NCBI GenBank assembly: GCA_017524525.1
Contig: JAFXVM010000016.1
Coordinates: 45,165 to 109,164 of the forward strand
DNA: 64,000 bases
DNA from: Alphaproteobacteria bacterium
GTDB taxonomy: Bacteria > Pseudomonadota > Alphaproteobacteria > Rs-D84
Direction of reading: 5' to 3'
Made by a program: the position numbers and the translations under genes. The notes under the pieces are model-generated. The model was not told the origin of the DNA. It saw nothing but the letters and a program-made list of their open reading frames with translations, and ran no database searches. How positions within the stretch are numbered: the stretch's first letter is position 1; each line of letters starts with the position of its first letter. Of this stretch, positions 1 through 64,000 are shown one piece after another.

Positions 1-1596
1 AGGGGCTCTGTCATAAAAATCTTTGTAAGAGTAATAATAATCGGGTTGAATCCCTTTTAATATATCCTTGCGCCATTTTGGAGCATTATTTTCACCTTTG
101 GGTTCTGCCCAAAATATAAGGCAATCATCTGTGCATGTGTTTGCGCAAACTTTATCACTGGATATAGCGCCGCCCACTAAACGATAATATCTTGTTGTAG
201 TGGCATACCAGTCATAATTTAGGTTTTGTGTTTCACCATTTTTTCCTGTGAAAGTCTCTAATTTGCATAAGCATTCGTTAACATTAGCATATTGACCTTC
301 TGCATAACACTTTGATGTCCCTTTAACTTTCCCATAAGAAAAAGTTACTTCGTATTCCCCGGGGGCTAATTGGGTACTGTTGCAGTTTTTTGATTGCCAT
401 AAACCGTTGGATAGTTGAGCACAATTATTATTCAAATATTTTGCAAAACCAGAATCAGGTTCCAGCGTTGCATCTTGAGCGGATAATTTTATTTTAGTGG
501 TTGTATCTGTAACAGTAGATTTTTCTTCTTTTTCTGGTTGTGCGACAGGGGCAGCAGAACCAGAAACATTGTTTTCATTTTTAGGTGTTTCCACAGGTGT
601 GTTTTGTTCGGGGGCTTTGTCGTCTGTATTTGCTGGGGCAGGTGGTGTTTCTTGTGGTTTTTCTATACAATCACTGCCGGTAAATGTTTTGTTGCCGTCT
701 TGTTCGCATATTTCTTTGGTTATACAATTGCCATTGTCATCTATATAACCGCCTTGTTTTTCACACTGTTTTTCTTCTTTTGCTTGTTCTCGTTCATTGG
801 CTTTTTTAGTGCGGTTTTCTTGGCGTTGTGTTTTGTTGTCGGCTTTTTGTTTTTCTTTTTTTTGTTTTGCTTTTTCTCGTTCATCGGCTTTTTTATCACG
901 TTGTTCTTGGCGTATATCTTTCTTGGTTTTTTCATTGCCGTTAGATTCGGTTTTTTCTTTGGTTTCTTTCCTTTGTTGTAATTTAGATTTTTCTTTGTCA
1001 TTACAAGTTTTTGTTTTTGCATCCCATGTGTGTTCGCCATCGCTTTCGCAAGATTTTTTTGTTATGCAATTACCATCGACCATAATACCTTTTTGGTCAT
1101 CACATAATTCTGTGGGTGTTTTTTCATTACATCCGGTGCCATCGTATTTATGTTTGCCGTCTTTTTCACAGAGTTTTTTCTGGTTTGCTTCGTCTTTATC
1201 TTTATCTTTCTTTTGTTGTTTTGCGATTTTATCTTTCTTTACGCATTTGTTGTCTACCCATACTGTGTTTTCATCTGCGTTACATACATCTTCTTTGGTT
1301 TTGCATTCCCCATTAACCCATGTATTAGCAGGGTTTGATTCACAACCCTTTTTGTTATTTCGTTTTTCTTGGCGTATGTCTTTCTTGGTTTTATCTACGC
1401 ATTCTTCGCCTGTCCATTTTTTAGTAGTGTCTCTTTCGCATTCGTTTTGGAATCTTTGCATCGCTTTTTCATAGGCAGCGTTTATTTGTTCCATATATTC
1501 TTCGTATTGAGCCTGGGCAGCTTCATCAACGGCAAATGTGTTTTGGACATCAAAACACGAAAAGAAAGCAACCAAAATTATTAAGATTTTCTTCAT
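1..1596 (-). CDS. Secreted Cys-rich repeat protein (partial, runs off window start)
   Basis: Not in the ORF track. ATG at 1596 (MKKILIILVAFFSCFDVQNTFA, signal-peptide-like) and no stop seen to position 1. Short C..W/YxGxxC repeats, K/E/Q-rich segments, a Pro/Thr linker, then a domain with GTSKC, CLC and CANTCTDDC. Confidence 0.8.
   Translation of the reverse strand, partial: MKKILIILVAFFSCFDVQNTFAVDEAAQAQYEEYMEQINAAYEKAMQRFQNECERDTTKKWTGEECVDKTKKDIRQEKRNNKKGCESNPANTWVNGECKTKEDVCNADENTVWVDNKCVKKDKIAKQQKKDKDKDEANQKKLCEKDGKHKYDGTGCNEKTPTELCDDQKGIMVDGNCITKKSCESDGEHTWDAKTKTCNDKEKSKLQQRKETKEKTESNGNEKTKKDIRQEQRDKKADEREKAKQKKEKQKADNKTQRQENRTKKANEREQAKEEKQCEKQGGYIDDNGNCITKEICEQDGNKTFTGSDCIEKPQETPPAPANTDDKAPEQNTPVETPKNENNVSGSAAPVAQPEKEEKSTVTDTTTKIKLSAQDATLEPDSGFAKYLNNNCAQLSNGLWQSKNCNSTQLAPGEYEVTFSYGKVKGTSKCYAEGQYANVNECLCKLETFTGKNGETQNLNYDWYATTTRYYRLVGGAISSDKVCANTCTDDCLIFWAEPKGENNAPKWRKDILKGIQPDYYYSYKDFYDRAP
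904..1392. repeat. Intragenic 27-bp direct repeat (904-930 and 1366-1392, 26/27 identical)
   Basis: ttcttggcgtat(a/g)tctttcttggtttt, encoding KTKKDIRQE twice on the minus strand. Confidence 0.85.
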
Positions 1597-1668
1597 AAAC
1601 TCTCTCTGCCATTATGAATATTAAATCTTTATTATTTTAGCAAAAAAACGTGTTTGAATCAAACTGTT

Positions 1669-2709
1669 TTAAAAGCCCGCTTTGATACCAACTGCGAAAA
1701 ATGGTGTCGCATCAGTTAAGCCTGCAGACATAAATAAACTGGTATATTTAGCGTATTTATACCTGAATGAAGCCAAAAATGTGTGAAGATAATCACCATC
1801 TAATTTTTCGTTTGTGATTTTATCGCGATGATTCCAGACTTTTGTATCTGAAAACAGGTAATTAAATGATACGCTGCTTTGTAATAAATCGTAACTGATG
1901 CCAGAGCCAAAAACTATACCATCTGCAGTTTTAGCAATTGGGTTTCTGTCATAAATTAAACGCGCTGATGTTCCAATTACAAAACTGTTGTATTGTAAAT
2001 TTATCCCAGTTGCAATTTGCCCGCGCCAATCAGCAGTGACACTGGGTGAATAAGAATTTTCTTCGTAATCGTGAGGTTTATCCATATAAGACAAAGCCAA
2101 AGAATATGCGGCTTTGAATTTTCCATATGGCTGTTTGAATTTAAATGCAGTATCTATTGCGTAATCATAATCATCCCCGCCACCAGCAATTGAAAATCCA
2201 TACTGACCATAATCGGTATAATGCGTAGCCAAATTAAGACGCACACTTTCATGACCTGATGTTGCAGTTGTGTCTGAAATTAAAACTTTCTTTAAATCTA
2301 ATTTTTTATATAAAATGGATTTTTCATTGATGCGCAAATAGCCGACATCAGGCAATCCCAAACCCATTTTTCGTGCAATCGAATGCGTTAAGCCAAGTTC
2401 TGCACGACCAAGACTGCGGTCTTCGAATAAAACAAAAGCATCATGAACATATTCTTTGTCGTCCACACAATCTGCGTCAATAGAATATACTGCGCCAATT
2501 CTTTGTGCGCGATTAAAATAATAGGATATTTGCCCCTTTACATCCCAATCGTTTATAAAAATCGGTTTTTCTTTTTTGGGTTCAAGAAATCCCACCATGC
2601 CATCGCCATCAATTTGAAATTTCCAATTGTTTTTTTGATATTCAATAGCGTTCGCACTGAAAGACAGCGCGCAAAGCAAAACGATAAAAGATATTTTTGT
2701 TGTGTTCAT
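1669..2709 (-). CDS. Outer membrane porin-like beta-barrel protein
   Basis: Signal peptide (ANA cleavage site), alternating beta strands, GRAELG segment typical of porins, C-terminal GIKAGF. Confidence 0.6.
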   Translation of the reverse strand: MNTTKISFIVLLCALSFSANAIEYQKNNWKFQIDGDGMVGFLEPKKEKPIFINDWDVKGQISYYFNRAQRIGAVYSIDADCVDDKEYVHDAFVLFEDRSLGRAELGLTHSIARKMGLGLPDVGYLRINEKSILYKKLDLKKVLISDTTATSGHESVRLNLATHYTDYGQYGFSIAGGGDDYDYAIDTAFKFKQPYGKFKAAYSLALSYMDKPHDYEENSYSPSVTADWRGQIATGINLQYNSFVIGTSARLIYDRNPIAKTADGIVFGSGISYDLLQSSVSFNYLFSDTKVWNHRDKITNEKLDGDYLHTFLASFRYKYAKYTSLFMSAGLTDATPFFAVGIKAGF

Positions 2710-2713
2710 GTTT

Positions 2714-3643
2714 TTATTCTTCTTTGATTAAATTTGGTTTATTTGATTCAGCAAGAATTGCTTCTTTTAATTTATTGAATGCGCGTTCTTCTATTTGGCG
2801 AACACGTTCACGTGAAATTCCGTATTTTTGTGACAGAGCCTCTAATGTTGCAACAGGGTCGGATAGACGGCGTGCCGCTAGTATTTCGCGGTCGCGTTCT
2901 GGCAGATTCGATAAGTGTTTTTTTAATAATTCATAGCCGCGTCTTTTGAATTCAAGTTGTTCCAGACTTTCTTCAATGTTTATTTTGGAATCCGCCATAT
3001 TTGATAAAATATCTTTGGAGTCTGAATCTGTATTAAGTGGCGCGTTCAAAGACACATCACGTGCAGACATTCGCGTGGACATGCGTTCTACGTCGCTTTC
3101 TGGAACATCCAGATATTCAGCAATTTGTTTGGTTTGTTCATCGCTTAAATTGTTGTCCATTATGCCCAAAGCGCGCTTTGCACGGGTTAAATTAAAAAAT
3201 ACGCGTTTTTGATTTGCAGAATTACCCAATTTTACAATTGACCAATTATTAAGGATGGTTTCGTATATTTCAGCCTTAATCCAAAACATCGCGTATGTAG
3301 AAAAACGAAAACCGCGTTCGGGGTCGAATTTTTGCAAAGCCTGCATCAGTCCCATATTACCACTGGCGATTAAATCTGATACCGGCAGACCATAATTTTT
3401 AAAATCATAAGCCACAGAAACAACCAAACGCAAATGGGATGCCACCAGTTTTTCGGCAGCAGTATTATCATGCTCTTTGACCCATTTTGATGCGTATTCG
3501 TATTCTTGTTCAGCAGATAAAATAGGGAATTTTTGAATTTCGTTTATGTATTTTGCCAAACTTACATCATCGCCAGCCCCATAAACCGGTGTTATGGATT
3601 TTGTTTGGGTGGATGGCAAAGTTGTCTTGATTTGCTTTTTCAT
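2714..3643 (-). CDS. rpoH: RNA polymerase sigma-32 factor
   Basis: Sigma70-family regions (SHLRLVV, FDPERGFRFSTYAMFWI, SRERVRQIE) plus an RpoH-box-like QKRVFFNL. Confidence 0.92.
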   Translation of the reverse strand: MKKQIKTTLPSTQTKSITPVYGAGDDVSLAKYINEIQKFPILSAEQEYEYASKWVKEHDNTAAEKLVASHLRLVVSVAYDFKNYGLPVSDLIASGNMGLMQALQKFDPERGFRFSTYAMFWIKAEIYETILNNWSIVKLGNSANQKRVFFNLTRAKRALGIMDNNLSDEQTKQIAEYLDVPESDVERMSTRMSARDVSLNAPLNTDSDSKDILSNMADSKINIEESLEQLEFKRRGYELLKKHLSNLPERDREILAARRLSDPVATLEALSQKYGISRERVRQIEERAFNKLKEAILAESNKPNLIKEE

Positions 3644-3652
3644 AACTTTTAT

Positions 3653-3680
3653 AGTATAGCAATAAAATAGAAATTATCAA
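3653..3680 (-). promoter_or_regulatory. Sigma70-type promoter of rpoH
   Basis: TTGATA-16-TATACT with a TG extension, 9 nt before the ATG. Confidence 0.55.
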
Positions 3681-3697
3681 GTACAGGAGATTTTATT

Positions 3698-4351
3698 ATG
3701 GCAAGTATTTTGGAAAGAAATAAAAATATTAAACAACCAGTAAAGAAAACTCGCGAAGAATATGCAGAAGACGCTCTTTATCGCGAAGTCTGGGAAGATG
3801 TAAGTAATGAAAAAACGCAACAGTTTTTGAAAAAATATTGGCGTCATATTGTGGCGGCTGTGTTGGCTGTGATGGTTTGTGTTTGCGCTTTCCAATTGGG
3901 TAGACGTATGTATAACGCATCAAGAATTGCTCGCGCTCAGGTTTATGAAACCGCTGTGGCAAATGTGGATGCAAATGCGCTGGCGAATCTTGCAAAAGAT
4001 TCTTCGGGGGCAACATCTGATTTGGCGCTTTTTCAATCTTATTTGATTGATAAAAATATTGCTAAATTGGAAGATTTAGCACAAAACGGTCATACGCGCG
4101 ATTTCAAAGATTTGGCACTTTTATATTTGGCAACTATTAATGGCGATAAAATGGGTGTGGAAGAATTTGTAAAATCTTTATCAAGTATGGATACTAAAAA
4201 GTCTCCGTTCTTTTATACTTCGCGTTTGATGGTCGCACAGAAATATTTGGCAAACGGGGACAGGGAAAATGCTAATAAAATTTTAGATGCGATTATCAAT
4301 GACAAAGATGCCCCAGCAAGCATTTCTGCAACTGCACAAACATTGAAATAA
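3698..4351 (+). CDS. YfgM-like membrane-anchored TPR protein
   Basis: REVWEDV..EK.QQF.KKY motif, one TM helix, helical repeats; lies upstream of a bamB-like gene as in the conserved yfgM-bamB order. Confidence 0.7.
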   Translation: MASILERNKNIKQPVKKTREEYAEDALYREVWEDVSNEKTQQFLKKYWRHIVAAVLAVMVCVCAFQLGRRMYNASRIARAQVYETAVANVDANALANLAKDSSGATSDLALFQSYLIDKNIAKLEDLAQNGHTRDFKDLALLYLATINGDKMGVEEFVKSLSSMDTKKSPFFYTSRLMVAQKYLANGDRENANKILDAIINDKDAPASISATAQTLK

Positions 4352-4352
4352 G

Positions 4353-5090
4353 GTGGTAGTTTTGAAAAAAATATATTTGTTTTTGATTGTTGTTTTGGGG
4401 TTGGGTGCGTGTTCAAAGCACGACCCGATATTGCCAGGTGTTCGACATGATATTTTCGATTCGAATGATATAACAATTGAAAACAAAGAAGTTCCTGATT
4501 TGTCCAATGTTGCAAAACATATATCTGGGGATGAAAAGTGCGATTATCGCCAAGACAGTTCTAATACTGTGTGGGACGGCGATAAAAAATTGTTTTCTGG
4601 ATTCAGTGGCGATAATTTTGTAAAAAGTGCGCAATCGCCCGTATGCGATGGACAATATATTTATACAGGGCTTTCCACTGGCGAAGTTATCAAATTAAAT
4701 AAAAACGGAAAGTTGATTTGGATGGCTGATGTATTTCGCGCTAGTAATATGATGGGCGGGGCATCTGTGGTTGATATTGTTGCTCATGTGGGGTTGGATG
4801 GAAAATATGTGTATGCAGGGGGACTGGGCGATGCATTTTGCAAATTGAATGCAACCAGCGGAAATAAAATTTGGTGTTTAGAAATATCTGTTCCGGTTGA
4901 TTTTATAATCGTTGATGATTTTTCTTTTGTTGTCGGTGGTGATAATAATTTATATGCTATTGATAACAAAAATGGTTCTGTGTATTGGAAAACAGAAATA
5001 AAAAAACAGAAAAAACCTGTCTTTGAAGACGGAATAATTCGTGTCGGTAAACAAAAGATAAATTATAAAGACGGGTCGATTAAGAAATAA
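4353..5090 (+). CDS. PQQ-like beta-propeller lipoprotein (short BamB-like)
   Basis: Lipobox LGAC, LPGxR motif, repeated GxxxW propeller blades. Confidence 0.65.
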   Translation: MVVLKKIYLFLIVVLGLGACSKHDPILPGVRHDIFDSNDITIENKEVPDLSNVAKHISGDEKCDYRQDSSNTVWDGDKKLFSGFSGDNFVKSAQSPVCDGQYIYTGLSTGEVIKLNKNGKLIWMADVFRASNMMGGASVVDIVAHVGLDGKYVYAGGLGDAFCKLNATSGNKIWCLEISVPVDFIIVDDFSFVVGGDNNLYAIDNKNGSVYWKTEIKKQKKPVFEDGIIRVGKQKINYKDGSIKK

Positions 5091-5108
5091 AATTTTTTCT
5101 TTTTTAAA

Positions 5109-5133
5109 AAAAACCGCCTATACGGCGGTTTTT
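5109..5133. terminator. Bidirectional intrinsic terminator
   Basis: AAAAACCGCC-TATAC-GGCGGTTTTT between convergent genes. Confidence 0.85.
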
Positions 5134-5149
5134 GTGCGGTATATCGCTT

Positions 5150-5857
5150 TTACCATGTTGGGGCGTGGTCGCCTTCTTTGATAATTGGTTGTTCGTCTTC
5201 CCAGACTGATAAGCCCGTCTTTAAATCTGTTAATGTTAACTGCAGATAATATTCTGTGCGGGTATCAACAGATGAAAACCAACCAGAATCTAATTTCAAA
5301 TTTCTTTGCAACATTTTACCAGACAATGACATATTTGGTGCGACCAATGTTCCTTTGTCTGCGAAAGTTTTTTTGTCGTATTCTTCGTCATCACGCTGAG
5401 AACGCATATTATATGTTGTTTCATCTTCGGCGTTCGCGCTGTTTACGGCGATTATAGCACCGCTTGGAGTTTGAACGCGTGTTCCAGATTTGGTATCAGA
5501 TGGTAATAATACGGTTTGTAAATCTTGACCGTTTTTAAATGATACTGCGATTTGTGCAACGCCAGATTTTAACAAAGTAGTGCGAATTTTTTTTGTTAAA
5601 ATATCAGTGTCGAATCGTTGTTGTGTGTCGTTCACGATGTTGCCAATCGCGATTACTGTTTTTTCTTGCTTTTTAAAAGCACCGCTTTCAATCATTGATT
5701 CAGTCATTTTTTCGGCGGTTTTCGTCCAATCGCGATATTCCAATTCCATAACATTTTGCATGGATGCAACTTCTTTAGCGTCTTCGGTGTCAATAACCCG
5801 AGTCCCGCTGCATGCAGTCAACGCTAAGCATAATGCAAATGGTATAAATTTTTTCAT
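5150..5857 (-). CDS. lpoB: Penicillin-binding protein activator LpoB family lipoprotein
   Basis: Lipobox LTAC; D..TAEKM..SM, I.N.T....DTD.LT.KI and YYLQLTLTDLKTGLSVW motifs. Confidence 0.75.
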   Translation of the reverse strand: MKKFIPFALCLALTACSGTRVIDTEDAKEVASMQNVMELEYRDWTKTAEKMTESMIESGAFKKQEKTVIAIGNIVNDTQQRFDTDILTKKIRTTLLKSGVAQIAVSFKNGQDLQTVLLPSDTKSGTRVQTPSGAIIAVNSANAEDETTYNMRSQRDDEEYDKKTFADKGTLVAPNMSLSGKMLQRNLKLDSGWFSSVDTRTEYYLQLTLTDLKTGLSVWEDEQPIIKEGDHAPTW

Positions 5858-5875
5858 TATTTTTTCTCCTTTGGT

Positions 5876-7096
5876 TTATTTTAATTTTATAATTTTTGTG
5901 TCGTTTTTGTTATCAAATATTCGCGTATAGATTAAATTGTTCCCTTCGTTTTTTACTTCGTCTTTTATCGTATCATTGCCGTACAGATTATTCAAGTTTT
6001 CTGTGCGAATAACATATATGTATTTAGGCAATGTCGCCCATGTTCGTACATCTGTGTTTGATGATGCGACTGTGTATATTGATGACACTATGCCAAGAAT
6101 AGGGGCAGAATCGCTGTGTGAATTATACATAGTTGCTTGCAAAGTTGCTTTAGATGCGGCGGATGTGAAAGAACGCAAAATTTCATTTGTTCTGTATTCT
6201 TTGTACTCTGTGATGAACATCGCATCAACATTGGCAAGCAATTGACTGTTTTGTGGTTGTATAAAATTATTATCAAAATAGGGTGATGAAAAAGTAAAAT
6301 AAACCATACCTATGGGTGGCAACAATATTCCATCTTGTTCTTCGTGAAGTCGTGGCGCAAAACCTGTTTCAACAAATTGCCATGTTGTATGCGTTGGTTT
6401 TATTCGCTTTTGTGCAAATTCTAAATCTTTTTTGATGAAAGTGTTTTCTGGCATCATACCGTTTGCGCGTTTAAGGTATGTTATAGCGTTATCAAAATCA
6501 CCATCGTTCAAAAAATATATTCCAGATAAATACATCAATGCTGGATTCATAATATCGGTAAACGCAAACCAATCCTGGGTGTTTTTATCGATGATTTCGT
6601 GATATTGCGAATCGCTGGCAATTTTATTTTTGTTTTCTTCTATTAATTTTTTGTATTCAATAGACATATTCTGTTGACGTGTATACGACTGATTTATTAC
6701 CACGCGCGCGTTCGCCCAATCTTTTAAAGCCAATAAATCCCATATTTGATAATAAGATACAAAAAGCGAATCCATCATGTATGGTTTATATGAATTTACA
6801 CCTTGGCCCAATAATAATCCCGTTGCTTCACGAGTAATAGAAGATGAAGTTTCTTTTAAATTTCTTTTGTTAAATTCTTCAAATAACGAATCGCTTTGTG
6901 CAAATTTATTGTCGTGAAAAAATGCCATACCATTGATTAATAATTCAAGATTGTTTTGGTCTGTTTCTGTTTTGTCGGTTGTTGGTGTAAAATTCGCATT
7001 TGAAAAATTGTTTTGAATTGTGTTCAAATGCGACTGCATAGTTGATGCGCAACCAAATAAAAATATTGATAAAACAAAACAGATTATCTTTCGCAT
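5876..7096 (-). CDS. TPR-like lipoprotein (COG3014-like, usual lpoB neighbour)
   Basis: Lipobox LFGC, NARV, ETGFAP, DVRTWATLP motifs; adjacent to lpoB. Confidence 0.6.
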   Translation of the reverse strand: MRKIICFVLSIFLFGCASTMQSHLNTIQNNFSNANFTPTTDKTETDQNNLELLINGMAFFHDNKFAQSDSLFEEFNKRNLKETSSSITREATGLLLGQGVNSYKPYMMDSLFVSYYQIWDLLALKDWANARVVINQSYTRQQNMSIEYKKLIEENKNKIASDSQYHEIIDKNTQDWFAFTDIMNPALMYLSGIYFLNDGDFDNAITYLKRANGMMPENTFIKKDLEFAQKRIKPTHTTWQFVETGFAPRLHEEQDGILLPPIGMVYFTFSSPYFDNNFIQPQNSQLLANVDAMFITEYKEYRTNEILRSFTSAASKATLQATMYNSHSDSAPILGIVSSIYTVASSNTDVRTWATLPKYIYVIRTENLNNLYGNDTIKDEVKNEGNNLIYTRIFDNKNDTKIIKLK

Positions 7097-7098
7097 TT

Positions 7099-9366
7099 TT
7101 AATGCAATGGTTCAAGTATTTTTACTTCTTTTGTCATTGGATCCAAAATTTTTGGTGTGCCTTCGTATCCCATGATTGCATGATGGGATGGGATTAAAAA
7201 TTCTGGTAATGGAGATGATTCACCCATCATGATGCGTTCGTGCAACATTTTTTGTACAGGTGTTTGATTAACAAAGTGTCTTTCTTGGGTTGCTTCTATT
7301 GGGCGATGGTACCAACCTTGGAAAAGGATAATTTGTTTACCAGTTTCAATTTTCATAATATCCATGACAGAATAAATCGGTTCTTCTTTTGGTGTTTCGA
7401 CATCTTTGCCGTCTTTCTTTTCAATTTTTTTGGTTATCTTTTTGCCCATCATTTCAGAGAAGATTTTTGCACTTTCTGTGTCGTTTTGACGCAATATAAT
7501 TTTTGCTGCGGTTGTAGACATAATAGTAGATGCCGCATCAGCACCATAACGTTCGCGTATCTGGTGGATATCCTGACCAATGATAAGGTAAGACACTTTT
7601 TGCCCACGTCCAAGATCTGGTCCCTGGATAACTGCGTCCAATCTTTGCATCTTTGGCATTTCGTCAAGCACGAACAGAACGGGGCATGGCCCAACTTTCT
7701 TTCCATCAACTGTATCGCCAGGTTTGTGTGCCAACAAATAATTAGACATTAATTCAATAAATATAGCAGTAATTGGATTTAATGCTTGGGCATCTACCAT
7801 ATTGATGGACAGATATACACTGACTGGTTTAACTTTGCCATCCCGTGGGTCTTTGATTCCGCGCAAATCTTCAAAGTGGAAATCGGAATGGCTGGTTCTG
7901 TTGCGAACCGCAGCATTACGGAATATTGCCAATCCTTCAACCATGGTTGATAAAATAGAACCACGTTCTTTGTCTGGCGTATTTGCAAGTTGTGTTAATT
8001 CAGCTATTGCACGTGATGAATATGCGTACCGGCGCGCTTCTTCAACTGCGTTTTGAAGCAAATCTTTCATAGGATCTGCCATCATAACCATTTGATCGCC
8101 TTGCTTTCTGCGTTCTTCCATTTCTTCGGCAATAGCAACTTGGCTGGATGTTAACCAATCAAGAATCATGGAAAGACATGCTTCGTGTCCCATCCACGCA
8201 TCTGGTATGTTTGCCCATGTTCCAATATGAACATAATTCATTGTGTTAAGTTCGCCTTTCTGTAACAAAGAATACGCAGCGTATGCATTTGGATTGTTCA
8301 TCATTGACAGATAATAATCACTTAATACAGCGGCGTCGTCTGCGTTAAAAGTTCCATTGTTCAAACGTGCGTAAAAATAATCATCGGCTTTGGCACGTTC
8401 AACCTTTGATACAATATAGTTTACCAAACCTGATAACCCGGCGCGTCCAGTATTTGCCCAGTGGGGGTCGGCACTGCTGGATTTATTATCTGGGACCAAC
8501 ACTTTGCATATAGTATCTATGTACAAATCGCGCTGTTCAGGAAGAAACGGGACGTGTTCTGGCGACAGTGGATTCCACGATGGGTAATATATACCCTTGT
8601 CAGGGTCGTCTTGACCCGCCCAATTCATAATGAACACAGGACCAACCGTTGCACGATATGCAGATGTTGTTTGTTTTAATTCTGGCTTAGGGTCGTTAAT
8701 AATCATTGATACAGTGTCGCAATCAAGAATTGTTGGTATAACGATACCTGCTGTTTTACCGGTTCCCGGAGGCGCCAAACACAAAGCAGACAAAGATTCG
8801 TCAAATTTTAACGGCATTGTTTTCCCTTTGTTCTTAAAATAGCCCAATACCATCATAAAGCCATTAAACAAGCCTTCTTTGTTTTTCCAGTCATTCCCCA
8901 TTTTCTTAATATCTGCAGCAGTCGCTTTGCGGGAAGATTTTTCGTCGTAATTATCTTTGCCTGCTGGGTTAAATTCGTTTTTAAGTGTGTCATCAACCAA
9001 AAAGCAATATGCTATGATTGGTAATATAGGTGCGATTGCAGCAAAATCTGGGTGATAAATCATGCGTGAAAACCAAAATGGAATTTCTGCGACGACTGAC
9101 ATGCCAAAAGTAGTGAACATGTTTTTGATATAAAGCCATGACCAATGCATGCTGGCAGCGCCCCAACCATATCTCCAAATATGTTCTGCGATAAATGCCA
9201 AAGCAAACGCAAAAGCACATATTAACCATATCCCAATATTCCAGCGTATGTTCCAGAATTTGCGCGCCACAGGAATTTGTTCGTGTTCTTTGTATCGCGA
9301 AGAATCAAAGATTTTTAAACCTTTGCCAGAACCACTATTAGAGAAAATGTTGAACTTTCCTGCCAT
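7099..9366 (-). CDS. virD4: VirD4/TraG-family type IV coupling protein
   Basis: N-terminal TM helices, Walker A APPGTGKT, IINDPKPEL, Walker B LFVLDEMP, QDIHQI...YG. Start taken at MAGKF (9366). Confidence 0.88.
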   Translation of the reverse strand: MAGKFNIFSNSGSGKGLKIFDSSRYKEHEQIPVARKFWNIRWNIGIWLICAFAFALAFIAEHIWRYGWGAASMHWSWLYIKNMFTTFGMSVVAEIPFWFSRMIYHPDFAAIAPILPIIAYCFLVDDTLKNEFNPAGKDNYDEKSSRKATAADIKKMGNDWKNKEGLFNGFMMVLGYFKNKGKTMPLKFDESLSALCLAPPGTGKTAGIVIPTILDCDTVSMIINDPKPELKQTTSAYRATVGPVFIMNWAGQDDPDKGIYYPSWNPLSPEHVPFLPEQRDLYIDTICKVLVPDNKSSSADPHWANTGRAGLSGLVNYIVSKVERAKADDYFYARLNNGTFNADDAAVLSDYYLSMMNNPNAYAAYSLLQKGELNTMNYVHIGTWANIPDAWMGHEACLSMILDWLTSSQVAIAEEMEERRKQGDQMVMMADPMKDLLQNAVEEARRYAYSSRAIAELTQLANTPDKERGSILSTMVEGLAIFRNAAVRNRTSHSDFHFEDLRGIKDPRDGKVKPVSVYLSINMVDAQALNPITAIFIELMSNYLLAHKPGDTVDGKKVGPCPVLFVLDEMPKMQRLDAVIQGPDLGRGQKVSYLIIGQDIHQIRERYGADAASTIMSTTAAKIILRQNDTESAKIFSEMMGKKITKKIEKKDGKDVETPKEEPIYSVMDIMKIETGKQIILFQGWYHRPIEATQERHFVNQTPVQKMLHERIMMGESSPLPEFLIPSHHAIMGYEGTPKILDPMTKEVKILEPLH

Positions 9367-9420
9367 GATTGCTATTATTATATCACAAAAATAAATGTTT
9401 TTATACCAAAAGATTAAAAA

Positions 9421-10080
9421 ATGCAAAATGTACCAAGAATATATATAGATGCAAACTTAGAATCGGGACAAAAGGTGCCTGTTGATAAAAGTGTTGTTCA
9501 TTATCTGTGTCGCGTTATGCGCAGAAATGATTGTTTAGTGTTTAATAATGGAATTGAATATCATGCTGTGGTAAGCGAAGATGATAAATTTTTGGTTGTC
9601 AAAGACAAGACGAATCATATTGACCCCAGCAATAATTTGACACTTTGTTTTGCACCAATTAAAAGATTGGATGATTTGTTGAATATGGCAACACAAATGG
9701 GGGTCCGTGCTTTACAGCCTGTGATAACTGAACGGACTGTGGCAAATCACATAAATTGGGAACGAATGAAAAAAATTATAATCGAAGCAGCAGAACAGTC
9801 GAATCGTAATAGTGTACCGAATTTATATGAACCAGTAAGGTTTGGTGATTTAGATTTAAATAATTTGGTTGTTGCTGATGAAAGATTTGCTCATGATACA
9901 GATGAAAAATCTTCAACGATTCGTTTTGACAGGGTCTTAGTTGGACCCGAAGGTGGTTTTTCACCAAAAGAATTTGAAAAACTGGACAGCGCAAATGTTG
10001 CAAAGATTTCTTTGGGCAAAACGGTTTTGCGCGCAGAAGTTGCAGCAGTGGTCGCAATAGCAAAGGTGTTGGATAAATGA
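9421..10080 (+). CDS. rsmE: 16S rRNA m3U1498 methyltransferase
   Basis: HYLCRVMR, EAAEQS, VGPEGGFS and LGKTVLRAEVA motifs. Confidence 0.93.
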   Translation: MQNVPRIYIDANLESGQKVPVDKSVVHYLCRVMRRNDCLVFNNGIEYHAVVSEDDKFLVVKDKTNHIDPSNNLTLCFAPIKRLDDLLNMATQMGVRALQPVITERTVANHINWERMKKIIIEAAEQSNRNSVPNLYEPVRFGDLDLNNLVVADERFAHDTDEKSSTIRFDRVLVGPEGGFSPKEFEKLDSANVAKISLGKTVLRAEVAAVVAIAKVLDK

Positions 10081-10787
10081 CGGTAAGATTGGCTAAATTT
10101 ATTGCTGATTGTGGTGTCGCTTCGCGGCGTGGTGCAGAAAGTTTGATAGAGCAGGGCGCAGTATCTGTTAATGGGAAAATTGTCGATAGCCCTGTATTTT
10201 TTGTGGAAGGAAATGAAAAAATTTGTGTCAATGGCAAAGAAATAAAAAGCAAAGAAGAAATAAAATTATATGCTTTTCATAAGCCTATTAATACAATGAC
10301 TACGACAAAAGATCCTATGGGGCGTAAAACAATATATGATGTATTAGAAAAAAAATATAAAAATTTAAAGTATGTTGGACGACTTGATTTTAAAACTACT
10401 GGTTTGTTATTGTTGACCAATAGTGGCGAATTGGCGCGCGAAATGTCTTTGCCTAAGAATCATATTCAGCGGACTTATATTGCTTCGGTAAATAGTTTTA
10501 CAGAAAAAAAATTAGATGTTGCGCGCAAAGGTGTTTGTATTGATGGTATAAAATATCGACCTATGAAAATAGAAGTTATAGACGCGCAAACTTTAAAGGT
10601 GACGGTTGAAGAAGGTAAAAAAAATGAAATAAGAATCGTATTGCGTTATATTGGTTCACCTGTGAAGGCTTTGCATCGTGTGGAATATGGGCCAATAAAA
10701 CTTGGGAATTTGGCGCGTGGAAAAATTTTGGAATTGGACAAGAAAACAATTGACCTGGTGTTTGAAAAATTGCTAGAATCAAAATAA
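10077..10787 (+). CDS. RsuA/RluB-family pseudouridine synthase
   Basis: S4 domain (RLAKFIADCGVASRR), GRLD catalytic motif, EGKKNEIR. Confidence 0.9.
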   Translation: MTVRLAKFIADCGVASRRGAESLIEQGAVSVNGKIVDSPVFFVEGNEKICVNGKEIKSKEEIKLYAFHKPINTMTTTKDPMGRKTIYDVLEKKYKNLKYVGRLDFKTTGLLLLTNSGELAREMSLPKNHIQRTYIASVNSFTEKKLDVARKGVCIDGIKYRPMKIEVIDAQTLKVTVEEGKKNEIRIVLRYIGSPVKALHRVEYGPIKLGNLARGKILELDKKTIDLVFEKLLESK

Positions 10788-10806
10788 AAGGGAAAGGGAG
10801 AGTTCC

Positions 10807-11769
10807 ATGAAAAAAGTAAAAAATACCAGAAACACAAAGGTTTCAACAAAAAAAGTTGTTGTTAAAGAGGCAGGTTGTTCTTGTGCTATGTGGTCTTGGG
10901 CTATATATGTGTATTGGTTTATAATCTTGTTCTTTATCGCTGCGACTTTCTATATCATTGGACGCAGTCAGGAATTTTTGCATCCTGCTGTGAATAATGT
11001 TGTCGTTACAGAAGAAGCATTGTTGATGCCCCAAGATTATATCGAATCTGCCAAAGAAAAGATTAATGCAGGTGATATAGATGCTGCTATTGTTGAATTG
11101 AATGCAGCTGTTGATTCAAATGCTAATAGTAATGTTTATACTTTGCGTGGTGAAGCATACATGCAAATGGGTGAATATCAAAAGGCTTTGGCTGATTTTG
11201 ATTCTGCTATAGAAGTAGATGGTATGAATGCGCTGGCTTTTTATGACAGGGCTTTGTTGAATACACGTCTTGAAAATTATGATGTCGCATTAACTGATAT
11301 AAATAATGCTTTGGCTGCACAATCAATGAAACCTGTGGAAACTTTATCTTTGCGTAATTTGTATGCAAAACGTGGACAATTGAATTTATGGTTGAAGAAT
11401 TGGCAGGGGGCTGTGGCTGATTATACAAATTCTTTGGCGCGTGCAGACGGCAGTGTTGTTGCGAATGTTTATGCAGAACGTGCAGAAGCATATACGGCAC
11501 TGGGTAAATATGAAGAAGCAATCGCAGATTATACATCTGCTGTGCGCGTGATATCTGAACAAATTCAGGCTGCATCCAGTCAAGAACAACGCGAATCTCA
11601 ATCAAGCAATGCGATGGCGTATTTTGAAAAGTCTGCCGCGCTTAATTTGCAATTAGGCAGAAAAGATGTTGCAAAAAATGATTTAGAATCTGCTTTTGCA
11701 ATTGCTGTTGCGTTGAATGATTCGGAAAGCATGGAAAGAATCCAAAACTTAATTAATGGGTTGAACTAA
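10807..11769 (+). CDS. Membrane-anchored TPR protein
   Basis: One TM helix followed by several TPR repeats (RGEAY...A.ADF). Confidence 0.8.
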   Translation: MKKVKNTRNTKVSTKKVVVKEAGCSCAMWSWAIYVYWFIILFFIAATFYIIGRSQEFLHPAVNNVVVTEEALLMPQDYIESAKEKINAGDIDAAIVELNAAVDSNANSNVYTLRGEAYMQMGEYQKALADFDSAIEVDGMNALAFYDRALLNTRLENYDVALTDINNALAAQSMKPVETLSLRNLYAKRGQLNLWLKNWQGAVADYTNSLARADGSVVANVYAERAEAYTALGKYEEAIADYTSAVRVISEQIQAASSQEQRESQSSNAMAYFEKSAALNLQLGRKDVAKNDLESAFAIAVALNDSESMERIQNLINGLN

Positions 11770-11798
11770 AAAATCCGCCAATATGGCGGATTTTTTTT
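11768..11798 (+). terminator. Intrinsic terminator insulating the thrS unit
   Basis: AAATCCGCCA-ATA-TGGCGGATTTTTTTT. Confidence 0.88.
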
Positions 11799-11825
11799 GA
11801 CTTTTGTTATAAATAGTAATACCAT
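11797..11825 (+). promoter_or_regulatory. Sigma70-type promoter of thr leader-thrS
   Basis: TTGACT(11797)-17-TACCAT(11820); predicted start site falls at about the ATG at 11833. Confidence 0.6.
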
Positions 11826-11832
11826 GTTAAAC

Positions 11833-11889
11833 ATGATTTATAAATTATTTATTTTTACAACGACTACTACAACCCCTTTGGGGGTCTAG
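11833..11889 (+). CDS. Thr-rich leader peptide MIYKLFIFTTTTTTPLGV
   Basis: Six tandem Thr codons ACA ACG ACT ACT ACA ACC; ends 84 nt before thrS. An alternative in-frame ATG lies at 11824. Confidence 0.8.
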   Translation: MIYKLFIFTTTTTTPLGV

Positions 11890-11973
11890 ATTTCTATATT
11901 GCGATAAATTTTCGCACGTATTATAATAACCAAGCAATTTAAAAAATTAATAAATAAAAAAAGAAGGTAAATT

Positions 11974-13707
11974 ATGTCTTATCCAATAGAATTAATTCGT
12001 CATTCACTGGCTCACGTGATGGCGGCTGCGGTTAAAAAATTACATCCAGAGGTTAAATTTGCAGGTGGTCCTGCAATAGAAAATGGTTTTTATTATGACT
12101 TTGATACTGAATACAGATTCAGCGAAGATGATTTTGCGGCTATTGAAAAAGAAATGAAGTCTTTGATTAAAAGTGATGGTCGATTCGAAAGACGCGAAAT
12201 TTCGTTAGCAGAAGCCAAAGAAATTTTCAAAGACCAACCATATAAAATGGAATGGTTAAACGAATATGATGCTAAAGGTGAAGCGTTATCAATTTATACT
12301 TTCCGTGATTTTACAGATTTGTGTCGTGGACCACACGTTGAATCAAGTAAAGATTTGCCAAAAGACGGATTCAAGATTCGTTCTGTGGCGGGTGCTTACT
12401 GGAAAGGCGATTCGAAAAATAAAATGTTGCAAAGAATTTATGTTGACGCTTTTGAATCCAAAGAAGAATTAGATAATTTTTTGAAAATGCAGGAAGAAGC
12501 AGCTGCGCGTGATAACCGTAAACTTGGTAAAGAAATGGATTTATTCCATTTTGAACCTGAATATGCTCCGGGTGCGGTGTTTTGGCACGACAAGGGGTAT
12601 AAAATTTATCGTAAATTGATTGAATATATTCGTATGCGTCAGGAAATGTCGGGTTATCAAGAAATTTCTACTCCGTCAGTTATGGATAGATGTTTGTGGG
12701 AAAAATCAGGACACTGGGCAAAATATGGTGCGCATAATTATTCTGGAACAACCCAAGATGGTAAGGTTTTTTGTGTAAAGCCTATGTCTTGTCCAGGGGG
12801 AATGTTAGTGTTCGGTCAAGGAATAAAATCTTATAAGGAATTGCCGTTGTATTTGGCTGAATTTGGTAAAGTAAATCGTTATGAAGCGGCTGGCGCTTTG
12901 TCTGGTTTGATGCGCGTGCGTGAATTTACTCAAGATGATGCACATATTTTCTGTACAGAAGAACAACTGGAAAGCGAGGTTGTCAAAATTTTACGTTTTA
13001 TCAAAGATATTTATGGAAAATTTGGATTTGAAAAAATTACTATGAAACTGGCTACGCGTCCGCTTTCTGAATTCCGTATCGGAAGTGATGAAGTTTGGGA
13101 CAAAGCTGAAGGTGCACTGAAAAACGCATTAGATAAAAATGGTATCGAATATGAAATCGCGGAAAATGATGCTGCTTTTTATGGACCAAAAATAGATAAT
13201 TATTTAAAAGATTCTATGGGACGTGTTTGGCAATGTGGTACAGTGCAACTAGATATGAATTTGCCGGAAAGATTTGATTTGTCTTATATCGGTGAAGATG
13301 GCGAAAAACATCGCCCAATTATGTTACATCGTGCTATGTTGGGGTCTATCGAACGTTTCTTTGGCATTTTGTTAGAATCTACAGGTGGCAATTTGCCACT
13401 ATGGTTATCTCCAGAGCCTGTTGTGGTTGTTCCTGTATCTGAAAAATACAAAGATTATGCGGATAAGGTTGTTGGTGATTTACGTGATGCTGGTATTTTT
13501 GCTCGCGCTGATTTACGCGATGAAAAGGTTAATTACAAAGTGCGTGAATTGTCTTTGTCAAAAACCCCGATTATCGCTGTGGTTGGTGAAAAGGAAATGG
13601 CGGACAAATCTGTCACGTTGCGTTATCTCGGTAGAGAAGGGCAAGAGGTTAAGTCTTTGGCCGAGTTTGTTGAATATATGAAAAATGCAGTTAAAATGCC
13701 GTTGTAA
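11974..13707 (+). CDS. thrS: Threonine--tRNA ligase (no N-terminal TGS domain)
   Basis: RHSLAH, DLCRGPHV, KPMSCP, RVREFTQDDAH, HRAMLGSIERF. Confidence 0.98.
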   Translation: MSYPIELIRHSLAHVMAAAVKKLHPEVKFAGGPAIENGFYYDFDTEYRFSEDDFAAIEKEMKSLIKSDGRFERREISLAEAKEIFKDQPYKMEWLNEYDAKGEALSIYTFRDFTDLCRGPHVESSKDLPKDGFKIRSVAGAYWKGDSKNKMLQRIYVDAFESKEELDNFLKMQEEAAARDNRKLGKEMDLFHFEPEYAPGAVFWHDKGYKIYRKLIEYIRMRQEMSGYQEISTPSVMDRCLWEKSGHWAKYGAHNYSGTTQDGKVFCVKPMSCPGGMLVFGQGIKSYKELPLYLAEFGKVNRYEAAGALSGLMRVREFTQDDAHIFCTEEQLESEVVKILRFIKDIYGKFGFEKITMKLATRPLSEFRIGSDEVWDKAEGALKNALDKNGIEYEIAENDAAFYGPKIDNYLKDSMGRVWQCGTVQLDMNLPERFDLSYIGEDGEKHRPIMLHRAMLGSIERFFGILLESTGGNLPLWLSPEPVVVVPVSEKYKDYADKVVGDLRDAGIFARADLRDEKVNYKVRELSLSKTPIIAVVGEKEMADKSVTLRYLGREGQEVKSLAEFVEYMKNAVKMPL

Positions 13708-13714
13708 AAGAGTA

Positions 13715-13734
13715 GGGCGCAATTTTTTGCGCCC
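13715..13734 (+). terminator. GC hairpin after thrS (no U-tract; stabiliser or weak terminator)
   Basis: GGGCGCAA-TTTT-TTGCGCCC. Confidence 0.5.
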
Positions 13735-13757
13735 ATTATGTATAAAAGGATAAATGG

Positions 13758-13895
13758 ATGAAAAAAATTGTTTTATTGCTTGGGTTGATTAGTGTTATTT
13801 GTGTCGCTGGATGTTGCAAATGCGAAAATGAACCCATCATAGAAGCCAATCATAAATTAATAGTTCCACCTAATTTTGGAAATATGCCAAAATAA
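13758..13895 (+). CDS. 45-aa lipoprotein
   Basis: Not in the ORF track. AAGGA RBS, MKKIVLLLGLISVICVAGC lipoprotein signal, LIVPPNF motif. Confidence 0.7.
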   Translation: MKKIVLLLGLISVICVAGCCKCENEPIIEANHKLIVPPNFGNMPK

Positions 13896-13960
13896 TTTTG
13901 GTTTATCGTTTTTTTGTGATATAATAGTCCCATAAGAAATTCAAACATGGGGGACTAATT

Positions 13961-14737
13961 ATGGATAAAGAAGAAAATTTAGATTTATTAGATTTGGAAG
14001 ATAATAACGAAGTGGATACTTTGCCAGAGGCAACGCCTTTTTCAAGCCCACGCCCGAAAAAACCTTGGTTATTGATGGGGTTGGGAATCGCTATTATCGT
14101 TTTAGCAACGTGGATTATTGTTGCAAAAATTGGTGGTGATTCAGATACCAGTGTCAGCGTTGATTTAGATACCCCAATTGAATCGGTTGATAATTCTGTT
14201 CAGCCAGTGGCTGATTTGAATGTACCTGCAAAACCAGTTGAACCTGTGGCACCGGTGGCAGTTGAACCTGTGACTCCTGTTGCAGTACCAGTTGCAGTTG
14301 AACAACCAAAACCAGTTGAAGCAAAACCAGTTGAAACAAATGGTGCGCCTGTGCGTGTTATCGAAGATAGAAAAGAAGTGACATTTAATCCAGATAAAGC
14401 AACAACGCAAAGTGCGCCTGCACAAAAGCCTGTTGCAAAAGCGCCAGCGAAAAAAACAAATACAGTGACTAAGACACAAACAGCAACTGCGGCAAATGGC
14501 AGCATTTATGTTCAGTTTGGCTCTTATAGTTCAAGGGCTGCAGCACAAAGTGCAGAACAAAAAATGCGTTCTTCACACAGCAATTTGTTTGGCGGTAAAC
14601 AATTTGTAATTTTGGCGGCTCAGGTCAAAGGTGCAACTACATATCGTTTGCGCGTTCCATTCCATAGCACGAATGAAGCAAATGGTTTTTGCAGAAATGC
14701 AAAATCTGATGGGCTTGATTGTTATGTGACAAAATAA
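13961..14737 (+). CDS. SPOR-domain cell division protein (FtsN-like architecture)
   Basis: TM helix, Pro/Val-rich linker, C-terminal YVQFGSY...YRLRV..C......DC SPOR domain. Confidence 0.8.
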   Translation: MDKEENLDLLDLEDNNEVDTLPEATPFSSPRPKKPWLLMGLGIAIIVLATWIIVAKIGGDSDTSVSVDLDTPIESVDNSVQPVADLNVPAKPVEPVAPVAVEPVTPVAVPVAVEQPKPVEAKPVETNGAPVRVIEDRKEVTFNPDKATTQSAPAQKPVAKAPAKKTNTVTKTQTATAANGSIYVQFGSYSSRAAAQSAEQKMRSSHSNLFGGKQFVILAAQVKGATTYRLRVPFHSTNEANGFCRNAKSDGLDCYVTK

Positions 14738-14749
14738 AAGGGGTAAAAC

Positions 14750-14947
14750 ATGAGAGGTGGTATTTGGGAAATAATTTTAATAGTTTTGTTGGTTTTGATT
14801 TTGTTTGGATCAGCCAAGATTCCTGCGATGGCGCGCAATATTGCACAAGGAATTAAGACTTTTAAAAACGAAGTCAAAGACGAACCTAAGAAAACAAAAA
14901 AAGTACAATCAAAAAAGGTGGTTAGCAAAACCAATAAAAAGAAATAG
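14750..14947 (+). CDS. tatA: Tat translocase TatA
   Basis: WE....LILFGSAKIP amphipathic pattern. Confidence 0.9.
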   Translation: MRGGIWEIILIVLLVLILFGSAKIPAMARNIAQGIKTFKNEVKDEPKKTKKVQSKKVVSKTNKKK

Positions 14948-14961
14948 TATTTTTGCCGTTT

Positions 14962-14990
14962 AAAAAAACCACCCATTTGGGTGGTTTTTT
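14962..14990. terminator. Bidirectional intrinsic terminator
   Basis: AAAAAAACCACCC-ATTT-GGGTGGTTTTTT. Confidence 0.88.
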
Positions 14991-15004
14991 GATGAAAAAG
15001 ATTT

Positions 15005-15436
15005 TTATCTTCTTTTTTGTTCATGTTCTTCTTGCTCTTCAATTGTCATTGTGGCAAGTGGTCGTGCCAGCATTCTTTGCAAACCAATTTCTTCACCAGA
15101 AATAACACTGTATCCGTATGTTCCTTTTTCGATGCGTTCCAATGCTGCATTTATTTTTTCAAGCAAATTAGATGTGCGTTCAGACATACGAAGGTTCATA
15201 GTGATTTCCTGTTCCGCGCTTGCTTGGTCTTGTTCGTCGCCAACACCAGCGGTTTCATTTTTTTCTGCCATTCTAACATCACTTAAGACCGATTCACGAT
15301 CTTGCAAAATTTCTTCGCGTTGAGAATTTAACAACTGGTAAAAATATGCCAATTGCTTTTCACACATATATGGTTCAGATTTTTTAGGTGTGTATTTAGA
15401 ATCTAATTCAAGTGTTTTATAATTGCTTTTTGCCAT
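15005..15436 (-). CDS. dksA: RNA polymerase-binding protein DksA
   Basis: EPYM..KQL.YF, DxxD tip (DEQD), GTYGY...GEEIG..R..ARP. Confidence 0.88.
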   Translation of the reverse strand: MAKSNYKTLELDSKYTPKKSEPYMCEKQLAYFYQLLNSQREEILQDRESVLSDVRMAEKNETAGVGDEQDQASAEQEITMNLRMSERTSNLLEKINAALERIEKGTYGYSVISGEEIGLQRMLARPLATMTIEEQEEHEQKRR

Positions 15437-15437
15437 G

Positions 15438-15758
15438 TTATGCCGCCTTTAATTCTTTTATCCATTGAGTTAATGTTTCTTCGTCCATAAGGCCAGTACG
15501 AGCTTCTTTTAATTCGCCATTTTTAAACGCTAAAACGCTTGGAATGCTGCGGATGCCGAATTTAGCAGGTGTGCGTCTGTTCGTATCATCTATTTCAAAT
15601 TTTACGAAATTCACATCGGTTTGTTCATCTGACACTGTTTCAAATATAGGTCCGAACATTTGACATGGACCACACCATGTTGCCCAGAAGTCCACCAATG
15701 TTAAACCATTCGTTATCATTGAATCAAACGTTTCGTCTGTCGCGTGTTTTAATGACAT
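15438..15758 (-). CDS. trxA: Thioredoxin
   Basis: WATWCGPC, GIRSIP; start at 15758 after an AAGGAG RBS. Confidence 0.95.
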   Translation of the reverse strand: MSLKHATDETFDSMITNGLTLVDFWATWCGPCQMFGPIFETVSDEQTDVNFVKFEIDDTNRRTPAKFGIRSIPSVLAFKNGELKEARTGLMDEETLTQWIKELKAA

Positions 15759-15832
15759 TTTTTTCTCCTTAATGTTATTGATATTTGAATTGAGTTTATT
15801 ATAATCATAGCAAAAAGCAAGAGAAAAACGAC

Positions 15833-16945
15833 ATGAAAAAATTCGTTTATGTAGATGCAAGTGCAAGTTGGCTTAAACCACAATCAGTGGTTGAAACTGA
15901 GACCGATTTTTTGGTAAAATCATATGCTAATGCTGGTCGTGGAATTTGTGAACGTGCCGAAAAAGTAGATGCGCTGGTTAATGAATCAAGGCGCACAGTT
16001 GCCGATTTTATTGGGGCTGACGAAAAAAATATCATTTTTACATCTGGGGCAACAGATGCGCTTAACAGAATTGTTGATATTGTTAAAAATACCTTTATAA
16101 ATAAAAATCTGGTAGTTGCGGTATCTGATTTGGATCATCACAGTGCGCGTCTTCCGTGGATGGCTTTGGAAAAACAGGGGGGGTGTAGAACTGTTTTAAT
16201 TCCGTTGGATAAAAACTTTAATTTAGATTTTGATAATATCCCATTTGCTGATGTATTTGTGATAACTGCGATGTCTAATGTATTAGGATATTCCCAAGAT
16301 GTTGTGCGTTTTATAAATACCGTGCGTGCGAAAAACCCGAATGCCATTACTGTGGTTGATGCATCTCAATATGTTGCGCATGAAAAAATAGATGTGAAAA
16401 AATTCGATTGTGATTTTTTGGTGTTTTCAGGACATAAAATTGGTGCGGATACTGGTGTTGGCGTAATGTATATAAAAAATCCAGATTTGTTCGATTGTGA
16501 TAAATTTGGTGGCGGAATGGTTAATCGTGTTTTGGGTGATGGAAATTTAATTTTAAATAAATCACCTGAAAAATTCGAAGCAGGGACTTTGCCAATTACA
16601 CAAATTGTTGGGCTGAGGGTTGCAATCAAAGAATTACAACAATGGGATGGAGGACAAGATATAATTGATTATATGTATAATGAATTATCAAAAATTGAAC
16701 ATGTAAAAATATTGTCTGTGAAAGGGGCATGTATTTTATCTTTTGTGGTACACGATATGCATGTTCTGGATTTTGGGGTTATGATGGGGGCGCGCGATAT
16801 TTGTTTGCGTGTTGGAAATATGTGTGCTTCGTGGATTCATAAAAAATTAGGCGTGGATGGCAGTATACGTATTTCTGTAGGACCTTGGAACACAATGGAA
16901 GATGCAAAATATATTATCGATAATATAAAAAAAGTTGTGGGGTAA
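15833..16945 (+). CDS. sufS: SufS-type cysteine desulfurase
   Basis: DHHS, DASQ, FSGHK (PLP Lys), FEAGT, RVGNMCA catalytic Cys. Confidence 0.85.
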   Translation: MKKFVYVDASASWLKPQSVVETETDFLVKSYANAGRGICERAEKVDALVNESRRTVADFIGADEKNIIFTSGATDALNRIVDIVKNTFINKNLVVAVSDLDHHSARLPWMALEKQGGCRTVLIPLDKNFNLDFDNIPFADVFVITAMSNVLGYSQDVVRFINTVRAKNPNAITVVDASQYVAHEKIDVKKFDCDFLVFSGHKIGADTGVGVMYIKNPDLFDCDKFGGGMVNRVLGDGNLILNKSPEKFEAGTLPITQIVGLRVAIKELQQWDGGQDIIDYMYNELSKIEHVKILSVKGACILSFVVHDMHVLDFGVMMGARDICLRVGNMCASWIHKKLGVDGSIRISVGPWNTMEDAKYIIDNIKKVVG

Positions 16946-16946
16946 T

Positions 16947-17261
16947 ATGGCATTTAATCGTGAAAGCATTATTGAAGAAATAAAGAAAGTTTATGACCCT
17001 GAAATTCCTGTGAATATTTGGGATTTAGGGCTTATTTATGATATTTCCATAAATGATGATGGTGTGGTTATAGAAATGACTTTTACTAGTCCTACGTGTC
17101 CAATGATGGAAGAAATTATGCAACAGGTTAAAGATAACGTTGAAACAATTACAGATGGTAAACCCGTGGATGTGAAATTGGTTTGGGAACCAGCGTGGGA
17201 TTTGTCTAGGATGAGCGAACAAGCCCGTATAGAATTAGATTTAACAGAGCAAGGGTGGTAA
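16947..17261 (+). CDS. DUF59/SufT-like Fe-S assembly protein
   Basis: DPEIPVNIWDLGLIY, TSPTCP, VWEPAW. Confidence 0.88.
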   Translation: MAFNRESIIEEIKKVYDPEIPVNIWDLGLIYDISINDDGVVIEMTFTSPTCPMMEEIMQQVKDNVETITDGKPVDVKLVWEPAWDLSRMSEQARIELDLTEQGW

Positions 17262-17264
17262 TTT

Positions 17265-17627
17265 ATGACTTATGGTGAAATAAAAGCGGCGTTGTCTTTG
17301 GTAAAAGAAGATGTTGAAAAATTGGAAATGGTGATGGATTTTGGAAAAAATCTTGAACCTGTACCAGTTGATGCAAAATGTACTGAAATTTTAGGATGTA
17401 CATCTTTTGTAAAAATATGCGAAAAAGATGGTCGTTTTTATGGTGTTGCCGATTCGGCTATGGTAAGGGGGATTGTTGCTATTATTTTGTCTATGGTGGA
17501 TGGTAAAAGCGTAGAAGAAATAAAAAAAATGGATTTATTGTGCGAATTTGATGGTCTTAATCTGCATTTTGGTGCTGCAAGATTAAATGGTGTGCAATCT
17601 ATGATTAGTTTTTTTAAGAATTTATGA
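17265..17627 (+). CDS. sufE: SufE family sulfur acceptor
   Basis: GCTS motif, DSAMVRG, RLNG. Confidence 0.82.
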   Translation: MTYGEIKAALSLVKEDVEKLEMVMDFGKNLEPVPVDAKCTEILGCTSFVKICEKDGRFYGVADSAMVRGIVAIILSMVDGKSVEEIKKMDLLCEFDGLNLHFGAARLNGVQSMISFFKNL

Positions 17628-17664
17628 TAAAATACTTACGAATAAGAAAAAGGAAAGGTTATTT

Positions 17665-17958
17665 ATGAGGGATGATGAAAAAATGTTCAACATAGGTGTT
17701 ACGATGTTATGCAGCGTAATTTGCCTTATTGCTTTTCTTCAAGTTTGTTATCGTGTGCAAAATAATAATTTGAATTCTGTTCGACGCAGTCTTGAAAATA
17801 CAAAGCAAGAATATGATATTGCAGGAACAAGATTTTCATCGCTTTCTTCGGCTGGGATGTTGCGGGGGTCTGTGATGGGTAATAATCCGCAGGCAGAAAC
17901 AGTGTCGTTCAGCAAAAATATTCGTATAGATGATATACCAATGGTGGAAGAACAATGA
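17665..17958 (+). CDS. FtsL-like small bitopic protein
   Basis: TM helix plus coiled coil, overlapping the ftsI start (ATGA). Confidence 0.55.
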   Translation: MRDDEKMFNIGVTMLCSVICLIAFLQVCYRVQNNNLNSVRRSLENTKQEYDIAGTRFSSLSSAGMLRGSVMGNNPQAETVSFSKNIRIDDIPMVEEQ

Positions 17959-19619
17959 GTTTTGACATAGGCTATGATGTTTTGCCGCATGAATACAAAG
18001 GCGCTGTTTATAATCGCGAAAGTGCGAATCGGTTACGCTGGGTAAAATTTGGTTTCGTTTTAATGTTTTGTGTTTTTATCGCTAGAACTTTGCAACTGGG
18101 GCTGCAAAGCAACGACATAGGAAAATATAATGGCTATGCTAATGAAATAGAAAGTCGTGCTGATATCATTGACAGAAATGGTGTCGTTTTGGCAAAAAGT
18201 GTAAAATCTGGTAACATAAAATTATTCCCTGGTCGTGTTAAGGATAAAGATATAAATGAAGTTGCAAATGTAATTCATGAAATTGCACCTATGGATTATA
18301 GTGTAAGTGATGCTCTTAATTTAATCAAATCTGGTAAACGTGGGTTGTATATTAAAAAGAATGCAAGTGAAGAACAGATTAAACTGGTTAAAGAAGCGCA
18401 CAGAAAATATAACTGTTTTGAGGTCGAACAATTTACACGACGTCGTTATCCGCAAAGAAATGTTTTTGCGCATGTTGTGGGATTTGCTGGTAAAGACGCA
18501 GGATTAGAGGGTGTTGAATATATTTATGATGAATATTTAAAGGAAAACGAAGATCCTTTGAGACTTTCTATTGATTCGCGCGTTCAAAATATTTTTTATG
18601 AACAGTTAAGTATCGCTATGAATAAATATCAAGCCAAAGGCGCCATGGGAATGTTGATGAATTCCAGTACTGGTGAAATGATTGCGATGGTTCAAATTCC
18701 TGATTACGACCCAAATGATATAAATTCAAGTTCGGCATCTGTGCGTAAATTTAAATTATTACGTAATAATTTTGAAATGGGGTCTATATTTAAGATATTT
18801 AATACTGCGCTGGCTTATGAAAATAATTTGCAGAACAAAGATTACAAAGTAGATCAACCTTTGATGATTTATGATAAATTTGGCAGACCTGCAATGAAAA
18901 AACCTATTGATGATGTTGCTTCTTTTAAACGGGATGTTGTTAAAAAAATGGGCAAAAGAAGTTTGAAGGCTCCAGAAATAATGTTGTATTCCTGTAATGT
19001 AGGAAGTGCCAGAATAGCATTAGATTTGCCAAATGGTGCCCAGAAAGAATTTTTCCATAGATTGAATTTTGATAAACCTTTGGATTTGGAATTTGGAAAA
19101 ACAGAAACGGCATTAACATATAAAGTATGGGGACCTACGGAAAGGGCGACTGCGGCATTTGGACATGGAATAGCAGTAACTCCTATGCATTTGTTATTGG
19201 CTGTGAATGCTATGACAAACGGTGGAATTTATATTTATCCTACGCTTTTGAAACGTAATATAGGCGCGGTTCGTGGAGAAAGAGTTTTAAATGCAGATAT
19301 TTCTGCGAAATTGCGTAATATCATGTTTAATATCGCTGAACAAACTACTGCTAAAAAGGCAAGAGTAAAAGGAATAGAAGTTGGTGGAAAAACAGGAACA
19401 GCAGAAAAACGTGGTGCTGATAGAAGAACAGATAAAAACAGAAATACAACAGTCTTTACAGGAATATTCCCAGTGTCTGCGCCGCAATATATTATAATGA
19501 TTATGCTGGACGAACCCCAAGGAACAAAAGAATCAGGGGGCTGGAAAACTGCTGCTTGGAATGCTGTGCCGACTGCTGGGGCGATTTTAGATGGCATAGT
19601 TCCATTATTGTTTGAATAA
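17955..19619 (+). CDS. ftsI: Class B penicillin-binding protein (FtsI/PBP3)
   Basis: RADIIDRNG, SxxK (SIFK), SxN (SCN), KTGT. Confidence 0.9.
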   Translation: MSFDIGYDVLPHEYKGAVYNRESANRLRWVKFGFVLMFCVFIARTLQLGLQSNDIGKYNGYANEIESRADIIDRNGVVLAKSVKSGNIKLFPGRVKDKDINEVANVIHEIAPMDYSVSDALNLIKSGKRGLYIKKNASEEQIKLVKEAHRKYNCFEVEQFTRRRYPQRNVFAHVVGFAGKDAGLEGVEYIYDEYLKENEDPLRLSIDSRVQNIFYEQLSIAMNKYQAKGAMGMLMNSSTGEMIAMVQIPDYDPNDINSSSASVRKFKLLRNNFEMGSIFKIFNTALAYENNLQNKDYKVDQPLMIYDKFGRPAMKKPIDDVASFKRDVVKKMGKRSLKAPEIMLYSCNVGSARIALDLPNGAQKEFFHRLNFDKPLDLEFGKTETALTYKVWGPTERATAAFGHGIAVTPMHLLLAVNAMTNGGIYIYPTLLKRNIGAVRGERVLNADISAKLRNIMFNIAEQTTAKKARVKGIEVGGKTGTAEKRGADRRTDKNRNTTVFTGIFPVSAPQYIIMIMLDEPQGTKESGGWKTAAWNAVPTAGAILDGIVPLLFE

Positions 19620-19678
19620 AATTGCTATTTTAAGAAATTTGTATTATAATTATACCGACAATAAAAAAAGAGTGTAGC

Positions 19679-21433
19679 GTGCGTAAGATAGTAGAAAGTT
19701 CTATGCTTGGTAAAGCATGGACCGTGTCGGATAATAATAATCTAGGTATAGATGTAAACGATACAGAAAATTTAGTCAAAAATATTTTAAAATCTCGTGG
19801 CATAGAAGACGAGACGCAGATTTTGCGTTTTTTGCATCCGTCTATTAAAGAGTATATGCCAGATCCTTTTGTTTTGAAAGATATGGATGTGGCGACACGG
19901 GTAATTGCAGATGCTGTGTGTGCTCATAAAAAAATCGCGATTTATGGCGATTATGATGTTGATGGTATAACTTCCACTGCGATTTTTGTAAAATATTTGC
20001 GCAAAATAGGTGTTGATGTTTCTTGGTATTTGCCAACCAGAGAAGGCGAAGGTTATGGGTTAAATATATCTGCCGTTGAACAAATTGCACAAAGCGGTGT
20101 CAGTTTAATGATAACTGTCGATTGCGGTATAAGCGGCGTAGATGAAGTAAAAAAAGCGAAAGAACTGGGGTTGGCTGTTGTAATTACGGATCATCATTCG
20201 CCGGATAATGTTTTGCCAGATGCAGATGCTATTGTGAACCCTAAACGCGAAGATGACAAATCAGGTCTGTCTTTTTTGGCAGGGGTCGGGGTCGCGTTTT
20301 TGACTGTGGTTGCATTGAATCGTGAATTGAAAAATAGAAACTTTTTCAATGAAAATATACCACAAATAAATTTGTTAAACTATATGGATTTTGTCGCACT
20401 TGGGACAATATGTGATACTATGCCTTTGGTTGATTTAAATCGTGCTTTTGTATCAACAGGATTAAAAGTTTTGGGTTTGAGACAAAATCTTGGTCTTCGT
20501 ACATTGATGGACTTGGCCGGTATAAAGCAGCCTTCGGTGTATGCTGTGGGCTTTGCTTTGGGCCCCCGTCTTAATGCGGCAGGGCGTCTTGATTCTGCCG
20601 CGCCAGCATTGGAATTATTGTTAACTGAAAACCCATTAGTGGCAAATGATTTAGCAAACAGATTGCATCACATGAACCAAGAAAGAATAGATATTCAAAA
20701 TTCTATTATGATTAATGCAATAGAAATGGCAAACAAATGTTGCGAAAAAGGCAGATGCAGTTTATTCGTTTGTGGCGATAATTGGCATGGTGGCGTTATG
20801 GGAATTATCGCAGGTAGATTAAAAGATAAATATAATTTGCCTACATGTGTTGCAACTCGTAATGATGGGATAATAAATGGTTCGGGGCGTTCTGTGTCGA
20901 ATATAGATTTGGGTAAAATAATTCACGAAGCATTGTCTTTGGGAATTTTGACAGAGGGTGGTGGACATGCGGCTGCCGCTGGTTTTACATTGAATGTTGA
21001 CCGTGAACAAGATTTTTGCGATTTTCTTGAAAAGTCTGTTAATGAACAATTAAAAGGGGAAAAACCAAATCCTGAAATTATCGTTGATGCCCAGATTGAT
21101 GCATCTGGTGCTACCATGAAATTGATTGAAAGTTTGGCTGATTTGGCTCCGTTTGGGCAAGGAAATCCAGAACCGAATTTCGTCCTTTGTGGCTGTGTTT
21201 TAAAATTTGCCAGTGTTATGGGTAATGGCGCGCATTTACGCGGAGTGGTAAGAACCAGTAATGGAAATCAGTTGTCTTTTGTTGGTTTTAATTTAGTGGG
21301 GACGCCTGTTGGTGATTTTTTACTGGACGAAGCGAACACAAATACTAAAATAATGATGTTGGGCAAATTGAAAGAAAACGACTATAATGGTCGTTTAAGC
21401 GTTCAATTTAGTTTGGAAGATATGGCTTTATGA
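19679..21433 (+). CDS. recJ: ssDNA exonuclease RecJ
   Basis: GDYDVDG, TVDCG, TDHH, PRLNAAGR, GGHAAAAG, PFGQGNPEP. Confidence 0.96.
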   Translation: MRKIVESSMLGKAWTVSDNNNLGIDVNDTENLVKNILKSRGIEDETQILRFLHPSIKEYMPDPFVLKDMDVATRVIADAVCAHKKIAIYGDYDVDGITSTAIFVKYLRKIGVDVSWYLPTREGEGYGLNISAVEQIAQSGVSLMITVDCGISGVDEVKKAKELGLAVVITDHHSPDNVLPDADAIVNPKREDDKSGLSFLAGVGVAFLTVVALNRELKNRNFFNENIPQINLLNYMDFVALGTICDTMPLVDLNRAFVSTGLKVLGLRQNLGLRTLMDLAGIKQPSVYAVGFALGPRLNAAGRLDSAAPALELLLTENPLVANDLANRLHHMNQERIDIQNSIMINAIEMANKCCEKGRCSLFVCGDNWHGGVMGIIAGRLKDKYNLPTCVATRNDGIINGSGRSVSNIDLGKIIHEALSLGILTEGGGHAAAAGFTLNVDREQDFCDFLEKSVNEQLKGEKPNPEIIVDAQIDASGATMKLIESLADLAPFGQGNPEPNFVLCGCVLKFASVMGNGAHLRGVVRTSNGNQLSFVGFNLVGTPVGDFLLDEANTNTKIMMLGKLKENDYNGRLSVQFSLEDMAL

Positions 21434-22386
21434 TGAAAAAAATAGAATTATTAATAGAAAAAATAAAAAACGCGAAATCTATCGCTATATCTGGACATAA
21501 AAATCCAGATGGAGATGCTTTGTGTTCTGTGTTGGCATTGAAAAAAATTATTGAATTGAATTTTGGTAAAAAACCAGTTGTTATTTACGATGGTAATATT
21601 CCAAAAGATTTAGATAATGTACCTTTGCGAGATTCAGCATGTTTTTATGCGCATATTCCAGAAAAAACAAAATATGATTTATATTTGCTGGTTGATTATG
21701 GCACAAGAAAACATTTAGGTGGCGTAGAAAAATTTGTGAATAGTGCTGATTTTGTGGTTGAATTTGACCATCATAATAATGATGATTTGGTGGGAACATT
21801 GTGTTTTGATGATACTGAAAAGGCTGCGGCTGCTCAAATTATATATGATATCGCGCGCAAGGCTAAGTTTGAAATTGATGACGATATTAGAAATTTGTTG
21901 GCCATAGGTATTATTACAGATACTGGTAATTTTAAATTTGTGCGTCGCAATGATGTGTTGCTTGATATGGCGTCGTTGGTTGATGCTGGTGTCTGTATAG
22001 CAAATTTAGTGAATCTTTTGAATAACAAAGATAAAAAAACCGTTCTTGTTGAATCAAAGGCGGCAAGCGAAGCTGAATTTTTTATGAAAGGTCGTCTTGC
22101 AATTGCGACAATAGGTCGTAAAGATTATAAAAAACTGGATGGTCGTGGCGAATTGGTTTTGCGCGTGTTGGGTGAAATACACGGGGTAGATTATGTTGTG
22201 TTGTTAAAGGAACAGCGCGAAAATCAGGTTGGAATTTCTTTCCGCAGTCGTAATAAACCGATAAATAAAATTGCGGAATCATTTGGGGGAGGCGGGCATT
22301 TATATGCAGCAGGTGCTGTGGTCCAGGATAGTTTGGAAAATGTACACGAACAGGTAATAAATGCTTTCAAGGAGATGTTAAAATGA
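21430..22386 (+). CDS. DHH family oligoribonuclease/pAp phosphatase (NrnA-like)
   Basis: HKNPDGD, DHH, TDTGNF, GGGH..AAG. Confidence 0.85.
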   Translation: MMKKIELLIEKIKNAKSIAISGHKNPDGDALCSVLALKKIIELNFGKKPVVIYDGNIPKDLDNVPLRDSACFYAHIPEKTKYDLYLLVDYGTRKHLGGVEKFVNSADFVVEFDHHNNDDLVGTLCFDDTEKAAAAQIIYDIARKAKFEIDDDIRNLLAIGIITDTGNFKFVRRNDVLLDMASLVDAGVCIANLVNLLNNKDKKTVLVESKAASEAEFFMKGRLAIATIGRKDYKKLDGRGELVLRVLGEIHGVDYVVLLKEQRENQVGISFRSRNKPINKIAESFGGGGHLYAAGAVVQDSLENVHEQVINAFKEMLK

Positions 22387-22997
22387 AAAAAATAATATTT
22401 GCTTTTTTAGTTGGAATTGTTTGTTTGTCTGCAAATGGGGCTGTTGATAAAGGTTTGGTAAAAAGCGCAGAAAAATATCTTAATTCAATAACTGGTTTAC
22501 AGGGTGGTTTTGTTCAAACTTCCAATGGTCAAAAACAGCATGGAACTTTTTCAATGTTGCGTCCTGGTCGTGTTAGATTGGATTACAAAGATGCACCAAT
22601 TCAATTGATTGCTGATGGTAAAGATTTATATTTTTATGATAAATCTTTGGATCAAATAACAACTGTGCCTTTGACCAGTACTCCTGCGGGAATATTGGTT
22701 CGCAAAAAAATCGATTTACAAAACGCAGATATAAACGTTGTTGAAACTTCAAGTGATAAAAATACTTTTACTTTGAAAATGAATTTGCGGGGGCAAGAAG
22801 GTCTGGGAAATATGTCTGTGGTTTTTGATAAAAAACCTGTAAAGTTAAATTCTTGGTCTGTGGTTGACGCAACTTCTGCTAAGACAGATGTTGTTTTTCA
22901 AAATTTGAAAACCAAGACAGATTTTGGAAAAAATTATTTCCAATTATCACGTCATAAAACTGTGTCTACAAGTGGTGGCGATGATTTCTATGATTAA
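22383..22997 (+). CDS. lolA: Outer membrane lipoprotein carrier protein
   Basis: Signal peptide, F.Q, RPGRVRLDY, ADGK, TPAGIL. Confidence 0.85.
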   Translation: MKKIIFAFLVGIVCLSANGAVDKGLVKSAEKYLNSITGLQGGFVQTSNGQKQHGTFSMLRPGRVRLDYKDAPIQLIADGKDLYFYDKSLDQITTVPLTSTPAGILVRKKIDLQNADINVVETSSDKNTFTLKMNLRGQEGLGNMSVVFDKKPVKLNSWSVVDATSAKTDVVFQNLKTKTDFGKNYFQLSRHKTVSTSGGDDFYD

Positions 22998-23005
22998 GGT
23001 GAAAT

Positions 23006-23293
23006 ATGTTTGGTATCAGTTGGACCGAATTTTTAGTAATTTTATTAGTCGCAATTTGTGTTGTGCCAGCAAAATATTGGCCTGAGGTGGCGCGCTTTTT
23101 TGCGCGTGTTTTTAAATATATAAGAAATTTGGTATGGAAAATTACTGATTTTACTGAATCAGTTCAACAACGTATAGAGTTAGAAAAACCTATTGATGAT
23201 TTGTTGGAAAACGCTACGCAAAATGTGTTTGAACCAAAAAGAATCAAGAAAACATCAAAGAAAAAGCGAATAAAAATTATAAAGAAAAAATGA
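23006..23293 (+). CDS. tatB: Tat translocase TatB
   Basis: MFGISWTE...; directly upstream of tatC. Confidence 0.75.
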   Translation: MFGISWTEFLVILLVAICVVPAKYWPEVARFFARVFKYIRNLVWKITDFTESVQQRIELEKPIDDLLENATQNVFEPKRIKKTSKKKRIKIIKKK

Positions 23294-23997
23294 AAATGAC
23301 ATTGATGCAACATTTTGCAGAATTACGGCGCAGAATATTGTGGGTTGCGTTGATTTTTATTCTGGCGTTTTGTTTTGGATGGGTGGTTGCTCCAAATGTA
23401 GAGGTTTTTTTAACAGCGCCTTTGTTGAATGCATGGGATGATGCTTCGCTTTTATATACAGGGATAACAGATGGGTTGATGATACAGTTTTCTTTGGCAA
23501 CAATGATTGCGTTGATAATAACTGTGCCTGTGTTTTTATGGCATGTATGGGCGTATATTGCGCCGGGTTTACATAAAAACGAAAAACAGTTTTTGGTGCC
23601 GATATTTTTGATTTCTCCGTTGTTGTTTGTGATTGGGGCTGCGTTTGCGTTTTATGTTTTGTTTCCGTTTGCATTTAAATTCTTTCTTGAGATAAATGAA
23701 TCTGCGAACTTTCCGGTTGTTTTATTGCCGGCGGTCACGGGCTATTTGGCCTTTGCAATTGGTATGTTAAAGGTTTTTGGAATCGCCTTTCAAATGCCGC
23801 TTGTGCTGGTTGGGTTGAATAGAATAGGGGTTCTTTCAAGAAAGACTGCGATACAAAGTCGTAAATATGTAATTGTGTTAATATTTATTATGGCCGCTGT
23901 ATTGACGCCACCTGACGTTATTTCTCAAATTTTATTGGCGTTGCCGATGTTATTGCTTTTCGAACTTAGTATACTTTTTATGAAAAAAGACTCATAA
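23290..23997 (+). CDS. tatC: Tat translocase TatC
   Basis: HFAELRRR, APGL, FQMP, TPPD. Confidence 0.95.
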   Translation: MKMTLMQHFAELRRRILWVALIFILAFCFGWVVAPNVEVFLTAPLLNAWDDASLLYTGITDGLMIQFSLATMIALIITVPVFLWHVWAYIAPGLHKNEKQFLVPIFLISPLLFVIGAAFAFYVLFPFAFKFFLEINESANFPVVLLPAVTGYLAFAIGMLKVFGIAFQMPLVLVGLNRIGVLSRKTAIQSRKYVIVLIFIMAAVLTPPDVISQILLALPMLLLFELSILFMKKDS

Positions 23998-24037
23998 ATA
24001 TTTTATTTTAGCCTTGTTTTGTGGTATAATTTTTATC

Positions 24038-25681
24038 GTGGAAATAAGAAGTTTTCTTTATAAGGCGTTTGTTTTTTGCGCACTTGGTTTGTGTGCCTGT
24101 GATTTGCAACCAAAAATCGCTTCTATTCCTGATAGCGTTGGTATGTTTATTGAAGACAGGTATCCCGCGTTGTTGGCGGACCCAGAAACACAACCTGAAA
24201 TTTATAATTCTGCGGTGACAGATTATGGTGTGTACGCATCGCCTGAATTGTACGGTTCTTCGAACATAGATGATTATGTTTTATATGCCAGTGTGGATGA
24301 CTATGTTTTATTGCCAGAAGAAGATACTGTTGAGACTGTTGATAAAGAAGAAGATATAGAAGAACCAGAAATAATTGAACAAGAAGAAAAATCACAAACA
24401 CAAATCGAACAAGAAACAGAAGAAAAAATCCAAGAAGATTATTTGATTGTTCCTGTGTATGGCGGAAATACCGTTATAGACAAAGTCGAAGATATAAAAG
24501 TTCCAGAAAAGAAAAGCGATGATATTGTTGTTGCAAAAGGGGATACTGTATATTCATTGGCGCGAAAGAACAATATGACGGTTGATGAATTTGCCAAAAT
24601 AAATAATTTGCGTGAACCGTATACTTTGCGCACAGGACAAAAATTAACGACCAAGGCAGCGGCTGTAAAACCAGAAGAAAAAACAACCAAAGAAATTCCA
24701 AATATAATCTCACAAGAAAAGGTTAAAGAAATAAAAGCGGCTGCTGTGGCAAAGGCTGAAAATAAACCAGAAATTAAAACCGTAAAAAAGACAGAAGAAA
24801 AGAAAGTTGAAACAACTGTAAAAGAAGATGTTAAACCAACCAATACTAAACGCGTCGATGTTCAAGAAATCACGATAGAGAAAGGGGATACATTATATTC
24901 TTTGTCGCGTAAATATGAAATACCAGTGAATGATTTGGCGATTATGAATAAATTGTCTGCACCGTTTAATTTGTCTGTGGGGCAAAAAATAAAAGTGCCA
25001 AAATTGACCAGTGTTCCAACTCGTTCTGCGACAGAAATAAAAACAAAGACGGAAATTAAAAACGATACGATAAAACCGGTTGAAAAACAGACTGGGAAAA
25101 ATGCGCCCGAGAAAAAAGAAGTGAAAAAAGTTGCGGACAAGTCTGTACAGCAGAAACAGTCGTATACAAAGGCTAAACAACCAGAAACAAAGAATACGAA
25201 AAAAGCGGAATCAAAACCAAAAGAATCTGTGAAAAAAACACAAACTTCGACCAAGATTTCTTCTAATCCAAAGCAAGAATTGCCAAAGATTACGCCACGT
25301 TCTTCGTCTAAGTTTTCATGGCCAGTGCGCGGGAAAATTTTGTCTGGGTTTGGGCCAAAGAATGGTGGTTTGGTTAATGATGGTATAAACATTGCTGCAA
25401 ATGCTGGAACTTTGGTGCGCGCAGCAGAAAACGGTGTTGTTGCGTATGCTGGAAACGAAGTAAGGGGAATGGGAAATTTAATAATTATGCAACACAGCGA
25501 TGGTTGGATGACTGTGTACGCGCATCTTAGTTCTATGACTGTTAAACGCGGCGACAAGATAAATGTCGGACAACAAATTGGAAAAATTGGTCAAACAGGC
25601 AAAGTTGATAGACCACAATTACATTTTGAAATTCGTAAAGGAACCAAAGCATACAACCCGACTCTTTATCTAAAGAAATAA
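24038..25681 (+). CDS. LysM x2 / M23 lipoprotein (NlpD/DipM-like)
   Basis: Lipobox LCAC, two KGDT.YSL LysM domains, WPVRG..NDGINI..YAHL..PQLHFEIR. GTG start at 24038. Confidence 0.88.
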   Translation: MEIRSFLYKAFVFCALGLCACDLQPKIASIPDSVGMFIEDRYPALLADPETQPEIYNSAVTDYGVYASPELYGSSNIDDYVLYASVDDYVLLPEEDTVETVDKEEDIEEPEIIEQEEKSQTQIEQETEEKIQEDYLIVPVYGGNTVIDKVEDIKVPEKKSDDIVVAKGDTVYSLARKNNMTVDEFAKINNLREPYTLRTGQKLTTKAAAVKPEEKTTKEIPNIISQEKVKEIKAAAVAKAENKPEIKTVKKTEEKKVETTVKEDVKPTNTKRVDVQEITIEKGDTLYSLSRKYEIPVNDLAIMNKLSAPFNLSVGQKIKVPKLTSVPTRSATEIKTKTEIKNDTIKPVEKQTGKNAPEKKEVKKVADKSVQQKQSYTKAKQPETKNTKKAESKPKESVKKTQTSTKISSNPKQELPKITPRSSSKFSWPVRGKILSGFGPKNGGLVNDGINIAANAGTLVRAAENGVVAYAGNEVRGMGNLIIMQHSDGWMTVYAHLSSMTVKRGDKINVGQQIGKIGQTGKVDRPQLHFEIRKGTKAYNPTLYLKK

Positions 25682-25685
25682 CAAT

Positions 25686-26630
25686 ATGAAAAGATTGTTT
25701 TGTTTTTTGTTGTGTTCGTTTTTATTTGTATCAGCATCTTTTGGTGCTGACAGATGTTCTGCCCCAGATAAAACGTATGATGCAGATAAACGATGCTATG
25801 TAAGCAGAGAACTTTTTACAAAAACCCCGTATAATGCAGCCGCGCATTTGTTATTTTCTCCTATGATACAAGACTATTATTGTAGTGGGGCAATAGTTAA
25901 AGAAAAAGGTAAATTGTATTTATACACGGTTAAGCATTGTGTGGATGAATATAATGGAGATAATCGTAAAACCGTGTATGTAAAGTTGCCTGGAAGCAGT
26001 AAAATTATTACAGCAAAAATGTATCAAATATACCCCAGTGAAGATTTTGCAATATACAGTATAGACGATGATGTTGATATACCTTTTGTTGAATTAAGTC
26101 AAAAATTTTATGGTGATGATATTTTTTATGAAGATGAACAAAAGGTTCGTGTGATTGGATATGGGGCGTTAAAAATAATGACGGATGAAGAAATAGAAGA
26201 AGTAAGACAAAAATATGTGTTTTTTCTGCAAAATAAAAAGGGGAGAATAGTTCCAAACGATTATGTAAAAGAAGGCTTTGTGATACAAATAGAAGACGAT
26301 AAAGATTATAACAGCGCAAGAGAGTTTTTAAAATATTTAGTGAACAATGAAAATGATTATTATGAAAGTGTTTTTCAAGATCATGCTTTAAAAGTATCTG
26401 AGTGTACATATACACAGGTTGATGGTTTTTCTGGGTGTCAGGTTTGGGGGGCTAATTCTGGCAGTGGTTTGTATGACGAAGATAACAAAGTGGAAGGTTT
26501 TGTTTCAACAGGAACACAAATCATAGGCGGAAAATATCATGCTGGATTGGTTGGCACGGTTAGTACAGAACCCAAAGAAGAAGACAAAGGTTTTGAATTA
26601 ATAAAACAATTGGTTTTCGATAAAAAGTAA
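25686..26630 (+). CDS. Secreted trypsin-like serine protease
   Basis: Signal peptide, CSG..TVKHCV (His), EDFAIY (Asp), GANSGSG (Ser). Confidence 0.7.
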   Translation: MKRLFCFLLCSFLFVSASFGADRCSAPDKTYDADKRCYVSRELFTKTPYNAAAHLLFSPMIQDYYCSGAIVKEKGKLYLYTVKHCVDEYNGDNRKTVYVKLPGSSKIITAKMYQIYPSEDFAIYSIDDDVDIPFVELSQKFYGDDIFYEDEQKVRVIGYGALKIMTDEEIEEVRQKYVFFLQNKKGRIVPNDYVKEGFVIQIEDDKDYNSAREFLKYLVNNENDYYESVFQDHALKVSECTYTQVDGFSGCQVWGANSGSGLYDEDNKVEGFVSTGTQIIGGKYHAGLVGTVSTEPKEEDKGFELIKQLVFDKK

Positions 26631-26636
26631 AAAAAT

Positions 26637-26669
26637 AGGGGGCGATTTTTTCGCCCCTCGGTTTTTTTT
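26637..26669. terminator. Intrinsic terminator between convergent genes
   Basis: GGGGCGA-TTTTT-TCGCCCC flanked by A and T runs. Confidence 0.7.
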
Positions 26670-27228
26670 ATTGTTTTAATGTACCCCATGCTGCTTTGTA
26701 TCCGCCATCTCTGGTTAATATCAATTTAGCATTATCTAATTGGGTTGCTGTCAAACCACGGACAATATAAGATTCTTGCAGGCGTTCACCATTGTTTGCA
26801 ACTTTCAATTGTGGCAAATCAACGGACATTGCTTCCATTGCACAACATGTGTTATCATTGCATGCGCCACATTGATAAACTTGTGCTGTGTACACAGTAT
26901 TAGGGCGTAAATACACTAAATCAACAGTCATTTTTAACCCATCATCAGTTTCTTTGAACCAAATAGTTCCCATTTCTGCTTCGCCACCTTGGTTGCTGCG
27001 CGTAGCCATATTTGCTTTGACTTTTTTTACATCAGTACCTGAATAAGTTTGTTGAAAGATAACAGGGTTATTATCATGCATTTTATGGTGTTTTTTATGT
27101 TCTTTGTCCTTGTGATGTTTTTGATGCATTTCATGATTATGTGTATTGGTTGGGCACGTTGTGCATGCGCTTGTTAACAAAGATATGCCACAAAGTGATG
27201 CGATTAAAAATAGGTTTTTGTTTTTCAT
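26668..27228 (-). CDS. His-rich lipoprotein with degenerate Cu/Zn-SOD-like fold
   Basis: Lipobox TSAC, 9-His tract; GTIWFKETDDGL, DLPQL.V..NG and AAWGTL follow the SodC strand pattern, but the metal-binding His residues are missing. Confidence 0.6.
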   Translation of the reverse strand: MKNKNLFLIASLCGISLLTSACTTCPTNTHNHEMHQKHHKDKEHKKHHKMHDNNPVIFQQTYSGTDVKKVKANMATRSNQGGEAEMGTIWFKETDDGLKMTVDLVYLRPNTVYTAQVYQCGACNDNTCCAMEAMSVDLPQLKVANNGERLQESYIVRGLTATQLDNAKLILTRDGGYKAAWGTLKQ

Positions 27229-27323
27229 GTTTTTTTCTCCTTTTGGTTAATGGGTTTACAGGTGTATTTTATATTAAAACATCTAAAATATCGTCAGGTT
27301 TGAATGCCTAGGGACGAAAATAT

Positions 27324-27557
27324 ATTGCGCGTAAAAATAAAAAAGCCATAAAAAATGGCTTTTTATTTTTGGTGGACGCGCAGGGATACACTCGGGCAAA
27401 GCCCTGCGTGGCAACCGTGACGATTTTGCTGCGTTTATACTTGCAAAATCTACTTGTTGTCGAACAGCAACTTCGTTGGAGGGTTCTCATCCCATTGCGC
27501 GTAAAAATAAAAAAGCCATAAAAAATGGCTTTTTATTTTTGGTGGACGCGCAGGGAT
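27324..27557. repeat. 64-bp direct repeat (27324-27387, 27494-27557) bounding a 170-bp tRNA-linked unit
   Basis: Each copy is the last 18 nt of tRNA-Lys plus the hairpin AAAAATAAAAAAGCCAT-AAAAA-ATGGCTTTTTATTTTT. Confidence 0.9.
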
Positions 27558-27586
27558 TCGAACCCTGGACCCACTGATTAAGAGTC
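27539..27586 (-). repeat. att site: duplicated 3' half of tRNA-Lys
   Basis: 48 bp identical to 33924-33971, running from the anticodon arm to CCA. Confidence 0.95.
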
Positions 27587-27725
27587 TTTAACGTCTATAA
27601 AACTGAGATTTAACTTCCACTTATTTGCACTATTTTACGCACAATTCGTATTAAAACAGAACTTATATGTGACAAAAGTGGGATTTAGTTTATTTTTTCT
27701 CAAACCAATCTTAAAATACTAACAA

Positions 27726-28868
27726 ATGAAAACCAAATTTAACTTTACACAAGCAACTTTGGCTAATTTGGCAACACCAACACAACAAATTAAGCATTAT
27801 ATTGTGCGCGATAGCAATCAACGTGGTTTAATATTGATGGTTAATTATGGGGGAACAAAAACATTTTACTTTCGTGCCAAACAAAAACATAAAAAAGTGA
27901 TGTTTAAAATTGGCGATTTTCCTTATTTAGATGTTGAAACTGCACGAAATAAAGCATTTATGCTTTATAAAAATATAAAAAATGGTGAATATACGGCAAC
28001 AAAACAACAAATAATGACTTTAAGTGAATTATTTTACAACGAATATTTGCCAAAATATGCAAAAGTGTTTAAAAAAGAGACAAGTTGGCATGAAAATGAA
28101 CGTATATTTAATACACATTTTAATTCTTTAAAAGATAAGCAATTAAATGATATTAGCAGGATAAACATTGACGATTGGCATAAAAATATAGGTAAAAATA
28201 ATGGGATATATATAGCGAACAGATGTCTTGCATTAATAAGACATATGTTAAATATGGCGATAAATTGGGGTTTTATAACAACAAATAATGCTACACATAT
28301 TAAGCAATTTAAAGAAACTGCGCGTGACAGGTTTTTGCAACCTGATGAAATACATAACTTTATAACTGCTTTAAATATGGCAAAAAACAAGCAATTTAAG
28401 CATTTTATACTGTTGTTGTTATTTACAGGACAAAGAAAAAGCAATATTTTATCGCTTAAATGGGAAAACATAAACTTTCACAACAATATTATGTATTTGC
28501 CAGATACAAAAAATAACCAACCTCAGCAAATTCCACTTACACAGCAAGCAATAAATGTATTTAATGATATTGGGATACGTGAAAAAGGTTGGGTTTTTCC
28601 AAGTAAAGACAGCAAAAGCGGACATTTACAAAACCCAAAGCGTTGTTGGCAACAATTATTAAAGATTGCACATATTGAAAACTTACGTATGCATGATTTA
28701 CGACGAACTTTAGGCTCTTATCAAGCAATTATTGGCAGTAGCATGAATATAATTGGCAAATCTTTGGGCCATAAATCGCTTCAATCAACCGCTGTGTATG
28801 CAAGGCTTTCTTTGGCGCCCGTCAGAGATTCAATGCAAAAAGCAACTGACGAAATATTAAAGTATTAA
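27726..28868 (+). CDS. int: Tyrosine integrase (P4-like, with arm-binding domain)
   Basis: GQRKSN (R), TKN (K), HDLRR, LGH, AVYA (Y); N-terminal RD...GL.L.V..GG.KTF. Confidence 0.95.
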   Translation: MKTKFNFTQATLANLATPTQQIKHYIVRDSNQRGLILMVNYGGTKTFYFRAKQKHKKVMFKIGDFPYLDVETARNKAFMLYKNIKNGEYTATKQQIMTLSELFYNEYLPKYAKVFKKETSWHENERIFNTHFNSLKDKQLNDISRINIDDWHKNIGKNNGIYIANRCLALIRHMLNMAINWGFITTNNATHIKQFKETARDRFLQPDEIHNFITALNMAKNKQFKHFILLLLFTGQRKSNILSLKWENINFHNNIMYLPDTKNNQPQQIPLTQQAINVFNDIGIREKGWVFPSKDSKSGHLQNPKRCWQQLLKIAHIENLRMHDLRRTLGSYQAIIGSSMNIIGKSLGHKSLQSTAVYARLSLAPVRDSMQKATDEILKY

Positions 28869-28958
28869 ATTTTTTTCATTTTGTGGGCTACTTCTGACAA
28901 TTTTTATTTTATACTGCTCGCGAAATCATTTAAAAACAACCCAAAAAAAGGATAAAAG

Positions 28959-29681
28959 ATGATGAATTTTAAAGTACATTTAGGGTATATTCACACGGAA
29001 AACAAACAACAATACAGATTTGGCTTAAAACCATTTGATTTTGATTTAACAAAATTTCCAAGTTTATTTATAAATTGTGGCAGAGAAAGAGTTTTTCCAT
29101 GTAAAAACGAATTTGTAATGGATATAATTATTAAACGAGCATTAGAAATAGAGAAATCAACGAATAATTTTAAAACGCTTGTTATCGACAATGGTCGTAT
29201 TACACATTGTTCTGCTCTTTATTATGATAATTATTATATGGTTAGACCAGAAACCGCCCTTAAACAAATAACATGTGAAATAAATCAAATTTACAAAAGA
29301 TATTTGAATTGGCCAGATTTTTTTCCTTATAAAAAATACTTCATAGCCGTTAATAATGCTTGGGGGCTTGAAAGTTATCTTGAAGACATTATGCTAAAAT
29401 TGGGACCGATAGGCGTGTATTTAGTGTTTTCTGGGGGTGGCGAAATGTTAAGGTATCCGTGTCCACTTCAAAATTATTTGTTTGGGCAAATAGTTAAGCT
29501 ACGTACAGATGATTATTATAAAGGAATAAATATGTTGCCACAACCGTATGGACCAAATTGGGGTATGGTTATGGAACGTTTTAAACCAGAACAAAAACTA
29601 AGCCAAATAATATATACAGACATGTATTACAACAATTGGTGCAAAGGTGAAGAAACACGAGATGGGTGGATTTTTGATTAA
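28959..29681 (+). CDS. Degenerate FtsK/SpoIIIE-like domain protein
   Basis: FDLTKFPSLFI, KTLVID, AL....EI....RY and LGPIGVYLVF track the FtsK motif order; Walker A and B are absent. Confidence 0.5.
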   Translation: MMNFKVHLGYIHTENKQQYRFGLKPFDFDLTKFPSLFINCGRERVFPCKNEFVMDIIIKRALEIEKSTNNFKTLVIDNGRITHCSALYYDNYYMVRPETALKQITCEINQIYKRYLNWPDFFPYKKYFIAVNNAWGLESYLEDIMLKLGPIGVYLVFSGGGEMLRYPCPLQNYLFGQIVKLRTDDYYKGINMLPQPYGPNWGMVMERFKPEQKLSQIIYTDMYYNNWCKGEETRDGWIFD

Positions 29682-29709
29682 ATTATTTGCACATAAACAA
29701 AGTTAATTC

Positions 29710-29737
29710 TTGCGAAACTTGCAAATAATGCTATACT
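29710..29737 (+). promoter_or_regulatory. Sigma70-type promoter upstream of the structured leader
   Basis: TTGCGA-16-TATACT with a TG extension. Confidence 0.55.
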
Positions 29738-29771
29738 ATGACGTGAATCATAATTAACGTGGTTCTGGGTG

Positions 29772-29927
29772 TAGAAACCTATCATATGCGTCGGCGCTGA
29801 CGTTAAAAAGCCCTACAACTGTAATGGTTGGAGGGCTGGTGAATAAGGCATTTTGTCTAATAGCCGCACAACTCATATGATTGTTTCTAACCTCCAACCG
29901 CCTTCTTTATGATTGGCGGTATTTTTT
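29772..29927 (+). ncRNA. C4/CI-like structured antisense RNA with upstream target and overlapping terminator
   Basis: GGTTGGAGG/CCTCCAACC stem; CATATGAT-T-GTTTCTA complementary to upstream TAGAAAC-CT-ATCATATG; ACCGCC/GGCGGT hairpin plus T-run. Confidence 0.6.
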
Positions 29928-29953
29928 GTGTAAAAAAAACAAAGGAGAAACCT

Positions 29954-30811
29954 ATGAAAAACATGCTTTTTGTTTTTTTAGTAATAGCATTGTCTGCATG
30001 TGATATAAACAAATACGATTATATATTAAACAAAACTGCCTTTTGCAATAAAACATCAGAAGAAATTTTTGTTTGCAAAGATGTTACACAAAAATTATTG
30101 TCAGGGCGGATTATTGAATATTTTCCTGATGGCAAAAATACAAAAAACTACTTTACGGTAAAAGACGGAAAACTAAATGGGAAACATATATCTTACTATG
30201 AAAACGGACAAGTGAAGTGGGACGGTGCCTATAAAGATGGTAAAGAGGAAGGTTTTATAAAAGTTTATTATGAAAATGGTGTTTTAAAACGGGAAGTTTT
30301 TTTTCAAGATGGTAAACTGAATGGTTTTGTTAAGGATTATTATGAAAATGGTAAAATAAAAACAGTAGGCTATGTTAACGAAGGGAAACTGAGCGGGCCA
30401 TTTTGGTCATATACGAATTTTGGTTTGCTAATGTCAGAAATAGAATACAAAATGGGTAAAATGGTAAAAAGCCGACAAGCTCCTGAAACAGAATTAAAAC
30501 TTGCCTGTAAAAAACATTTTAATTTATGTAGCCAAGACAATCGAAATGTTGGGTGTAGAAAAAAGTTATCTGGTAAAATTAGTTCTATAGAAAAAAATGG
30601 CGTATTTGTTGATTATGATGCGTTTGTTTATACAACGAAGAAATACATAAGTAACGAAAAAATAGATTCAAAATACTACTATGAATATGTTGACACAGTA
30701 GAATACGCTGCGCCAAATGGTTTAAAACAACGTGTTCGTGCATATAAAGAAACAAACGAAGAAGCTTTGTGTGACGATTTATACAAACCATTCAGAGAAT
30801 TAGGTAAATAA
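29954..30811 (+). CDS. MORN-variant repeat lipoprotein
   Basis: AAGGAG RBS, lipobox LSAC, repeated YYENG..K....Y.DGK..G units. Confidence 0.8.
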   Translation: MKNMLFVFLVIALSACDINKYDYILNKTAFCNKTSEEIFVCKDVTQKLLSGRIIEYFPDGKNTKNYFTVKDGKLNGKHISYYENGQVKWDGAYKDGKEEGFIKVYYENGVLKREVFFQDGKLNGFVKDYYENGKIKTVGYVNEGKLSGPFWSYTNFGLLMSEIEYKMGKMVKSRQAPETELKLACKKHFNLCSQDNRNVGCRKKLSGKISSIEKNGVFVDYDAFVYTTKKYISNEKIDSKYYYEYVDTVEYAAPNGLKQRVRAYKETNEEALCDDLYKPFRELGK

Positions 30812-30824
30812 AAGAGGTTTTTTT

Positions 30825-31835
30825 ATGAAAAATTATAGTGTTTTTATAGCGTTATTGCTAAGTGCGTGTGGTGGATTTGATTCAAAACAAGAGTTTTTAC
30901 AAGATTCACAAAATGCAAAAAAATTGGCTGAATTATCAAACAAACGCATTATATCATCTGATTGTGATAAATTGATTAAACTATATGATTTTGCGGTATT
31001 AAAATCACCAACAATAGAAGATTTATCTAAAATTATGCCGATTTTTGGTTTAAAGGCAGATGATGCAAAAAACATAGATAAAGTATACAAAATTGATTTT
31101 GATAAAATAGATAAATATAATTGTTACGATAATACAGACAGTTTGTTACATGAAATAGAGCAATATTGTAATAATAAATACCCCACAGAGCTTTTTAAAC
31201 GTGATGAATGCGAAGATTATTTAAGTTATATAGTATTAAATAACAATTATGTTTATAACAGAAAGCAAGATATTGAAGGCAATAGAAGTAATATAATATA
31301 TTCAGTGAAACTCAATATTCAAAGTATATATATTATGCCAGAAAAGGCAGACAAATTTTTGCCAGAATTTACGGCAACTGAATTAATAAAAGCAGATAAT
31401 GAGGTACTTGGAACATACGATAGCGATTGTTATGGTAATTTATGTGAACACGCGACACAAAATGTTACCAGATTAAATGCTGCCTTGGTTCTATATGATT
31501 ACTGTGTTTATAATAAAACATTCTTACCAAACGATGGATACGATATATGCGTTTGTTTTGCGCATGAAACCTACCAAAAAGTTAACTATAAAAACGTGAT
31601 TTATATTCACGAAAAAAAAGAACTGCCACAATCTAAAAAGACAGAATTCAATCAAATTTATAAAAAATGTGAACAGAAAATAGAAAAACAGCGAATAAAA
31701 GCAGAAAAAGAACGATATGGTGAAGCAAAAAGCGCGAATAGCGATGAGAATAATGTGTTCATTGAAGCATTAGAAAATACTGCTTGGGCACACAGAACAA
31801 TTACAGAAACACGTAAAAAAGCAGAAAACAAGTAA
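30825..31835 (+). CDS. Cys-rich hypothetical lipoprotein
   Basis: GAGG RBS, lipobox LSAC, paired Cys including ICVC. Confidence 0.7.
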   Translation: MKNYSVFIALLLSACGGFDSKQEFLQDSQNAKKLAELSNKRIISSDCDKLIKLYDFAVLKSPTIEDLSKIMPIFGLKADDAKNIDKVYKIDFDKIDKYNCYDNTDSLLHEIEQYCNNKYPTELFKRDECEDYLSYIVLNNNYVYNRKQDIEGNRSNIIYSVKLNIQSIYIMPEKADKFLPEFTATELIKADNEVLGTYDSDCYGNLCEHATQNVTRLNAALVLYDYCVYNKTFLPNDGYDICVCFAHETYQKVNYKNVIYIHEKKELPQSKKTEFNQIYKKCEQKIEKQRIKAEKERYGEAKSANSDENNVFIEALENTAWAHRTITETRKKAENK

Positions 31836-32278
31836 TGAGCAAAAGGGGACCCAATATGAAAACTTTAAACGAACCGAAAGAAAACAATAAAACAGGTAAA
31901 GAATTTGAATTACGTTTTTTACATGAATTATATGAACATATACGCAAAAAGAAAATTAAATGTGAGGTTTTTCAACCCATAGTAGACGACAATGGCATAG
32001 ATTATATAATAAGAACAAATAACGGTGAATACAGGGAAATACAGATAAAATCACGAACAAAAAAGCGCCCTTTCACAATAAAAACCGATTTTACACGACC
32101 CAAAGATTATTGGCTGATACTTTATTATAATGAAGATAACGATAAGAACATGTATATTTTAAACAAAACCGATATTGCACATGTAATAAAAAAATACGGT
32201 CACATAAATATAACAAAAGAGTTGGAACAATATAAGACTGATACTGGCGATTTTAGTCGTTTGTTTAAAAACAAATAA
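31835..32278 (+). CDS. PD-(D/E)XK superfamily nuclease
   Basis: G..FE, VFQP.VDD.GID, EIQIKS motifs; TAATG coupling to the upstream gene. Confidence 0.72.
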   Translation: MSKRGPNMKTLNEPKENNKTGKEFELRFLHELYEHIRKKKIKCEVFQPIVDDNGIDYIIRTNNGEYREIQIKSRTKKRPFTIKTDFTRPKDYWLILYYNEDNDKNMYILNKTDIAHVIKKYGHINITKELEQYKTDTGDFSRLFKNK

Positions 32279-32344
32279 ATACTAAGTTTTTCCTTAGAAA
32301 TTGCATAGTATTGTCTTAATATAACAGCACAAGGAGCAATAACA

Positions 32345-32938
32345 ATGCCGTTTGATATACAATTAAGCAAAGATTTAACACTGGATATACGTAAGTGCCC
32401 ACATTTGCTTATTGTTGGCAAAGGTGATAATTGGGCTAACTTTTCAAAAGATATTGAAAAAAGACTTTCTTCTGTTGATAACCAAACTTCGCTTCGTAAT
32501 TTTGTATATATTTTACGTTGTTTAGACGGCATAACCGCACGAGATAAAGAAGTATTAAATGAACGATATGAACTATTAAGTGCGCTGGATTGCTGCAATA
32601 TAGAGCAATTTAATAAACGATTTAAGTATGAAAGTTTAATGTATGAAGTTTTGTTCGTATCACCAGCAAAAACGAAATACAACTATGATTTGTTAAAAGA
32701 AGTGTTAATGAAAGGACGTGCAGTTGGTATGCATGTGGTTATGTTTGTTGATAGTATAAACGATTTTGAAAATAATATAGATTTATTAGATATGTTTACA
32801 GTTAAATTGGTATATAAGGCAAAAACGGGGGAAGAAAGCATAAAGTTAACTGGTTATAAAGGTGCTGAAAAGTTAAAAGGTAATGAGTTCTTGTTGTGTG
32901 AACTGGGTAAGCAGCCAGTAATTTATAAAGCCAATTAA
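32345..32938 (+). CDS. Degenerate FtsK/SpoIIIE-like domain protein
   Basis: LDIRKCPHLLIVG, ERY..L.....NIEQFN, KGRAVGMHVV, GAEKLKG; no GSGKS or DE. Confidence 0.65.
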   Translation: MPFDIQLSKDLTLDIRKCPHLLIVGKGDNWANFSKDIEKRLSSVDNQTSLRNFVYILRCLDGITARDKEVLNERYELLSALDCCNIEQFNKRFKYESLMYEVLFVSPAKTKYNYDLLKEVLMKGRAVGMHVVMFVDSINDFENNIDLLDMFTVKLVYKAKTGEESIKLTGYKGAEKLKGNEFLLCELGKQPVIYKAN

Positions 32939-33033
32939 TGGGTTTAATGCTGTATAAATTACTGAAACTGTTTTTGCAATGTAGTTACACTGTTTTTCTG
33001 TTTATATGCTGTTACACGGTAAAAAAAGGCGAA

Positions 33034-33570
33034 TTATAAAGAGTTAAACATTGTTTCGCTCGTCCATAGGTTGCCAAAATCGATTTTGCTGCTTTTTAAG
33101 TTATATTCTTTGGTAACATAATTAAGAACATCTTCGTTAAATACTTTACGAACTAACAAGTGGTTCATAACTGGTGAAAAGTTATGCATGTTTGAATAAT
33201 TAGTATATTGCATATCGTATGTTAAATATAAATAAGGGTAACGATAGCAAGTATTAGATAAGGCGACATCTAACTTTGGTAAAGTGTGTTCGCATAAGTT
33301 AAAGACAGAATGTACATGATAAACATTTGTTTTACCGTGTTCAATAATTGTAACAGACGGCAAAGGGTGTTTATACCAATATTTGCCTTGTAGTTGGTTA
33401 AGCATACGCGAATATATACTACGTGCGTTTTCTTTGGCTTTATATACATCTTTTTTAGGTTTATTAAAGTGTATTGTAAGAAATGCAAGATTATCGCAAC
33501 TTTGCATATATAAAGATTTACGTAAGAATTGCTGTATTGCTGTGATATTGAGTATTGTTGCTTCTATCAT
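33034..33570 (-). CDS. HUH-family rolling-circle Rep/relaxase
   Basis: Motif I FLTIHF, motif II YHVHSVF, motif III YVTKE; GGAGG RBS. Confidence 0.7.
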   Translation of the reverse strand: MIEATILNITAIQQFLRKSLYMQSCDNLAFLTIHFNKPKKDVYKAKENARSIYSRMLNQLQGKYWYKHPLPSVTIIEHGKTNVYHVHSVFNLCEHTLPKLDVALSNTCYRYPYLYLTYDMQYTNYSNMHNFSPVMNHLLVRKVFNEDVLNYVTKEYNLKSSKIDFGNLWTSETMFNSL

Positions 33571-33924
33571 TGTTACCTCCTTTTTTTGAATTAATACACG
33601 TTAGTTATATTTGTTCTTTTTATTTATTTTTGTATATAGATATTACATAGGTAAAACCTTCGTTTTTACCTTTAATAACTTTAAAACCCCACAAATTTAA
33701 GATTGACACCCTTTTTGCCAAAATAAATTTCACAGGTGATGTATATATATATTTATCCCAAAAATTCATTTTTGTTAACCACAATGTAAAAAAAATTTAA
33801 AAATCGCAGAAAACCGTGCTGTATAGACGTAAAAAGTGTCAAAAACGGGAAAAAATTTTTAAAAAAAAGCAACGTATAATTAAAAAAAGCAATAAAAAAG
33901 GCTGTAAAAACAGCCAAATATTCT

Positions 33925-34000
33925 TGGTGGACGCGCAGGGATTCGAACCCTGGACCCACTGATTAAGAGTCAGTTGCTCTACCAACTGAGCTACGCATCC
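33925..34000 (-). tRNA. tRNA-Lys(CTT)
   Basis: GGATGCGTAGCTCAGTTGGTAGAGC..ACTGA-CT-CTT-AA-TCAGT..GGTTCGAATCC..CCA, 76 nt. Confidence 0.98.
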
Positions 34001-34128
34001 AAAACTGTGTCGCAACCGATTATATAATATTTTCCGCTAAATGCAAGTTTTTATCGTATAAAGGTTGAAGTGAATTTTTAATTGTTATTTATAAATTTGT
34101 TTTTTATACTTTGTCCAAAGGATGAAAT

Positions 34129-34617
34129 ATGAAAGTGTTTGTCACTGAAAAATATATGAAAAACGCCTTTGATAAAATAACACAACTTCAAAAAGAACTT
34201 GAAAACATAAGACGCGAAAAGAATATCTCTTTCGAAGGTGATACTAATACTTGGCATGATAATTTCGCTTATGAAAACCTGACTCGTCAGGAAAAATTAG
34301 CCGAAGACAGATTATTCAAAGCTATGAAAGATGCTGAAAATTTTGAAGTGTGTTCAAATGTTCTTAAGTGTGCACCAGATACTGTTGGGCTTTATTGCTG
34401 GGTAAAGGTGGCGCAAGAAAATTTAGAAACCGGTGAAGAAACTGAAAAAGTATTGGGTTTGGTGCCTTTGGGTGATGAAGATTACGGTAAAAAGATTTTC
34501 GCTTATAATTCCCCCGCTGTTTGTTCTTTGATGGGGGCAAAAATTGGTGATGAACGTGTCGTTAAAATACCAATTGGAACACTGAAAATAACAATATTAA
34601 GTATTGAGACAATGTAA
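34129..34617 (+). CDS. GreA/GreB-family factor (atypical tip)
   Basis: Coiled coil with WHDNFAYE, C-terminal SP...LMGAKIGD...IP.G. Confidence 0.7.
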   Translation: MKVFVTEKYMKNAFDKITQLQKELENIRREKNISFEGDTNTWHDNFAYENLTRQEKLAEDRLFKAMKDAENFEVCSNVLKCAPDTVGLYCWVKVAQENLETGEETEKVLGLVPLGDEDYGKKIFAYNSPAVCSLMGAKIGDERVVKIPIGTLKITILSIETM

Positions 34618-34709
34618 TTTTACAAGTTGATAATTCGTGATACATGGGGTATAATTAAAGCGTCTAGAAAGGATTGTATTCAATAACTTTTTAACCAAAA
34701 GGAAAGAAA

Positions 34710-36083
34710 ATGAAAAAATATCTTATTTTAACATCAGTTTTGGCATTGGCCGCATGTGGTGGTGGCGGTCATGGTGGTGCCAGTGTGAATGCGCCTGATA
34801 CATTAAATGCACGTATTACTGATGCTGCGGCTGCTAGCAACCAAGCAATTACAGCGATGAAATCACAAGTTATTGTTTCTAATAAAACATCTGGAGATTT
34901 GTCTCGTTCTGCAACTGAAACAGTCGGCGGTGTGACATTTACTTCGTATGATTTAAGTGATGTTAAATTGTTTGCGGCAGATGCTGACCATACTGATAAT
35001 GGTTATTTGAAAATAGGTATGGATGACAACGGTCGTATTGAGAAAATTACTATGAATATTGGTGAAGTAGGCGCACCAGTACAAAGAGTAGGCGAAACAA
35101 ATCGTTTCAAAGGACCTATCTTTGAATATGTCGAAAGTGGTGATCAAGCAGCATACAGAATTTCGAATACTGGTCAAACTGCGGAAGATCTGGCTGCATT
35201 AAAGGCAGAATTGATTGCCCAAGGAAAAATACATGACGGCGGTCATTGGAATATGGTTAATGAAGAAATGGATGTCGTTACATTGGGTGGCGATATTGAT
35301 GGTAATGGTACTGCTTTGCAGTATGCTGATTTTGGACATTTTAATCCTGTTTATACATCTAAGTATAAAAATGTTGATGGGTTAACAGATGAACAAATGG
35401 CTGCTGCGCGTAATGGTGAAGATTTAGGACGCGGTGGGGAACTTGATAAAATCAAAAGTACCGCTGACTTTGATGCAGAAATGGCAGCGGAAGATTATCA
35501 ATTGTTCGCAGGTGGATATGCTATACGTGGAACAGAATTAAAAGATAGTTTGGCTGTGCCAAGAGGCGCTGAATTCAAAGGTAAAGCAATTGGTCGTGTT
35601 TACACAAGTGTGTCTGTTGATGAAGACGCATTTGCTAATGAAACACTTGCAGAAACTGCGCGTATAACACAAGCAGCAGCGGCAAGAGATGGGGAAGGAT
35701 ATTCAACTGACCATGATATAAACAAAGCCTTTACAACGACAGAAGCAACTTTGAAAATCGATGTAAATGGTAAACAGACATTGGAAATGCCTTTCTATAC
35801 ACATAGCGGCGATCCAGAAAACAAATTCTATGATGTGAAGTTGGTTAAAAATGGCGATATTGTCGAAGCGCCAGTCTTTACTGGAACACCAACAGATCCA
35901 AGACATAATTTAGGCAATGCTTTGGACCATGTGCAAGAAGCATCGTTTAACCCTGGTTATTATGGTGTAAACACTGCATCAGAAGCAGCAGGAACAGCCA
36001 GATTGTATTCAGAAGAAGATCTTGGCAATCATGTTCAACGTGAATATGAAGTTCAAGCTGCATACGGTATGAAAAGACAATAA
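34710..36083 (+). CDS. Surface lipoprotein with TbpB-like C-terminal barrel (probable Slam cargo)
   Basis: Lipobox LAAC-GGGG, YADFG, FAGG, FKGKAIG, EAAG, AYGMKRQ end. Confidence 0.7.
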   Translation: MKKYLILTSVLALAACGGGGHGGASVNAPDTLNARITDAAAASNQAITAMKSQVIVSNKTSGDLSRSATETVGGVTFTSYDLSDVKLFAADADHTDNGYLKIGMDDNGRIEKITMNIGEVGAPVQRVGETNRFKGPIFEYVESGDQAAYRISNTGQTAEDLAALKAELIAQGKIHDGGHWNMVNEEMDVVTLGGDIDGNGTALQYADFGHFNPVYTSKYKNVDGLTDEQMAAARNGEDLGRGGELDKIKSTADFDAEMAAEDYQLFAGGYAIRGTELKDSLAVPRGAEFKGKAIGRVYTSVSVDEDAFANETLAETARITQAAAARDGEGYSTDHDINKAFTTTEATLKIDVNGKQTLEMPFYTHSGDPENKFYDVKLVKNGDIVEAPVFTGTPTDPRHNLGNALDHVQEASFNPGYYGVNTASEAAGTARLYSEEDLGNHVQREYEVQAAYGMKRQ

Positions 36084-36085
36084 TC

Positions 36086-37429
36086 TTGAAACGAATCGTT
36101 TTAATTTTATTAATCCTAGGATTTCAGCCCATGGTTTCATGGGCTGAATCTAATAAAGGAAAAACCATCACTATGACCGCTGTGGATGCTGTCAAGATGG
36201 CTGGTGATTTGGTGTATACTGGGGATTATGACAAAGCGCAAGATTTGTTGGTTAAAATGCCCCAGACGAATAATTTACCAATTGAAATTGAACGCTGGTA
36301 TTTGTTGGCACAGATTGAACAAAAGAAAGGCAATATTGATGAAGCCATAAAAATCTATCGTAAAATTTTAGATGATCAACCTGATTTGGCTAAGGTGCGT
36401 TATGAATTGGCTGTGTGCTATATGATAAAACATCAATGGTACCGTGCGGATTATCATTTGCGACTTGCTTTGACAGGCAAAGATATACCAGATGAAGTAA
36501 AACAACGAATGATGTATTTGCTTTATGTGGCGCGCCAAAATAAACGTTGGAATGCGTGGTTTAATTTTGGTGCTGCGCCTGATAATAATGTGAATTTGGC
36601 TGCTGGGGGTGAAGAATATATAATAAACGAGTGGGGCGAATTTAAACGCGTTTTGCCAAAGCCAGAAAAAGCAGTTGGTTATAATTTCTTGCTGGGTGGT
36701 AATTATGAATTCCATTTGTCCCAGCATTGGCGCTGGAAAAACGAAGGTAATATTTATACTAATATTTATAATAAGCATAAATTTGATGATTTATATTTGT
36801 CTGCTTCAACTGGTCCGCGTTATATTTGGGAAAAAGGGGATGTTTGGTTGGCGGCTGTTGTGGGACGACGTTGGTATGGTTGGGACCGATATAATTGGTC
36901 GTATGGTGCTAAATTAGACACTCATTATGATTGGACGCGCAAGATTTCTTCTGGGCTAAGTTTGCGTGTTATGAATAATATTTATGATGAATATGGCGAA
37001 TATATGAATGGTCAAACTTACAGTGTGTCGCCGTATATATCTTATTCTTATGATGCATCGAAATACATAGTACTGTTCTCTGGTGTGGACAGAGATACAG
37101 CCAAAGACGATATTTATGCAAATTGGCGTTATAATATGGGGGTCGGTTTTGGTGCTGAAATTCCCTGGGGATTTGGCATATATTTAGAACCGTCTTTTTC
37201 ATGGGTGAATTATGATGGTGCGCGATGGGCGGTCAAAAATTATGCTTTTGAACAAATTACAGAGCGCGATTTTACACAAAGATATGCTGTGTCTCTTTCT
37301 AATAATAAAATAGATGTATGGGGTTTTGTTCCAACATTCACAGTCAGTTATACTAAACGTGATTCTAATATTCATGCACGTGAATATGAAAAATGGACGA
37401 CAGAATTTACTATGCGTCAAAGATTTTAA
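36086..37429 (+). CDS. Slam (surface lipoprotein assembly modulator) family outer membrane protein
   Basis: N-terminal TPR (A..IYRKIL..QP.L.KVR.ELA), DNNVN barrel start, GPRY, RDSN, C-terminal RQRF. Confidence 0.82.
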   Translation: MKRIVLILLILGFQPMVSWAESNKGKTITMTAVDAVKMAGDLVYTGDYDKAQDLLVKMPQTNNLPIEIERWYLLAQIEQKKGNIDEAIKIYRKILDDQPDLAKVRYELAVCYMIKHQWYRADYHLRLALTGKDIPDEVKQRMMYLLYVARQNKRWNAWFNFGAAPDNNVNLAAGGEEYIINEWGEFKRVLPKPEKAVGYNFLLGGNYEFHLSQHWRWKNEGNIYTNIYNKHKFDDLYLSASTGPRYIWEKGDVWLAAVVGRRWYGWDRYNWSYGAKLDTHYDWTRKISSGLSLRVMNNIYDEYGEYMNGQTYSVSPYISYSYDASKYIVLFSGVDRDTAKDDIYANWRYNMGVGFGAEIPWGFGIYLEPSFSWVNYDGARWAVKNYAFEQITERDFTQRYAVSLSNNKIDVWGFVPTFTVSYTKRDSNIHAREYEKWTTEFTMRQRF

Positions 37430-37465
37430 TTTGCAAAACGGTATATTTGTGCTTAGATTTTATGT

Positions 37466-38161
37466 ATGAAAATAATAGATGCACATACTCATATTGATTA
37501 TATAACTTGTGATATTCAACCAGATGTTGTTGGTGCTGTTTGTTGTGCAACTATGGAGAGTGATTGGAAAAAAATTGTTGATTTGATTGATAAAGATAAA
37601 CGTGTATACGGTGCGTTTGGGGTGCATCCTTGGTTTGTTGATTCTGTTGAACAGGGGTTTGATGTTCGTATGGAAAACTTATTAAAAACGGATTCAAATT
37701 ATATGGTTGGTGAAATAGGGTTGGACAAACATAAACCAAATATGGAAAAACAAATTGAAATTTTTAAAATACAATTTGATATGGCGATAAAATTAAATCG
37801 AAGCGTTTGTTTACATTGTGTTGGCGCATGGGATAAAATATTTTATATCTTGAAACAGTATAACAAATTAGATTTGCCAACTATTGTGGCTCATGATTTT
37901 AATGAAAATGTTGATGTTTTAAAACAACTTTTAAAATATGAAAATATATTTTTTTCAATTGGCAAAAATGCTCTATACGACAGAAATAACCGTATAGAGC
38001 AAATTCCAAACGATAAATTGTTGGTTGAAACAGATGGAAAAAAAGAAGTTGTGTTAAAAGACGTTTTGCTAAAAATTGCACAAATAAAAAACGATGAAAA
38101 TATATTAAATATTATATATGAAAATACATTAAAGGTTTTAAATCATGGACAGATTGCATAG
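37466..38161 (+). CDS. TatD family hydrolase
   Basis: DAHTH, GVHPW, GEIGLD, HCV, VETD. Confidence 0.9.
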   Translation: MKIIDAHTHIDYITCDIQPDVVGAVCCATMESDWKKIVDLIDKDKRVYGAFGVHPWFVDSVEQGFDVRMENLLKTDSNYMVGEIGLDKHKPNMEKQIEIFKIQFDMAIKLNRSVCLHCVGAWDKIFYILKQYNKLDLPTIVAHDFNENVDVLKQLLKYENIFFSIGKNALYDRNNRIEQIPNDKLLVETDGKKEVVLKDVLLKIAQIKNDENILNIIYENTLKVLNHGQIA

Positions 38162-38819
38162 GATAACTTTATTGTTGGGAAACGAATCAGTAAAAAAATT
38201 ACAACAATCAACTGTTATGGTTGTTGGCTGCGGTGCAGTAGGATCTTTTGCCATAGAAGCGTTGGCGCGAAGTGGAATAGGGCATTTAATTTTGGTTGAT
38301 TTTGACAAAGTAGAAGAAACTAATATAAACAGGCAATTATTCGCTTTGGATTCTAGTATCGGGCAACCAAAGGTTGAAGTCGCGAAAAAAAGAATCTTTG
38401 ATATAAACCCAAAAATCAAAGTTGATTCTTTGGATATGTTTTTTGATGATAATGCTGATTTAGATATAAAACCTGATTTTGTTATAGATGCCATAGATAC
38501 GGTTGCGTCCAAGATGGCTTTGTATAAATGGTGTTTGAAAAACAAGATTCCGTTTGTGTCTTCTATGGGGGCGGCACGTAAAACTGATTTAACAAAGATT
38601 AAAGTTGGTGTGATATCCAAAACAACAGTGTGTCCGTTGGCTTCAAAAATAAGACGAATGGTGCGTGAATCTAAAATGCCAGATTTTCCAGTAGTGTATT
38701 CTGTTGAACCTGCAGTTCCTCAGCAAAACGGTGGTCGCGAATTTGGTTCAATGATAACTGTGACTGGAATGTTTGGTTTGGTGTTGGCTGATTTTGTTAT
38801 TAAAAAATTAATCATATAA
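38145..38819 (+). CDS. tcdA: tRNA threonylcarbamoyladenosine dehydratase (ThiF family)
   Basis: GCGAVG, DFDKV..TNINRQ, DAID, SSMGAA, CPLA, VVYSVE. Confidence 0.85.
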   Translation: MDRLHRITLLLGNESVKKLQQSTVMVVGCGAVGSFAIEALARSGIGHLILVDFDKVEETNINRQLFALDSSIGQPKVEVAKKRIFDINPKIKVDSLDMFFDDNADLDIKPDFVIDAIDTVASKMALYKWCLKNKIPFVSSMGAARKTDLTKIKVGVISKTTVCPLASKIRRMVRESKMPDFPVVYSVEPAVPQQNGGREFGSMITVTGMFGLVLADFVIKKLII

Positions 38820-38947
38820 TCTTTTGTATACGGCTGTTTCTGCTGTATGTATGAAATATATCCTATGGATACATGCCTATATGAAATTCTTTTGTTGTTT
38901 GATAGAATGTGCGTGTTGAGATTAATCAGCAACAAAAGGAGAAACTT

Positions 38948-39562
38948 ATGAAAAAACTTATTGCCGGTTCATTGGCAGTATTATTGACTGCACCAGCTTT
39001 TGCGGGTGGTCAAATGTATGAACAACAAACAACCAGTTTTATGGGTTGGGATATTTTGCCATATGTCGCAGTGCGCGGTGGTGCTACATACGGTAATTTG
39101 AATTATAATTTTAATAATGCTAAAGAAAGCGTTTCACAAAATTTGTATCAATTGCGTGCAGCATTAGGTTTGACTATGTATGAAACTGCACGATTCGAAA
39201 TTGAAGGTTCTTTCTTTACAAAAGGTAAGGATACAAAAGGTTTTGGCAATCTTGACAATGTAGAAGTCACATCTAGTAATATTGAATTGATGGCTAATGC
39301 TTATATGAACATAGGTCATTTTCATTATATTCAACCATTTGCAGGTGTCGGTGCAGGTTTAGCTTTCATTGATACAAAAGCATCAGCAGCAGGCTTTGAA
39401 GACAAGAAAGATAATACCAGATTTTCTGGTATGGCAACTTTGGGGTTAGCAATGCCTTTTGGTTGTTATTCAGTTGATGTTGCAGCACGTTATAACTATA
39501 TTGATGTTGCTTCTGGAATGCACGATTTCAGCGGTGATATTGGTATTCGTTATATGTTCTAA
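38948..39562 (+). CDS. Small outer membrane beta-barrel protein
   Basis: AAGGAG RBS, signal peptide, RFEIE, MANAY, PFAGVGAG, C-terminal GIRYMF. Confidence 0.8.
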   Translation: MKKLIAGSLAVLLTAPAFAGGQMYEQQTTSFMGWDILPYVAVRGGATYGNLNYNFNNAKESVSQNLYQLRAALGLTMYETARFEIEGSFFTKGKDTKGFGNLDNVEVTSSNIELMANAYMNIGHFHYIQPFAGVGAGLAFIDTKASAAGFEDKKDNTRFSGMATLGLAMPFGCYSVDVAARYNYIDVASGMHDFSGDIGIRYMF

Positions 39563-39582
39563 ACTTTCCTTGTTTCGCTTTG

Positions 39583-39612
39583 AAATCCCGTTTATAAACG
39601 GGATTTTTTTTT
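39583..39612 (+). terminator. Intrinsic terminator
   Basis: AAATCCCGTT..AACGGGATTTTTTTTT. Confidence 0.88.
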
Positions 39613-39653
39613 ATTGTTAGTTCGTTTGTTTATATGCTAGCATAACTTTCGTT

Positions 39654-41195
39654 ATGAAAAAATACCTAGTATCTTTGTTATCGATTTTTGTGATTACTGA
39701 TGTTTTTGCAGAAATTGTTTATGATGGAATTGATAATAAATTGAATTCTTTTAGTGATGATATCGTTTATGTGAATCCTGGGGCTGTGGTTGAACCTTTG
39801 GGAAGCAATATAGCGATAGATTATCCTGCGCTTGTAATTCATAATTATGGGACAATAACTGGTCCAATAGATGCTAATGATAATAGTTTTTTCATTTATA
39901 ATACTGGCATTATATCGGGAAACATAATTACTAATCATGGTGAAATCATCACTCAAATAATAAATTCTGGGGCAGATAGAACAAATTTTTCAATAAATCC
40001 TGCTAATTTCAGGGTGGAAGTAGAAACTGGTTCAACGGAAATAGATTTTAATAATATGAAAAATCTAGATGCAGGCAAGATTGTAATCAAAGATTCACGG
40101 ATAGTGATGAATAGTTTTACTGATTGGCAAAATTGGGAAAAAGACGTAGATTTACAAGGGGCGGTTTATTTAGTTATAAACGATGCCAACACTGTGCATG
40201 ATGGTGATATAGTGACGCATGCAGTTAGTGGGGATACTGTGAATGTTGAAATTCTTGGGTTGGACGGTTTACACAAAGCAAATCTTGAATGGGTTGGTGG
40301 TCATTGGGTGATAACACTTGTTCGCGAAACTAATTATGACAAAGTAGATAATTCTGCATTAGAAACAATTCGTAATGGGCGTCCAGGCGATAAACTGTTA
40401 TCTGCGTTGGATGCCGCAAAAGATTGGCAAGAAGTGAAACGTATAAAAAGTTTATCTTATCGGTTTAATCATAAAATTCTATTAAAACCTGTCAAAGCGA
40501 TAAATAGTTTTTCTTTGGTTGATGTTATAAAAGATGAAACTGATACAGGGGCGGGAATTTCTGCTTCGTATGTTTTATCAGATTCTGTTAAAAGTTTTGG
40601 TGGTCGTGTCTATTTTGGCAGAAAGTATGAAAATTTATATCTTAATGTAGGTTTTTCTTTGAATAGTTTTTCATACAAAGATTCTTTAAATGATTTTACT
40701 GGGATAATGTATGGTTTGGATATAAAATCAAAGCAATTTGTTGATAAGTTATGGTTCCGTGAAATCTTTGGTGCTAATTTAACGAAATTTAAAGCAGATT
40801 ACATAACTGATAAAAATGAAATAAAGAATAATCCAATTGGTTTTTCTTTGTTTGGTGCGATTGATACTGGTTATGATTTTAATGTATATGAAGATATTGT
40901 GCTTGCACCAATTGTGGGGATGGTCTGGCAAAACGCAAAAGTTGCAGATGCGACAGATACAGATTTTTATGTTCGGGGTGGATCAGAATTAAAATATTCT
41001 TTTACTACAGATGGCATAAAGTATGAATATTCTTTGGATAGTTTTATTGGAAGTAGTGGTATTTTTTCTGTTGGAAGCAAAATAGGCTTTTGGTCTGTGG
41101 TTGATGAAGCAGGTGCCTTTTTAGATATTACCGCTTTCAAAGATGAATTTGATTGGCGTTATAGATTTTCTTTGACTGGAAAAATTTTATTTTAA
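39654..41195 (+). CDS. Autotransporter-like outer membrane protein
   Basis: Signal peptide, N.G.I.G beta-helix-like repeats, C-terminal barrel ending GKILF. Confidence 0.6.
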   Translation: MKKYLVSLLSIFVITDVFAEIVYDGIDNKLNSFSDDIVYVNPGAVVEPLGSNIAIDYPALVIHNYGTITGPIDANDNSFFIYNTGIISGNIITNHGEIITQIINSGADRTNFSINPANFRVEVETGSTEIDFNNMKNLDAGKIVIKDSRIVMNSFTDWQNWEKDVDLQGAVYLVINDANTVHDGDIVTHAVSGDTVNVEILGLDGLHKANLEWVGGHWVITLVRETNYDKVDNSALETIRNGRPGDKLLSALDAAKDWQEVKRIKSLSYRFNHKILLKPVKAINSFSLVDVIKDETDTGAGISASYVLSDSVKSFGGRVYFGRKYENLYLNVGFSLNSFSYKDSLNDFTGIMYGLDIKSKQFVDKLWFREIFGANLTKFKADYITDKNEIKNNPIGFSLFGAIDTGYDFNVYEDIVLAPIVGMVWQNAKVADATDTDFYVRGGSELKYSFTTDGIKYEYSLDSFIGSSGIFSVGSKIGFWSVVDEAGAFLDITAFKDEFDWRYRFSLTGKILF

Positions 41196-42497
41196 TTATT
41201 TTATTATTTCACCGTGCAGACATGATTTGTTTGCGTCTGTGATTTTTATTTTTTGCAAAGGTGTAATTTTATAATCTGGTTTTTCAACAATGCATTGTTG
41301 CATATAGGGGGTCCGGAAAACTAAATTACGACCTGTTTTGTCGTCGCCTTCAAATAAACAAATCATTTCTTTGCCGATACAAGACATATTAAATTCGCGT
41401 TGGTTTTCATTTAATTGTGCATCAAGTTGTTGCAAGCGAACAGATTTTATTTGTTCACTGATTTGGTTAGACATTATGGCTGCCGCCGTATGCGGACGCG
41501 GAGAATATTTAAAAGAATATGAATTTATATATTTAATTTCACGCGCTATACGTAGTGTTTCTGCGAAATCTTCGTCAGTTTCATCAGGAAAACCTACAAT
41601 AAAATCAGATGATATTTGAATGTCAGGACGAACAGATTTTAATTTTTTTACAATTGTTTTATATGCGTCTAAATCATCCGGACGATTCATTTTTTTAAGT
41701 ATGCGTGGCGACCCACTTTGAACAGGCATATTTAAAAAAGGTAATAATTTTGGCTCTATCCCAAAAATTTCAATTAAATCATCTGTCATTTCTGTTGGAT
41801 AACTGGATGTAAAGCGTATACGGTGGATTTCAGGCAGTTTAGCCGTTTCGCGAATTAAATCGGATAAGCGGAACAGATTACCTTTTTCATCTGTGTATTT
41901 ATATCCGTTTACATTTTGTCCCAGAAAACAAATTTCTATTGCGCCAGTTTTTGCCGCGTTTACAGTGTCAGCAATAACATCATTAAATGGTCTTGATAAT
42001 TCGCGACCGCGTGTATACGGGACAATGCAATATGTACAACAATGATTACAACCTTCTTGGACAGGAATGTACGCAACAGTTGGTGATTTTGTCATTTGTG
42101 GCAATTCATCAAATTTTTCAAGACCACCCAAATCTATGTTAAGTAATTTCATGTCTGGGTTTTTAATTATTTCTGGTAATTTATGATAACTTTGTGGACC
42201 TAGAACAAAATTTAATTCAGGTATTCGTCTAAATGCATCAGAGCCAGATTCGCGTGCAACACATCCAACAATACCAAGCAGGGCAGATTCTTTTTTTACG
42301 CGTCTTATGCGTCCCAGACATGAGTAAACTTTGTCGGTCGCTTTGGCACGGACTGCACAAGTATTAAGTATAATTATGTCAGCATCTGCGACATTTTCTG
42401 TTTGTGTTAATCCGTGTTTTTCCAGCATGGCGGCAATTCTTTGCCCGTCATACACGTTCATTTGGCAACCGAAAGTTTGTATAAAGAATTTTTCCAT
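41196..42497 (-). CDS. miaB: tRNA methylthiotransferase
   Basis: TFGCQMN.YD, NTCAVR, CxxxCxxC (GCNHCCTYC), SDFIVGFP, YSPRP. Confidence 0.95.
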   Translation of the reverse strand: MEKFFIQTFGCQMNVYDGQRIAAMLEKHGLTQTENVADADIIILNTCAVRAKATDKVYSCLGRIRRVKKESALLGIVGCVARESGSDAFRRIPELNFVLGPQSYHKLPEIIKNPDMKLLNIDLGGLEKFDELPQMTKSPTVAYIPVQEGCNHCCTYCIVPYTRGRELSRPFNDVIADTVNAAKTGAIEICFLGQNVNGYKYTDEKGNLFRLSDLIRETAKLPEIHRIRFTSSYPTEMTDDLIEIFGIEPKLLPFLNMPVQSGSPRILKKMNRPDDLDAYKTIVKKLKSVRPDIQISSDFIVGFPDETDEDFAETLRIAREIKYINSYSFKYSPRPHTAAAIMSNQISEQIKSVRLQQLDAQLNENQREFNMSCIGKEMICLFEGDDKTGRNLVFRTPYMQQCIVEKPDYKITPLQKIKITDANKSCLHGEIIK

Positions 42498-42817
42498 TAT
42501 TTACACTGCATTCTTTGACGAATTATATTGTTGTTTTTAAGAACCTGTTGTTGTTTGTGTTTGTTTAACAAAGTTTCTTTGTCGGTTGTTTGAGATTGTG
42601 GTTGTGCGTCAACGATTGCTTCAACTGTTCCATATTTGACACCTGTGATAATACTGTCTTCAATGATAGTTACGATATTTGTTTTAGCCATTTTGTTTTC
42701 CTTTTTATTTTTTGTATTTGGTTTTTTATTCGTTTTTCGTTGTTGTCGTTCCAGTATTTCAGTCATCACATGAAATTCCGCAGAATCGCAACAAAGCAAC
42801 ATATTATCATCAAACAT
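42497..42817 (-). CDS. Small hypothetical protein (start possibly 42691)
   Basis: Fills the gap between gatB and miaB; AAGGA RBS before MAKTNIV at 42691. Confidence 0.5.
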   Translation of the reverse strand: MFDDNMLLCCDSAEFHVMTEILERQQRKTNKKPNTKNKKENKMAKTNIVTIIEDSIITGVKYGTVEAIVDAQPQSQTTDKETLLNKHKQQQVLKNNNIIRQRMQCK

Positions 42818-42820
42818 ATT

Positions 42821-44347
42821 TTACCCCAGCTTTTGTTTTAATAAATCATTTACCATTGCTGGGTTCGCCTGACCATGCGTTGCTTTCATAACATTACCAA
42901 CAAAGAATCCAAGCAGACCAACTTTGCCAGATTTATATTGTTCAACTTGGGACGGATTATTTTTAATTACTTCGTCCACAGCCGATTCGATTGCGGATGT
43001 GTCTGTAATTTGTTTCATACCATATTTGTCGGCAATTTCATGAATTGTGCCACGTTCGCCGTCCAACATTTTGATAAAGATTTCTTTGGCTTGTTTGCCG
43101 TTAATTTCATTGTTTGCAATCATATCAACCAATTCTGCGATATTCGCTGGTGTGATAATGCGTGGCGCATCAGGGTCTGGGTTTTCAGTAATTTTGTTTT
43201 CGATATCCATATTTTCAGGATGCGCAAATAATTCACTTATTAACCAGTTCGCAACTGGCTTAGCACGTTCTTTTTTGCCGTTTACCGCTGCATCATACCA
43301 ATGTGAAATATCAACAGTTTCTGTTAAACGTGTTGCATCATATTCGCTTAAACCGAATTCATTGATATAACGTGCGCGTGTTGCAGTTGGCAATTCAGGC
43401 ATTGTTTTGCGAATACGTTCGATTTCTTCATCAGTAATTTCCAATTCTAATAAATCAGGATCAGGAAAATAACGATAATCAAGTGCATCTTCTTTGCTAC
43501 GTTCAACAGATGTTGTTCCGTCGCCTTGGTTATAACGCATCGTATCTTGGGATACGGTGCCACCATTTTCAAGTATTTCTACTTGGCGTTTTGCTTCATA
43601 TTCAATAGCAGTTTTTATAAATTTGAAAGATACCATATTTTTTGTTTCTGTACGTGTGCCAAAAGTTTTTGAACCCACAGGACGCACAGACACATTAACG
43701 TCTGCACGCATAGAGCCTTCTTCCATGTTCGCCTTGGATACACCGAGTGCACGTGCAATTTCACGAATTTGACGTAAATATCTTTCTGCTTCATCTGGGG
43801 AAGAAATATAAGAATTATTTTCAGGATTTTTAGTGTCCAAGAAAGTTACAATTTCCAACAACATAACACCAGTTCTGTTGAAATCTACAAAAGATTTTGT
43901 TGGATGCATATCGTGTTTGTTTTTTGCCGCATCTTGTTCCATATGTGCGCGTTCAATTAAAATCTTTTTTGGATTTCCGTCATCGCCTATAATTTCAATG
44001 TATCCACGACCAACCACAGGTGGTTCTTCGGCAGGTTGAGATATTTGATACCCCTGGGGCAGGTCAGGGTAAAAATATTGTTTACGGGCAAAACGGCTGT
44101 GTTTAGAGATTTCAGCATTGATTCCCAAACCGAATTTAATAGCCTGTTCAACACAATATTTATTCAACACCGGCAACATTCCTGGCATAGCGACATCAAC
44201 CATACATGCCTGGGTGTTTGGTGCGACAGTTGGGTTATAATCAGCAGATGCACCACTGAAAATTTTGCTGTTAGACAGCACTTCTATATGAGTTTCCAAA
44301 CCAATAACAACTTCCCAATCTTGTGTTTTGCCTTTTATCGTAAACAT
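42821..44347 (-). CDS. gatB: Asp/Glu-tRNA amidotransferase subunit B
   Basis: VIGLETH, YFYPDLP.GYQISQ, RSKE.A.DYRYFPDPDL. Confidence 0.97.
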   Translation of the reverse strand: MFTIKGKTQDWEVVIGLETHIEVLSNSKIFSGASADYNPTVAPNTQACMVDVAMPGMLPVLNKYCVEQAIKFGLGINAEISKHSRFARKQYFYPDLPQGYQISQPAEEPPVVGRGYIEIIGDDGNPKKILIERAHMEQDAAKNKHDMHPTKSFVDFNRTGVMLLEIVTFLDTKNPENNSYISSPDEAERYLRQIREIARALGVSKANMEEGSMRADVNVSVRPVGSKTFGTRTETKNMVSFKFIKTAIEYEAKRQVEILENGGTVSQDTMRYNQGDGTTSVERSKEDALDYRYFPDPDLLELEITDEEIERIRKTMPELPTATRARYINEFGLSEYDATRLTETVDISHWYDAAVNGKKERAKPVANWLISELFAHPENMDIENKITENPDPDAPRIITPANIAELVDMIANNEINGKQAKEIFIKMLDGERGTIHEIADKYGMKQITDTSAIESAVDEVIKNNPSQVEQYKSGKVGLLGFFVGNVMKATHGQANPAMVNDLLKQKLG

Positions 44348-44401
44348 TTTTATTTTTCCTTGCTTTTTGTTTTTTTATACTTTATTATGTGTCCCACGGA
44401 T

Positions 44402-44477
44402 GGCTAGATAGCTCAGTTGGTAGAGCAAGGGACTGAAAATCCCTGTGTCAGTAGTTCGATTCTACTTCTAGCCACCA
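44402..44477 (+). tRNA. tRNA-Phe(GAA)
   Basis: GGCTAGA..AGGGA-CT-GAA-AA-TCCCT..GTTCGATTC..TCTAGCCACCA, 76 nt. Confidence 0.98.
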
Positions 44478-44508
44478 TTTTTTTATTGCCTGTTTTTTTC
44501 AACATTTC

Positions 44509-45978
44509 TTATTCACCCATAATCACAGTTGGACGATTGTCAACGTTTGCAGCTGTTTCAATATGCTTTGCCAATTGCAAAACACGCATATCGTCAAAAC
44601 GACGACCAACTACTTGCATCCCCAAAGGTAATCCATTTTGCGCCAATCCGCATGGAACAGATACCGCCGGAACGCCAGCCAAGTTCATTGCAACTGTGAA
44701 TAAATCCAATGCGTAATATTCAAGTGGACTTAAATCGGAATCTAAAGGCATCGCTGTTGATGCGCCAGATGGACAAACAATTAAATCACACTGTTCAAAT
44801 GCACTGTTAAAAGCATCTGCAATCATACGACGAACGCGGGCAGCCTGCATAAAATATACTTCGTAAGATTCGCTCGATAAAACGGCTGTCCCGATTAACA
44901 TACGGCGTTGCACTTCTTCGCCGAAACCCGCAGCGCGTGTCTTTTTGTATGTGTCGTATAAATCACTTCCTTCAACACGCAAGCCGTATCTCATACCGTC
45001 ATAACGTGCGAGATTCGAAGATGCTTCGGCTGGGGCGATAATATAATAGGCCGCCAATGCGTCCAATACATTTGGAATTGATACTTCGACAATTTCGGCA
45101 CCCAAAGATTTTAAATCTGCAATTCGTTTTTCAAACAATGTTTTCATATCATTTGAAATTTGAACATTATTGAATTCTTTGATTACACCAACGCGTAATT
45201 TTTTACCGTCACCCAAAATAGGTTTTAATTCGCTGTTCATTTCAAACGAAGCATTCGGTGAAGAAGTCGAATCTTTATCATCGTGTCCCGCCATAACGGA
45301 TAAAAGCAGGGCAGCGTCGTCAACTGTGCGTGCGATTGGACCCGGTGTGTCAAGACTGGATGCAAAAGCAACACAACCCCATCTCGAACACAGACCGTAT
45401 GTTGGTTTCATACCGACCAAGCCAGTTATAGAACACGGAAAACGAATCGAACCACCCGTGTCAGTTCCGGTTGCACCCATTGCAAGACCACCTGCGACCG
45501 CGCTGGTAGAGCCACCAGATGAACCGCCGGCTGTTAAATGTTTTTCGATTTGCCATGGATTTACTGGTGCACCAAAATAGGAAGTTTTAGAAAATGTGCC
45601 CATTGCAAATTCATCCAGATTAGATTTACCCAACAATACTGTGCCAGCATCAATGAATTTTTGTGAAATTGTAGATTCATATTCTGGAACAAAATTTTCA
45701 AGCATGTGGGATGCCGCAGTTGTACGAATACCCTTGGTTGCAAACAAATCTTTCATCGCGATTGGAATACCATCCAATGCGTGCGCAGTCCCATTTGCAA
45801 TGCGTTCGTCGGCCGCAGCTGCGTCAGCAAGTGCGCGTTCAGGTGTGCGTGTGATATAGCAATTTAATTTATCGCCATATTTTTCAATACGTTCTAAATG
45901 AGCGCGTGCCAGTTCAGTTGCGCTGATTTCACGAGATTTTAATTTTTCTAGTGCTTGTTTTATAGTCAGGTTTATCAT
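44509..45978 (-). CDS. gatA: Asp/Glu-tRNA amidotransferase subunit A
   Basis: GGSSGGS, GTDTGGSIR, SSNLARYDG. Confidence 0.97.
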   Translation of the reverse strand: MINLTIKQALEKLKSREISATELARAHLERIEKYGDKLNCYITRTPERALADAAAADERIANGTAHALDGIPIAMKDLFATKGIRTTAASHMLENFVPEYESTISQKFIDAGTVLLGKSNLDEFAMGTFSKTSYFGAPVNPWQIEKHLTAGGSSGGSTSAVAGGLAMGATGTDTGGSIRFPCSITGLVGMKPTYGLCSRWGCVAFASSLDTPGPIARTVDDAALLLSVMAGHDDKDSTSSPNASFEMNSELKPILGDGKKLRVGVIKEFNNVQISNDMKTLFEKRIADLKSLGAEIVEVSIPNVLDALAAYYIIAPAEASSNLARYDGMRYGLRVEGSDLYDTYKKTRAAGFGEEVQRRMLIGTAVLSSESYEVYFMQAARVRRMIADAFNSAFEQCDLIVCPSGASTAMPLDSDLSPLEYYALDLFTVAMNLAGVPAVSVPCGLAQNGLPLGMQVVGRRFDDMRVLQLAKHIETAANVDNRPTVIMGE

Positions 45979-45986
45979 TTTCGTTC

Positions 45987-46868
45987 CTATTTTTTGTTTG
46001 TGTGTTCAAGTTTTTGGATTAACTGATACGGTAACGCTGTTGTTCCTCTGGTTTTTATAAATTCCATAACATCACTTAATATTTGTATGTTATAGTATTC
46101 TTGTAAGCAGTCTACTATATATTTAGAGACCCCTAATTCTTTTACAGGCATATTTAATTGCCTTTTTGTTAGTATATATTTTTTCGATTCATCTTGGTGG
46201 TTCTTTGGAAATAAAAATTCACCAATATATTTTCTAATCAAAGGATTATGGCATTCGCCGTTACGAACACATTGTGTACAGCTGTATATGGGATTACCAA
46301 AACCATAAGCGGCAGATGAATTTGAAAGAAATTGGATGGGACATGACATATGTTCCTTGTGTTCTGAGCCGTGATAATCTGGGTTAATTTTTATTATTAA
46401 TTGATCCTTTTTTGCGCCATCAGCAAGTTTTCTAAGTTGTGATATTTTAGGGGTATTCCACAAACTTATTTTTATTTCTTCCAAGTTATAAAATACACTA
46501 AAACCACAACGTGTTGTTTCTTTGGAATTAATATTTTTAATTGTGTTTAAATAATCTTGTATTTCCTGGGGGGATCTGCATGTCCTGTAATTACTTGTGG
46601 AATCACAATTACGTGGTGATGTTAAAAGGACATTAGTTTCACGCCAAGAATATTTGCGCAAACAATCAAAAAAGTTTCGTTCAAATTCATCGAAATTAAT
46701 ATTGTTCTTTTTGCATAAATCTTTTAATTTGTCGGAATCAAAGATGGCAGACAAATCATGTACGGTGTTAATCCCATTTAATAATAAAATATTTGTAATA
46801 TCTTCGGGCATACCAAGATATTTGATTTTTATGTTTGCTTCGTCAAATGTTAAACCGCATATACCCAT
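45987..46868 (-). CDS. Hypothetical protein with two alpha-CTD-like segments
   Basis: IKYLGMPEDITNILLLNGINTVHDL and PVKELGVSKYIVDCLQEYYNIQILSDV; central Cys motif. Confidence 0.6.
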   Translation of the reverse strand: MGICGLTFDEANIKIKYLGMPEDITNILLLNGINTVHDLSAIFDSDKLKDLCKKNNINFDEFERNFFDCLRKYSWRETNVLLTSPRNCDSTSNYRTCRSPQEIQDYLNTIKNINSKETTRCGFSVFYNLEEIKISLWNTPKISQLRKLADGAKKDQLIIKINPDYHGSEHKEHMSCPIQFLSNSSAAYGFGNPIYSCTQCVRNGECHNPLIRKYIGEFLFPKNHQDESKKYILTKRQLNMPVKELGVSKYIVDCLQEYYNIQILSDVMEFIKTRGTTALPYQLIQKLEHTNKK

Positions 46869-46883
46869 GTGTTTATAATGTCC

Positions 46884-47285
46884 TTATTTCGTTTTATATT
46901 TGTTGGGATACAATTTATGTGCGATTTTATAGGGGCATTTCCCTTTGCGCATGTTGTCGATACAGTCCCAAATACTGTGATGTTGTTCTGGTTTTTTTGT
47001 GCAATGGAATTTGATGTCGTCACAAATTATGTGTGCTTTCTTTATCATAGGAATTCCTGCAGCAGTAAAATTATATTGTTCTGTATCAATACGCATATTG
47101 ATTAAACAGTTGCAAACTTTGGCATCTTTTAATTGTGAAAGTGTTTTCTTGGTAATGCGTATTTTGTTGTTGGAACGGGCATCATAAAAATAGCCAGAAC
47201 GATGTATCCAAGATGGATGCCCTTGGACATTTAAATCCAAAGACCATAATCTGTATATGTGCTTGGTCGTTCTTTTCTTTATCAT
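46884..47285 (-). CDS. Hypothetical Cys-motif protein
   Basis: Tightly packed after gatC; C..N.RKGKC...LYP motif. Confidence 0.6.
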   Translation of the reverse strand: MIKKRTTKHIYRLWSLDLNVQGHPSWIHRSGYFYDARSNNKIRITKKTLSQLKDAKVCNCLINMRIDTEQYNFTAAGIPMIKKAHIICDDIKFHCTKKPEQHHSIWDCIDNMRKGKCPYKIAHKLYPNKYKTK

Positions 47286-47287
47286 TG

Positions 47288-47584
47288 TTAATCCCCGTCC
47301 ATAACTTTTGGTACAGCAAAATATCCACGAGATACACCAGCGGTGTCTGGGGCATTAGCCAATATTTCGTTTCGCATATTTGGTTCTGTCACTACATCTT
47401 CGCGAAGTGGCAATTTATGTTCTGCAGGTGACAACATAGGCTTTACCCCCGTTGTGTCGATTTTTTGTAATTTATCCAGCCATTCCACAACGGAATCGAT
47501 GTTCATTTTTTCAAGTTTTTCATCAGATATATCAATTTTGATTAAATCTGCAAATTTATGTAATTGTTGCTTGCTAAATGCCAT
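47288..47584 (-). CDS. gatC: Asp/Glu-tRNA amidotransferase subunit C
   Basis: IDTTGVKP, LREDVV, NAP, YFAVPKV. Confidence 0.93.
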   Translation of the reverse strand: MAFSKQQLHKFADLIKIDISDEKLEKMNIDSVVEWLDKLQKIDTTGVKPMLSPAEHKLPLREDVVTEPNMRNEILANAPDTAGVSRGYFAVPKVMDGD

Positions 47585-47667
47585 TTTCTTGTCCTATTGT
47601 TTCAAAGCATGAAAATTATACAATGATTTTGCTTAAATTCAAGGTTTTTTCTGTGCAAAACAAACAT

Positions 47668-47979
47668 TTATCTTGGTTGTCTGCGCTGGTTGTTAATATA
47701 GTTTTGTAAAAATTTATCGTCTATCATGTTTTTGAATGTTGGACTGTTTGCATACCTGGGGTCTGCAACAATAAGACCGATAATACCAACTTGTTCGCCC
47801 ACAGAATATGAAAATTTTCCATTATACTTGTTTAGCGCGCCGATTTCCCATGGATATTTGTCTGTGCGATACATTTCTATTTGATATTCTACATATTCTG
47901 ATGTGCGAGCCAAATCTACTGGTATCATACATGTATTACATGCAGTGATTGATATTTGACCTGTGATTTTATATTTCAT
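47668..47979 (-). CDS. Hypothetical protein
   Basis: 103-aa ORF with an AAGG RBS, between gatC and ruvX. Confidence 0.55.
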   Translation of the reverse strand: MKYKITGQISITACNTCMIPVDLARTSEYVEYQIEMYRTDKYPWEIGALNKYNGKFSYSVGEQVGIIGLIVADPRYANSPTFKNMIDDKFLQNYINNQRRQPR

Positions 47980-48048
47980 GTCTGTGCCTTTTTTAAACTT
48001 GTAAAATATTATTTGTCGTATATACTTTCAATGTAAAAGGACTGTACA

Positions 48049-48495
48049 ATGATTTTATGTGATTGCAAGGATTTTCCGCAAATTGGACGCATAATTGGTT
48101 TAGATTGGGGATTGCGCAGATGTGGTGTGGCTGTCGCAGATGAAAATCGCGGATTTGTGTTCACTAGACCCCAATTAAATGTTAAAAGTCAGGATGAATT
48201 GGTGCAAAAGATTTTAGATATCGCAAGTGTTGATAAAATAGTTGGTTTTGTTGTTGGATTGCCATTACATGCAGACGGCAGTGATTCTGAAACAACCAAA
48301 ATGGTTCGCGATTTTGCGGACGCTTTATCTTCCAAAACGGATTTACCAATCATTTTTGTTGAAGAAAATTTAACAAGTGCCGCTGCCCAAGAAGAAATAG
48401 GGCGCAAAAGCATATCAAAGATTAAACAAGAATTGGATTCTGTGTCTGCTAAGATAATTCTTGAAAACGCAATTGCTTTGTTAAAAAGAATTTAA
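48049..48495 (+). CDS. ruvX: YqgF/RuvX nuclease
   Basis: GLDWG..RCGVAV, VVGLP, EENLTS, D..SA..IL. Confidence 0.9.
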   Translation: MILCDCKDFPQIGRIIGLDWGLRRCGVAVADENRGFVFTRPQLNVKSQDELVQKILDIASVDKIVGFVVGLPLHADGSDSETTKMVRDFADALSSKTDLPIIFVEENLTSAAAQEEIGRKSISKIKQELDSVSAKIILENAIALLKRI

Positions 48496-49538
48496 TCATT
48501 TGTTGTTTCGTCTGGAATTTTTCCGTCTGTTGACAATAATGTTGCAATCCAACGCGTAGATTCAAATTGTGCGGTTGTGATATAAACACCTGCCAAAATA
48601 GGAACACTGAAAAACATTCCAGCTGGGCCCCAAATCATACCCCAAAATACCAAGTTTATTAATATTGCCAATGTGGAAATGTTTAATGTTTTCCCAGTTA
48701 ATTTTGGGTCGATTATATTGCCGAATACGACTTCAATTATTATCAAAGCAATCGCTGTGAACAAGGCTAGATGCCAAGAATCGCCGCTTATCAACGCATA
48801 CGCAATCGGCAAAGCACAAGCCAATATAGAACCAATTGTTGGAATGTAATTAAGGATAAATATAATAAATGCCCATACTGTCGCGTATTCAAGACCTATG
48901 ATTTTTAGTGCTATGTATGCACACAATCCTGTGGCGGCAGATATAAATGTTTTTGTAAACAAATATTTTTTCATATTTTCGTCAATGCTGTTCAAAATAT
49001 AACGTAATTTTTTAGATTTAAGCTTTGACAAAGGCATGGCATCTATTTTTTTGTTAAACGAACTTTGTTCCACAAACATAAATATCAAATATATTAATAC
49101 CATACCTGTGGATGTTGCAATTCCTGCCAAAGAAGTTCCAACATAACCAGCTATTTGTGGTAGGTTTGGAATTAAATTCATATCTATTTCTACACCAAAT
49201 TTATCAGAAATGAAATTGCTAAATATAAATAACTTTTCTTGTAAAATAGGTGTTGCATTGTAAAGTTCTGCCAACATAGGTTTTATTTGTGTTGCAAACA
49301 AATATATAATGCCACCAACAGTTGCCACCGATAGTATGTTAGAGACAAAAGTGAACATCTTGGATGGTATTTTACATGTTTTTAAATCCACTTTATAACA
49401 AGGCATTATTTTCCTGTAATAAGCGGAAATCGCATTTAATAAATACCATAAAAATGTCGCGAACAATAGTGGTATAAATATAGAGCGTCCTATCCATAAA
49501 ATAAATATTAATGCAATAAAAGATACCAAATTGTTCAT
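48492..49538 (-). CDS. AI-2E family transporter
   Basis: Multiple TM helices, LNYIPTIG, N...PK..G, FWG.IWG..GM..SVP. Confidence 0.88.
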   Translation of the reverse strand: MNNLVSFIALIFILWIGRSIFIPLLFATFLWYLLNAISAYYRKIMPCYKVDLKTCKIPSKMFTFVSNILSVATVGGIIYLFATQIKPMLAELYNATPILQEKLFIFSNFISDKFGVEIDMNLIPNLPQIAGYVGTSLAGIATSTGMVLIYLIFMFVEQSSFNKKIDAMPLSKLKSKKLRYILNSIDENMKKYLFTKTFISAATGLCAYIALKIIGLEYATVWAFIIFILNYIPTIGSILACALPIAYALISGDSWHLALFTAIALIIIEVVFGNIIDPKLTGKTLNISTLAILINLVFWGMIWGPAGMFFSVPILAGVYITTAQFESTRWIATLLSTDGKIPDETTND

Positions 49539-49553
49539 AACTTTATCCTTTAA

Positions 49554-50411
49554 TTAAAAAAGACGTGTTTGGGAAAGAATTGCAAGTATCATTGCTAGAT
49601 TGATTCCCACAGCTGTCAATGCATATCCACGGTTTATGTCTTTAAAGAAATCTGCTTTGCGTTTAGTGTACCATAATGCGAATAATAATAACAGTGCGCC
49701 AGACAATAATATTGTTGGGATGCCTGTGATAAAACATTTACAAAAAAGTAAGAATAAAAATGCAACCAGCGTATTATTAAAATTCTTTAATACCCAATCA
49801 TTTAATCTGGTGAACCATTTACATTTTATTTGCAAGTTAGATTTTATTGTTGATGTTCCTTTGAACAAATATCCCGGGGTCCACAGTAAGAAAAATCCAA
49901 ATGGCATAGATAAAATTGCTTTCCATGGGGATATACCAAGTGAAACGCTGCGTTTGTATTTCGCATAAATTCCAGATATTGAAACGCCCAACAAATATAT
50001 GGATACGAACAATATAAATGTAAATACAGCAAAGAAAAGCGTAGGATGTTGCAGATACGCCATCATTATTTTTATTTTTAATATTTCACCATTTGAACCA
50101 AGCCCCAGAATCGCGATAAATGATGACAGAATCGCGATTAATGAAGTTGCATTTGTTATTGCAACAAAATCTTTTTGATTCATTTCATTATGTGGTAATT
50201 TTTTTATCATGTACCATATTGATAGTACAAAAATCATAAAAACGCATATATACATCAATGCCATAGATTCCATATTTAAAAATGTTTGAATAGCACTGAA
50301 TATCAAACTTAGTATTAATCCCAAACCTAAAAATACGATTGAAAACATCAATGGTTTTGTTAAAGCCCAAGTTTTCAATTGAGTTTGTGTTTCTTTGTTT
50401 TTTGTTTGCAT
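49554..50411 (-). CDS. Hypothetical integral membrane protein
   Basis: About 7 hydrophobic segments. Confidence 0.7.
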   Translation of the reverse strand: MQTKNKETQTQLKTWALTKPLMFSIVFLGLGLILSLIFSAIQTFLNMESMALMYICVFMIFVLSIWYMIKKLPHNEMNQKDFVAITNATSLIAILSSFIAILGLGSNGEILKIKIMMAYLQHPTLFFAVFTFILFVSIYLLGVSISGIYAKYKRSVSLGISPWKAILSMPFGFFLLWTPGYLFKGTSTIKSNLQIKCKWFTRLNDWVLKNFNNTLVAFLFLLFCKCFITGIPTILLSGALLLLFALWYTKRKADFFKDINRGYALTAVGINLAMILAILSQTRLF

Positions 50412-50447
50412 GATTTTTGTCCTTTTGGTTGTTTTTTTTGTTTAATC

Positions 50448-51125
50448 TTAGTCTATCATAATTTTGCCATCAAATAAAGTAGTTGTTTGTGTTATATTAA
50501 TCGCCGAAGAAAAATTGTCTTGGTGTGATATAAATAAAAATGTAGTGTTTGGCATTTTGTTTATTGTATCAATAATTTGTTTTTGAACGTTTTTGTCAGC
50601 ACCAGAATCTGGTTCATCAAGAATAGCGAACTTTGGTTGTGTTAACATCAATCTTAACAGCATGATGCGTTTGCGTTCCCCACCAGAAAAACCAACATTT
50701 ACACAGCGATTAAGCCATTCTTTTGGGATATCTAATTCTGTGCGTGCGGATTCCAATTTTTCCAAAAATTCACCCATAGACAAATTTTTTCCAGTTTCAA
50801 AATGAGTATGGGCAATCATGGAATGTTTTAAAAAACTTAGTATTGTTAAACCTGGAATTTCTGGGACATTCTGTGTGCTTATAAATATACCACGTAATGC
50901 ACGTGTTGTGGCGTTTTCTTTGGTTATATCAACGCCATCAAAGATTATTTTTCCAGAATCTATGGTGAAAGAATCGTCGCCCGCGATAGTGTTAACCAAT
51001 GTCGATTTCCCAGAACCATTGCGTCCAGCAAGACGGTGGCGTGCGCCATCTTTGACAACCAGATTAATGTTTGTCAGTAATGGTTTTTTATTCATAGATA
51101 CACAAAGATTTTTTATTTCTAACAT
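50448..51125 (-). CDS. sufC: Fe-S assembly ATPase
   Basis: GRNGSGKST, EIPG, NVGFSGGERKR, LDEPDSG. Confidence 0.9.
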   Translation of the reverse strand: MLEIKNLCVSMNKKPLLTNINLVVKDGARHRLAGRNGSGKSTLVNTIAGDDSFTIDSGKIIFDGVDITKENATTRALRGIFISTQNVPEIPGLTILSFLKHSMIAHTHFETGKNLSMGEFLEKLESARTELDIPKEWLNRCVNVGFSGGERKRIMLLRLMLTQPKFAILDEPDSGADKNVQKQIIDTINKMPNTTFLFISHQDNFSSAINITQTTTLFDGKIMID

Positions 51126-51129
51126 GTTT

Positions 51130-52473
51130 TTATTCTTTTTTTAAAGCCATTTGTATTAATTGTTTTGATTCTACCAAAAATTCCATTGGTAATCTAGAAA
51201 TTATAGGGGATGCCTGTGACCCAACAATAAGTGCAATTGCTTCATCTTCATCCATTCCGCTTTGCATTAAAAAGAGCAGGGCGTTTTTATCGATAGCCCC
51301 AGTGGTCGCTTCGTGTGATTGTTGGTTGAATCCGTTTGAATGAACCACAGTTGGAATTGTGTTTGCAGTTGCTGTATCACCGATGATTTTGCTATCACAT
51401 TTGCAAGCGTTTACGCTTTGTTTGCCAGAAAAAGAAACCAGACTACGAAATGTCTGTCGTGAATAGTCTGTGGCAACACCATAGGAAACGATATTTGATT
51501 TAGTGTTGTTGCCAATATGAATCATCTTGGTTCCTGTGTCTGCTTGTTGGTTTCCGCGGGTGATGGACAGCGAATAAAAATCACTGTGTGAATCATCCCC
51601 ATATAATATAGTGGACGGATATTTCCAAGTCATGCTTGAACCGATTTCAATTTGCGTCCAATCAAGTCCTGCCTTTTTATAACATTTTCCGCGTTTTGTG
51701 ACAAAATTTAATATGCCATTTGTATCAGTTTTAGAATCGCTGTATACGGTAGAATCTCCTGCATACCAATTTTGGACAGTAGAATATTTTACATAGGCAT
51801 TATCTTTAACTATGATTTCAACAACACCACTGTGTAATTGATGATTGGGGCGACGTGGGGCGCTGCATCCTTCCATATAAGAAAGGTTGGCACCATCTTC
51901 GGCGATAATAAGAGTTCTTTCAAATTGTCCAATTTTTGCGGTTTCAATTCTAAAATAACTGGCTAAATCAATGGGACATTTTACGTTTTTTGGTATGTAA
52001 ACAAAAGTTCCGTCCGAAAAGACAGCCGCATTAAGTGCGGCAAAAAAATTGTCGTTATATGGAACCACAGTGCCAAGGTATTGTTGGACTAAATCTGGAT
52101 GTTGATGTACGGCTTCAGATAGTGGTAAAAATATTATGCCGAGTTTTTTTAATTCTTCTGTATACGAAGTATGAACAGATTTGCTGTCAATCACGGTATC
52201 TGTTGCCATACCAAGCAGGGCGCGTTGTTCTGCCTCTGGCAATCCCATTTTTTCATAGGTTTCTTTCAGTTTAGAATTATCAATTTTTCGTTTTTCATTG
52301 TAATAATTCAAAGAATCGTAATCTATGGGTGCATAGTCTATTTTTGCCCAATGTGGTTCACTCATGTTCTTCCATGCATCAAAAGCCTTTAAACGCCAAG
52401 ACAATAACCAGTCTGGTTCATTGCGCAAAGCAGAAATTTCTTGGATAAGTTTTTTGTTTAATTTTTTTTTCAT
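51130..52473 (-). CDS. sufB: Fe-S assembly protein
   Basis: AVFSDG.F.Y, GQFERTLI, EGCSAP, YSTVQNWY, NFVTKRG, QADTGTKM. Confidence 0.95.
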   Translation of the reverse strand: MKKKLNKKLIQEISALRNEPDWLLSWRLKAFDAWKNMSEPHWAKIDYAPIDYDSLNYYNEKRKIDNSKLKETYEKMGLPEAEQRALLGMATDTVIDSKSVHTSYTEELKKLGIIFLPLSEAVHQHPDLVQQYLGTVVPYNDNFFAALNAAVFSDGTFVYIPKNVKCPIDLASYFRIETAKIGQFERTLIIAEDGANLSYMEGCSAPRRPNHQLHSGVVEIIVKDNAYVKYSTVQNWYAGDSTVYSDSKTDTNGILNFVTKRGKCYKKAGLDWTQIEIGSSMTWKYPSTILYGDDSHSDFYSLSITRGNQQADTGTKMIHIGNNTKSNIVSYGVATDYSRQTFRSLVSFSGKQSVNACKCDSKIIGDTATANTIPTVVHSNGFNQQSHEATTGAIDKNALLFLMQSGMDEDEAIALIVGSQASPIISRLPMEFLVESKQLIQMALKKE

Positions 52474-53012
52474 TTATCTGTTGATGCCAGTGCTTGTGCT
52501 TGTGCAAAAAATGTTAAAGATTGTCCCAGCAGACCATCCGTAAATGTCGTTGATAAAATACCATCTGTATCAGTAGCAGACATGTGTTGTAAAAACATAT
52601 TAGCACGATTTAAATAATGACTTACATTATGCGAGATATTTGTATCGAGTTTAATTGCGCGACGTAATTTTTCTAAAACAAATGGGTTTTTTGCATATTC
52701 ATCCATAATTCCACCAAGTGCCCGCCAAAGCGGATGTTCAGATGTTGTGCGTGGCATAATATCAATGGATGCCATAATTGGAATCAAATCTTGTAATAAA
52801 TCTTGGTAAATAATTTCAGCCTTGTCCGTTGTGTCATTAACAGACATTTTGTTTTTTAACAAATTTTGAATTTTTACAATTAAATTGTACTGAAAAGTTA
52901 ATGTTTTTGTCATTTCTCGTACATTTTTATTAGTGCTGATTATCAAGAATAAACTGATTACTGTGGACAATGTGCATACCACAAGCACGATTAATATGAT
53001 TATGTCTTCCAT
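52470..53012 (-). CDS. Hypothetical membrane-anchored protein
   Basis: N-terminal TM helix; overlaps the sufB start by 4 nt. Confidence 0.65.
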   Translation of the reverse strand: MEDIIILIVLVVCTLSTVISLFLIISTNKNVREMTKTLTFQYNLIVKIQNLLKNKMSVNDTTDKAEIIYQDLLQDLIPIMASIDIMPRTTSEHPLWRALGGIMDEYAKNPFVLEKLRRAIKLDTNISHNVSHYLNRANMFLQHMSATDTDGILSTTFTDGLLGQSLTFFAQAQALASTDK

Positions 53013-53182
53013 GTTTATAGCCTTAGTTTTTGTTTTTTACTTGGTCTAGTATAACATGTTTTATCGATTCGTGCGATTTTTTCTCGCATATATTTTTTTG
53101 TGATTTTTATGTTTTTAAGTCTTGCACAGATTCGGTCAAATTGATATAATTAAGAATAATAATGAAAAGGAAAGGAAGAAAT

Positions 53183-54091
53183 ATGTTCCATAAAATTTGT
53201 ATTTTTCTTGCTGTGGCTGGGGTCACAGGATTTGCGTTCGGTGCTAATAAAACTCAACAGATTATTACTTCGGAAGTTTTTGGTAATACAGAAGAAGAAG
53301 TCACAGAAGACGTCAATCGTGTTGATACAAGACAGGCTTTTTATGAACCACAGCCGGTGTATTATGAAGAACCTGTTTATGAAAATGTTCCTGTGTGGCC
53401 ATTGCCAGGATCCGAAGCGGATGTTGAAATTGCTTGCGGGGAAGCGGGGTGTGTCGAAGAAAATAAAATTGTGACCCAAGTTGGTTCAGGGTTGGTAATT
53501 GAAAATAACATAAATACTATTGGAACAGGTTGGACCGGTGGACCAAATATTTATAATGGCATGGTAATACCTGCTGGGTTTGATTACGAATGTGCGAATA
53601 ATGCTGATATGCCGTTAATGCGTCGTGAAATGATGGAAGATGATGGTGGATCTGTTTTGGCTATGTCTCGCAGTTCTAGAAAAACTTGTAATAAACAGGC
53701 TGATTCTTATGCAATGTTTGCACAACGTGCTGGGTTTGCTCCTGAAAAGACTTGTAATAAAAATATGGATGTTTCCAATAGAGATGTTTCTGTAAACGAA
53801 TATATTGACGAAGAAAGCAATGAACCTGCGCAGGATCAAGTTCGTTCTTGGGTCGTGGCCAGTGGGCAAACTTTGCGTGAAGTTTTACAATCATGGTGCG
53901 ATAAAGAAGGTTGGGATTTAGTTTGGACCACCGCGCGCGAATATCCAATAGAAGCAAGTGCGGTATTCAAAGGACGGTTTGTGGATGTTGCATCTGCTTT
54001 GGTTCGTAATTTTGAACGTGCAACACCGATTCCTTATGCGAAATTTTACAAGGGTAATCGTGTAATTGTGGTTTCAACTTCGGAAGAATAA
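53183..54091 (+). CDS. TcpQ/PilL-like type IVb pilus protein
   Basis: Signal peptide; C-terminal W....GQTLRE.L..W...EGW.L.W.....YPI.A...F.G.F..GNRV TcpQ-like domain. Confidence 0.72.
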   Translation: MFHKICIFLAVAGVTGFAFGANKTQQIITSEVFGNTEEEVTEDVNRVDTRQAFYEPQPVYYEEPVYENVPVWPLPGSEADVEIACGEAGCVEENKIVTQVGSGLVIENNINTIGTGWTGGPNIYNGMVIPAGFDYECANNADMPLMRREMMEDDGGSVLAMSRSSRKTCNKQADSYAMFAQRAGFAPEKTCNKNMDVSNRDVSVNEYIDEESNEPAQDQVRSWVVASGQTLREVLQSWCDKEGWDLVWTTAREYPIEASAVFKGRFVDVASALVRNFERATPIPYAKFYKGNRVIVVSTSEE

Positions 54092-54123
54092 AAGCCTTAA
54101 CAAAATAGGGATGGGGGACAAAG

Positions 54124-55755
54124 ATGAAAAATTCTTTTAAAATAAGTTTGATTAGTTGTTTGTTCGGTTTTGTGGTTGCAGGATGCACGTTACACGAATC
54201 GGCAAAAGTGTCTGCTGAGGTGGATCAAAATTTTGTTAATGCTTATGAAGCGTTCGAGATGGCGAAAAATCCACGTGCTAAGGTGGCAAGTGGCGACACG
54301 GTTACTATGTCCGAAGGTGTTTGGTTGGGGAACAAATCTATGTTGCATGAACACAGAAATTCTTTGCCGGCAAAGTTTGAAACTGATACTGGTGTGACTA
54401 TTTTATTAAACGAACCTGTGACGCTTCAGGTTTTGGCTAATGATATTAATTCTATAACGGGGATACCTGTCAAAATAGACAGCCAAGTTGATACAGAAAA
54501 ATTAAGAAAAACCATTGATGTTGCGTACACTGGCAAATTATCTGGATTGCTTTCACAAATCGCGACAGATTTAGATTTACTTTGGTATTATGACAAAGAT
54601 GCAATCGTGTTTTATGAAACAGAAACCAGAACATATACATTGTATGCGCTGGGAACGGATGTTTCTTATCAATCTTCAGTTCAAACAGATAGCGGCAACC
54701 AAGTTTCTTTGGAATCTACTTTGAAAGAATGGGACGAAGTTGAATCTACTATTAATTCTATTATAAATAATTCTAAGAATGCACAGTTTACTGTGTCGCG
54801 CAGTTTGGGAACAATTACTGTGACTGCGGCACCGTCTGTTTTGAATCGTGTTGGTGAATATATTGCTAAACAGAATAAGCGTTTATCCCAGTTAGTGACT
54901 ATTGATGTTAAGGTATTACAGGTTTCTTTGACAAACAATTCTGCTTTTGGGTTGAATTTGGCTGCGGCGATTAATTCTGCTTCTGGATTAAATATCGTTG
55001 CGAACCCAAAGAACAATTTATCTTTGACTGAATCGAGTTCTATGAATGTCGCAGTTTTGTCTAATGCTGTTTCGGCTTTGACAGGCGCAACGCATATAGA
55101 TGCAAGTGGTGCGGTGGTTGATGGTGCGTATACAAATGATCAAATCAATAATGGTTCAATGGCGCGAATCGCTGGGACTAACGCTTTGATAGAGGCTTTG
55201 GCAAAACAGGGCAAAGTGTCTTTGGTGACTAATGTTGGTGTAACAACGCGTAATAATCGTGTTGCGCCAGTGACAAATACCAAGACAACTGGTTATATCA
55301 AACGTTTTGAATCCAGAACATTTACGACTGTGGAATCAAGTACTGTTGACCAAGCAGATTTGGAAACAGGGTTTTCAATGCAACTTTTGCCAAATGTTTT
55401 GGAAAATGGCAAAATTTTGTTGCTGTTCAAAATGTCTGTCCGTGAATTGTTGAAAATGTCATCACAAACAATTGGTGCGGTAACACTGCAATTACCAGAA
55501 GTGGAAGAACGTTCCTTTATGCAAGAAGTTATCATGGAATCTGGTCAAATGTTAGTTGTGTCTGGTTTTGAAAAACAAAAGAACGATGATACACGATATG
55601 GATTGGGTGATGCAGACTTTATGGCTTTGTCTGGTTCTCGTGAAACTGCGGCAACGCGCGAGGTATTGGTTGTTATATTGACACCACAAGTATTGGTTAG
55701 CCCGATGGATGCAGAACGCAGTATACAACAACATTGGGGCGCCCCGTTGAATTAA
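54124..55755 (+). CDS. PilN/BfpB/TcpC-type lipoprotein secretin
   Basis: Lipobox VAGC, Y.GKLSGLL..., AL..QGKVS, TGFSM.LLP, LQLP, V.ILTP. Confidence 0.85.
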   Translation: MKNSFKISLISCLFGFVVAGCTLHESAKVSAEVDQNFVNAYEAFEMAKNPRAKVASGDTVTMSEGVWLGNKSMLHEHRNSLPAKFETDTGVTILLNEPVTLQVLANDINSITGIPVKIDSQVDTEKLRKTIDVAYTGKLSGLLSQIATDLDLLWYYDKDAIVFYETETRTYTLYALGTDVSYQSSVQTDSGNQVSLESTLKEWDEVESTINSIINNSKNAQFTVSRSLGTITVTAAPSVLNRVGEYIAKQNKRLSQLVTIDVKVLQVSLTNNSAFGLNLAAAINSASGLNIVANPKNNLSLTESSSMNVAVLSNAVSALTGATHIDASGAVVDGAYTNDQINNGSMARIAGTNALIEALAKQGKVSLVTNVGVTTRNNRVAPVTNTKTTGYIKRFESRTFTTVESSTVDQADLETGFSMQLLPNVLENGKILLLFKMSVRELLKMSSQTIGAVTLQLPEVEERSFMQEVIMESGQMLVVSGFEKQKNDDTRYGLGDADFMALSGSRETAATREVLVVILTPQVLVSPMDAERSIQQHWGAPLN

Positions 55756-55776
55756 AATAATTATTGATTGATAAAC

Positions 55777-55803
55777 AAAAACCACCCAATCGGGTGGTTT
55801 TTT
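55777..55803. terminator. Bidirectional intrinsic terminator
   Basis: AAAAACCACCC-AATC-GGGTGGTTTTTT. Confidence 0.85.
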
Positions 55804-55826
55804 AATATTAATTTTTACGCAATCAA

Positions 55827-56087
55827 TTACGCGATTTTTGCAACTTTCTTTGCAATACGTGCAACCTTACGAGAAGCAGTTTTCTTTGGCATTGTTTTGC
55901 CTGCTGCTTTCATGATTTTGCTTTCTGCAGCGCGTGCAGCAGCAACTGCTGCAGCTTTGTCGCCAGATTCAATAGCGTTTAACGCTTTCTTGGTTGCAGT
56001 TTTCACAGCACTGCGACGTGCAGTATTAATTGCGTTCTTTTTTTCTGTTACCAGAATTCTTTTTTTACATGATTTATGATTTGCCAC
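55827..56087 (-). CDS. rpsT: 30S ribosomal protein S20
   Basis: MANHKS.KKRI....N..RRS..KT..K, KKTASRK. Confidence 0.96.
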   Translation of the reverse strand: MANHKSCKKRILVTEKKNAINTARRSAVKTATKKALNAIESGDKAAAVAAARAAESKIMKAAGKTMPKKTASRKVARIAKKVAKIA

Positions 56088-56161
56088 TTTATTTTCCTTT
56101 TATTTTTGTTGCGTTTTATGTTATTTTATAAGAAAGAATAATAAAATCAAGGGAAAATAAC

Positions 56162-56749
56162 ATGTCTTACTTAATTTCTTTAATTACTTCTTATTTTTTA
56201 GGCGCAATACCTTTTGGCTTAATTATCGCAAAGTTATTCAACAAAGGTGATATTAGAAAGGTTGGTTCTGGTAATATCGGTGCTACCAATGTTATGCGGG
56301 TTGGGGGATTGCGACTCGCTGGGCTTGTGTGGTTGTTAGATATGGCGAAAGCAGTGACGGCGGTATTGATTGGACGGTATGTTGGTGGTGAAATTTTTGC
56401 TGTTTGGTGCGGTTTTATGGCGATTGTTGGACATGTTTTCCCAATTTGGTTGCGTTTCCATGGGGGCAAAGGTATTTCTTGTTTGTTTGGGGTATTGTTG
56501 GCAATCAATCCGATTCTTTTTGTGGTGTGCGGAATTGAATGGTTGATAATTGCTCTGGGTACAGGTGTGTCATCTGGTGGGGCAGTAGTCGTGTTTTGTT
56601 TGGCACCTGTTTTGGGATTTTGTATCAGTTTTGGTATGGGACTTGGGTTTTTAGCAATATCAGTTATTTGTGTTTGGCGGCACAAGGATAATATTTTGCG
56701 TCTTGTCAAAGGACAAGAGTCTGTCATAGAATGGAAATGGAAAAAATAA
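56162..56749 (+). CDS. plsY: Glycerol-3-phosphate acyltransferase
   Basis: GSGNIGATN, GHVFP...F.GGKG, RH..NI.RL. Confidence 0.95.
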   Translation: MSYLISLITSYFLGAIPFGLIIAKLFNKGDIRKVGSGNIGATNVMRVGGLRLAGLVWLLDMAKAVTAVLIGRYVGGEIFAVWCGFMAIVGHVFPIWLRFHGGKGISCLFGVLLAINPILFVVCGIEWLIIALGTGVSSGGAVVVFCLAPVLGFCISFGMGLGFLAISVICVWRHKDNILRLVKGQESVIEWKWKK

Positions 56750-56823
56750 TATTTTTTATTTTATTTCTATTTGTAATTGGGGTTGGTTTGTGGTATAATT
56801 GTTCGTATAAAGAGGGAATACAA

Positions 56824-57633
56824 ATGAAGCATTTTATTTCAATAGCCATATTATCTTTGTTGGTTTGTGGTGCCCAGGCTGCACAAAATGGACGTGCTAC
56901 GATGGCAGGAAAGACTGTTATGTCTGCGCCACGTGCAACCGCATCTATTAATCAGTTAAACGGTATGGGGGCGCCTGTGGCGAACAATGTTCCAACAGAT
57001 CAAATACCTAGTGCGGATCCGATTAAGCCTGCCCAGGAAGAAGTTGACAGACGCGAAGCGGAACGTAACGCTTGTATAAATAACAACATAGGTATTGGTA
57101 ATACTTTTGTGTGGGCCTCTCGTAATAGCGATACTTCTAATTATGCTGCTATGATGGAAGATGTTAATAATCCAAAGAACAATGTTTGTTTCGTTCGTGT
57201 TGAATTGAAGTCCGATGATGAATCAAGAGTTTCTGTATCGGATATTCCTGCTAAATATTTCATGTGGGGTGAAAATATTGAATGTGGTTCTTGGGTAAAT
57301 GAAAAAGATATGGAAAAACGTATTCTGGATGCCAAGAAGGGTGCAAGAATTGGCGGTATCGTTGCAAGTACTGTCGGTGGCGCGGGTCTTGGTGTTGGTG
57401 TAATGGAAGCGTTTGGAAATAAGGCAATTGGTGGTAAAGTTCAAGGTCAAAAGGCTTTGGAAGGCGTACAACTTTATAGATCACAGTTGTTAGTTTACAA
57501 AGAAAAAAATATTACGGAATACAACAGAATTGTTAATGCGTTAAAGGTTCTTAAGGAAGCTGGAACTACAGATTCCATCGGGGGCGTAGATTATGCATCT
57601 TATAAACCGTTAATAGACGAATTTGCTAATTAA
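56824..57633 (+). CDS. Secreted hypothetical protein with Gly-zipper-like segment
   Basis: GAGGG RBS, signal peptide, IGGIVASTVGGAGLGVG. Confidence 0.7.
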   Translation: MKHFISIAILSLLVCGAQAAQNGRATMAGKTVMSAPRATASINQLNGMGAPVANNVPTDQIPSADPIKPAQEEVDRREAERNACINNNIGIGNTFVWASRNSDTSNYAAMMEDVNNPKNNVCFVRVELKSDDESRVSVSDIPAKYFMWGENIECGSWVNEKDMEKRILDAKKGARIGGIVASTVGGAGLGVGVMEAFGNKAIGGKVQGQKALEGVQLYRSQLLVYKEKNITEYNRIVNALKVLKEAGTTDSIGGVDYASYKPLIDEFAN

Positions 57634-57639
57634 TAAAGG

Positions 57640-58185
57640 ATGGAAAAAATGAAGAAAATTTTAATTTTTGCTTTGATGTTTGTTCCAATGGTATCTTTTG
57701 CTGCGCCGTCAGTTCGTGTTTTAGGCAGCGGTACAGGAACAACAGCTTCTTCAACGTCTGGGGCAAAAATTACACCAGCCAAAACATCAAGTGTTTCAAA
57801 ATCTGCTGCGCTTAATACAAGCAAAAGTTCTTCGACTGCAGGTTCTCGTGTTGGGACTTTGCGCGCGGTGCCAAAAGTTGGCAGTGGCGTGGCTTCTACA
57901 ACAGGTGGCGTTTCGACAGCATCAAGATTTCCTGTGATTACACCTGCTCATTCTTACAGCAGTATCACAAAACCACAGGCAACAGGTGGAACTACTGTGA
58001 TTAACGGGGTAACAGAAGAAGATGTTGTTAATATAATTGTTCAAGAATTAAAAAAGAATGAAGACCCACGTGTTGATATGATTTATACAGGAGAAAATCG
58101 GGAAGCATATTGGCGTGATAAAAATCCTCAATTGGTTGATCAGTATTTGAATGAAGGTTATGTTTTTATGTGGATAGAAGAATAA
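57640..58185 (+). CDS. Secreted Ser/Thr/Gly-rich hypothetical protein
   Basis: Signal peptide (SFA-AP), low-complexity core, C-terminal FMWIEE. Confidence 0.7.
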   Translation: MEKMKKILIFALMFVPMVSFAAPSVRVLGSGTGTTASSTSGAKITPAKTSSVSKSAALNTSKSSSTAGSRVGTLRAVPKVGSGVASTTGGVSTASRFPVITPAHSYSSITKPQATGGTTVINGVTEEDVVNIIVQELKKNEDPRVDMIYTGENREAYWRDKNPQLVDQYLNEGYVFMWIEE

Positions 58186-58247
58186 TCAGGTGCTGTGAAT
58201 TTTTTACTTAAAAAAGATTGTAGTTTTGTTCTACAATCTTTTTTGTT

Positions 58248-59258
58248 ATGGATATGTTATTAAAAAAACTTTTGATATTAAGAACATCTGGTATCGGTCC
58301 AGCGAAGTATAATGCGCTTTTAAGTCAATACGGTGATGATGATGCAATTTTGGATGCCTTGGTGTTAAGCGATGATTTTATTGATTCTGTGAAGCGCGAA
58401 ATAGATTTGGCTTACAGTTTGAATATAGAATATATTTGCGATACTGATTCGAAATATCCAAAACGATTAAAAGCAATAAAGAACCATCCAATTGTAATTT
58501 CTGCGCGTGGAAATTTGGATACTTTGATTAAACCGAGTGTTGCGATGGTTGGAACGCGACATTCTACGGCGGCGGGAATGAAGTTTATTTCAAATTTGGC
58601 CGAATCGTTTGTATCGCATAATTTTTCTGTGGTTTCTGGTATGGCGATGGGAACAGATACCGCTGCGCATGTTGGTGCGCTAAAAACAACTGGTAATACG
58701 CAAACTATCGCTGTGTTGGCGGGTGGTGTTGATTATATTTGGCCGTTTGAAAACGAAACGTTATATTATCAAATTTTAGAACGTGGTGTTGTGATAAGCG
58801 AAATGCCGGTGGGGATGAAGCCAAATGCACAAAATTTTGTTCAAAGAAATCATTGGGTTGCAGGTATCGCTGATTTTTTAATATTAGGCGAAGCAGATGC
58901 AAAATCTGGCAGTATGACCACAGCACGATTCGCTTTGGATTATGGAAAGCGCGTATTTGCGGTGCCTGGACACCCAAGTGATGCACGTAGTATTGGACCA
59001 AATACTTTGATAAAAAGTGGTGCAGCAACATTATGTATGTCATCAAAAGATTTCTTTGATGATGAAAATGTCCAAACAAATAAAAAAAATTTAAAACCAC
59101 AAAACGATATTCTTGATAAGTTAGGAATAATTCCTGTCTCGGAATCTGTATTGGCAAATCTTGTCAAAAAATCCGTTGCGGAAATTAAGGCTGATTTGGT
59201 GGTCTTGGAATTACAAGGTTTGATAAGAAAACAAGATGGCGGATATGTTTTAAACTGA
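58248..59258 (+). CDS. dprA: DNA processing protein DprA
   Basis: VGTR, VSGMA.GTD.AAH, F.QRN, SGS..TA, VFAVPG. Confidence 0.93.
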   Translation: MDMLLKKLLILRTSGIGPAKYNALLSQYGDDDAILDALVLSDDFIDSVKREIDLAYSLNIEYICDTDSKYPKRLKAIKNHPIVISARGNLDTLIKPSVAMVGTRHSTAAGMKFISNLAESFVSHNFSVVSGMAMGTDTAAHVGALKTTGNTQTIAVLAGGVDYIWPFENETLYYQILERGVVISEMPVGMKPNAQNFVQRNHWVAGIADFLILGEADAKSGSMTTARFALDYGKRVFAVPGHPSDARSIGPNTLIKSGAATLCMSSKDFFDDENVQTNKKNLKPQNDILDKLGIIPVSESVLANLVKKSVAEIKADLVVLELQGLIRKQDGGYVLN

Positions 59259-59546
59259 TTTTTAAAATGTATATACAATGTATATACAAAGTGCGAAAAT
59301 CTGGTAAAAAAACGAATCGTTGTCAAAAAATAAATCGTAGATTTTTGTTTAACATTTAGTTGCAAACAGAAATTAATCTTATACATTAATCGCATATCCA
59401 AACGATTGATTTTTATCAATCACTAAAGCGAGAGAAAAGAGTAGGGCACGCATAAATAATAAATGTAAATTTACTGTTTATGTGGGTGTGGTTTTATAAC
59501 CATAAAAATGCGTAAACTCTTTTAGGAAGGAAAAGGAGCAAACGAC

Positions 59547-60827
59547 ATGCAAGCAACAGCAACATTGAAAAACGCAAACGTTGAATCAATCATGGGGGCT
59601 TTTGCGGCCAAAATAGATTCAAGCGCATTTGCAACCTGGATTGCACCCCTTAAAGCAGAAGTGTGTCAAAAGCGTTTAAACCTTGTTGCGCAAAACCAAT
59701 TTACCGCCGACTATGTCAAACGAGAATACGGAGAAATCCTGAAGGCAATAGCGGCGGATTTTCTTTTGGATTTGAATATTGTTGCAGGGTCCGCTGTTAA
59801 TAACATAGTGAAATGTGCAAATGATAATGTTGTTTGTGAATTTATGCCGGTTAAGAAAAATCAAAATGCTAAACAAAATGGTTTCGATAAATTTATCGCT
59901 TGCGATGAAAACATGTTCGCAGTCGCAGCATGTAAAAAAATGGCATTGGGTAATGCTTCGTTTTCTCAGTTGTTTATATATGGTGGCAGTGGCGCAGGGA
60001 AATCTATGTTGTTAGATTGTATTTGTGATGCATCTACGCAACATATTGTTAAAATGACAGGTGGACAATTCGTCGCTGATTTTGCGCGTTCATTACGTGA
60101 TAATACAATCTTTTCTTTCAAAGATTATTGTCGCAATTGTGATATATTTATGATGGATGATGTATGTGCGTTGGCTGGCAAACGTGCAAGTATGGATGAA
60201 TTTTTACAATTAATTATGGATTTAAAAAATGCTGGTAAATCTATTGTGTTAACTGCGAACGCTGCACCTAATGCATTAAATGGGTTTGACAGACGTGTTC
60301 AATCTTTGTTTGCATCAGGTTTGGTTGTAGATGTGGTTGCGCCAAATGCATTTGTTCGTCGTTCTTTGTTGATTCGTAATGGTGTTAAAACTGATGTCGC
60401 AGAAGAATTGTCTAAATCTATTGCAGCAGATGGGCATTTGGTAGATGGTGTTATTAATAAAATCAAAACATATACAGAATTAATGGGCGAAAGTGTAAAT
60501 ATGGCAGTGGCGTCTCGTTTGTTAGGTGACGTATTGCAAAAAAACAGAACACCAATTTCTATGGTAAAGGCAATGTGTGAAAAAATGTCTGTTTCTTATG
60601 ATGAGATTTGTGGTAATTCGCGTGCGCGCCGTCTTGTACGTGCGCGTCAAATCATGATGGCTGCGTTAAAAAGTGCGACAAATTTGTCTTTGACAGAAAT
60701 TGGTAATGTTTGTGGTGGACGCGACCATGCCACAGTGGTTTATGCACTTAATCAAATTGAAAATCAAAAAGGCGTAGATTTGATGTTGAACGCAGAAATA
60801 GATGCAATGGTAAAATTGTGCAAATAG
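59547..60827 (+). CDS. dnaA: Chromosomal replication initiator (divergent)
   Basis: Domain I (F.TWI), Walker A GGSGAGKS, DD Walker B, domain IV ARQI.M..SL.EIG..GGRDHATV. Confidence 0.88.
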   Translation: MQATATLKNANVESIMGAFAAKIDSSAFATWIAPLKAEVCQKRLNLVAQNQFTADYVKREYGEILKAIAADFLLDLNIVAGSAVNNIVKCANDNVVCEFMPVKKNQNAKQNGFDKFIACDENMFAVAACKKMALGNASFSQLFIYGGSGAGKSMLLDCICDASTQHIVKMTGGQFVADFARSLRDNTIFSFKDYCRNCDIFMMDDVCALAGKRASMDEFLQLIMDLKNAGKSIVLTANAAPNALNGFDRRVQSLFASGLVVDVVAPNAFVRRSLLIRNGVKTDVAEELSKSIAADGHLVDGVINKIKTYTELMGESVNMAVASRLLGDVLQKNRTPISMVKAMCEKMSVSYDEICGNSRARRLVRARQIMMAALKSATNLSLTEIGNVCGGRDHATVVYALNQIENQKGVDLMLNAEIDAMVKLCK

Positions 60828-60860
60828 AAAGTTTTCGTTAAGCGAAAAAAAAGGAGAGAA

Positions 60861-60891
60861 AAATACCTGCCGTTTTCGGCGGGTGTTTTTT
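60861..60891 (+). terminator. Intrinsic terminator
   Basis: ACCTGCCG-TTTT-CGGCGGGTGTTTTTT. Confidence 0.85.
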
Positions 60892-61046
60892 GCGTCGAAA
60901 ACGAACGTTTGTGTAGTATTTATATAAATTGAAAATCAGTGAGAAAAAAACCTAGATTCCCGGGGTTTTGTTTTTTGGTTTCAACGGGCAAATAGTTTGA
61001 TTTAAACGTTCCTTTGTGTTATACTATTTACGATAGAGGGAGTGCC

Positions 61047-61853
61047 GTGAAAAAACTTTGTTTTATCGGTATAATTCTTGCATTAACGTCGAACTTTTGT
61101 TTTGGCGATAATTTTCGCATAAATAAACTCGTCCAAGAAAAACAGCGCAAAATGGAAGAACTCGAAAAATGTATGGGGTCAACCAAGGGATTAAAAATAG
61201 CTGGTATATCTACACTTGGTCTAACGGCTGTTGGTGTTGCTGGTAATGTAATTGAGGCGAAAAAGATAAAAGAATATGATGACAAAATAGAAAGCACTGA
61301 AAAAAGCATAGCAAAAACCCAAAAACAAATAGAAAAAGCGCGTGCAGATTTAGCAAAACAACAAGCAGAGGCTGGGCAAGATAGTTCCCAAATAGTTATG
61401 TCTGAGACTGATAAGATTATACAGGAAAAATTGAAAACACAAACATTTACAACTGGGGTTGCTAAAAATAAAAACGGTCAGTGCAAAAGTTTTGGCGGTT
61501 CTATATCCTTGGAAGATTGTGAAGATTTGCCAAATGAGACCTGGACTGTCGAAAGTGAAGAAATGTCAACTGGTGGGGTGTCCAGTTGTTCTGTGACCAA
61601 AGGTGTTGTTGGACAGGCAGGGGCGCTAAATGATGAAAGCGATGGGGCTTATTGTTGGTGCAGCATGCTTGGGACAACAGGTACAAATTCAGGTGCATTG
61701 TATCTTAGTAATTCTTCTTGGGTGTATATAGGTGATTTAGGTAGCAATTGTGGCGCAAAGTGTGCTTATGAATGTGCAACAAAAGTTTTAAATGATAAAG
61801 ATATTAGAAAAGTTATTATGAACACAGAATGGTTCCATAAAATAGATATATAA
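61047..61853 (+). CDS. Secreted protein: hydrophobic hairpin, coiled coil, Cys-rich domain
   Basis: GTG start after GAGGGA; KIAGISTLGLTAVGVAGN; GVSSC, CWC, CGAKCAYEC. Confidence 0.75.
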   Translation: MKKLCFIGIILALTSNFCFGDNFRINKLVQEKQRKMEELEKCMGSTKGLKIAGISTLGLTAVGVAGNVIEAKKIKEYDDKIESTEKSIAKTQKQIEKARADLAKQQAEAGQDSSQIVMSETDKIIQEKLKTQTFTTGVAKNKNGQCKSFGGSISLEDCEDLPNETWTVESEEMSTGGVSSCSVTKGVVGQAGALNDESDGAYCWCSMLGTTGTNSGALYLSNSSWVYIGDLGSNCGAKCAYECATKVLNDKDIRKVIMNTEWFHKIDI

Positions 61854-61885
61854 AAAATACCCGCCATTTTCGGCGGGAGTTTTTT
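61852..61885. terminator. Bidirectional intrinsic terminator
   Basis: CCCGCC-ATTTTC-GGCGGG flanked by A and T runs. Confidence 0.8.
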
Positions 61886-61887
61886 AT

Positions 61888-63018
61888 TTAAAACCAACCT
61901 TTCTTTTCTGTTTTATTGCCAGCGAATTCGTTCAATGCTTTCTTTTGTTTTTCGCTTAATTTTTTTGGAATAACAATCCCGATTTCAATATACAAATCGC
62001 CAAAGCCACCGCGTCCTGTGGGCATGCCGTGTCCGCGGACACGCAATTTTTCGCCGACCTGGGTTCCGTTCGGTATCTTTACAGATAATTTTTTATCGTC
62101 CAAAGTTTCAATTTCTATTTCACCACCAAGTGCTAGTGTTGCAAAATCTAAATCTTGGTGCACTAATAAATCGTTACCGATGCGTTCAAATTTTTTGTCT
62201 GGACGGATGCGGACATCAATGTAAAAATCGCCGGCTTCGCCACCGTTCGGGGCGGCTTCGCCCATTCCCGCCATACGCAGACGCGCGCCGTCCATTATGC
62301 CTGCGGGAATTTTTACATCCAGTGTGCGTTGTTTATTAACTGTGCCTGTGCCGTCACATACGCTGCATTTTTTATCAATCTTTTTACCCAATCCATGACA
62401 TTCAGGGCAAGGTGTTTCAACTGCGAAAAATCCCTGACGCGCGTGGACATAACCTGTTCCACCACAAGTTTTACATGTGGGTGCCGCTTTCCCATCCGCT
62501 GTTCCATGACCGTCGCATTTTTCACATTTGACAGCACTGGTGAATTTCACGGTATGAGTTGTGCCAAAAAAGGCGTCTTTTAAATCAATAACAACTTCGT
62601 CCAGTAAATCACGACCGCGTTGTTGAGCATGTTGACTGTTTTCGCCGAATCCGCCACCAAAACCAAAGCCACGCATCGCTTCGCGTAAAATATCTTCCAT
62701 GCCACCCATGTCGCCACCGCCCATATTGAAATGGAAAGAGCCATTTCCAAATGGATTGCCGCCCATGCCGGCGCCAGCACTGGCCCCATTGCCCCCGGCA
62801 AATGCGGCATCGCCAAAACGGTCGTATGCAGCGCGTTTTTGAGGGTCTTTTAATATATCAAAGGCATTGTTGACTTCTTTGAATTTTTCTTCGGCACTTT
62901 TGTCGCCCGGGTTTTTGTCTGGGTGATATTTCATAACTAATTTATGATAGGCTTTTTTTATGTCGGTATCGCTTGCATCGCGTGCAACACCTAAAACTTC
63001 ATAAGGATTTTTGTTCAT
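61888..63018 (-). CDS. dnaJ: Chaperone DnaJ
   Basis: HPD J-domain, G/F-rich region, four CxxCxGxG repeats. Confidence 0.97.
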
Positions 63019-63051
63019 AATTTTTCCCGTTTAATTCTTTTTGTATCAAAT

Positions 63052-63079
63052 ATATAGGTATATTATATTAAAAATCAAG
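63052..63079 (-). promoter_or_regulatory. Sigma32 heat-shock promoter of dnaJ
   Basis: CTTG-N17-CCTATAT, matching the alphaproteobacterial RpoH consensus. Confidence 0.7.
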
Positions 63080-63187
63080 TATATAAAAATACTATTTTTT
63101 TGCAGTTTTTTGGGAAAGGGGTTATAGTTTCGCTTGCTAAAATTTTAAAAATGTTATAATAATGTTGTGTTAAAAATGGGAAAGACG

Positions 63188-64000
63188 ATGAACAAATATG
63201 ATGCTTCGGATATTCAGGTGTTGGAAGGTTTGGAACCTGTACGGTTGCGACCGGGTATGTATATTGGTGGAACAGATGAAAAGGCTTGGCACCATTTACC
63301 AGTTGAAATTATGGACAATTCTATTGACGAAGCGGTTGCAGGATTCGCAAAGAAAATAGTTGTGAATTTAATTGATTCTAAAACGATTGAAATTACTGAT
63401 GATGGACGCGGAATACCAGTTGATGAACATCCTAAATATCCCGGAAAATCTGCATTGGAAGTTATTTTAACAACTTTGCATTCGGGCGGAAAATTTAATA
63501 ATAATGTATACAAAACCAGTGGCGGATTGCATGGGGTCGGCAGTGCTGTGGTTAATGCTTTGTCTTCAAATATGGATGTGACCATTTCCAGAGACGGTTT
63601 TGAATGGCAACAGACTTTTTCTCGGGGAAAAGCAACCAGCCCAATTATCAAAGGGAATCCTACTAAGGCACATGGGACAAGAATTAAATTTACTTTGGAT
63701 GATGAAATATTTGGTGAAAGTGCCGTTTTTAAACCAATCAAAATTTATCGTATGGCACGTGCTAAATCTTTCTTGTCGCGTGGGGTAAAGATTGAATGGC
63801 ATTGTAATCCAGCGCTGCTTACCGAAGATATGAATATAGAGGCAGATAAAGTATTTTATTATCCAAATGGAGTTGCTGATTTTATCGCAGAAAAAACTGA
63901 ATCTAAGCCGCGTATTTTGCCAAAGACTTTCAGTGGCTCTATTGATTTTCCTGATGATAGTGGGCGCGTAGAGTGGGCGTTAACTGTGTTGACAGATGAA
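63188..64000 (+). CDS. parE: Topoisomerase IV subunit B (partial)
   Basis: Not in the ORF track (no stop in window). LEGLEPVR.RPGMYIGGTD, LHSGGKF, GGLHGVG; KP..IYRMARAK is alphaproteobacterial ParE-like. Confidence 0.85.
   Translation, partial: MNKYDASDIQVLEGLEPVRLRPGMYIGGTDEKAWHHLPVEIMDNSIDEAVAGFAKKIVVNLIDSKTIEITDDGRGIPVDEHPKYPGKSALEVILTTLHSGGKFNNNVYKTSGGLHGVGSAVVNALSSNMDVTISRDGFEWQQTFSRGKATSPIIKGNPTKAHGTRIKFTLDDEIFGESAVFKPIKIYRMARAKSFLSRGVKIEWHCNPALLTEDMNIEADKVFYYPNGVADFIAEKTESKPRILPKTFSGSIDFPDDSGRVEWALTVLTDE

What the first reader, a model, noticed from the sequence alone, without database searches (positions are those of the whole stretch)
11797..11974. Poly-Thr leader peptide upstream of thrS: candidate leaderless ribosome-sensing attenuator
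Seen: after a strong terminator, TTGACT-17-TACCAT places the predicted start at ATG 11833 of MIYKLFIF-TTTTTT-PLGV*. The six tandem Thr codons use all four Thr codons, so this is not a slippage repeat. An ACCCC-TTTG-GGGGT hairpin overlaps the last Thr codon and a TGCGA/TCGCA hairpin follows, but there is no U-tract terminator before thrS. Known: thrS is controlled by a tRNA-mimic operator in E. coli and by T-boxes in Firmicutes, while leader-peptide attenuation is classic for thrABC and pheST. Inference: Thr-tRNA sensing by ribosome stalling, with a non-classical output (Rho-dependent termination, RNA stability or translational coupling). I know of no characterised alphaproteobacterial example.
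Basis: partly seen in the sequence, partly recalled or inferred. Interest (0 to 1): 0.9.

Follow-up and report, generated by a model that had tools for sequence, protein, structure and literature searches.

The report
Threonine-sensing leader peptide upstream of thrS
A tiny gene rich in threonine codons sits in front of the threonyl-tRNA synthetase gene of a small-genome gut bacterium and is conserved in a way that fits a ribosome-based threonine sensor, though how its signal reaches the enzyme gene is unsolved.

Summary
ORF 11833-11889 encodes MIYKLFIFTTTTTTPLGV*. TTGACT-17-TACCAT ends 7 nt before its ATG.

The organism is Candidatus Enterousia, a gut and rumen alphaproteobacterium of order Rs-D84.

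The unit is conserved upstream of thrS:
- It has a promoter 6-10 nt from the ATG, 4-8 Thr codons with synonymous variation, and an invariant CCCC/GGGG hairpin whose 5' arm is the last Thr codon.
- It occurs in all 51 Enterousia-group loci analysed.
- Its core motif occurs in 262 of 328 genomes of the order.

- A conserved second promoter, P2 (TTGCGA-17-TATAAT, 11899-11927), lies between leader and thrS. The covarying second hairpin sits inside it.
- The same genome has leaderless cognate-codon leaders before ileS, cysS, hisS and a tyrS paralogue.

A Thr-tRNA-sensing leader is very likely (about 0.9). The output is unresolved. My best guess (0.5) is relief of premature termination of P1 transcripts, on top of basal P2 expression.

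Closest precedent: the leaderless thrL-thrS leader annotated in Streptomyces lividans. I rate it a new variant of a known kind.

The parts
11768..11796 (+). Intrinsic terminator of the upstream TPR gene (10807-11769). Its U-tract runs into the -35 of P1.
   Evidence: 13-pair stem and T-run; Pfam TPR
11797..11825 (+). Promoter P1: -35 TTGACT (11797-11802), 17-nt spacer, -10 TACCAT (11820-11825). It ends 7 nt before the leader ATG, so the predicted mRNA is leaderless.
   Evidence: Conserved as TTGAyT-16/18-TAnnnT in 51 of 51 loci, with 6-10 nt to the ATG (22 at 7, 12 at 9, 10 at 6, 6 at 10, 1 at 8)
11833..11889 (+). Leader ORF, 18 codons plus stop: MIYKLFIFTTTTTTPLGV*
   Evidence: Orthologous peptides of 15-21 residues in 48 distinct sequences
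11857..11874 (+). Six tandem Thr codons, ACA ACG ACT ACT ACA ACC. These are the proposed sensing codons.
   Evidence: Across 48 sequences: 274 Thr codons (ACA 136, ACT 73, ACC 55, ACG 10), 27 distinct strings, longest run 2-7
11867..11889 (+). Hairpin 1: core ACCCC-UUUG-GGGGU (11872-11885) plus a lower stem CUA/UAG. The 5' arm is made of the last Thr codons and the stop codon lies in the 3' arm.
   Evidence: -9.2 kcal/mol. CCCC/GGGG is invariant in 48 of 48 sequences. Extended stems of 7-10 pairs in 41 of 48, median -10.7 kcal/mol
11890..11899 (+). U-rich linker AUUUCUAUAU between the two hairpins. It could be a weak terminator tail, a pause site or an RNase site.
   Evidence: 5 or more U in the 8 nt after the stem in 30 of 48. 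Two RNA contigs of relatives begin at 11885 and 11891, (weak)
11899..11927 (+). Promoter-like P2: -35 TTGCGA (11899-11904), 17 nt, -10 TATAAT (11922-11927)
   Evidence: 10 of 12, best site in the region. In 48 Enterousia-group loci (47 in the genus Enterousia, 1 in sister genus g13) the spacing is 16-18 nt although the hairpin loop varies from 3 to 9 nt, and TTGCGG is kept where the hairpin is shifted (L010, L039, L058)
11900..11916 (+). Hairpin 2: UGCGA-UAAAUUU-UCGCA, inside the -35 and spacer of P2
   Evidence: -5.7 kcal/mol. A stem of at least 4 pairs with at least 3 G-C pairs in 39 of 48 sequences, against a mean of 2.3 (maximum 7) in 200 shuffles. 21 arm types, including GCGA/UCGC, GCGG/CCGC, GCGC/GCGC, GCAC/GUGC and GUGC/GCAC
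11961..11976 (+). thrS ribosome-binding site (AAGAAGG) and start codon ATG 11974
   Evidence: alignment
11974..13707 (+). thrS: threonyl-tRNA synthetase of 577 aa with editing, class II core and anticodon-binding domains and no N-terminal TGS domain
   Evidence: PF07973, PF00587, PF03129

Best explanation
P1 makes a leaderless mRNA that begins with the AUG of an 18-codon ORF. Its second half is a run of Thr codons.

When charged tRNA-Thr is scarce, the translating ribosome dwells on this run. Because the last Thr codons form the 5' arm of the invariant GC hairpin 1, a dwelling ribosome holds that hairpin open and covers most of the 40-nt unstructured leader.

I propose that this lets P1-initiated transcripts continue into thrS. 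When Thr-tRNA is plentiful, the ribosome runs to the stop codon inside the hairpin stem and leaves. The hairpin then closes, the leader is bare, and P1 transcripts end prematurely. This could happen at the hairpin and its U-rich tail, or through Rho.

P2, between leader and thrS, supplies basal, unregulated thrS mRNA. The leader would therefore add a starvation-induced boost.

Shown here: the anatomy, its conservation, the synonymous Thr variation, and the sister leaders.
Inferred: the transcription start sites, the stalling, and every step of the output.
For: Sensor:
- The leader is present in 23 of 23 same-genus loci with upstream sequence and in 3 of 6 loci from other families of the order.
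- It is present in 28 of 28 further Enterousia-like loci with upstream sequence. One of them has an interrupted run, TT-L-T-C-TT.
- The core motif ACAACCCC-N3-6-GGGG occurs in 262 of 328 genomes of the order, almost always once per genome. The reversed control occurs 0-2 times.
- Thr makes up 4-8 of 15-21 residues, against 6.3% Thr genome-wide. There are 27 codon strings in 48 sequences.
- The Thr run always abuts the hairpin.

Leaderless start: the -10 lies 6-10 nt from the ATG in 51 of 51 loci.

Same logic elsewhere in this genome. Cognate-codon short ORFs behind promoter-like sites precede four other aaRS genes. For ileS, cysS and hisS the -10 ends 6-7 nt before the ATG; for the tyrS paralogue the gap is 10 nt.
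- ileS: MSKKTIIIIK*, with a true terminator; 23 of 24 genus loci.
- cysS: MTVLFINFYCCC*; 19 of 21 genus loci.
- hisS...FHHTRVGVCF*; 19 of 21 genus loci.
- A tyrS paralogue...GFYYAY*; 3 of 4 loci.
This is 5 of the 19 aaRS loci inspected.

Termination-type output:
- ileS, the tyrS paralogue and, in G000, cysS have hairpins followed by U-rich tracts.
- Extended hairpin 1 is followed by 5 or more U in 8 nt in 30 of 48 sequences.
- Family f2 variants have a U-rich stretch right after the hairpin.
- Rho is encoded in G000 and in 310 of 328 genomes of the order.
- Nucleotides 1-44 of the leader hold 13 C and 2 G (read).

Readthrough RNA: a contig from an RNA library (X1, 194 nt, 4 differences) covers 11847-12040, from leader into thrS. 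DNA carry-over cannot be excluded.
Against: - No terminator-like site is called at hairpin 1 or hairpin 2. The tail is interrupted (AUUUCUAU).
- No alternative antiterminator pairing was found. RNAalifold returns only the four invariant C-G pairs.
- Geometry (my inference): the Thr codons lie only 23-40 nt before the would-be release point. A ribosome close behind the polymerase would therefore mask the hairpin whether or not it stalls, and a late ribosome would never mask it. A simple one-hairpin intrinsic terminator thus does not obviously give Thr-specific control.
- The Thr tract offers A-C rather than pyrimidine-C dinucleotides, so it is not a textbook Rho loading site.
- The function of covarying hairpin 2 is unexplained by this model.
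- If P2 is strong, the leader's contribution could be small.
- No start site, 3' end or stalling has been measured. The RNA data are contigs only.
Confidence: 0.5

Rival explanations
1. Same sensor, post-transcriptional output. All P1 transcripts reach thrS. A ribosome parked on the Thr run then does one of two things. (a) It protects the mRNA from 5'-end-dependent or linker-directed RNase attack, so P1-derived thrS mRNA lives longer. (b) It breaks long-range pairing between the U-rich first half of the leader and the A-rich thrS ribosome-binding region, which frees translation, as in ermC or the mycobacterial poly-Cys leaderless ORFs.
For: - It avoids the timing problem of a co-transcriptional single hairpin (inference).
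- The AU-rich linker between two hairpins (11890-11899) is the kind of site RNase E prefers (recalled knowledge).
- RNA contigs of two studies begin at 11885 and 11891 (weak hint).
- Minimum-energy folds of many orthologues pair the UUUCUUU-type codons before the Thr run with the AAAGG region. Six of 48 have duplexes of -9 kcal/mol or stronger, for example L014 at -15.0 and L045 at -12.8.
- Phe is the residue before the first Thr in 31 of 48.
- The experimentally tested precedent for leaderless ORFs without terminators works by freeing the Shine-Dalgarno (bioRxiv 10.1101/834739; abstract and sections 6 and 11 read).
Against: - Pairing energies are weak on average: -5.6 kcal/mol for cognate pairs against -5.2 for non-cognate pairs, permutation p = 0.087.
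- 5'-end to start-codon pairing is -2.7 against -2.3, p = 0.033, uncorrected for relatedness.
- The full G000 leader folds no better than shuffles (z -0.47).
- Unlike the mycobacterial case, the Thr codons do not pair with the Shine-Dalgarno in G000.
- Neither version explains the invariance of hairpin 1 or the existence of hairpin 2.
Confidence: 0.3
2. The P1 unit acts on P2 rather than adding to it. Polymerases coming from P1 pause or read through across P2 and occlude it. The ribosome's position on the leader decides whether they stop at the hairpins that sit on the -35 region of P2. Alternatively, the short leader RNA or peptide acts in trans, as rnTrpL and peTrpL do in Sinorhizobium.
For: - Three leaders share the layout 'sensor ORF, hairpin at or beside the -35 region of a second conserved promoter'.
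  - thrS: hairpin 2 lies in TTGCGn-17-TATAAT.
  - cysS: the 3' arm of GCAAAC/GUUUGC forms TTGCAT-17-TAAAAT.
  - hisS: hairpin 1 ends about 25-30 nt before a conserved extended -10, TGATATAAT.
- ileS has a strong terminator and shows no second promoter.
- Trans roles for a leaderless attenuator RNA are documented in an alphaproteobacterium (PMC6614838, abstract seen).
Against: - Readthrough P1 transcripts would still carry thrS, so interference needs extra assumptions.
- In family f2 the two Thr codons lie inside the hairpin arm. Stalling there must open the hairpin, which contradicts the version in which stalling promotes termination.
- No target for a trans-acting RNA was sought or found.
Confidence: 0.1
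3. The Thr-rich ORF is not a regulator of thrS. It is either a small hydrophobic peptide gene or a by-product of a conserved DNA or RNA element, and thrS is simply transcribed from P2.
For: - P2 is the best promoter match in the region and is conserved.
- No experiment links the ORF to thrS.
- The hairpin-coded tail (P-x-G-V) shows that part of the 'peptide' conservation is really RNA or DNA conservation.
Against: - The unit stays with thrS while the upstream gene changes.
- Third positions of the Thr codons vary while Thr is kept.
- Four other aaRS genes carry leaders enriched in their own amino acid. This is not expected for unrelated small proteins.
- Hairpin 2 covaries as RNA although it lies upstream of the predicted P2 start, so P1 readthrough RNA is under selection.
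Confidence: 0.05

Closest known systems
thrL-thrS leader of Streptomyces lividans TK24 (PMC8079986; passages read)
   Same: - A leaderless short ORF of 18 residues directly upstream of thrS.
- Thr codons followed by Pro and Gly codons (...ETTPGF...).
[quoted passage not shown]
- The same genome also has leaders before other aaRS genes (leuS, trpS, alaS).
   Different: - It is an actinobacterium with only two Thr codons.
- It was annotated from RNA-seq without a conservation or mechanism study.
- No second promoter or second hairpin is described.
- I could not fetch its DNA, so the hairpin likeness rests on the printed peptide only.
Classical leader-peptide transcription attenuators (thr, his and trp operons; pheST of E. 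coli; recalled knowledge; Rfam Thr_leader)
   Same: - A short ORF with tandem codons for the amino acid that the downstream gene handles.
- Ribosome dwell time serves as the read-out of tRNA charging.
- pheST shows that an aaRS operon can be controlled this way.
   Different: - There is no alternative antiterminator/terminator pair and no canonical U-tract.
- The sensing codons overlap the only nearby hairpin.
- The mRNA is leaderless.
- A second promoter lies downstream.
- No Rfam match to Thr_leader at E up to 10.
Poly-Cys leaderless short ORFs of mycobacteria, the 'Cys ribulon' (bioRxiv 10.1101/834739; abstract and sections 6 and 11 read)
   Same: - Leaderless short ORFs with a tract of one amino acid's codons and no terminator.
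- Several loci in one genome respond through ribosome pausing.
   Different: - There the Cys codons pair with the Shine-Dalgarno of the next gene. Here no such pairing is supported.
- There one amino acid controls several metabolic loci. Here each leader matches its own aaRS.
Leaderless trpL attenuator of Sinorhizobium meliloti, and the small CDS before trpS in Caulobacter (PMC10117765 and PMC4117421; passages read)
   Same: - Both are alphaproteobacterial precedents. One is a leaderless leader ORF (trpL). The other is a translated small ORF in front of an aaRS gene (trpS).
   Different: - trpL controls a biosynthetic gene through a classical terminator.
- The Caulobacter trpS ORF is only noted as a likely leader peptide.
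- Neither concerns thrS or has a tandem promoter.
E. coli thrS translational operator (tRNA-Thr mimic; recalled knowledge) and T-box leaders of Firmicutes
   Same: Both regulate thrS in cis through the 5' region in response to the tRNA-Thr and ThrRS balance.
   Different: - Loops of hairpins 1 and 2 vary in sequence and length, so they are not anticodon-like.
- The hairpins lie 58 nt or more upstream of the start codon.
- No T-box match in Rfam.

Membership tests
Classical leader-peptide transcription attenuator | Short ORF with tandem codons for the cognate amino acid upstream of the regulated gene | tested here: met
   Six tandem Thr codons at 11857-11874. 4-8 Thr per leader in 48 sequences.
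Classical leader-peptide transcription attenuator | Mutually exclusive antiterminator and terminator hairpins | tested here: not met
   RNAalifold finds only hairpin 1. Single-sequence folds show two independent hairpins. I found no complementary third segment by inspection.
Classical leader-peptide transcription attenuator | Intrinsic terminator (GC stem followed by a U-tract) before the structural gene | tested here: inconclusive
   No site is called between 11797 and 11974. However, the extended hairpin 1 is followed by 5 or more U in 8 nt in 30 of 48 sequences.
Classical leader-peptide transcription attenuator | Match to the curated Rfam model (Thr_leader) | tested here: not met
   Not among the 36 matches at E up to 10. 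The weak leader-family hits all fall on the upstream gene's terminator.
Leaderless short-ORF translational attenuator (mycobacterial Cys type, ermC type) | mRNA starts at the AUG of the sensor ORF | tested here: inconclusive
   Promoter -10 ends 6-10 nt before the ATG in 51 of 51 loci, with no Shine-Dalgarno. No start site has been mapped. The RNA contig X1 begins at 11847, which says nothing about the true 5' end.
Leaderless short-ORF translational attenuator (mycobacterial Cys type, ermC type) | [quoted passage not shown] | tested here: inconclusive
   Cognate against non-cognate duplex energy is -5.6 against -5.2 kcal/mol, p = 0.087. Pairing is strong in only 6 of 48. The G000 fold has z -0.47.
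Rho-dependent uORF attenuator (tnaC, speFL, mgtL type; recalled) | Rho factor present | tested here: met
   PF07497 match in G000 and in 310 of 328 genomes of the order.
Rho-dependent uORF attenuator (tnaC, speFL, mgtL type; recalled) | Rho loading site that a stalled ribosome masks, with termination downstream | not testable with these tools
   The leader is C-rich and G-poor (13 C, 2 G in nt 1-44, read) but lacks pyrimidine-C dinucleotides. This needs in vitro transcription with Rho, or bicyclomycin.
tRNA-mimic operator of E. coli thrS | Anticodon-arm-like stem-loops with a conserved anticodon-like loop next to the ribosome-binding site | tested here: not met
   Hairpin 1 loops are 3-5 nt and variable. 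Hairpin 2 loops are 3-9 nt and variable. Both lie 58 nt or more upstream of ATG 11974.
T-box riboswitch | Match to the Rfam T-box model | tested here: not met
   No T-box among the matches at E up to 10 in 11300-12500.

The most novel reading that the evidence does not exclude
Enterousia and its relatives run a lineage-wide 'aaRS ribulon'. At least five aaRS genes (thrS, hisS, cysS, ileS and a tyrS paralogue) would each be tuned by a leaderless short ORF rich in its own amino acid.

In three of them (thrS, hisS, cysS) the sensor is wired in a way not yet described. A ribosome-controlled hairpin is placed on or beside the -35 region of a second promoter. The leader would then control the interplay of two tandem promoters, or a Rho- or RNase-dependent step, rather than a classical terminator switch.
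Probability: 0.3. Interest if true: 0.8.

Novelty: new variant of a known kind. Interest (0 to 1): 0.62.

Why it matters
How Alphaproteobacteria match aaRS levels to amino-acid supply is largely unknown. They lack T-boxes, and the E. coli thrS operator is not general.

The organisms here have genomes of about 1 Mb, live in animal guts, and lack standard amino-acid transporters (PMC12306168, passages read). In them the aaRS genes themselves appear to carry the amino-acid sensors.

If confirmed, this would have three consequences:
- It would give a compact, portable Thr-responsive element.
- It would extend leaderless sensor ORFs from Actinobacteria to Proteobacteria.
- It would give the unexplained class of 'leader peptide with a hairpin but no terminator' a set of about 300 natural variants to work out its mechanism.

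Tried and rejected
- **Rfam, E up to 10, 11300-12500.** Only sub-threshold hits, and all fall on the upstream gene's terminator. No Thr_leader and no T-box.
- **RNAalifold on 48 leaders.** It returns only the four invariant C-G pairs and no covariation. Hairpin 2 was lost because MAFFT misaligned its variable loop. I recovered it with a per-sequence stem search.
- **Anti-Shine-Dalgarno model.** Not supported: -5.6 against -5.2 kcal/mol, p = 0.087.
- **Pairing of the mRNA 5' end with the thrS start region.** Very weak energies: -2.7 against -2.3, p = 0.033, relatedness not controlled. Rejected as evidence.
- **Fold significance in G000 alone.** z between -0.5 and -2.0, so not significant on its own.
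- **Rho presence across the order.** 310 of 328 genomes; 222 of 224 good-quality ones. Too universal to test the Rho model.
- **RNA-library contigs.**
  - They cannot show starts, ends or strand.
  - One contig (X2, 11627-11861) joins the upstream gene to the leader. This may be readthrough or DNA.
  - No contig begins at the predicted P2 start, but only three contigs cover that stretch, so nothing follows from this.
  - All four runs held small shares (0.07-0.14).
- **A model in which stalling promotes termination at hairpin 1 and so frees P2.** Rejected, because in family f2 the Thr codons lie inside the hairpin arm.
- **tRNA-mimic operator.** Rejected on variable loops.
- **Supplementary tables of the papers.** Not seen. 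Those of PMC8079986 may hold the coordinates of thrL.
Full report
**What is there.**
The window region 11768-11976 reads, in order:
- the terminator of an upstream TPR-repeat gene (11768-11796);
- a promoter-like site P1 (TTGACT 11797-11802, 17 nt, TACCAT 11820-11825);
- 7 nt, then ATG 11833 opening an 18-codon ORF, MIYKLFIFTTTTTTPLGV* (to 11889);
- a U-rich linker (11890-11899);
- a second promoter-like site P2 (TTGCGA 11899-11904, 17 nt, TATAAT 11922-11927), the best-scoring site in the region;
- an A-rich 46-nt stretch with AAGAAGG;
- the thrS start at 11974.

The six Thr codons (11857-11874) are ACA ACG ACT ACT ACA ACC.

Two hairpins are predicted:
- Hairpin 1 has the core ACCCC-UUUG-GGGGU (11872-11885). 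It extends by CUA/UAG, so the leader's stop codon is paired (11867-11889, -9.2 kcal/mol).
- Hairpin 2 is UGCGA-UAAAUUU-UCGCA (11900-11916, -5.7 kcal/mol). It lies inside the -35 and spacer of P2.

thrS encodes a 577-aa ThrRS without the N-terminal TGS domain. P2 is the one element it did not see.

**Chance.**
In the whole 965,488-base genome (37% G+C), a scan for intergenic ATG-ORFs of 6-46 codons with a run of at least four identical residues gave 13 entries. The Thr leader, listed twice from two in-frame ATGs, is the only one with a run of five or more. On their own, the two hairpins are not better than shuffled sequence (z -1.5 and -2.0). Their support comes from comparison.

**Organism.**
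Record titles of the closest thrS loci name Candidatus Enterousia and 'uncultured Alphaproteobacteria' from rumen, horse, chicken, mouse and human gut. A paper describes Enterousia as a member of the uncultured order Rs-D84, with genomes below about 1 Mb (PMC12306168, passages read).

**Conservation of the thrS leader.**
- Among 30 thrS loci from 41 related genomes, one is cut at the gene start. All 23 same-genus loci with upstream sequence carry the Thr-rich ORF and hairpin, as do 3 of 6 loci from other families. The three without it encode ThrRS with an N-terminal extension.
- Among 80 named contigs, 29 are Enterousia-like (77-93% ThrRS identity) and one of these is cut. All 28 others have the CCCC-N-GGGG hairpin. 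Of these, 27 have a run of three or more Thr; the 28th reads TT-L-T-C-TT.
- None of the 50 more distant loci for which a figure was computed has either feature. These have 49-62% identity and include gut 'Azospirillum'-labelled MAGs, Pelagibacter and a Rickettsia-labelled record. One further locus at 68% is cut. The ten of these 50 that I printed begin with a TGS domain.
- The core motif ACAACCCC-N3-6-GGGG occurs in 262 of 328 genomes of the order. By family this is f1 253 of 298, f2 3 of 4, f5 2 of 2, f6 2 of 3, f3 1 of 19 and f4 0 of 1. It usually occurs once per genome, and the reversed control occurs 0-2 times.
- In family f6 the leader precedes a thrS that does have the TGS domain. Loss of that domain and presence of the leader are therefore not strictly linked.

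**Features kept in the 51 analysed loci (48 distinct sequences).**
- A -35 of the TTGAyT type, a 16-18-nt spacer and a TAnnnT -10 that ends 6 nt (10 loci), 7 (22), 8 (1), 9 (12) or 10 nt (6) before the leader ATG, with no Shine-Dalgarno. This is the signature of a leaderless mRNA.
- Peptides of 15-21 residues with 4-8 Thr each. There are 274 Thr codons in all (ACA 136, ACT 73, ACC 55, ACG 10) in 27 different codon strings. Thr is 6.3% of residues in long ORFs of the genome. The third positions drift while Thr is kept.
- CCCC and GGGG of hairpin 1 are invariant, while its loop varies (UUUG, GUUG, CGCG, UGCG, UCUG and others).
- With its lower stem, hairpin 1 has 7-10 pairs in 41 of 48 sequences (median -10.7 kcal/mol). 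The stop codon ends 0-2 nt beyond the stem in 36 of 48. The next 8 nt hold 5 or more U in 30 of 48.
- P2 keeps a 16-18-nt spacing in the 48 Enterousia-group loci (47 in the genus, 1 in sister genus g13), although the loop of hairpin 2 varies from 3 to 9 nt. TTGCGG is retained even where the hairpin has shifted by four bases (L010, L039, L058). This argues that P2 is a real promoter and hairpin 2 a separate constraint.
- Hairpin 2 (at least 4 pairs with at least 3 G-C) is found in 39 of 48 sequences, against a mean of 2.3 (maximum 7) in 200 shuffles. It shows compensatory arm types GCGA/UCGC, GCGG/CCGC, GCGC/GCGC, GCAC/GUGC and GUGC/GCAC.

Because hairpin 2 lies upstream of the predicted P2 start, its covariation implies that RNA made from P1 and running through P2 is under selection.

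**Sister leaders in the same genome.**
I located 19 aaRS loci with Pfam models and read their upstream regions. Four besides thrS have a short ORF enriched in the cognate amino acid.

| Gene | Leader in G000 | Gap from -10 to ATG | What follows | Conservation |
|---|---|---|---|---|
| ileS | MSKKTIIIIK* | 7 nt | GGCGC-AUAUA-GCGCC and U7, a canonical terminator | 23 of 24 genus loci; the 24th starts with GTG; 0 of 6 in family f3 |
| cysS | MTVLFINFYCCC* | 6 nt | hairpin UGCAAACA/UGUUUGCA, whose 3' arm forms the -35 of a second promoter (TTGCAT-17-TAATAT here, TAAAAT in several relatives) | 19 of 21 genus loci; 0 of 9 outside |
| hisS | MMVKNFVSFSFNFHHTRVGVCF* | 6 nt | hairpin ACACCC/GGGUGU starting in the second His codon; it covaries (CACGCC.../...GGCGUG variants); then a conserved extended -10, TGATATAAT | 19 of 21 genus loci; 0 of 7 outside |
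| tyrS paralogue | ...GFYYAY* | 10 nt | interleaved antiterminator and terminator arms and U7 | gene present in only 4 of 41 genomes; leader in 3 of the 4 loci |

The other 14 loci showed no cognate run. The match of leader amino acid to aaRS in five separate genes is the strongest argument that these ORFs sense tRNA charging.

**RNA evidence (weak).**
Four metatranscriptome runs held small shares of the stretch (0.07-0.14). All are stored as contigs.
- One contig (X1, 194 nt, 4 differences) covers 11847-12040, from leader through both hairpins and P2 into thrS.
- Two contigs of relatives from two other studies begin at 11885 and 11891, just after hairpin 1, and run into thrS.
- A fourth (X2) covers 11627-11861.

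These fit transcripts that start upstream of P2, but DNA carry-over and assembly breaks cannot be excluded.

**How it most likely works.**
I put the sensing step at about 0.9. A 70S ribosome starts at the 5' AUG and dwells on the Thr run when charged tRNA-Thr is low. Because the run ends in the 5' arm of hairpin 1, a dwelling ribosome holds that hairpin open and covers the otherwise bare leader.

The output is not settled. My preferred reading (0.5) is that bare, hairpin-closed leaders cause premature termination of P1 transcripts, and a dwelling ribosome prevents this. Termination could occur at hairpin 1 and its U-rich tail, or through Rho, which is encoded here. P2 would give the basal level.

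I must record a difficulty. The Thr codons are only 23-40 nt from the would-be release point. A ribosome that follows the polymerase closely would therefore mask the hairpin with or without stalling, and a late ribosome never would. A plain one-hairpin intrinsic terminator thus does not obviously yield Thr-specific control. A Rho-type or post-transcriptional step avoids this. This argument is inference from general knowledge of ribosome and polymerase footprints, not a result.

**Rivals.**
- Post-transcriptional control of full-length P1 mRNA (0.3). This could be protection from RNase attack, for instance at the linker between the hairpins, or unmasking of the thrS ribosome-binding site.
  - Folds often pair the U-rich codons before the Thr run with the AAAGG region.
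  - The energies are weak and cognate pairs are not significantly better than non-cognate ones.
  - The 5'-end to start-region pairing seen in G000 is also weak across orthologues.
- Action of the P1 unit on P2 itself, or a trans-acting leader RNA (0.1). This is prompted by the recurring placement of a hairpin on or beside the second promoter in thrS, cysS and hisS.
- No regulatory role (0.05).

**Comparison with the known.**
- The closest precedent is in Streptomyces lividans TK24. RNA-seq led to the annotation of a leaderless 18-residue thrL upstream of thrS, with two Thr codons followed by Pro-Gly. [quoted passage not shown]
- Mycobacterial leaderless poly-Cys ORFs are the tested example of such ORFs without terminators. 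They act by freeing a Shine-Dalgarno (bioRxiv 10.1101/834739; abstract and two sections).
- A His leader before hisS paralogues is known in bacilli (PMC2965389, passages).
- In Alphaproteobacteria, a leaderless trpL attenuator (Sinorhizobium) and a translated small ORF before trpS (Caulobacter) are reported.
- My three text searches listed no paper on a thrS leader peptide in Alphaproteobacteria or on gene regulation in Enterousia. I judged most of them from titles and abstracts only. The library lacks most subscription journals, and supplements were closed.
- The element fails the tests for a classical attenuator: no alternative pairing, no canonical terminator and no Rfam match. It also fails those for the E. 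coli tRNA-mimic operator and for a T-box.

**Verdict.**
This is a real, strongly conserved, Thr-codon-based leader of thrS. It belongs to a family of aaRS leaders in a reduced-genome gut alphaproteobacterium. I rate it a new variant of a known kind. Its features are a leaderless start, a single invariant hairpin overlapping the sensing codons, and a tandem second promoter carrying a covarying hairpin. Its output step is worth working out.

Noticed in passing
G000:C12:35367-35399 (-), = L141:3102-3134 (-): Ile leader MSKKTIIIIK* before ileS. A promoter-like site TTGATT-17-TATAAA ends 7 nt from the ATG, and a canonical terminator (GGCGC-AUAUA-GCGCC, U7) follows. Conserved in 23 of 24 genus loci; the 24th starts with GTG.
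   Followed up: yes
L142:about 1377-1445 (-) (hisS) and L143:about 1509-1547 (-) (cysS): His and Cys leaders before hisS and cysS. Each is followed by a hairpin and a conserved second promoter: extended -10 TGATATAAT for hisS, TTGCAT-17-TAATAT for cysS. In hisS a further covarying hairpin sits right at the predicted P2 start, which would make a 5'-terminal stem-loop.
   Followed up: partly
G000:C8:4560-4640 (+), = L144:273-353: A second TyrRS-like gene (399 aa), found in only 4 of 41 related genomes, carries its own leader ending in GFYYAY*. Interleaved antiterminator and terminator arms and U7 follow. A different tRNA-synt_1b gene (C9) has no such leader.
   Followed up: partly
L215, L216, L221, L222 (ileS); L187, L189, L191, L194 (cysS): In several relatives the Ile or Cys leader ORF follows the 3' end of a tRNA gene within about 10-25 nt, with no promoter of its own. 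The near-leaderless 5' end might then be produced by tRNA 3' processing.
   Followed up: no
window 11974-13707; L059-L110; L115: ThrRS of Enterousia lacks the N-terminal TGS domain, which the printed, more distant alphaproteobacterial homologues have. One family of the order (f6) has both the TGS domain and the Thr leader.
   Followed up: partly
G012:C11:22805-24533; G007:C2:423-1670; G012:C37:3312-4547: In one relative, thrS is read in two frames (residues 1-137 and 137-577), and its hairpin 2 is not kept. Two relatives hold a second, distant ThrRS-like gene (40-41% identity).
   Followed up: no
G000:C17 upstream of lysS (L145) and G000:C12 upstream of metG: Both have a short ORF (MKQNIKRIFN*, MRMYN*) and a hairpin with a U-tract before the gene, but no clear run of the cognate amino acid. 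The aspS upstream region is long and GC-rich with no obvious leader ORF.
   Followed up: no
window 13715-13734: The palindrome GGGCGCAAUUUUUUGCGCCC right after thrS is called terminator-like on both strands.
   Followed up: no

Follow-up and report, generated by a model that had tools for sequence, protein, structure and literature searches.

The window analysed here is a 64-kb stretch of DNA from a Gram-negative gut alphaproteobacterium with a tiny genome, and all coordinates are positions within it. A 6.4-kb element in the window is flanked by the perfect 48-bp direct repeat (27539-27586 and 33924-33971) described in the initial annotation, and the right copy lies in a tRNA-Lys(CTT) gene. 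These element boundaries are established. The G+C content of the element is 0.29-0.33 and that of the flanks is 0.35-0.40. The count of seven ORFs agrees with the one given before, and all seven frames are open. The features are the following.

27539 to 27586, no strand: attL, left copy of the 48-bp repeat, which duplicates the 3′ part of tRNA-Lys(CTT)
27726 to 28868, plus strand: 380-aa tyrosine integrase, arm-binding domain at the N terminus (Pfam, PHROG)
28959 to 29681, plus strand: ORF2, 240 aa, predicted FtsK fold, no conserved Walker A or B motif (AF2 model, Foldseek)
29710 to 29737, plus strand: promoter-like site directly 5′ of the leader RNA, TTGCGA / TATACT with a 16-nt spacer and TG before the second hexamer
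29742 to 29927, plus strand: structured leader RNA, 186 nt, with an intrinsic terminator at its end (fold z-score, conservation, covariation)
29954 to 30811, plus strand: ORF3, lipoprotein with MORN-variant repeats, variable cargo (Pfam MORN_2, 2.1e-7)
30825 to 31835, plus strand: ORF4, cysteine-rich lipoprotein, cargo, no family match
31835 to 32278, plus strand: ORF5, 147-aa cargo protein, sub-threshold family matches only
32345 to 32938, plus strand: ORF6, 197 aa, FtsK-related, without the Walker A lysine and the Walker B acidic residues (profile A1)
33034 to 33570, minus strand: Rep, 178-aa single-domain HUH endonuclease (motifs, PF23343 matches, AF2 model)
33571 to 33923, no strand: conserved non-coding stretch from rep to attR (alignment of four elements)
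33924 to 33971, no strand: attR, right copy of the 48-bp repeat, within the intact tRNA gene
33925 to 34000, minus strand: tRNA-Lys(CTT), the integration target (ARAGORN; Rfam tRNA, 74.7 bits)

A partial third copy of the repeat at 27336-27416 was rejected as an att site; it is part of a host-wide tRNA-linked repeat.

The integrase matches Phage_integrase of Pfam (4e-25) over positions 2-168 of the 172 in the profile, as well as Arm-DNA-bind_3 (1.7e-9), Phage_int_SAM_3 (4e-5) and the PHROG 1 integrase (3e-52). It is 65-84% identical to its counterparts in related elements. Judged by its domains it is an intact enzyme, as had been annotated, and of the P4 type, with an arm-binding and a catalytic domain. 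No excisionase gene was recognised among the seven ORFs and no replication origin or nick site in the element, and public runs, examined as contigs only, yielded no junctions of an excised circle or of an empty site.

The layout integrase, ORF2 (in some), cargo, ORF6 and Rep is shared by four or more further lineages at species level, whose proteins are 31-84% identical, and this comparison of sequences establishes the conservation of gene order across species. Related elements measure 5.5-6.4 kb, their hosts are uncultured Alphaproteobacteria of gut or rumen whose genomes span about 1 Mb, and the insertion is invariably at a tRNA-Lys, CTT or TTT. The G065 element has a perfect 46-bp att repeat at tRNA-Lys(TTT), that of L023 a repeat of 61 nt at 90%, also at tRNA-Lys(TTT), and that of L021, in which ORF2 is absent, a repeat of 53 nt at 98% at tRNA-Lys(CTT). 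Additional copies are found in L119, L120 and L147. In the G138 copy Rep is cut down to its last 15 residues, thus some copies are decaying. However, the recurrence of the same layout with its own att repeats in other species argues for a conserved element family and not for a lone decayed remnant, in agreement with the initial annotation, and the insertions in two tRNA-Lys isoacceptor genes point to separate integrations.

To characterize Rep, 29 sequences were taken from 37 clusters that came from a search of 1.84 billion representatives. Residues F30, W65, E77, G79, H85, H87, Y151 and K154 are invariant in this set, and 28 of the 29 members match PF23343 (REP_ORF2-G2P), with a best E of 1.7e-7; the Rep of the window scores 18.7 bits, under the cut-off of 27.8. 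The AF2 model has a pLDDT of 91.5. Its top structural match is SIRV1 ORF119 (Z 6.6), and HUH Reps or nickases account for 10 of 50 among the matches listed. Thus the assignment of Rep to the HUH type that had been made before is supported by the invariant residues and a confident model, along with family matches that are weak. The adjoining non-coding stretch, 33571-33923, contains inverted repeats and shows a mean column identity of 74% across four elements whose Reps are 49-81% identical. It may hold the rep promoter, an origin of replication or a nick site, and the arm sites bound by the integrase.

ORF6 and ORF2 had both been described as dead FtsK-like proteins. For ORF6 this is upheld by a sequence profile. 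None of the 17 ORF6 homologues, which are 186-231 aa long, has a Pfam domain; the profile of their alignment (A1) matches EccC (2.4e-6), FtsK (1.2e-5) and TcpA (2.4e-3), and in most genomes of the family it also picks up the FtsK of the host. At this level ORF6 is shown to be a relative of FtsK. In the alignment the place of the P-loop is occupied by CPHLLIVGKGD. Among the matches to the ORF6 profile in related genomes, 17 of 27 ORFs (248-382 aa) retain the canonical GxxxxGK[ST], which is found in none of the five ORF6-type proteins; the loss of ATPase motifs is confined to the ORF6-type lineage. Such proteins are rare: of 299 genomes in the family, 6 were found to have one. At 31-87% identity, members of the ORF6 family share 18 positions that are invariant and 23 that are nearly so, and they are 178-231 aa long. 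These invariant positions and the stable length form a pattern unlike that of pseudogenes.

ORF2 gave no sequence match in Pfam, PHROG or PDB, and only five homologues were found among 5.8 billion proteins. Its AF2 model is of moderate confidence (pLDDT 61, pTM 0.66), and the top Foldseek matches are EssC D3 (6e-5), EccC, FtsK and TcpA, with TM values of 0.43-0.50. Thus the second half of the earlier description is supported by a predicted structure only. The L021 element is otherwise complete, and therefore ORF2 cannot be essential. Both proteins look like soluble, inactive relatives of FtsK; their lengths of 197 and 240 aa leave too little room for the membrane-anchoring N-terminal part of FtsK or its C-terminal gamma domain. 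Their best profile and structural matches include D2 and D3 of EssC and EccC, degenerate ATPase domains of FtsK fold that serve in binding or regulation and are not the main motor. However, D2 and D3 sit in one large membrane protein of protein secretion, whereas ORF2 and ORF6 are each a small protein in its own right, encoded by a mobile element.

The missing ATPase motifs raise the question of an immobilised, decaying island, in which integrase and Rep are left over, the FtsK-like genes are being lost and selection keeps only the lipoprotein cargo. The absence of ORF2 from L021, the truncated Rep of G138, the rarity of ORF6-type proteins and the failure to find an excisionase gene can all be cited for it. 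However, the att repeats are perfect here and in G065, the two isoacceptor genes imply separate integrations, every frame in the element is open, the catalytic residues of Rep are invariant, the non-coding stretch beside rep is conserved and the ORF6 family does not behave as pseudogenes do. Decay of this kind is considered unlikely.

The middle of the element differs among relatives. A lipobox is seen in the translation of ORF3, and its best NCBIfam match, the LIC20035 adhesin (6.3e-10), is under the cut-off. ORF3 is kept in L021 and missing from L015 and L023; other genes take its place in relatives. No family was found for ORF4 in Pfam, PHROGs, PADLOC or NCBIfam; its counterparts in L015, L021 and L023 are 34-48% identical. 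A 57% identical copy of ORF4 adjoins a tRNA-Thr in G077, at a locus without integrase, Rep or ORF6, and next to it lies a protein 58% identical to ORF5. By these comparisons the cargo is portable and differs from one element to another, and the middle of the element would be the slot that takes it up.

The leader RNA ends 26 nt upstream of the cargo start codon. It has a fold z-score of -4.78, is kept in five of five elements, and shows covariation at 37 of 44 pairs; a comparable -35/-10 pair lies 5′ of the RNA in the other copies examined. Its model (R1) finds matches in 141 of 151 related genomes, and the family is mostly chromosomal in the host family. Alignment and folding thus place it as a sense-strand member of an unannotated, very abundant RNA class of the host family. 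The initial annotation had proposed cargo gated by an antisense RNA. This is not borne out, as the RNA runs in the sense direction ahead of the cargo, follows a promoter-like site and ends in a terminator; promoter-like sites are no commoner in the region (36) than in shuffles (mean 38.3) and so give no pointer to an antisense transcript. The only Rfam match is sRNA-Xcc1 (RF02221), at 28.1 bits against a gathering score of 53. Both RNAs have an outer GG-rich/CC-rich helix with two hairpins, which in the leader RNA is in the 3′ half. According to the accessible sections of PMC12189769 and PMC7313666, sRNA-Xcc1 is found in integrons, genomic islands and prophages, upstream of accessory genes; the leader RNA is likewise located in mobile DNA 5′ of accessory genes. 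However, it is about 100 nt longer, has a hairpin at the 5′ end, long-range helices and a terminator of its own, and differs also in being mostly chromosomal.

As had been stated, no capsid, terminase, primase-helicase or conjugation family was found for the seven proteins in Pfam, PHROGs, PADLOC and NCBIfam. In the host genome, 96.5% complete, no HK97 capsid gene was found, and the only conjugation-type genes seen are VirB4-, VirD4- and VirB10-like. These type IV secretion genes are dispersed among housekeeping genes and may serve protein secretion and not DNA transfer.

REP_ORF2-G2P, the sole Pfam family touched by the Rep lineage, is that of inovirus and plectrovirus initiators, and a degenerate or satellite filamentous (inovirus-like) prophage should also be considered. 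Rep would then be a phage rolling-circle initiator, the FtsK-fold proteins dead relics of an assembly ATPase, the lipoproteins former envelope or adsorption proteins, and spread would be by a helper filamentous phage. The element size and the tRNA insertion would be compatible with small integrated filamentous phages, and satellite filamentous phages of Vibrio, reduced to little beyond Rep, provide a precedent. However, no Zot/pI-type ATPase was found in the element or in the rest of the 96.5% complete host genome, no ORF of the element has a PHROG structural match, Rep has no match among 50,697 phage records, and the scan of a viral contig collection gave no locus. ORF6 aligns to FtsK, EccC and TcpA and not to Zot, and ORF3 to ORF5 vary and occur elsewhere without integrase or Rep, as expected of cargo and not of virion genes. 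A prophage origin is thus regarded as quite improbable.

The initial annotation had held that the gene combination fits neither P4-like satellites nor AICEs. P4-like satellites resemble the element in the architecture of the integrase, in having a tRNA as target, in their small size and in presumably depending on a helper, but the element has an HUH Rep and lacks primase-helicase, capsid-redirecting and helper-control genes. A small tRNA-integrated element that combines an integrase with a rolling-circle Rep and a gene related to FtsK recalls the pSAM2-type AICEs (accessible parts of PMC2440964 and PMC5704250), and in such a scheme ORF2 and ORF6 would themselves pump double-strand DNA in the manner of FtsK. 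However, the active TraB/FtsK translocase of AICEs has no equivalent here, as the Walker A lysine and the Walker B acidic pair are missing from both proteins and their length leaves no space for an anchor or gamma domain. In addition, AICE transfer, of mycelial hosts, is described as limited to multicellular Actinobacteria in the available text of PMC5704250, and the present host is Gram-negative. This scheme is hardly credible.

What had been overlooked are the streptococcal IMEs, in which, as the accessible portion of PMC5704250 has it, a relaxase akin to rolling-circle initiators is combined with the FtsK-related coupling protein TcpA (83 of 118 such IMEs counted), some of them at tRNA-Lys. 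The earlier observation is partly confirmed and its interpretation partly supported. Firmicutes IMEs pairing an RCR-type Rep or relaxase with an FtsK-like coupling protein are the closest described kind. As far as that text describes them, they too are small and tRNA-integrated, with an integrase, a small HUH/RCR-type Rep as relaxase and an FtsK-related protein, and they rely on helpers and encode no mating pore themselves; helper dependence of the present element is plausible. The differences are that the host is an alphaproteobacterium and not a Firmicute, and that Rep lies outside the families named for IMEs (Rep_trans/MobT, PF01719, PHA00330, PF02407), none of which appeared in the Pfam search, and touches PF23343 only. 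The two FtsK-fold proteins lack Walker motifs and have no room for a membrane anchor before the motor domain, and the host has its VirB4-, VirD4- and VirB10-like genes instead of the TcpA-type helpers that the same portion of PMC5704250 proposes for IMEs.

We lean towards regarding the element, with the mechanism given here, as an intact member of a small tRNA-Lys-specific integrative family that is functionally closest to an IME. The integrase would recombine the 48-bp identity block, which begins in the anticodon stem of tRNA-Lys and extends to its 3′ end, and the tRNA would be restored upon integration. After excision Rep would nick a site within the conserved region of about 350 bp adjoining attR, and the nick would start rolling-circle replication of the circle or a single-strand transfer, with the helicase and polymerase of the host. 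The role of the FtsK-fold proteins is conjecture: no longer hydrolysing ATP, ORF2 and ORF6 might be accessory or adaptor subunits that link the Rep-DNA complex to an active motor of the host or of a helper, for which FtsK of the host and the VirD4-like coupling protein encoded among its dispersed type IV secretion genes are candidates. The cargo-slot genes would be transcribed behind the host-type leader RNA with its terminator. What looks novel is the occurrence of an IME-like element with ATPase-dead FtsK-fold proteins in an alphaproteobacterial host.

The element measures 6.4 kb and is bounded by a perfect 48-bp direct repeat, with seven open reading frames between the two copies, as the initial annotation had described it. 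The right copy of the repeat consists of the 3′ 47 nt of a tRNA-Lys(CTT) gene and one additional base. Thus the block of identity spans the tRNA from its anticodon stem to its 3′ end, a footprint typical of tyrosine integrases that target tRNA genes. The G+C content is 0.29-0.33 between the repeats, compared with 0.35-0.40 outside of them.

Features of the element and its target tRNA (window positions)
27539-27586, left copy of the 48-bp repeat (attL)
27726-28868, plus strand, int, integrase, 380 aa
28959-29681, plus strand, ORF2, 240 aa
29710-29737, plus strand, promoter-like site directly before the leader RNA
29742-29927, plus strand, leader RNA, about 186 nt, fold z-score -4.78, intrinsic terminator at its end
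29954 (likely start)-30811, plus strand, ORF3, 285 aa
30825-31835, plus strand, ORF4, 336 aa
31835-32278, plus strand, ORF5, 147 aa
32345-32938, plus strand, ORF6, 197 aa
33034-33570, minus strand, rep, 178 aa
33571-33923, non-coding region between rep and attR
33924-33971, right copy of the 48-bp repeat (attR)
33925-34000, minus strand, tRNA-Lys(CTT), Rfam tRNA 74.7 bits

Searches of Pfam, PHROGs, NCBIfam and PADLOC with the seven element proteins gave no match to capsid, terminase, portal, primase-helicase, relaxase or mating-pore families, in agreement with the earlier statement that capsid, terminase, primase-helicase and conjugation genes are absent. No PADLOC defence family scored above noise. 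The integrase had been called intact, and this is correct: it is a tyrosine recombinase with a full catalytic domain (PF00589, 89 bits with a cut-off of 27.1, E 4e-25, profile positions 2-168 of 172) and an N-terminal arm-binding domain (Arm-DNA-bind_3, 38.1 bits with a cut-off of 27). It also matches PHROG 1 (3e-52), and its translated sequence contains HDLRR and, within VYARL, the C-terminal tyrosine.

The Rep family is small, with 37 clusters at 50% identity in a search of 1.84 billion representatives, mostly of 160-245 aa. In an alignment of 29 sequences, F30, W65, E77, G79, H85, H87, Y151 and K154 are invariant; these residues represent motif I, the HUH motif (H85 and H87 with a hydrophobic residue between them, 29/29) and the YxxK tyrosine motif (Y151 and K154, with E155 nearly invariant). 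The alignment was used for an AlphaFold model, which is confident (pLDDT 91.5). Foldseek returned nothing at E <= 0.001 with the model. In an exhaustive VIA-align search the SIRV1 ORF119 Rep was at the top (Z 6.6, rmsd 3.5, 109 aligned residues), and HUH Reps or nickases made up 10 of the 50 best rows, interleaved with other ferredoxin-like folds, all at Z below 8. The HUH Rep proposed at the outset is thereby supported by the invariant HUH and YxxK motifs, with structural matches of middling Z, and we regard the protein as an HUH initiator that consists of a single domain and lacks a helicase. Comparison with PDB sequences, by single protein and by profile, gave nothing meaningful; there was no match among 50,697 phage and 72,556 plasmid records and no locus in viral contigs.

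The Pfam family REP_ORF2-G2P (PF23343), the initiator of filamentous and plectro-type phages, is matched by 28 of the 29 Rep-family members (E <= 0.05; best 1.7e-7). The score of the window's Rep, 18.7 bits (E 0.0022), lies under the gathering cut-off of 27.8, which indicates a distant relative, not a member, of PF23343. The element could be seen as a filamentous-phage derivative or satellite, but no Zot/pI-type ATPase was found among the element proteins or in the host genome (PF05707), and we regard such an origin as distinctly improbable. Since Zot is lacking, the element is not, judged by ORFs of at least 40 aa, a recognisable inovirus. The host genome also yielded no HK97 capsid gene; thus a phage helper is not visible, although this is weak evidence from a draft genome.

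The non-coding region of about 350 bp between rep and attR has a column-average identity of 74% across four elements. This is above what is expected at protein identities of 31-84%, and the stretch is read as a putative cis-acting region, a candidate for the rep promoter, for an origin or nick site, and for the arm sites of the integrase.

Relatives of Rep (E <= 0.01) are found in 45 of 201 genomes, and they include int-plus-Rep pairs beside tRNA-Thr(GGT) without FtsK-like genes. In genomes G034 (locus L016) and G017 (locus L017, 465-2836), the int and Rep genes flank tRNA-Thr(GGT) at its 5′ side. G034 has a second copy of the 5′ part of this tRNA at a distance of 6.9 kb (89%) and of the 3′ part at 149 bp (93%); the features of this locus are at 8058-8102, 8207-8280 and 15148-15185. 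Elements integrated at tRNAs are not usually arranged in this way.

From alignments and profile matches, ORF6 can be placed firmly as a homolog of the FtsK motor domain. A search of 5.8 billion proteins yielded 17 relatives, all of 186-231 aa and without a Pfam domain. Landmarks of FtsK persist in the alignment in the surroundings of the P-loop and at two further places, the helix RY...NI..YN and the strand GRAVG.H. Where FtsK has GxxGxGK[ST], the ORF6 family has CPHLLIVGKGD, and Walker B, as read from the alignment, is without an acidic pair and appears as VLFVSP (consensus LASP). Among solved structures, the family profile matches EccC (5fv0, 2.4e-6), FtsK (2ius, 1.2e-5) and the conjugative coupling protein TcpA (6o1w, 2.4e-3), and it matches the host FtsK (740-780 aa) in most genomes of the family. 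The single ORF6 sequence scores 14 bits with the FtsK Pfam model, below the cut-off of 24.

None of the 18 sequences of the ORF6 family or the 7 of the ORF2 family contains the Walker A motif GxxxxGK[ST]. In related genomes the ORF6 profile matches 27 ORFs, and those devoid of Walker A are five ORF6-type proteins and five others. A canonical Walker A is present in the remaining 17, of 248-382 aa, and its loss is thus specific to a lineage. The 17 loci with an intact motif (L123, L125, L131, L133, L136-L139 and others) encode stand-alone small FtsK motor-domain proteins. A gene that by eye resembles the uracil-DNA-glycosylase superfamily adjoins FtsK-like genes, with or without Walker A, at three loci (L117, L122 and L123), and at L122, in genome G199, two Walker-less FtsK-like genes are in tandem.

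ORF2 has five relatives in the same 5.8 billion proteins. It shows no sequence-level match in Pfam or PHROGs, and its profile has none among PDB sequences. The best Foldseek matches of its structure model, which is of moderate quality (pLDDT 61.4, pTM 0.66), are EssC D3 (6.1e-5), EccC (8.9e-5) and FtsK (3.1e-4), followed by TcpA; E values range from 6e-5 to 5e-3 with TM scores of only 0.41-0.50. There is no conserved P-loop or Walker B in the ORF2 alignment, and the putative Walker B strand, placed with the aid of the model, reads IAVNNA or IVND/IVKG. ORF2 is provisionally considered an FtsK-fold protein on the basis of the predicted structure. Thus, of the two dead FtsK-like proteins in the initial annotation, ORF6 stands firmly, by its profile matches and lack of Walker motifs, and ORF2 provisionally, by its model. 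A paralogous origin of ORF2 and ORF6 is unsupported by sequence (BLASTP E 0.27; hhalign probability 1.6%). The predicted complex of the two proteins scored 0.00, which is uninformative either way.

The element had been described as fitting neither the AICE nor the P4-like class, and in this respect the description holds. It is not a P4-like satellite, as none of its seven proteins is a primase-helicase in Pfam, PHROGs or NCBIfam, and it is not an AICE, as it has no active translocase of the FtsK/TraB type. AICE-like self-transfer is scarcely credible, given the lack of Walker motifs in ORF6 and ORF2 and a host that is not actinobacterial. It leaves out a known class, the IMEs of streptococci, which the element resembles. 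In a review of these (PMC5704250), 83 of 118 streptococcal IMEs with an RCR-initiator-type relaxase carry TcpA, and some are located at tRNA-Lys. IMEs that pair such a relaxase with TcpA are the closest described kind. Like them, the element has its own integrase, a Rep-type candidate relaxase and no mating-pore genes. Unlike them, its Rep is in none of the families named for IMEs, its host is an alphaproteobacterium, and its FtsK-fold proteins are without Walker motifs. These proteins, of 197 and 240 aa, do not exceed the motor domain in length, so that there is no room for a membrane anchor before it. A search of open-access papers for elements with an integrase, a rolling-circle Rep and a degenerate FtsK-like protein gave papers on IMEs and AICEs, and in none of these are Walker-less FtsK-like proteins described for such elements.

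The gene set is conserved elsewhere, a point on which the initial proposal could have failed. The layout recurs at tRNA-Lys genes of related genomes, each time with att repeats of its own.

Related elements at tRNA-Lys (protein identity to the window's element)
G065, genome of the same genus: tRNA-Lys(TTT); att repeat 46 bp, perfect, 5.5 kb apart; int 65%, ORF2 35%, ORF4 34%, ORF6 33%, Rep 49%; no ORF3
L021, locus in a rumen MAG: tRNA-Lys(CTT); att repeat 53 nt, 98%; int 78%, ORF3 41%, ORF4 47%, ORF6 53%, Rep 74%; ORF2 absent
L023, locus in UBA1185: tRNA-Lys(TTT); att repeat 61 nt, 90%; int 84%, ORF2 32%, ORF4 48%, ORF6 45%, Rep 81%; no ORF3

Four further loci (L022, L119, L120 and L147) are partial or duplicate views of the element. 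In genome G138, an ORF6 homolog is followed by the last 15 residues of Rep only and then by tRNA-Lys(CTT); judged by this sequence, the copy is decayed. ORF6-type proteins (E under 1e-50) are present in 6 of 299 genomes of the family, all of one genus; this and the other cross-genome counts are taken over related genomes and are non-independent. The host genome is 965 kb and 96.5% complete, and its named relatives are MAGs of uncultured Alphaproteobacteria from rumen and gut.

Parts of the window are present in 20 public sequencing runs, all of them animal gut metagenomes. In four runs compared as contigs, none of the contigs spans the element, and neither a circular attP nor a clean attB junction was found. 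A joint of 27235 to 34078 in run X2 was discounted as an excision junction, as its short side is 21 letters and it lies off the att sites. Run X7, from goat gut, is without cover at 30012-31768, which was not counted as evidence. In one of its contigs, positions 27314 and 34056 are fused in opposite orientation with a short side of 87 letters, and this hints that the segment of tRNA plus element may be inverted or placed differently in that strain. Within the genus, 13 of 121 genomes, the window's own counted, have a relative of the gene that follows the tRNA on the right (34129-34617), and at none of nine loci checked is tRNA-Lys beside it. Synteny is too eroded for an empty-site comparison. 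An immobilised island is considered unlikely, if not negligibly so.

We lean towards an integrative rolling-circle element that is mobilisable. The integrase would excise a 6.4-kb circle, and Rep would nick within the conserved region and start rolling-circle replication with helicase and polymerase supplied by the host; single-strand transfer could also be fed by this nick. ORF2 and ORF6, presumably unable to hydrolyse ATP, would serve an active motor as adaptors or regulators. Candidates for this motor are the host's own FtsK and the products of its VirD4-, VirB4- and VirB10-like genes. The VirD4-like protein is encoded in the window itself (7426-8793, minus strand; 52590-53957 of contig C10). 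The conjugation-type genes located in the host are VirD4-, VirB4- and VirB10-like only, and are on three contigs (window 7426-8793, C12:50829-53249 and C3:55928-56452). The VirB4-like gene is alone among housekeeping genes (by eye mreC, PBP2, rodA, topA and dnaG), and not in one operon with the others.

The slot between ORF2 and ORF6 varies in content. In the window it holds ORF3, a lipoprotein with MORN repeats, ORF4, a cysteine-rich lipoprotein with no family match and no usable match in the ESM Atlas, and ORF5, without a significant family match. The G065 slot has a small membrane protein and ORF4, and other elements have ORF4 alone or other genes. In genome G077, homologs of ORF4 and ORF5 are found together, at 57-58% identity, behind a leader RNA of the same family and an 80-aa membrane protein; this cassette (locus L083, 7030-9130) lies directly 3′ of tRNA-Thr(TGT), at a locus with no int, Rep or ORF6. 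The idea of ORF4 as a core transfer or exclusion function was rejected in view of this locus, and ORF4 and ORF5 are, by their distribution in these sequences, portable cargo. The C-terminal 65 or so residues of the G077 ORF4 are nearly identical to those of the window's ORF4, which suggests recent exchange. In the G065 element (L015, 7507-7731) the first gene behind the leader RNA encodes a 74-aa protein with a double membrane helix, which may resemble phage superinfection-immunity proteins.

The slot opens alike in all five elements, with a promoter-like site, a structured RNA, an intrinsic terminator, a ribosome-binding site and a start codon, the last two about 26 nt beyond the leader RNA. 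The cargo had been thought to be gated by an antisense RNA. This is not borne out: it is the sense strand that carries the RNA, and there is no sign of antisense transcription. With the five element copies as input, a covariance model has matches in 141 of the family's 151 genomes. It gives more than 1,270 full-length matches (150 listed and 1,126 more), at most 17 of which were scored per genome. The window's own genome has four sense copies, in the window and at C5:22424-22597, C13:67358-67546 and C9:11186-11405 (minus strand). Family members are about 175-190 nt long, each with its own promoter-like site and terminator.

With 39 copies on the model, 92.8% of cells pair, compared with 37-47% when the partners are slid by 1-3 columns. 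Compensatory changes are seen in 37 of 44 pairs, in an alignment fitted to the model, which favours this result. The sequence CCUCCAAC is nearly invariant and occurs twice in the leader RNA, in a local hairpin and directly next to the terminator. Both copies are able to pair with one GGUUGGAGG, which suggests a switch. In 33 copies inspected (loci L049-L081), a -35/-10-like pair is directly upstream and a varied gene directly downstream. By eye, the products of about two-thirds of these genes have a membrane segment or a signal-peptide-like stretch at the start; among the rest are HTH proteins and a protein that resembles cytosine methyltransferases. The closest Rfam family, RF02221 (sRNA-Xcc1), reaches 28.1 bits, with a gathering score of 53, and covers 29826-29907 only. 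sRNA-Xcc1 itself is an RNA of integrons, islands and prophages (PMC12189769, PMC7313666). The leader RNA family may represent a new class of riboregulator.

A second repeated sequence is linked to tRNA genes. In the window it occupies 27327-27557 on the minus strand, with its core at 27366-27510. A partial third copy of the att repeat at 27336-27416 was examined as a tandem or older integration and rejected, as it is part of this repeat, which is found downstream of many different tRNA genes. Other copies in the window's genome are at C8:70942, C4:8253, C17:47606, C17:4540, C13:55955, C12:23-247 and C9:11954. The repeat consists of a conserved core of about 110 nt, a copy of the tRNA 3′ end (about 18-22 nt) and a copy of the tRNA's terminator. 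The 3′ end copied is that of whichever tRNA precedes it (Lys, Met, Arg, Gly, Gln or Val), and this tRNA-derived 3′ part has its complement in the 5′ part of the unit. It is sometimes in tandem, with a unit of about 170 bp. The core is present in 132 of 201 genomes and has no Rfam match. The repeat recalls the tyrT/rtT repeats of E. coli. The existence of rtT is attested in one source (10.1101/2024.07.17.603846).

A wider reading, which we hold to be rather improbable, is that the ORF2 and ORF6 adaptors would lend the element an active host motor, the chromosomal FtsK or the VirD4-like protein, to segregate or export rolling-circle DNA, and that the leader RNA would be a new and very abundant riboregulator class over accessory and secreted-protein genes, adopted by mobile elements for expression of their cargo. 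If true, this use of adaptors would be a means of transfer or maintenance that is undescribed for Gram-negative bacteria. The conserved FtsK-fold pseudo-ATPases pose the question of what role dead relatives of a DNA pump have in mobile DNA. These Alphaproteobacteria of gut and rumen are uncultured, with genomes under 1 Mb, and their gene exchange is almost wholly obscure; the element family is a compact, testable unit that comprises a single integrase, a single Rep of 178 aa and a cis region of 350 bp. A strongly covarying, unannotated leader RNA precedes many accessory genes, often of secreted proteins or lipoproteins, in nearly all genomes of this bacterial family, and this RNA and the tRNA-linked repeats may outweigh the element itself in importance.
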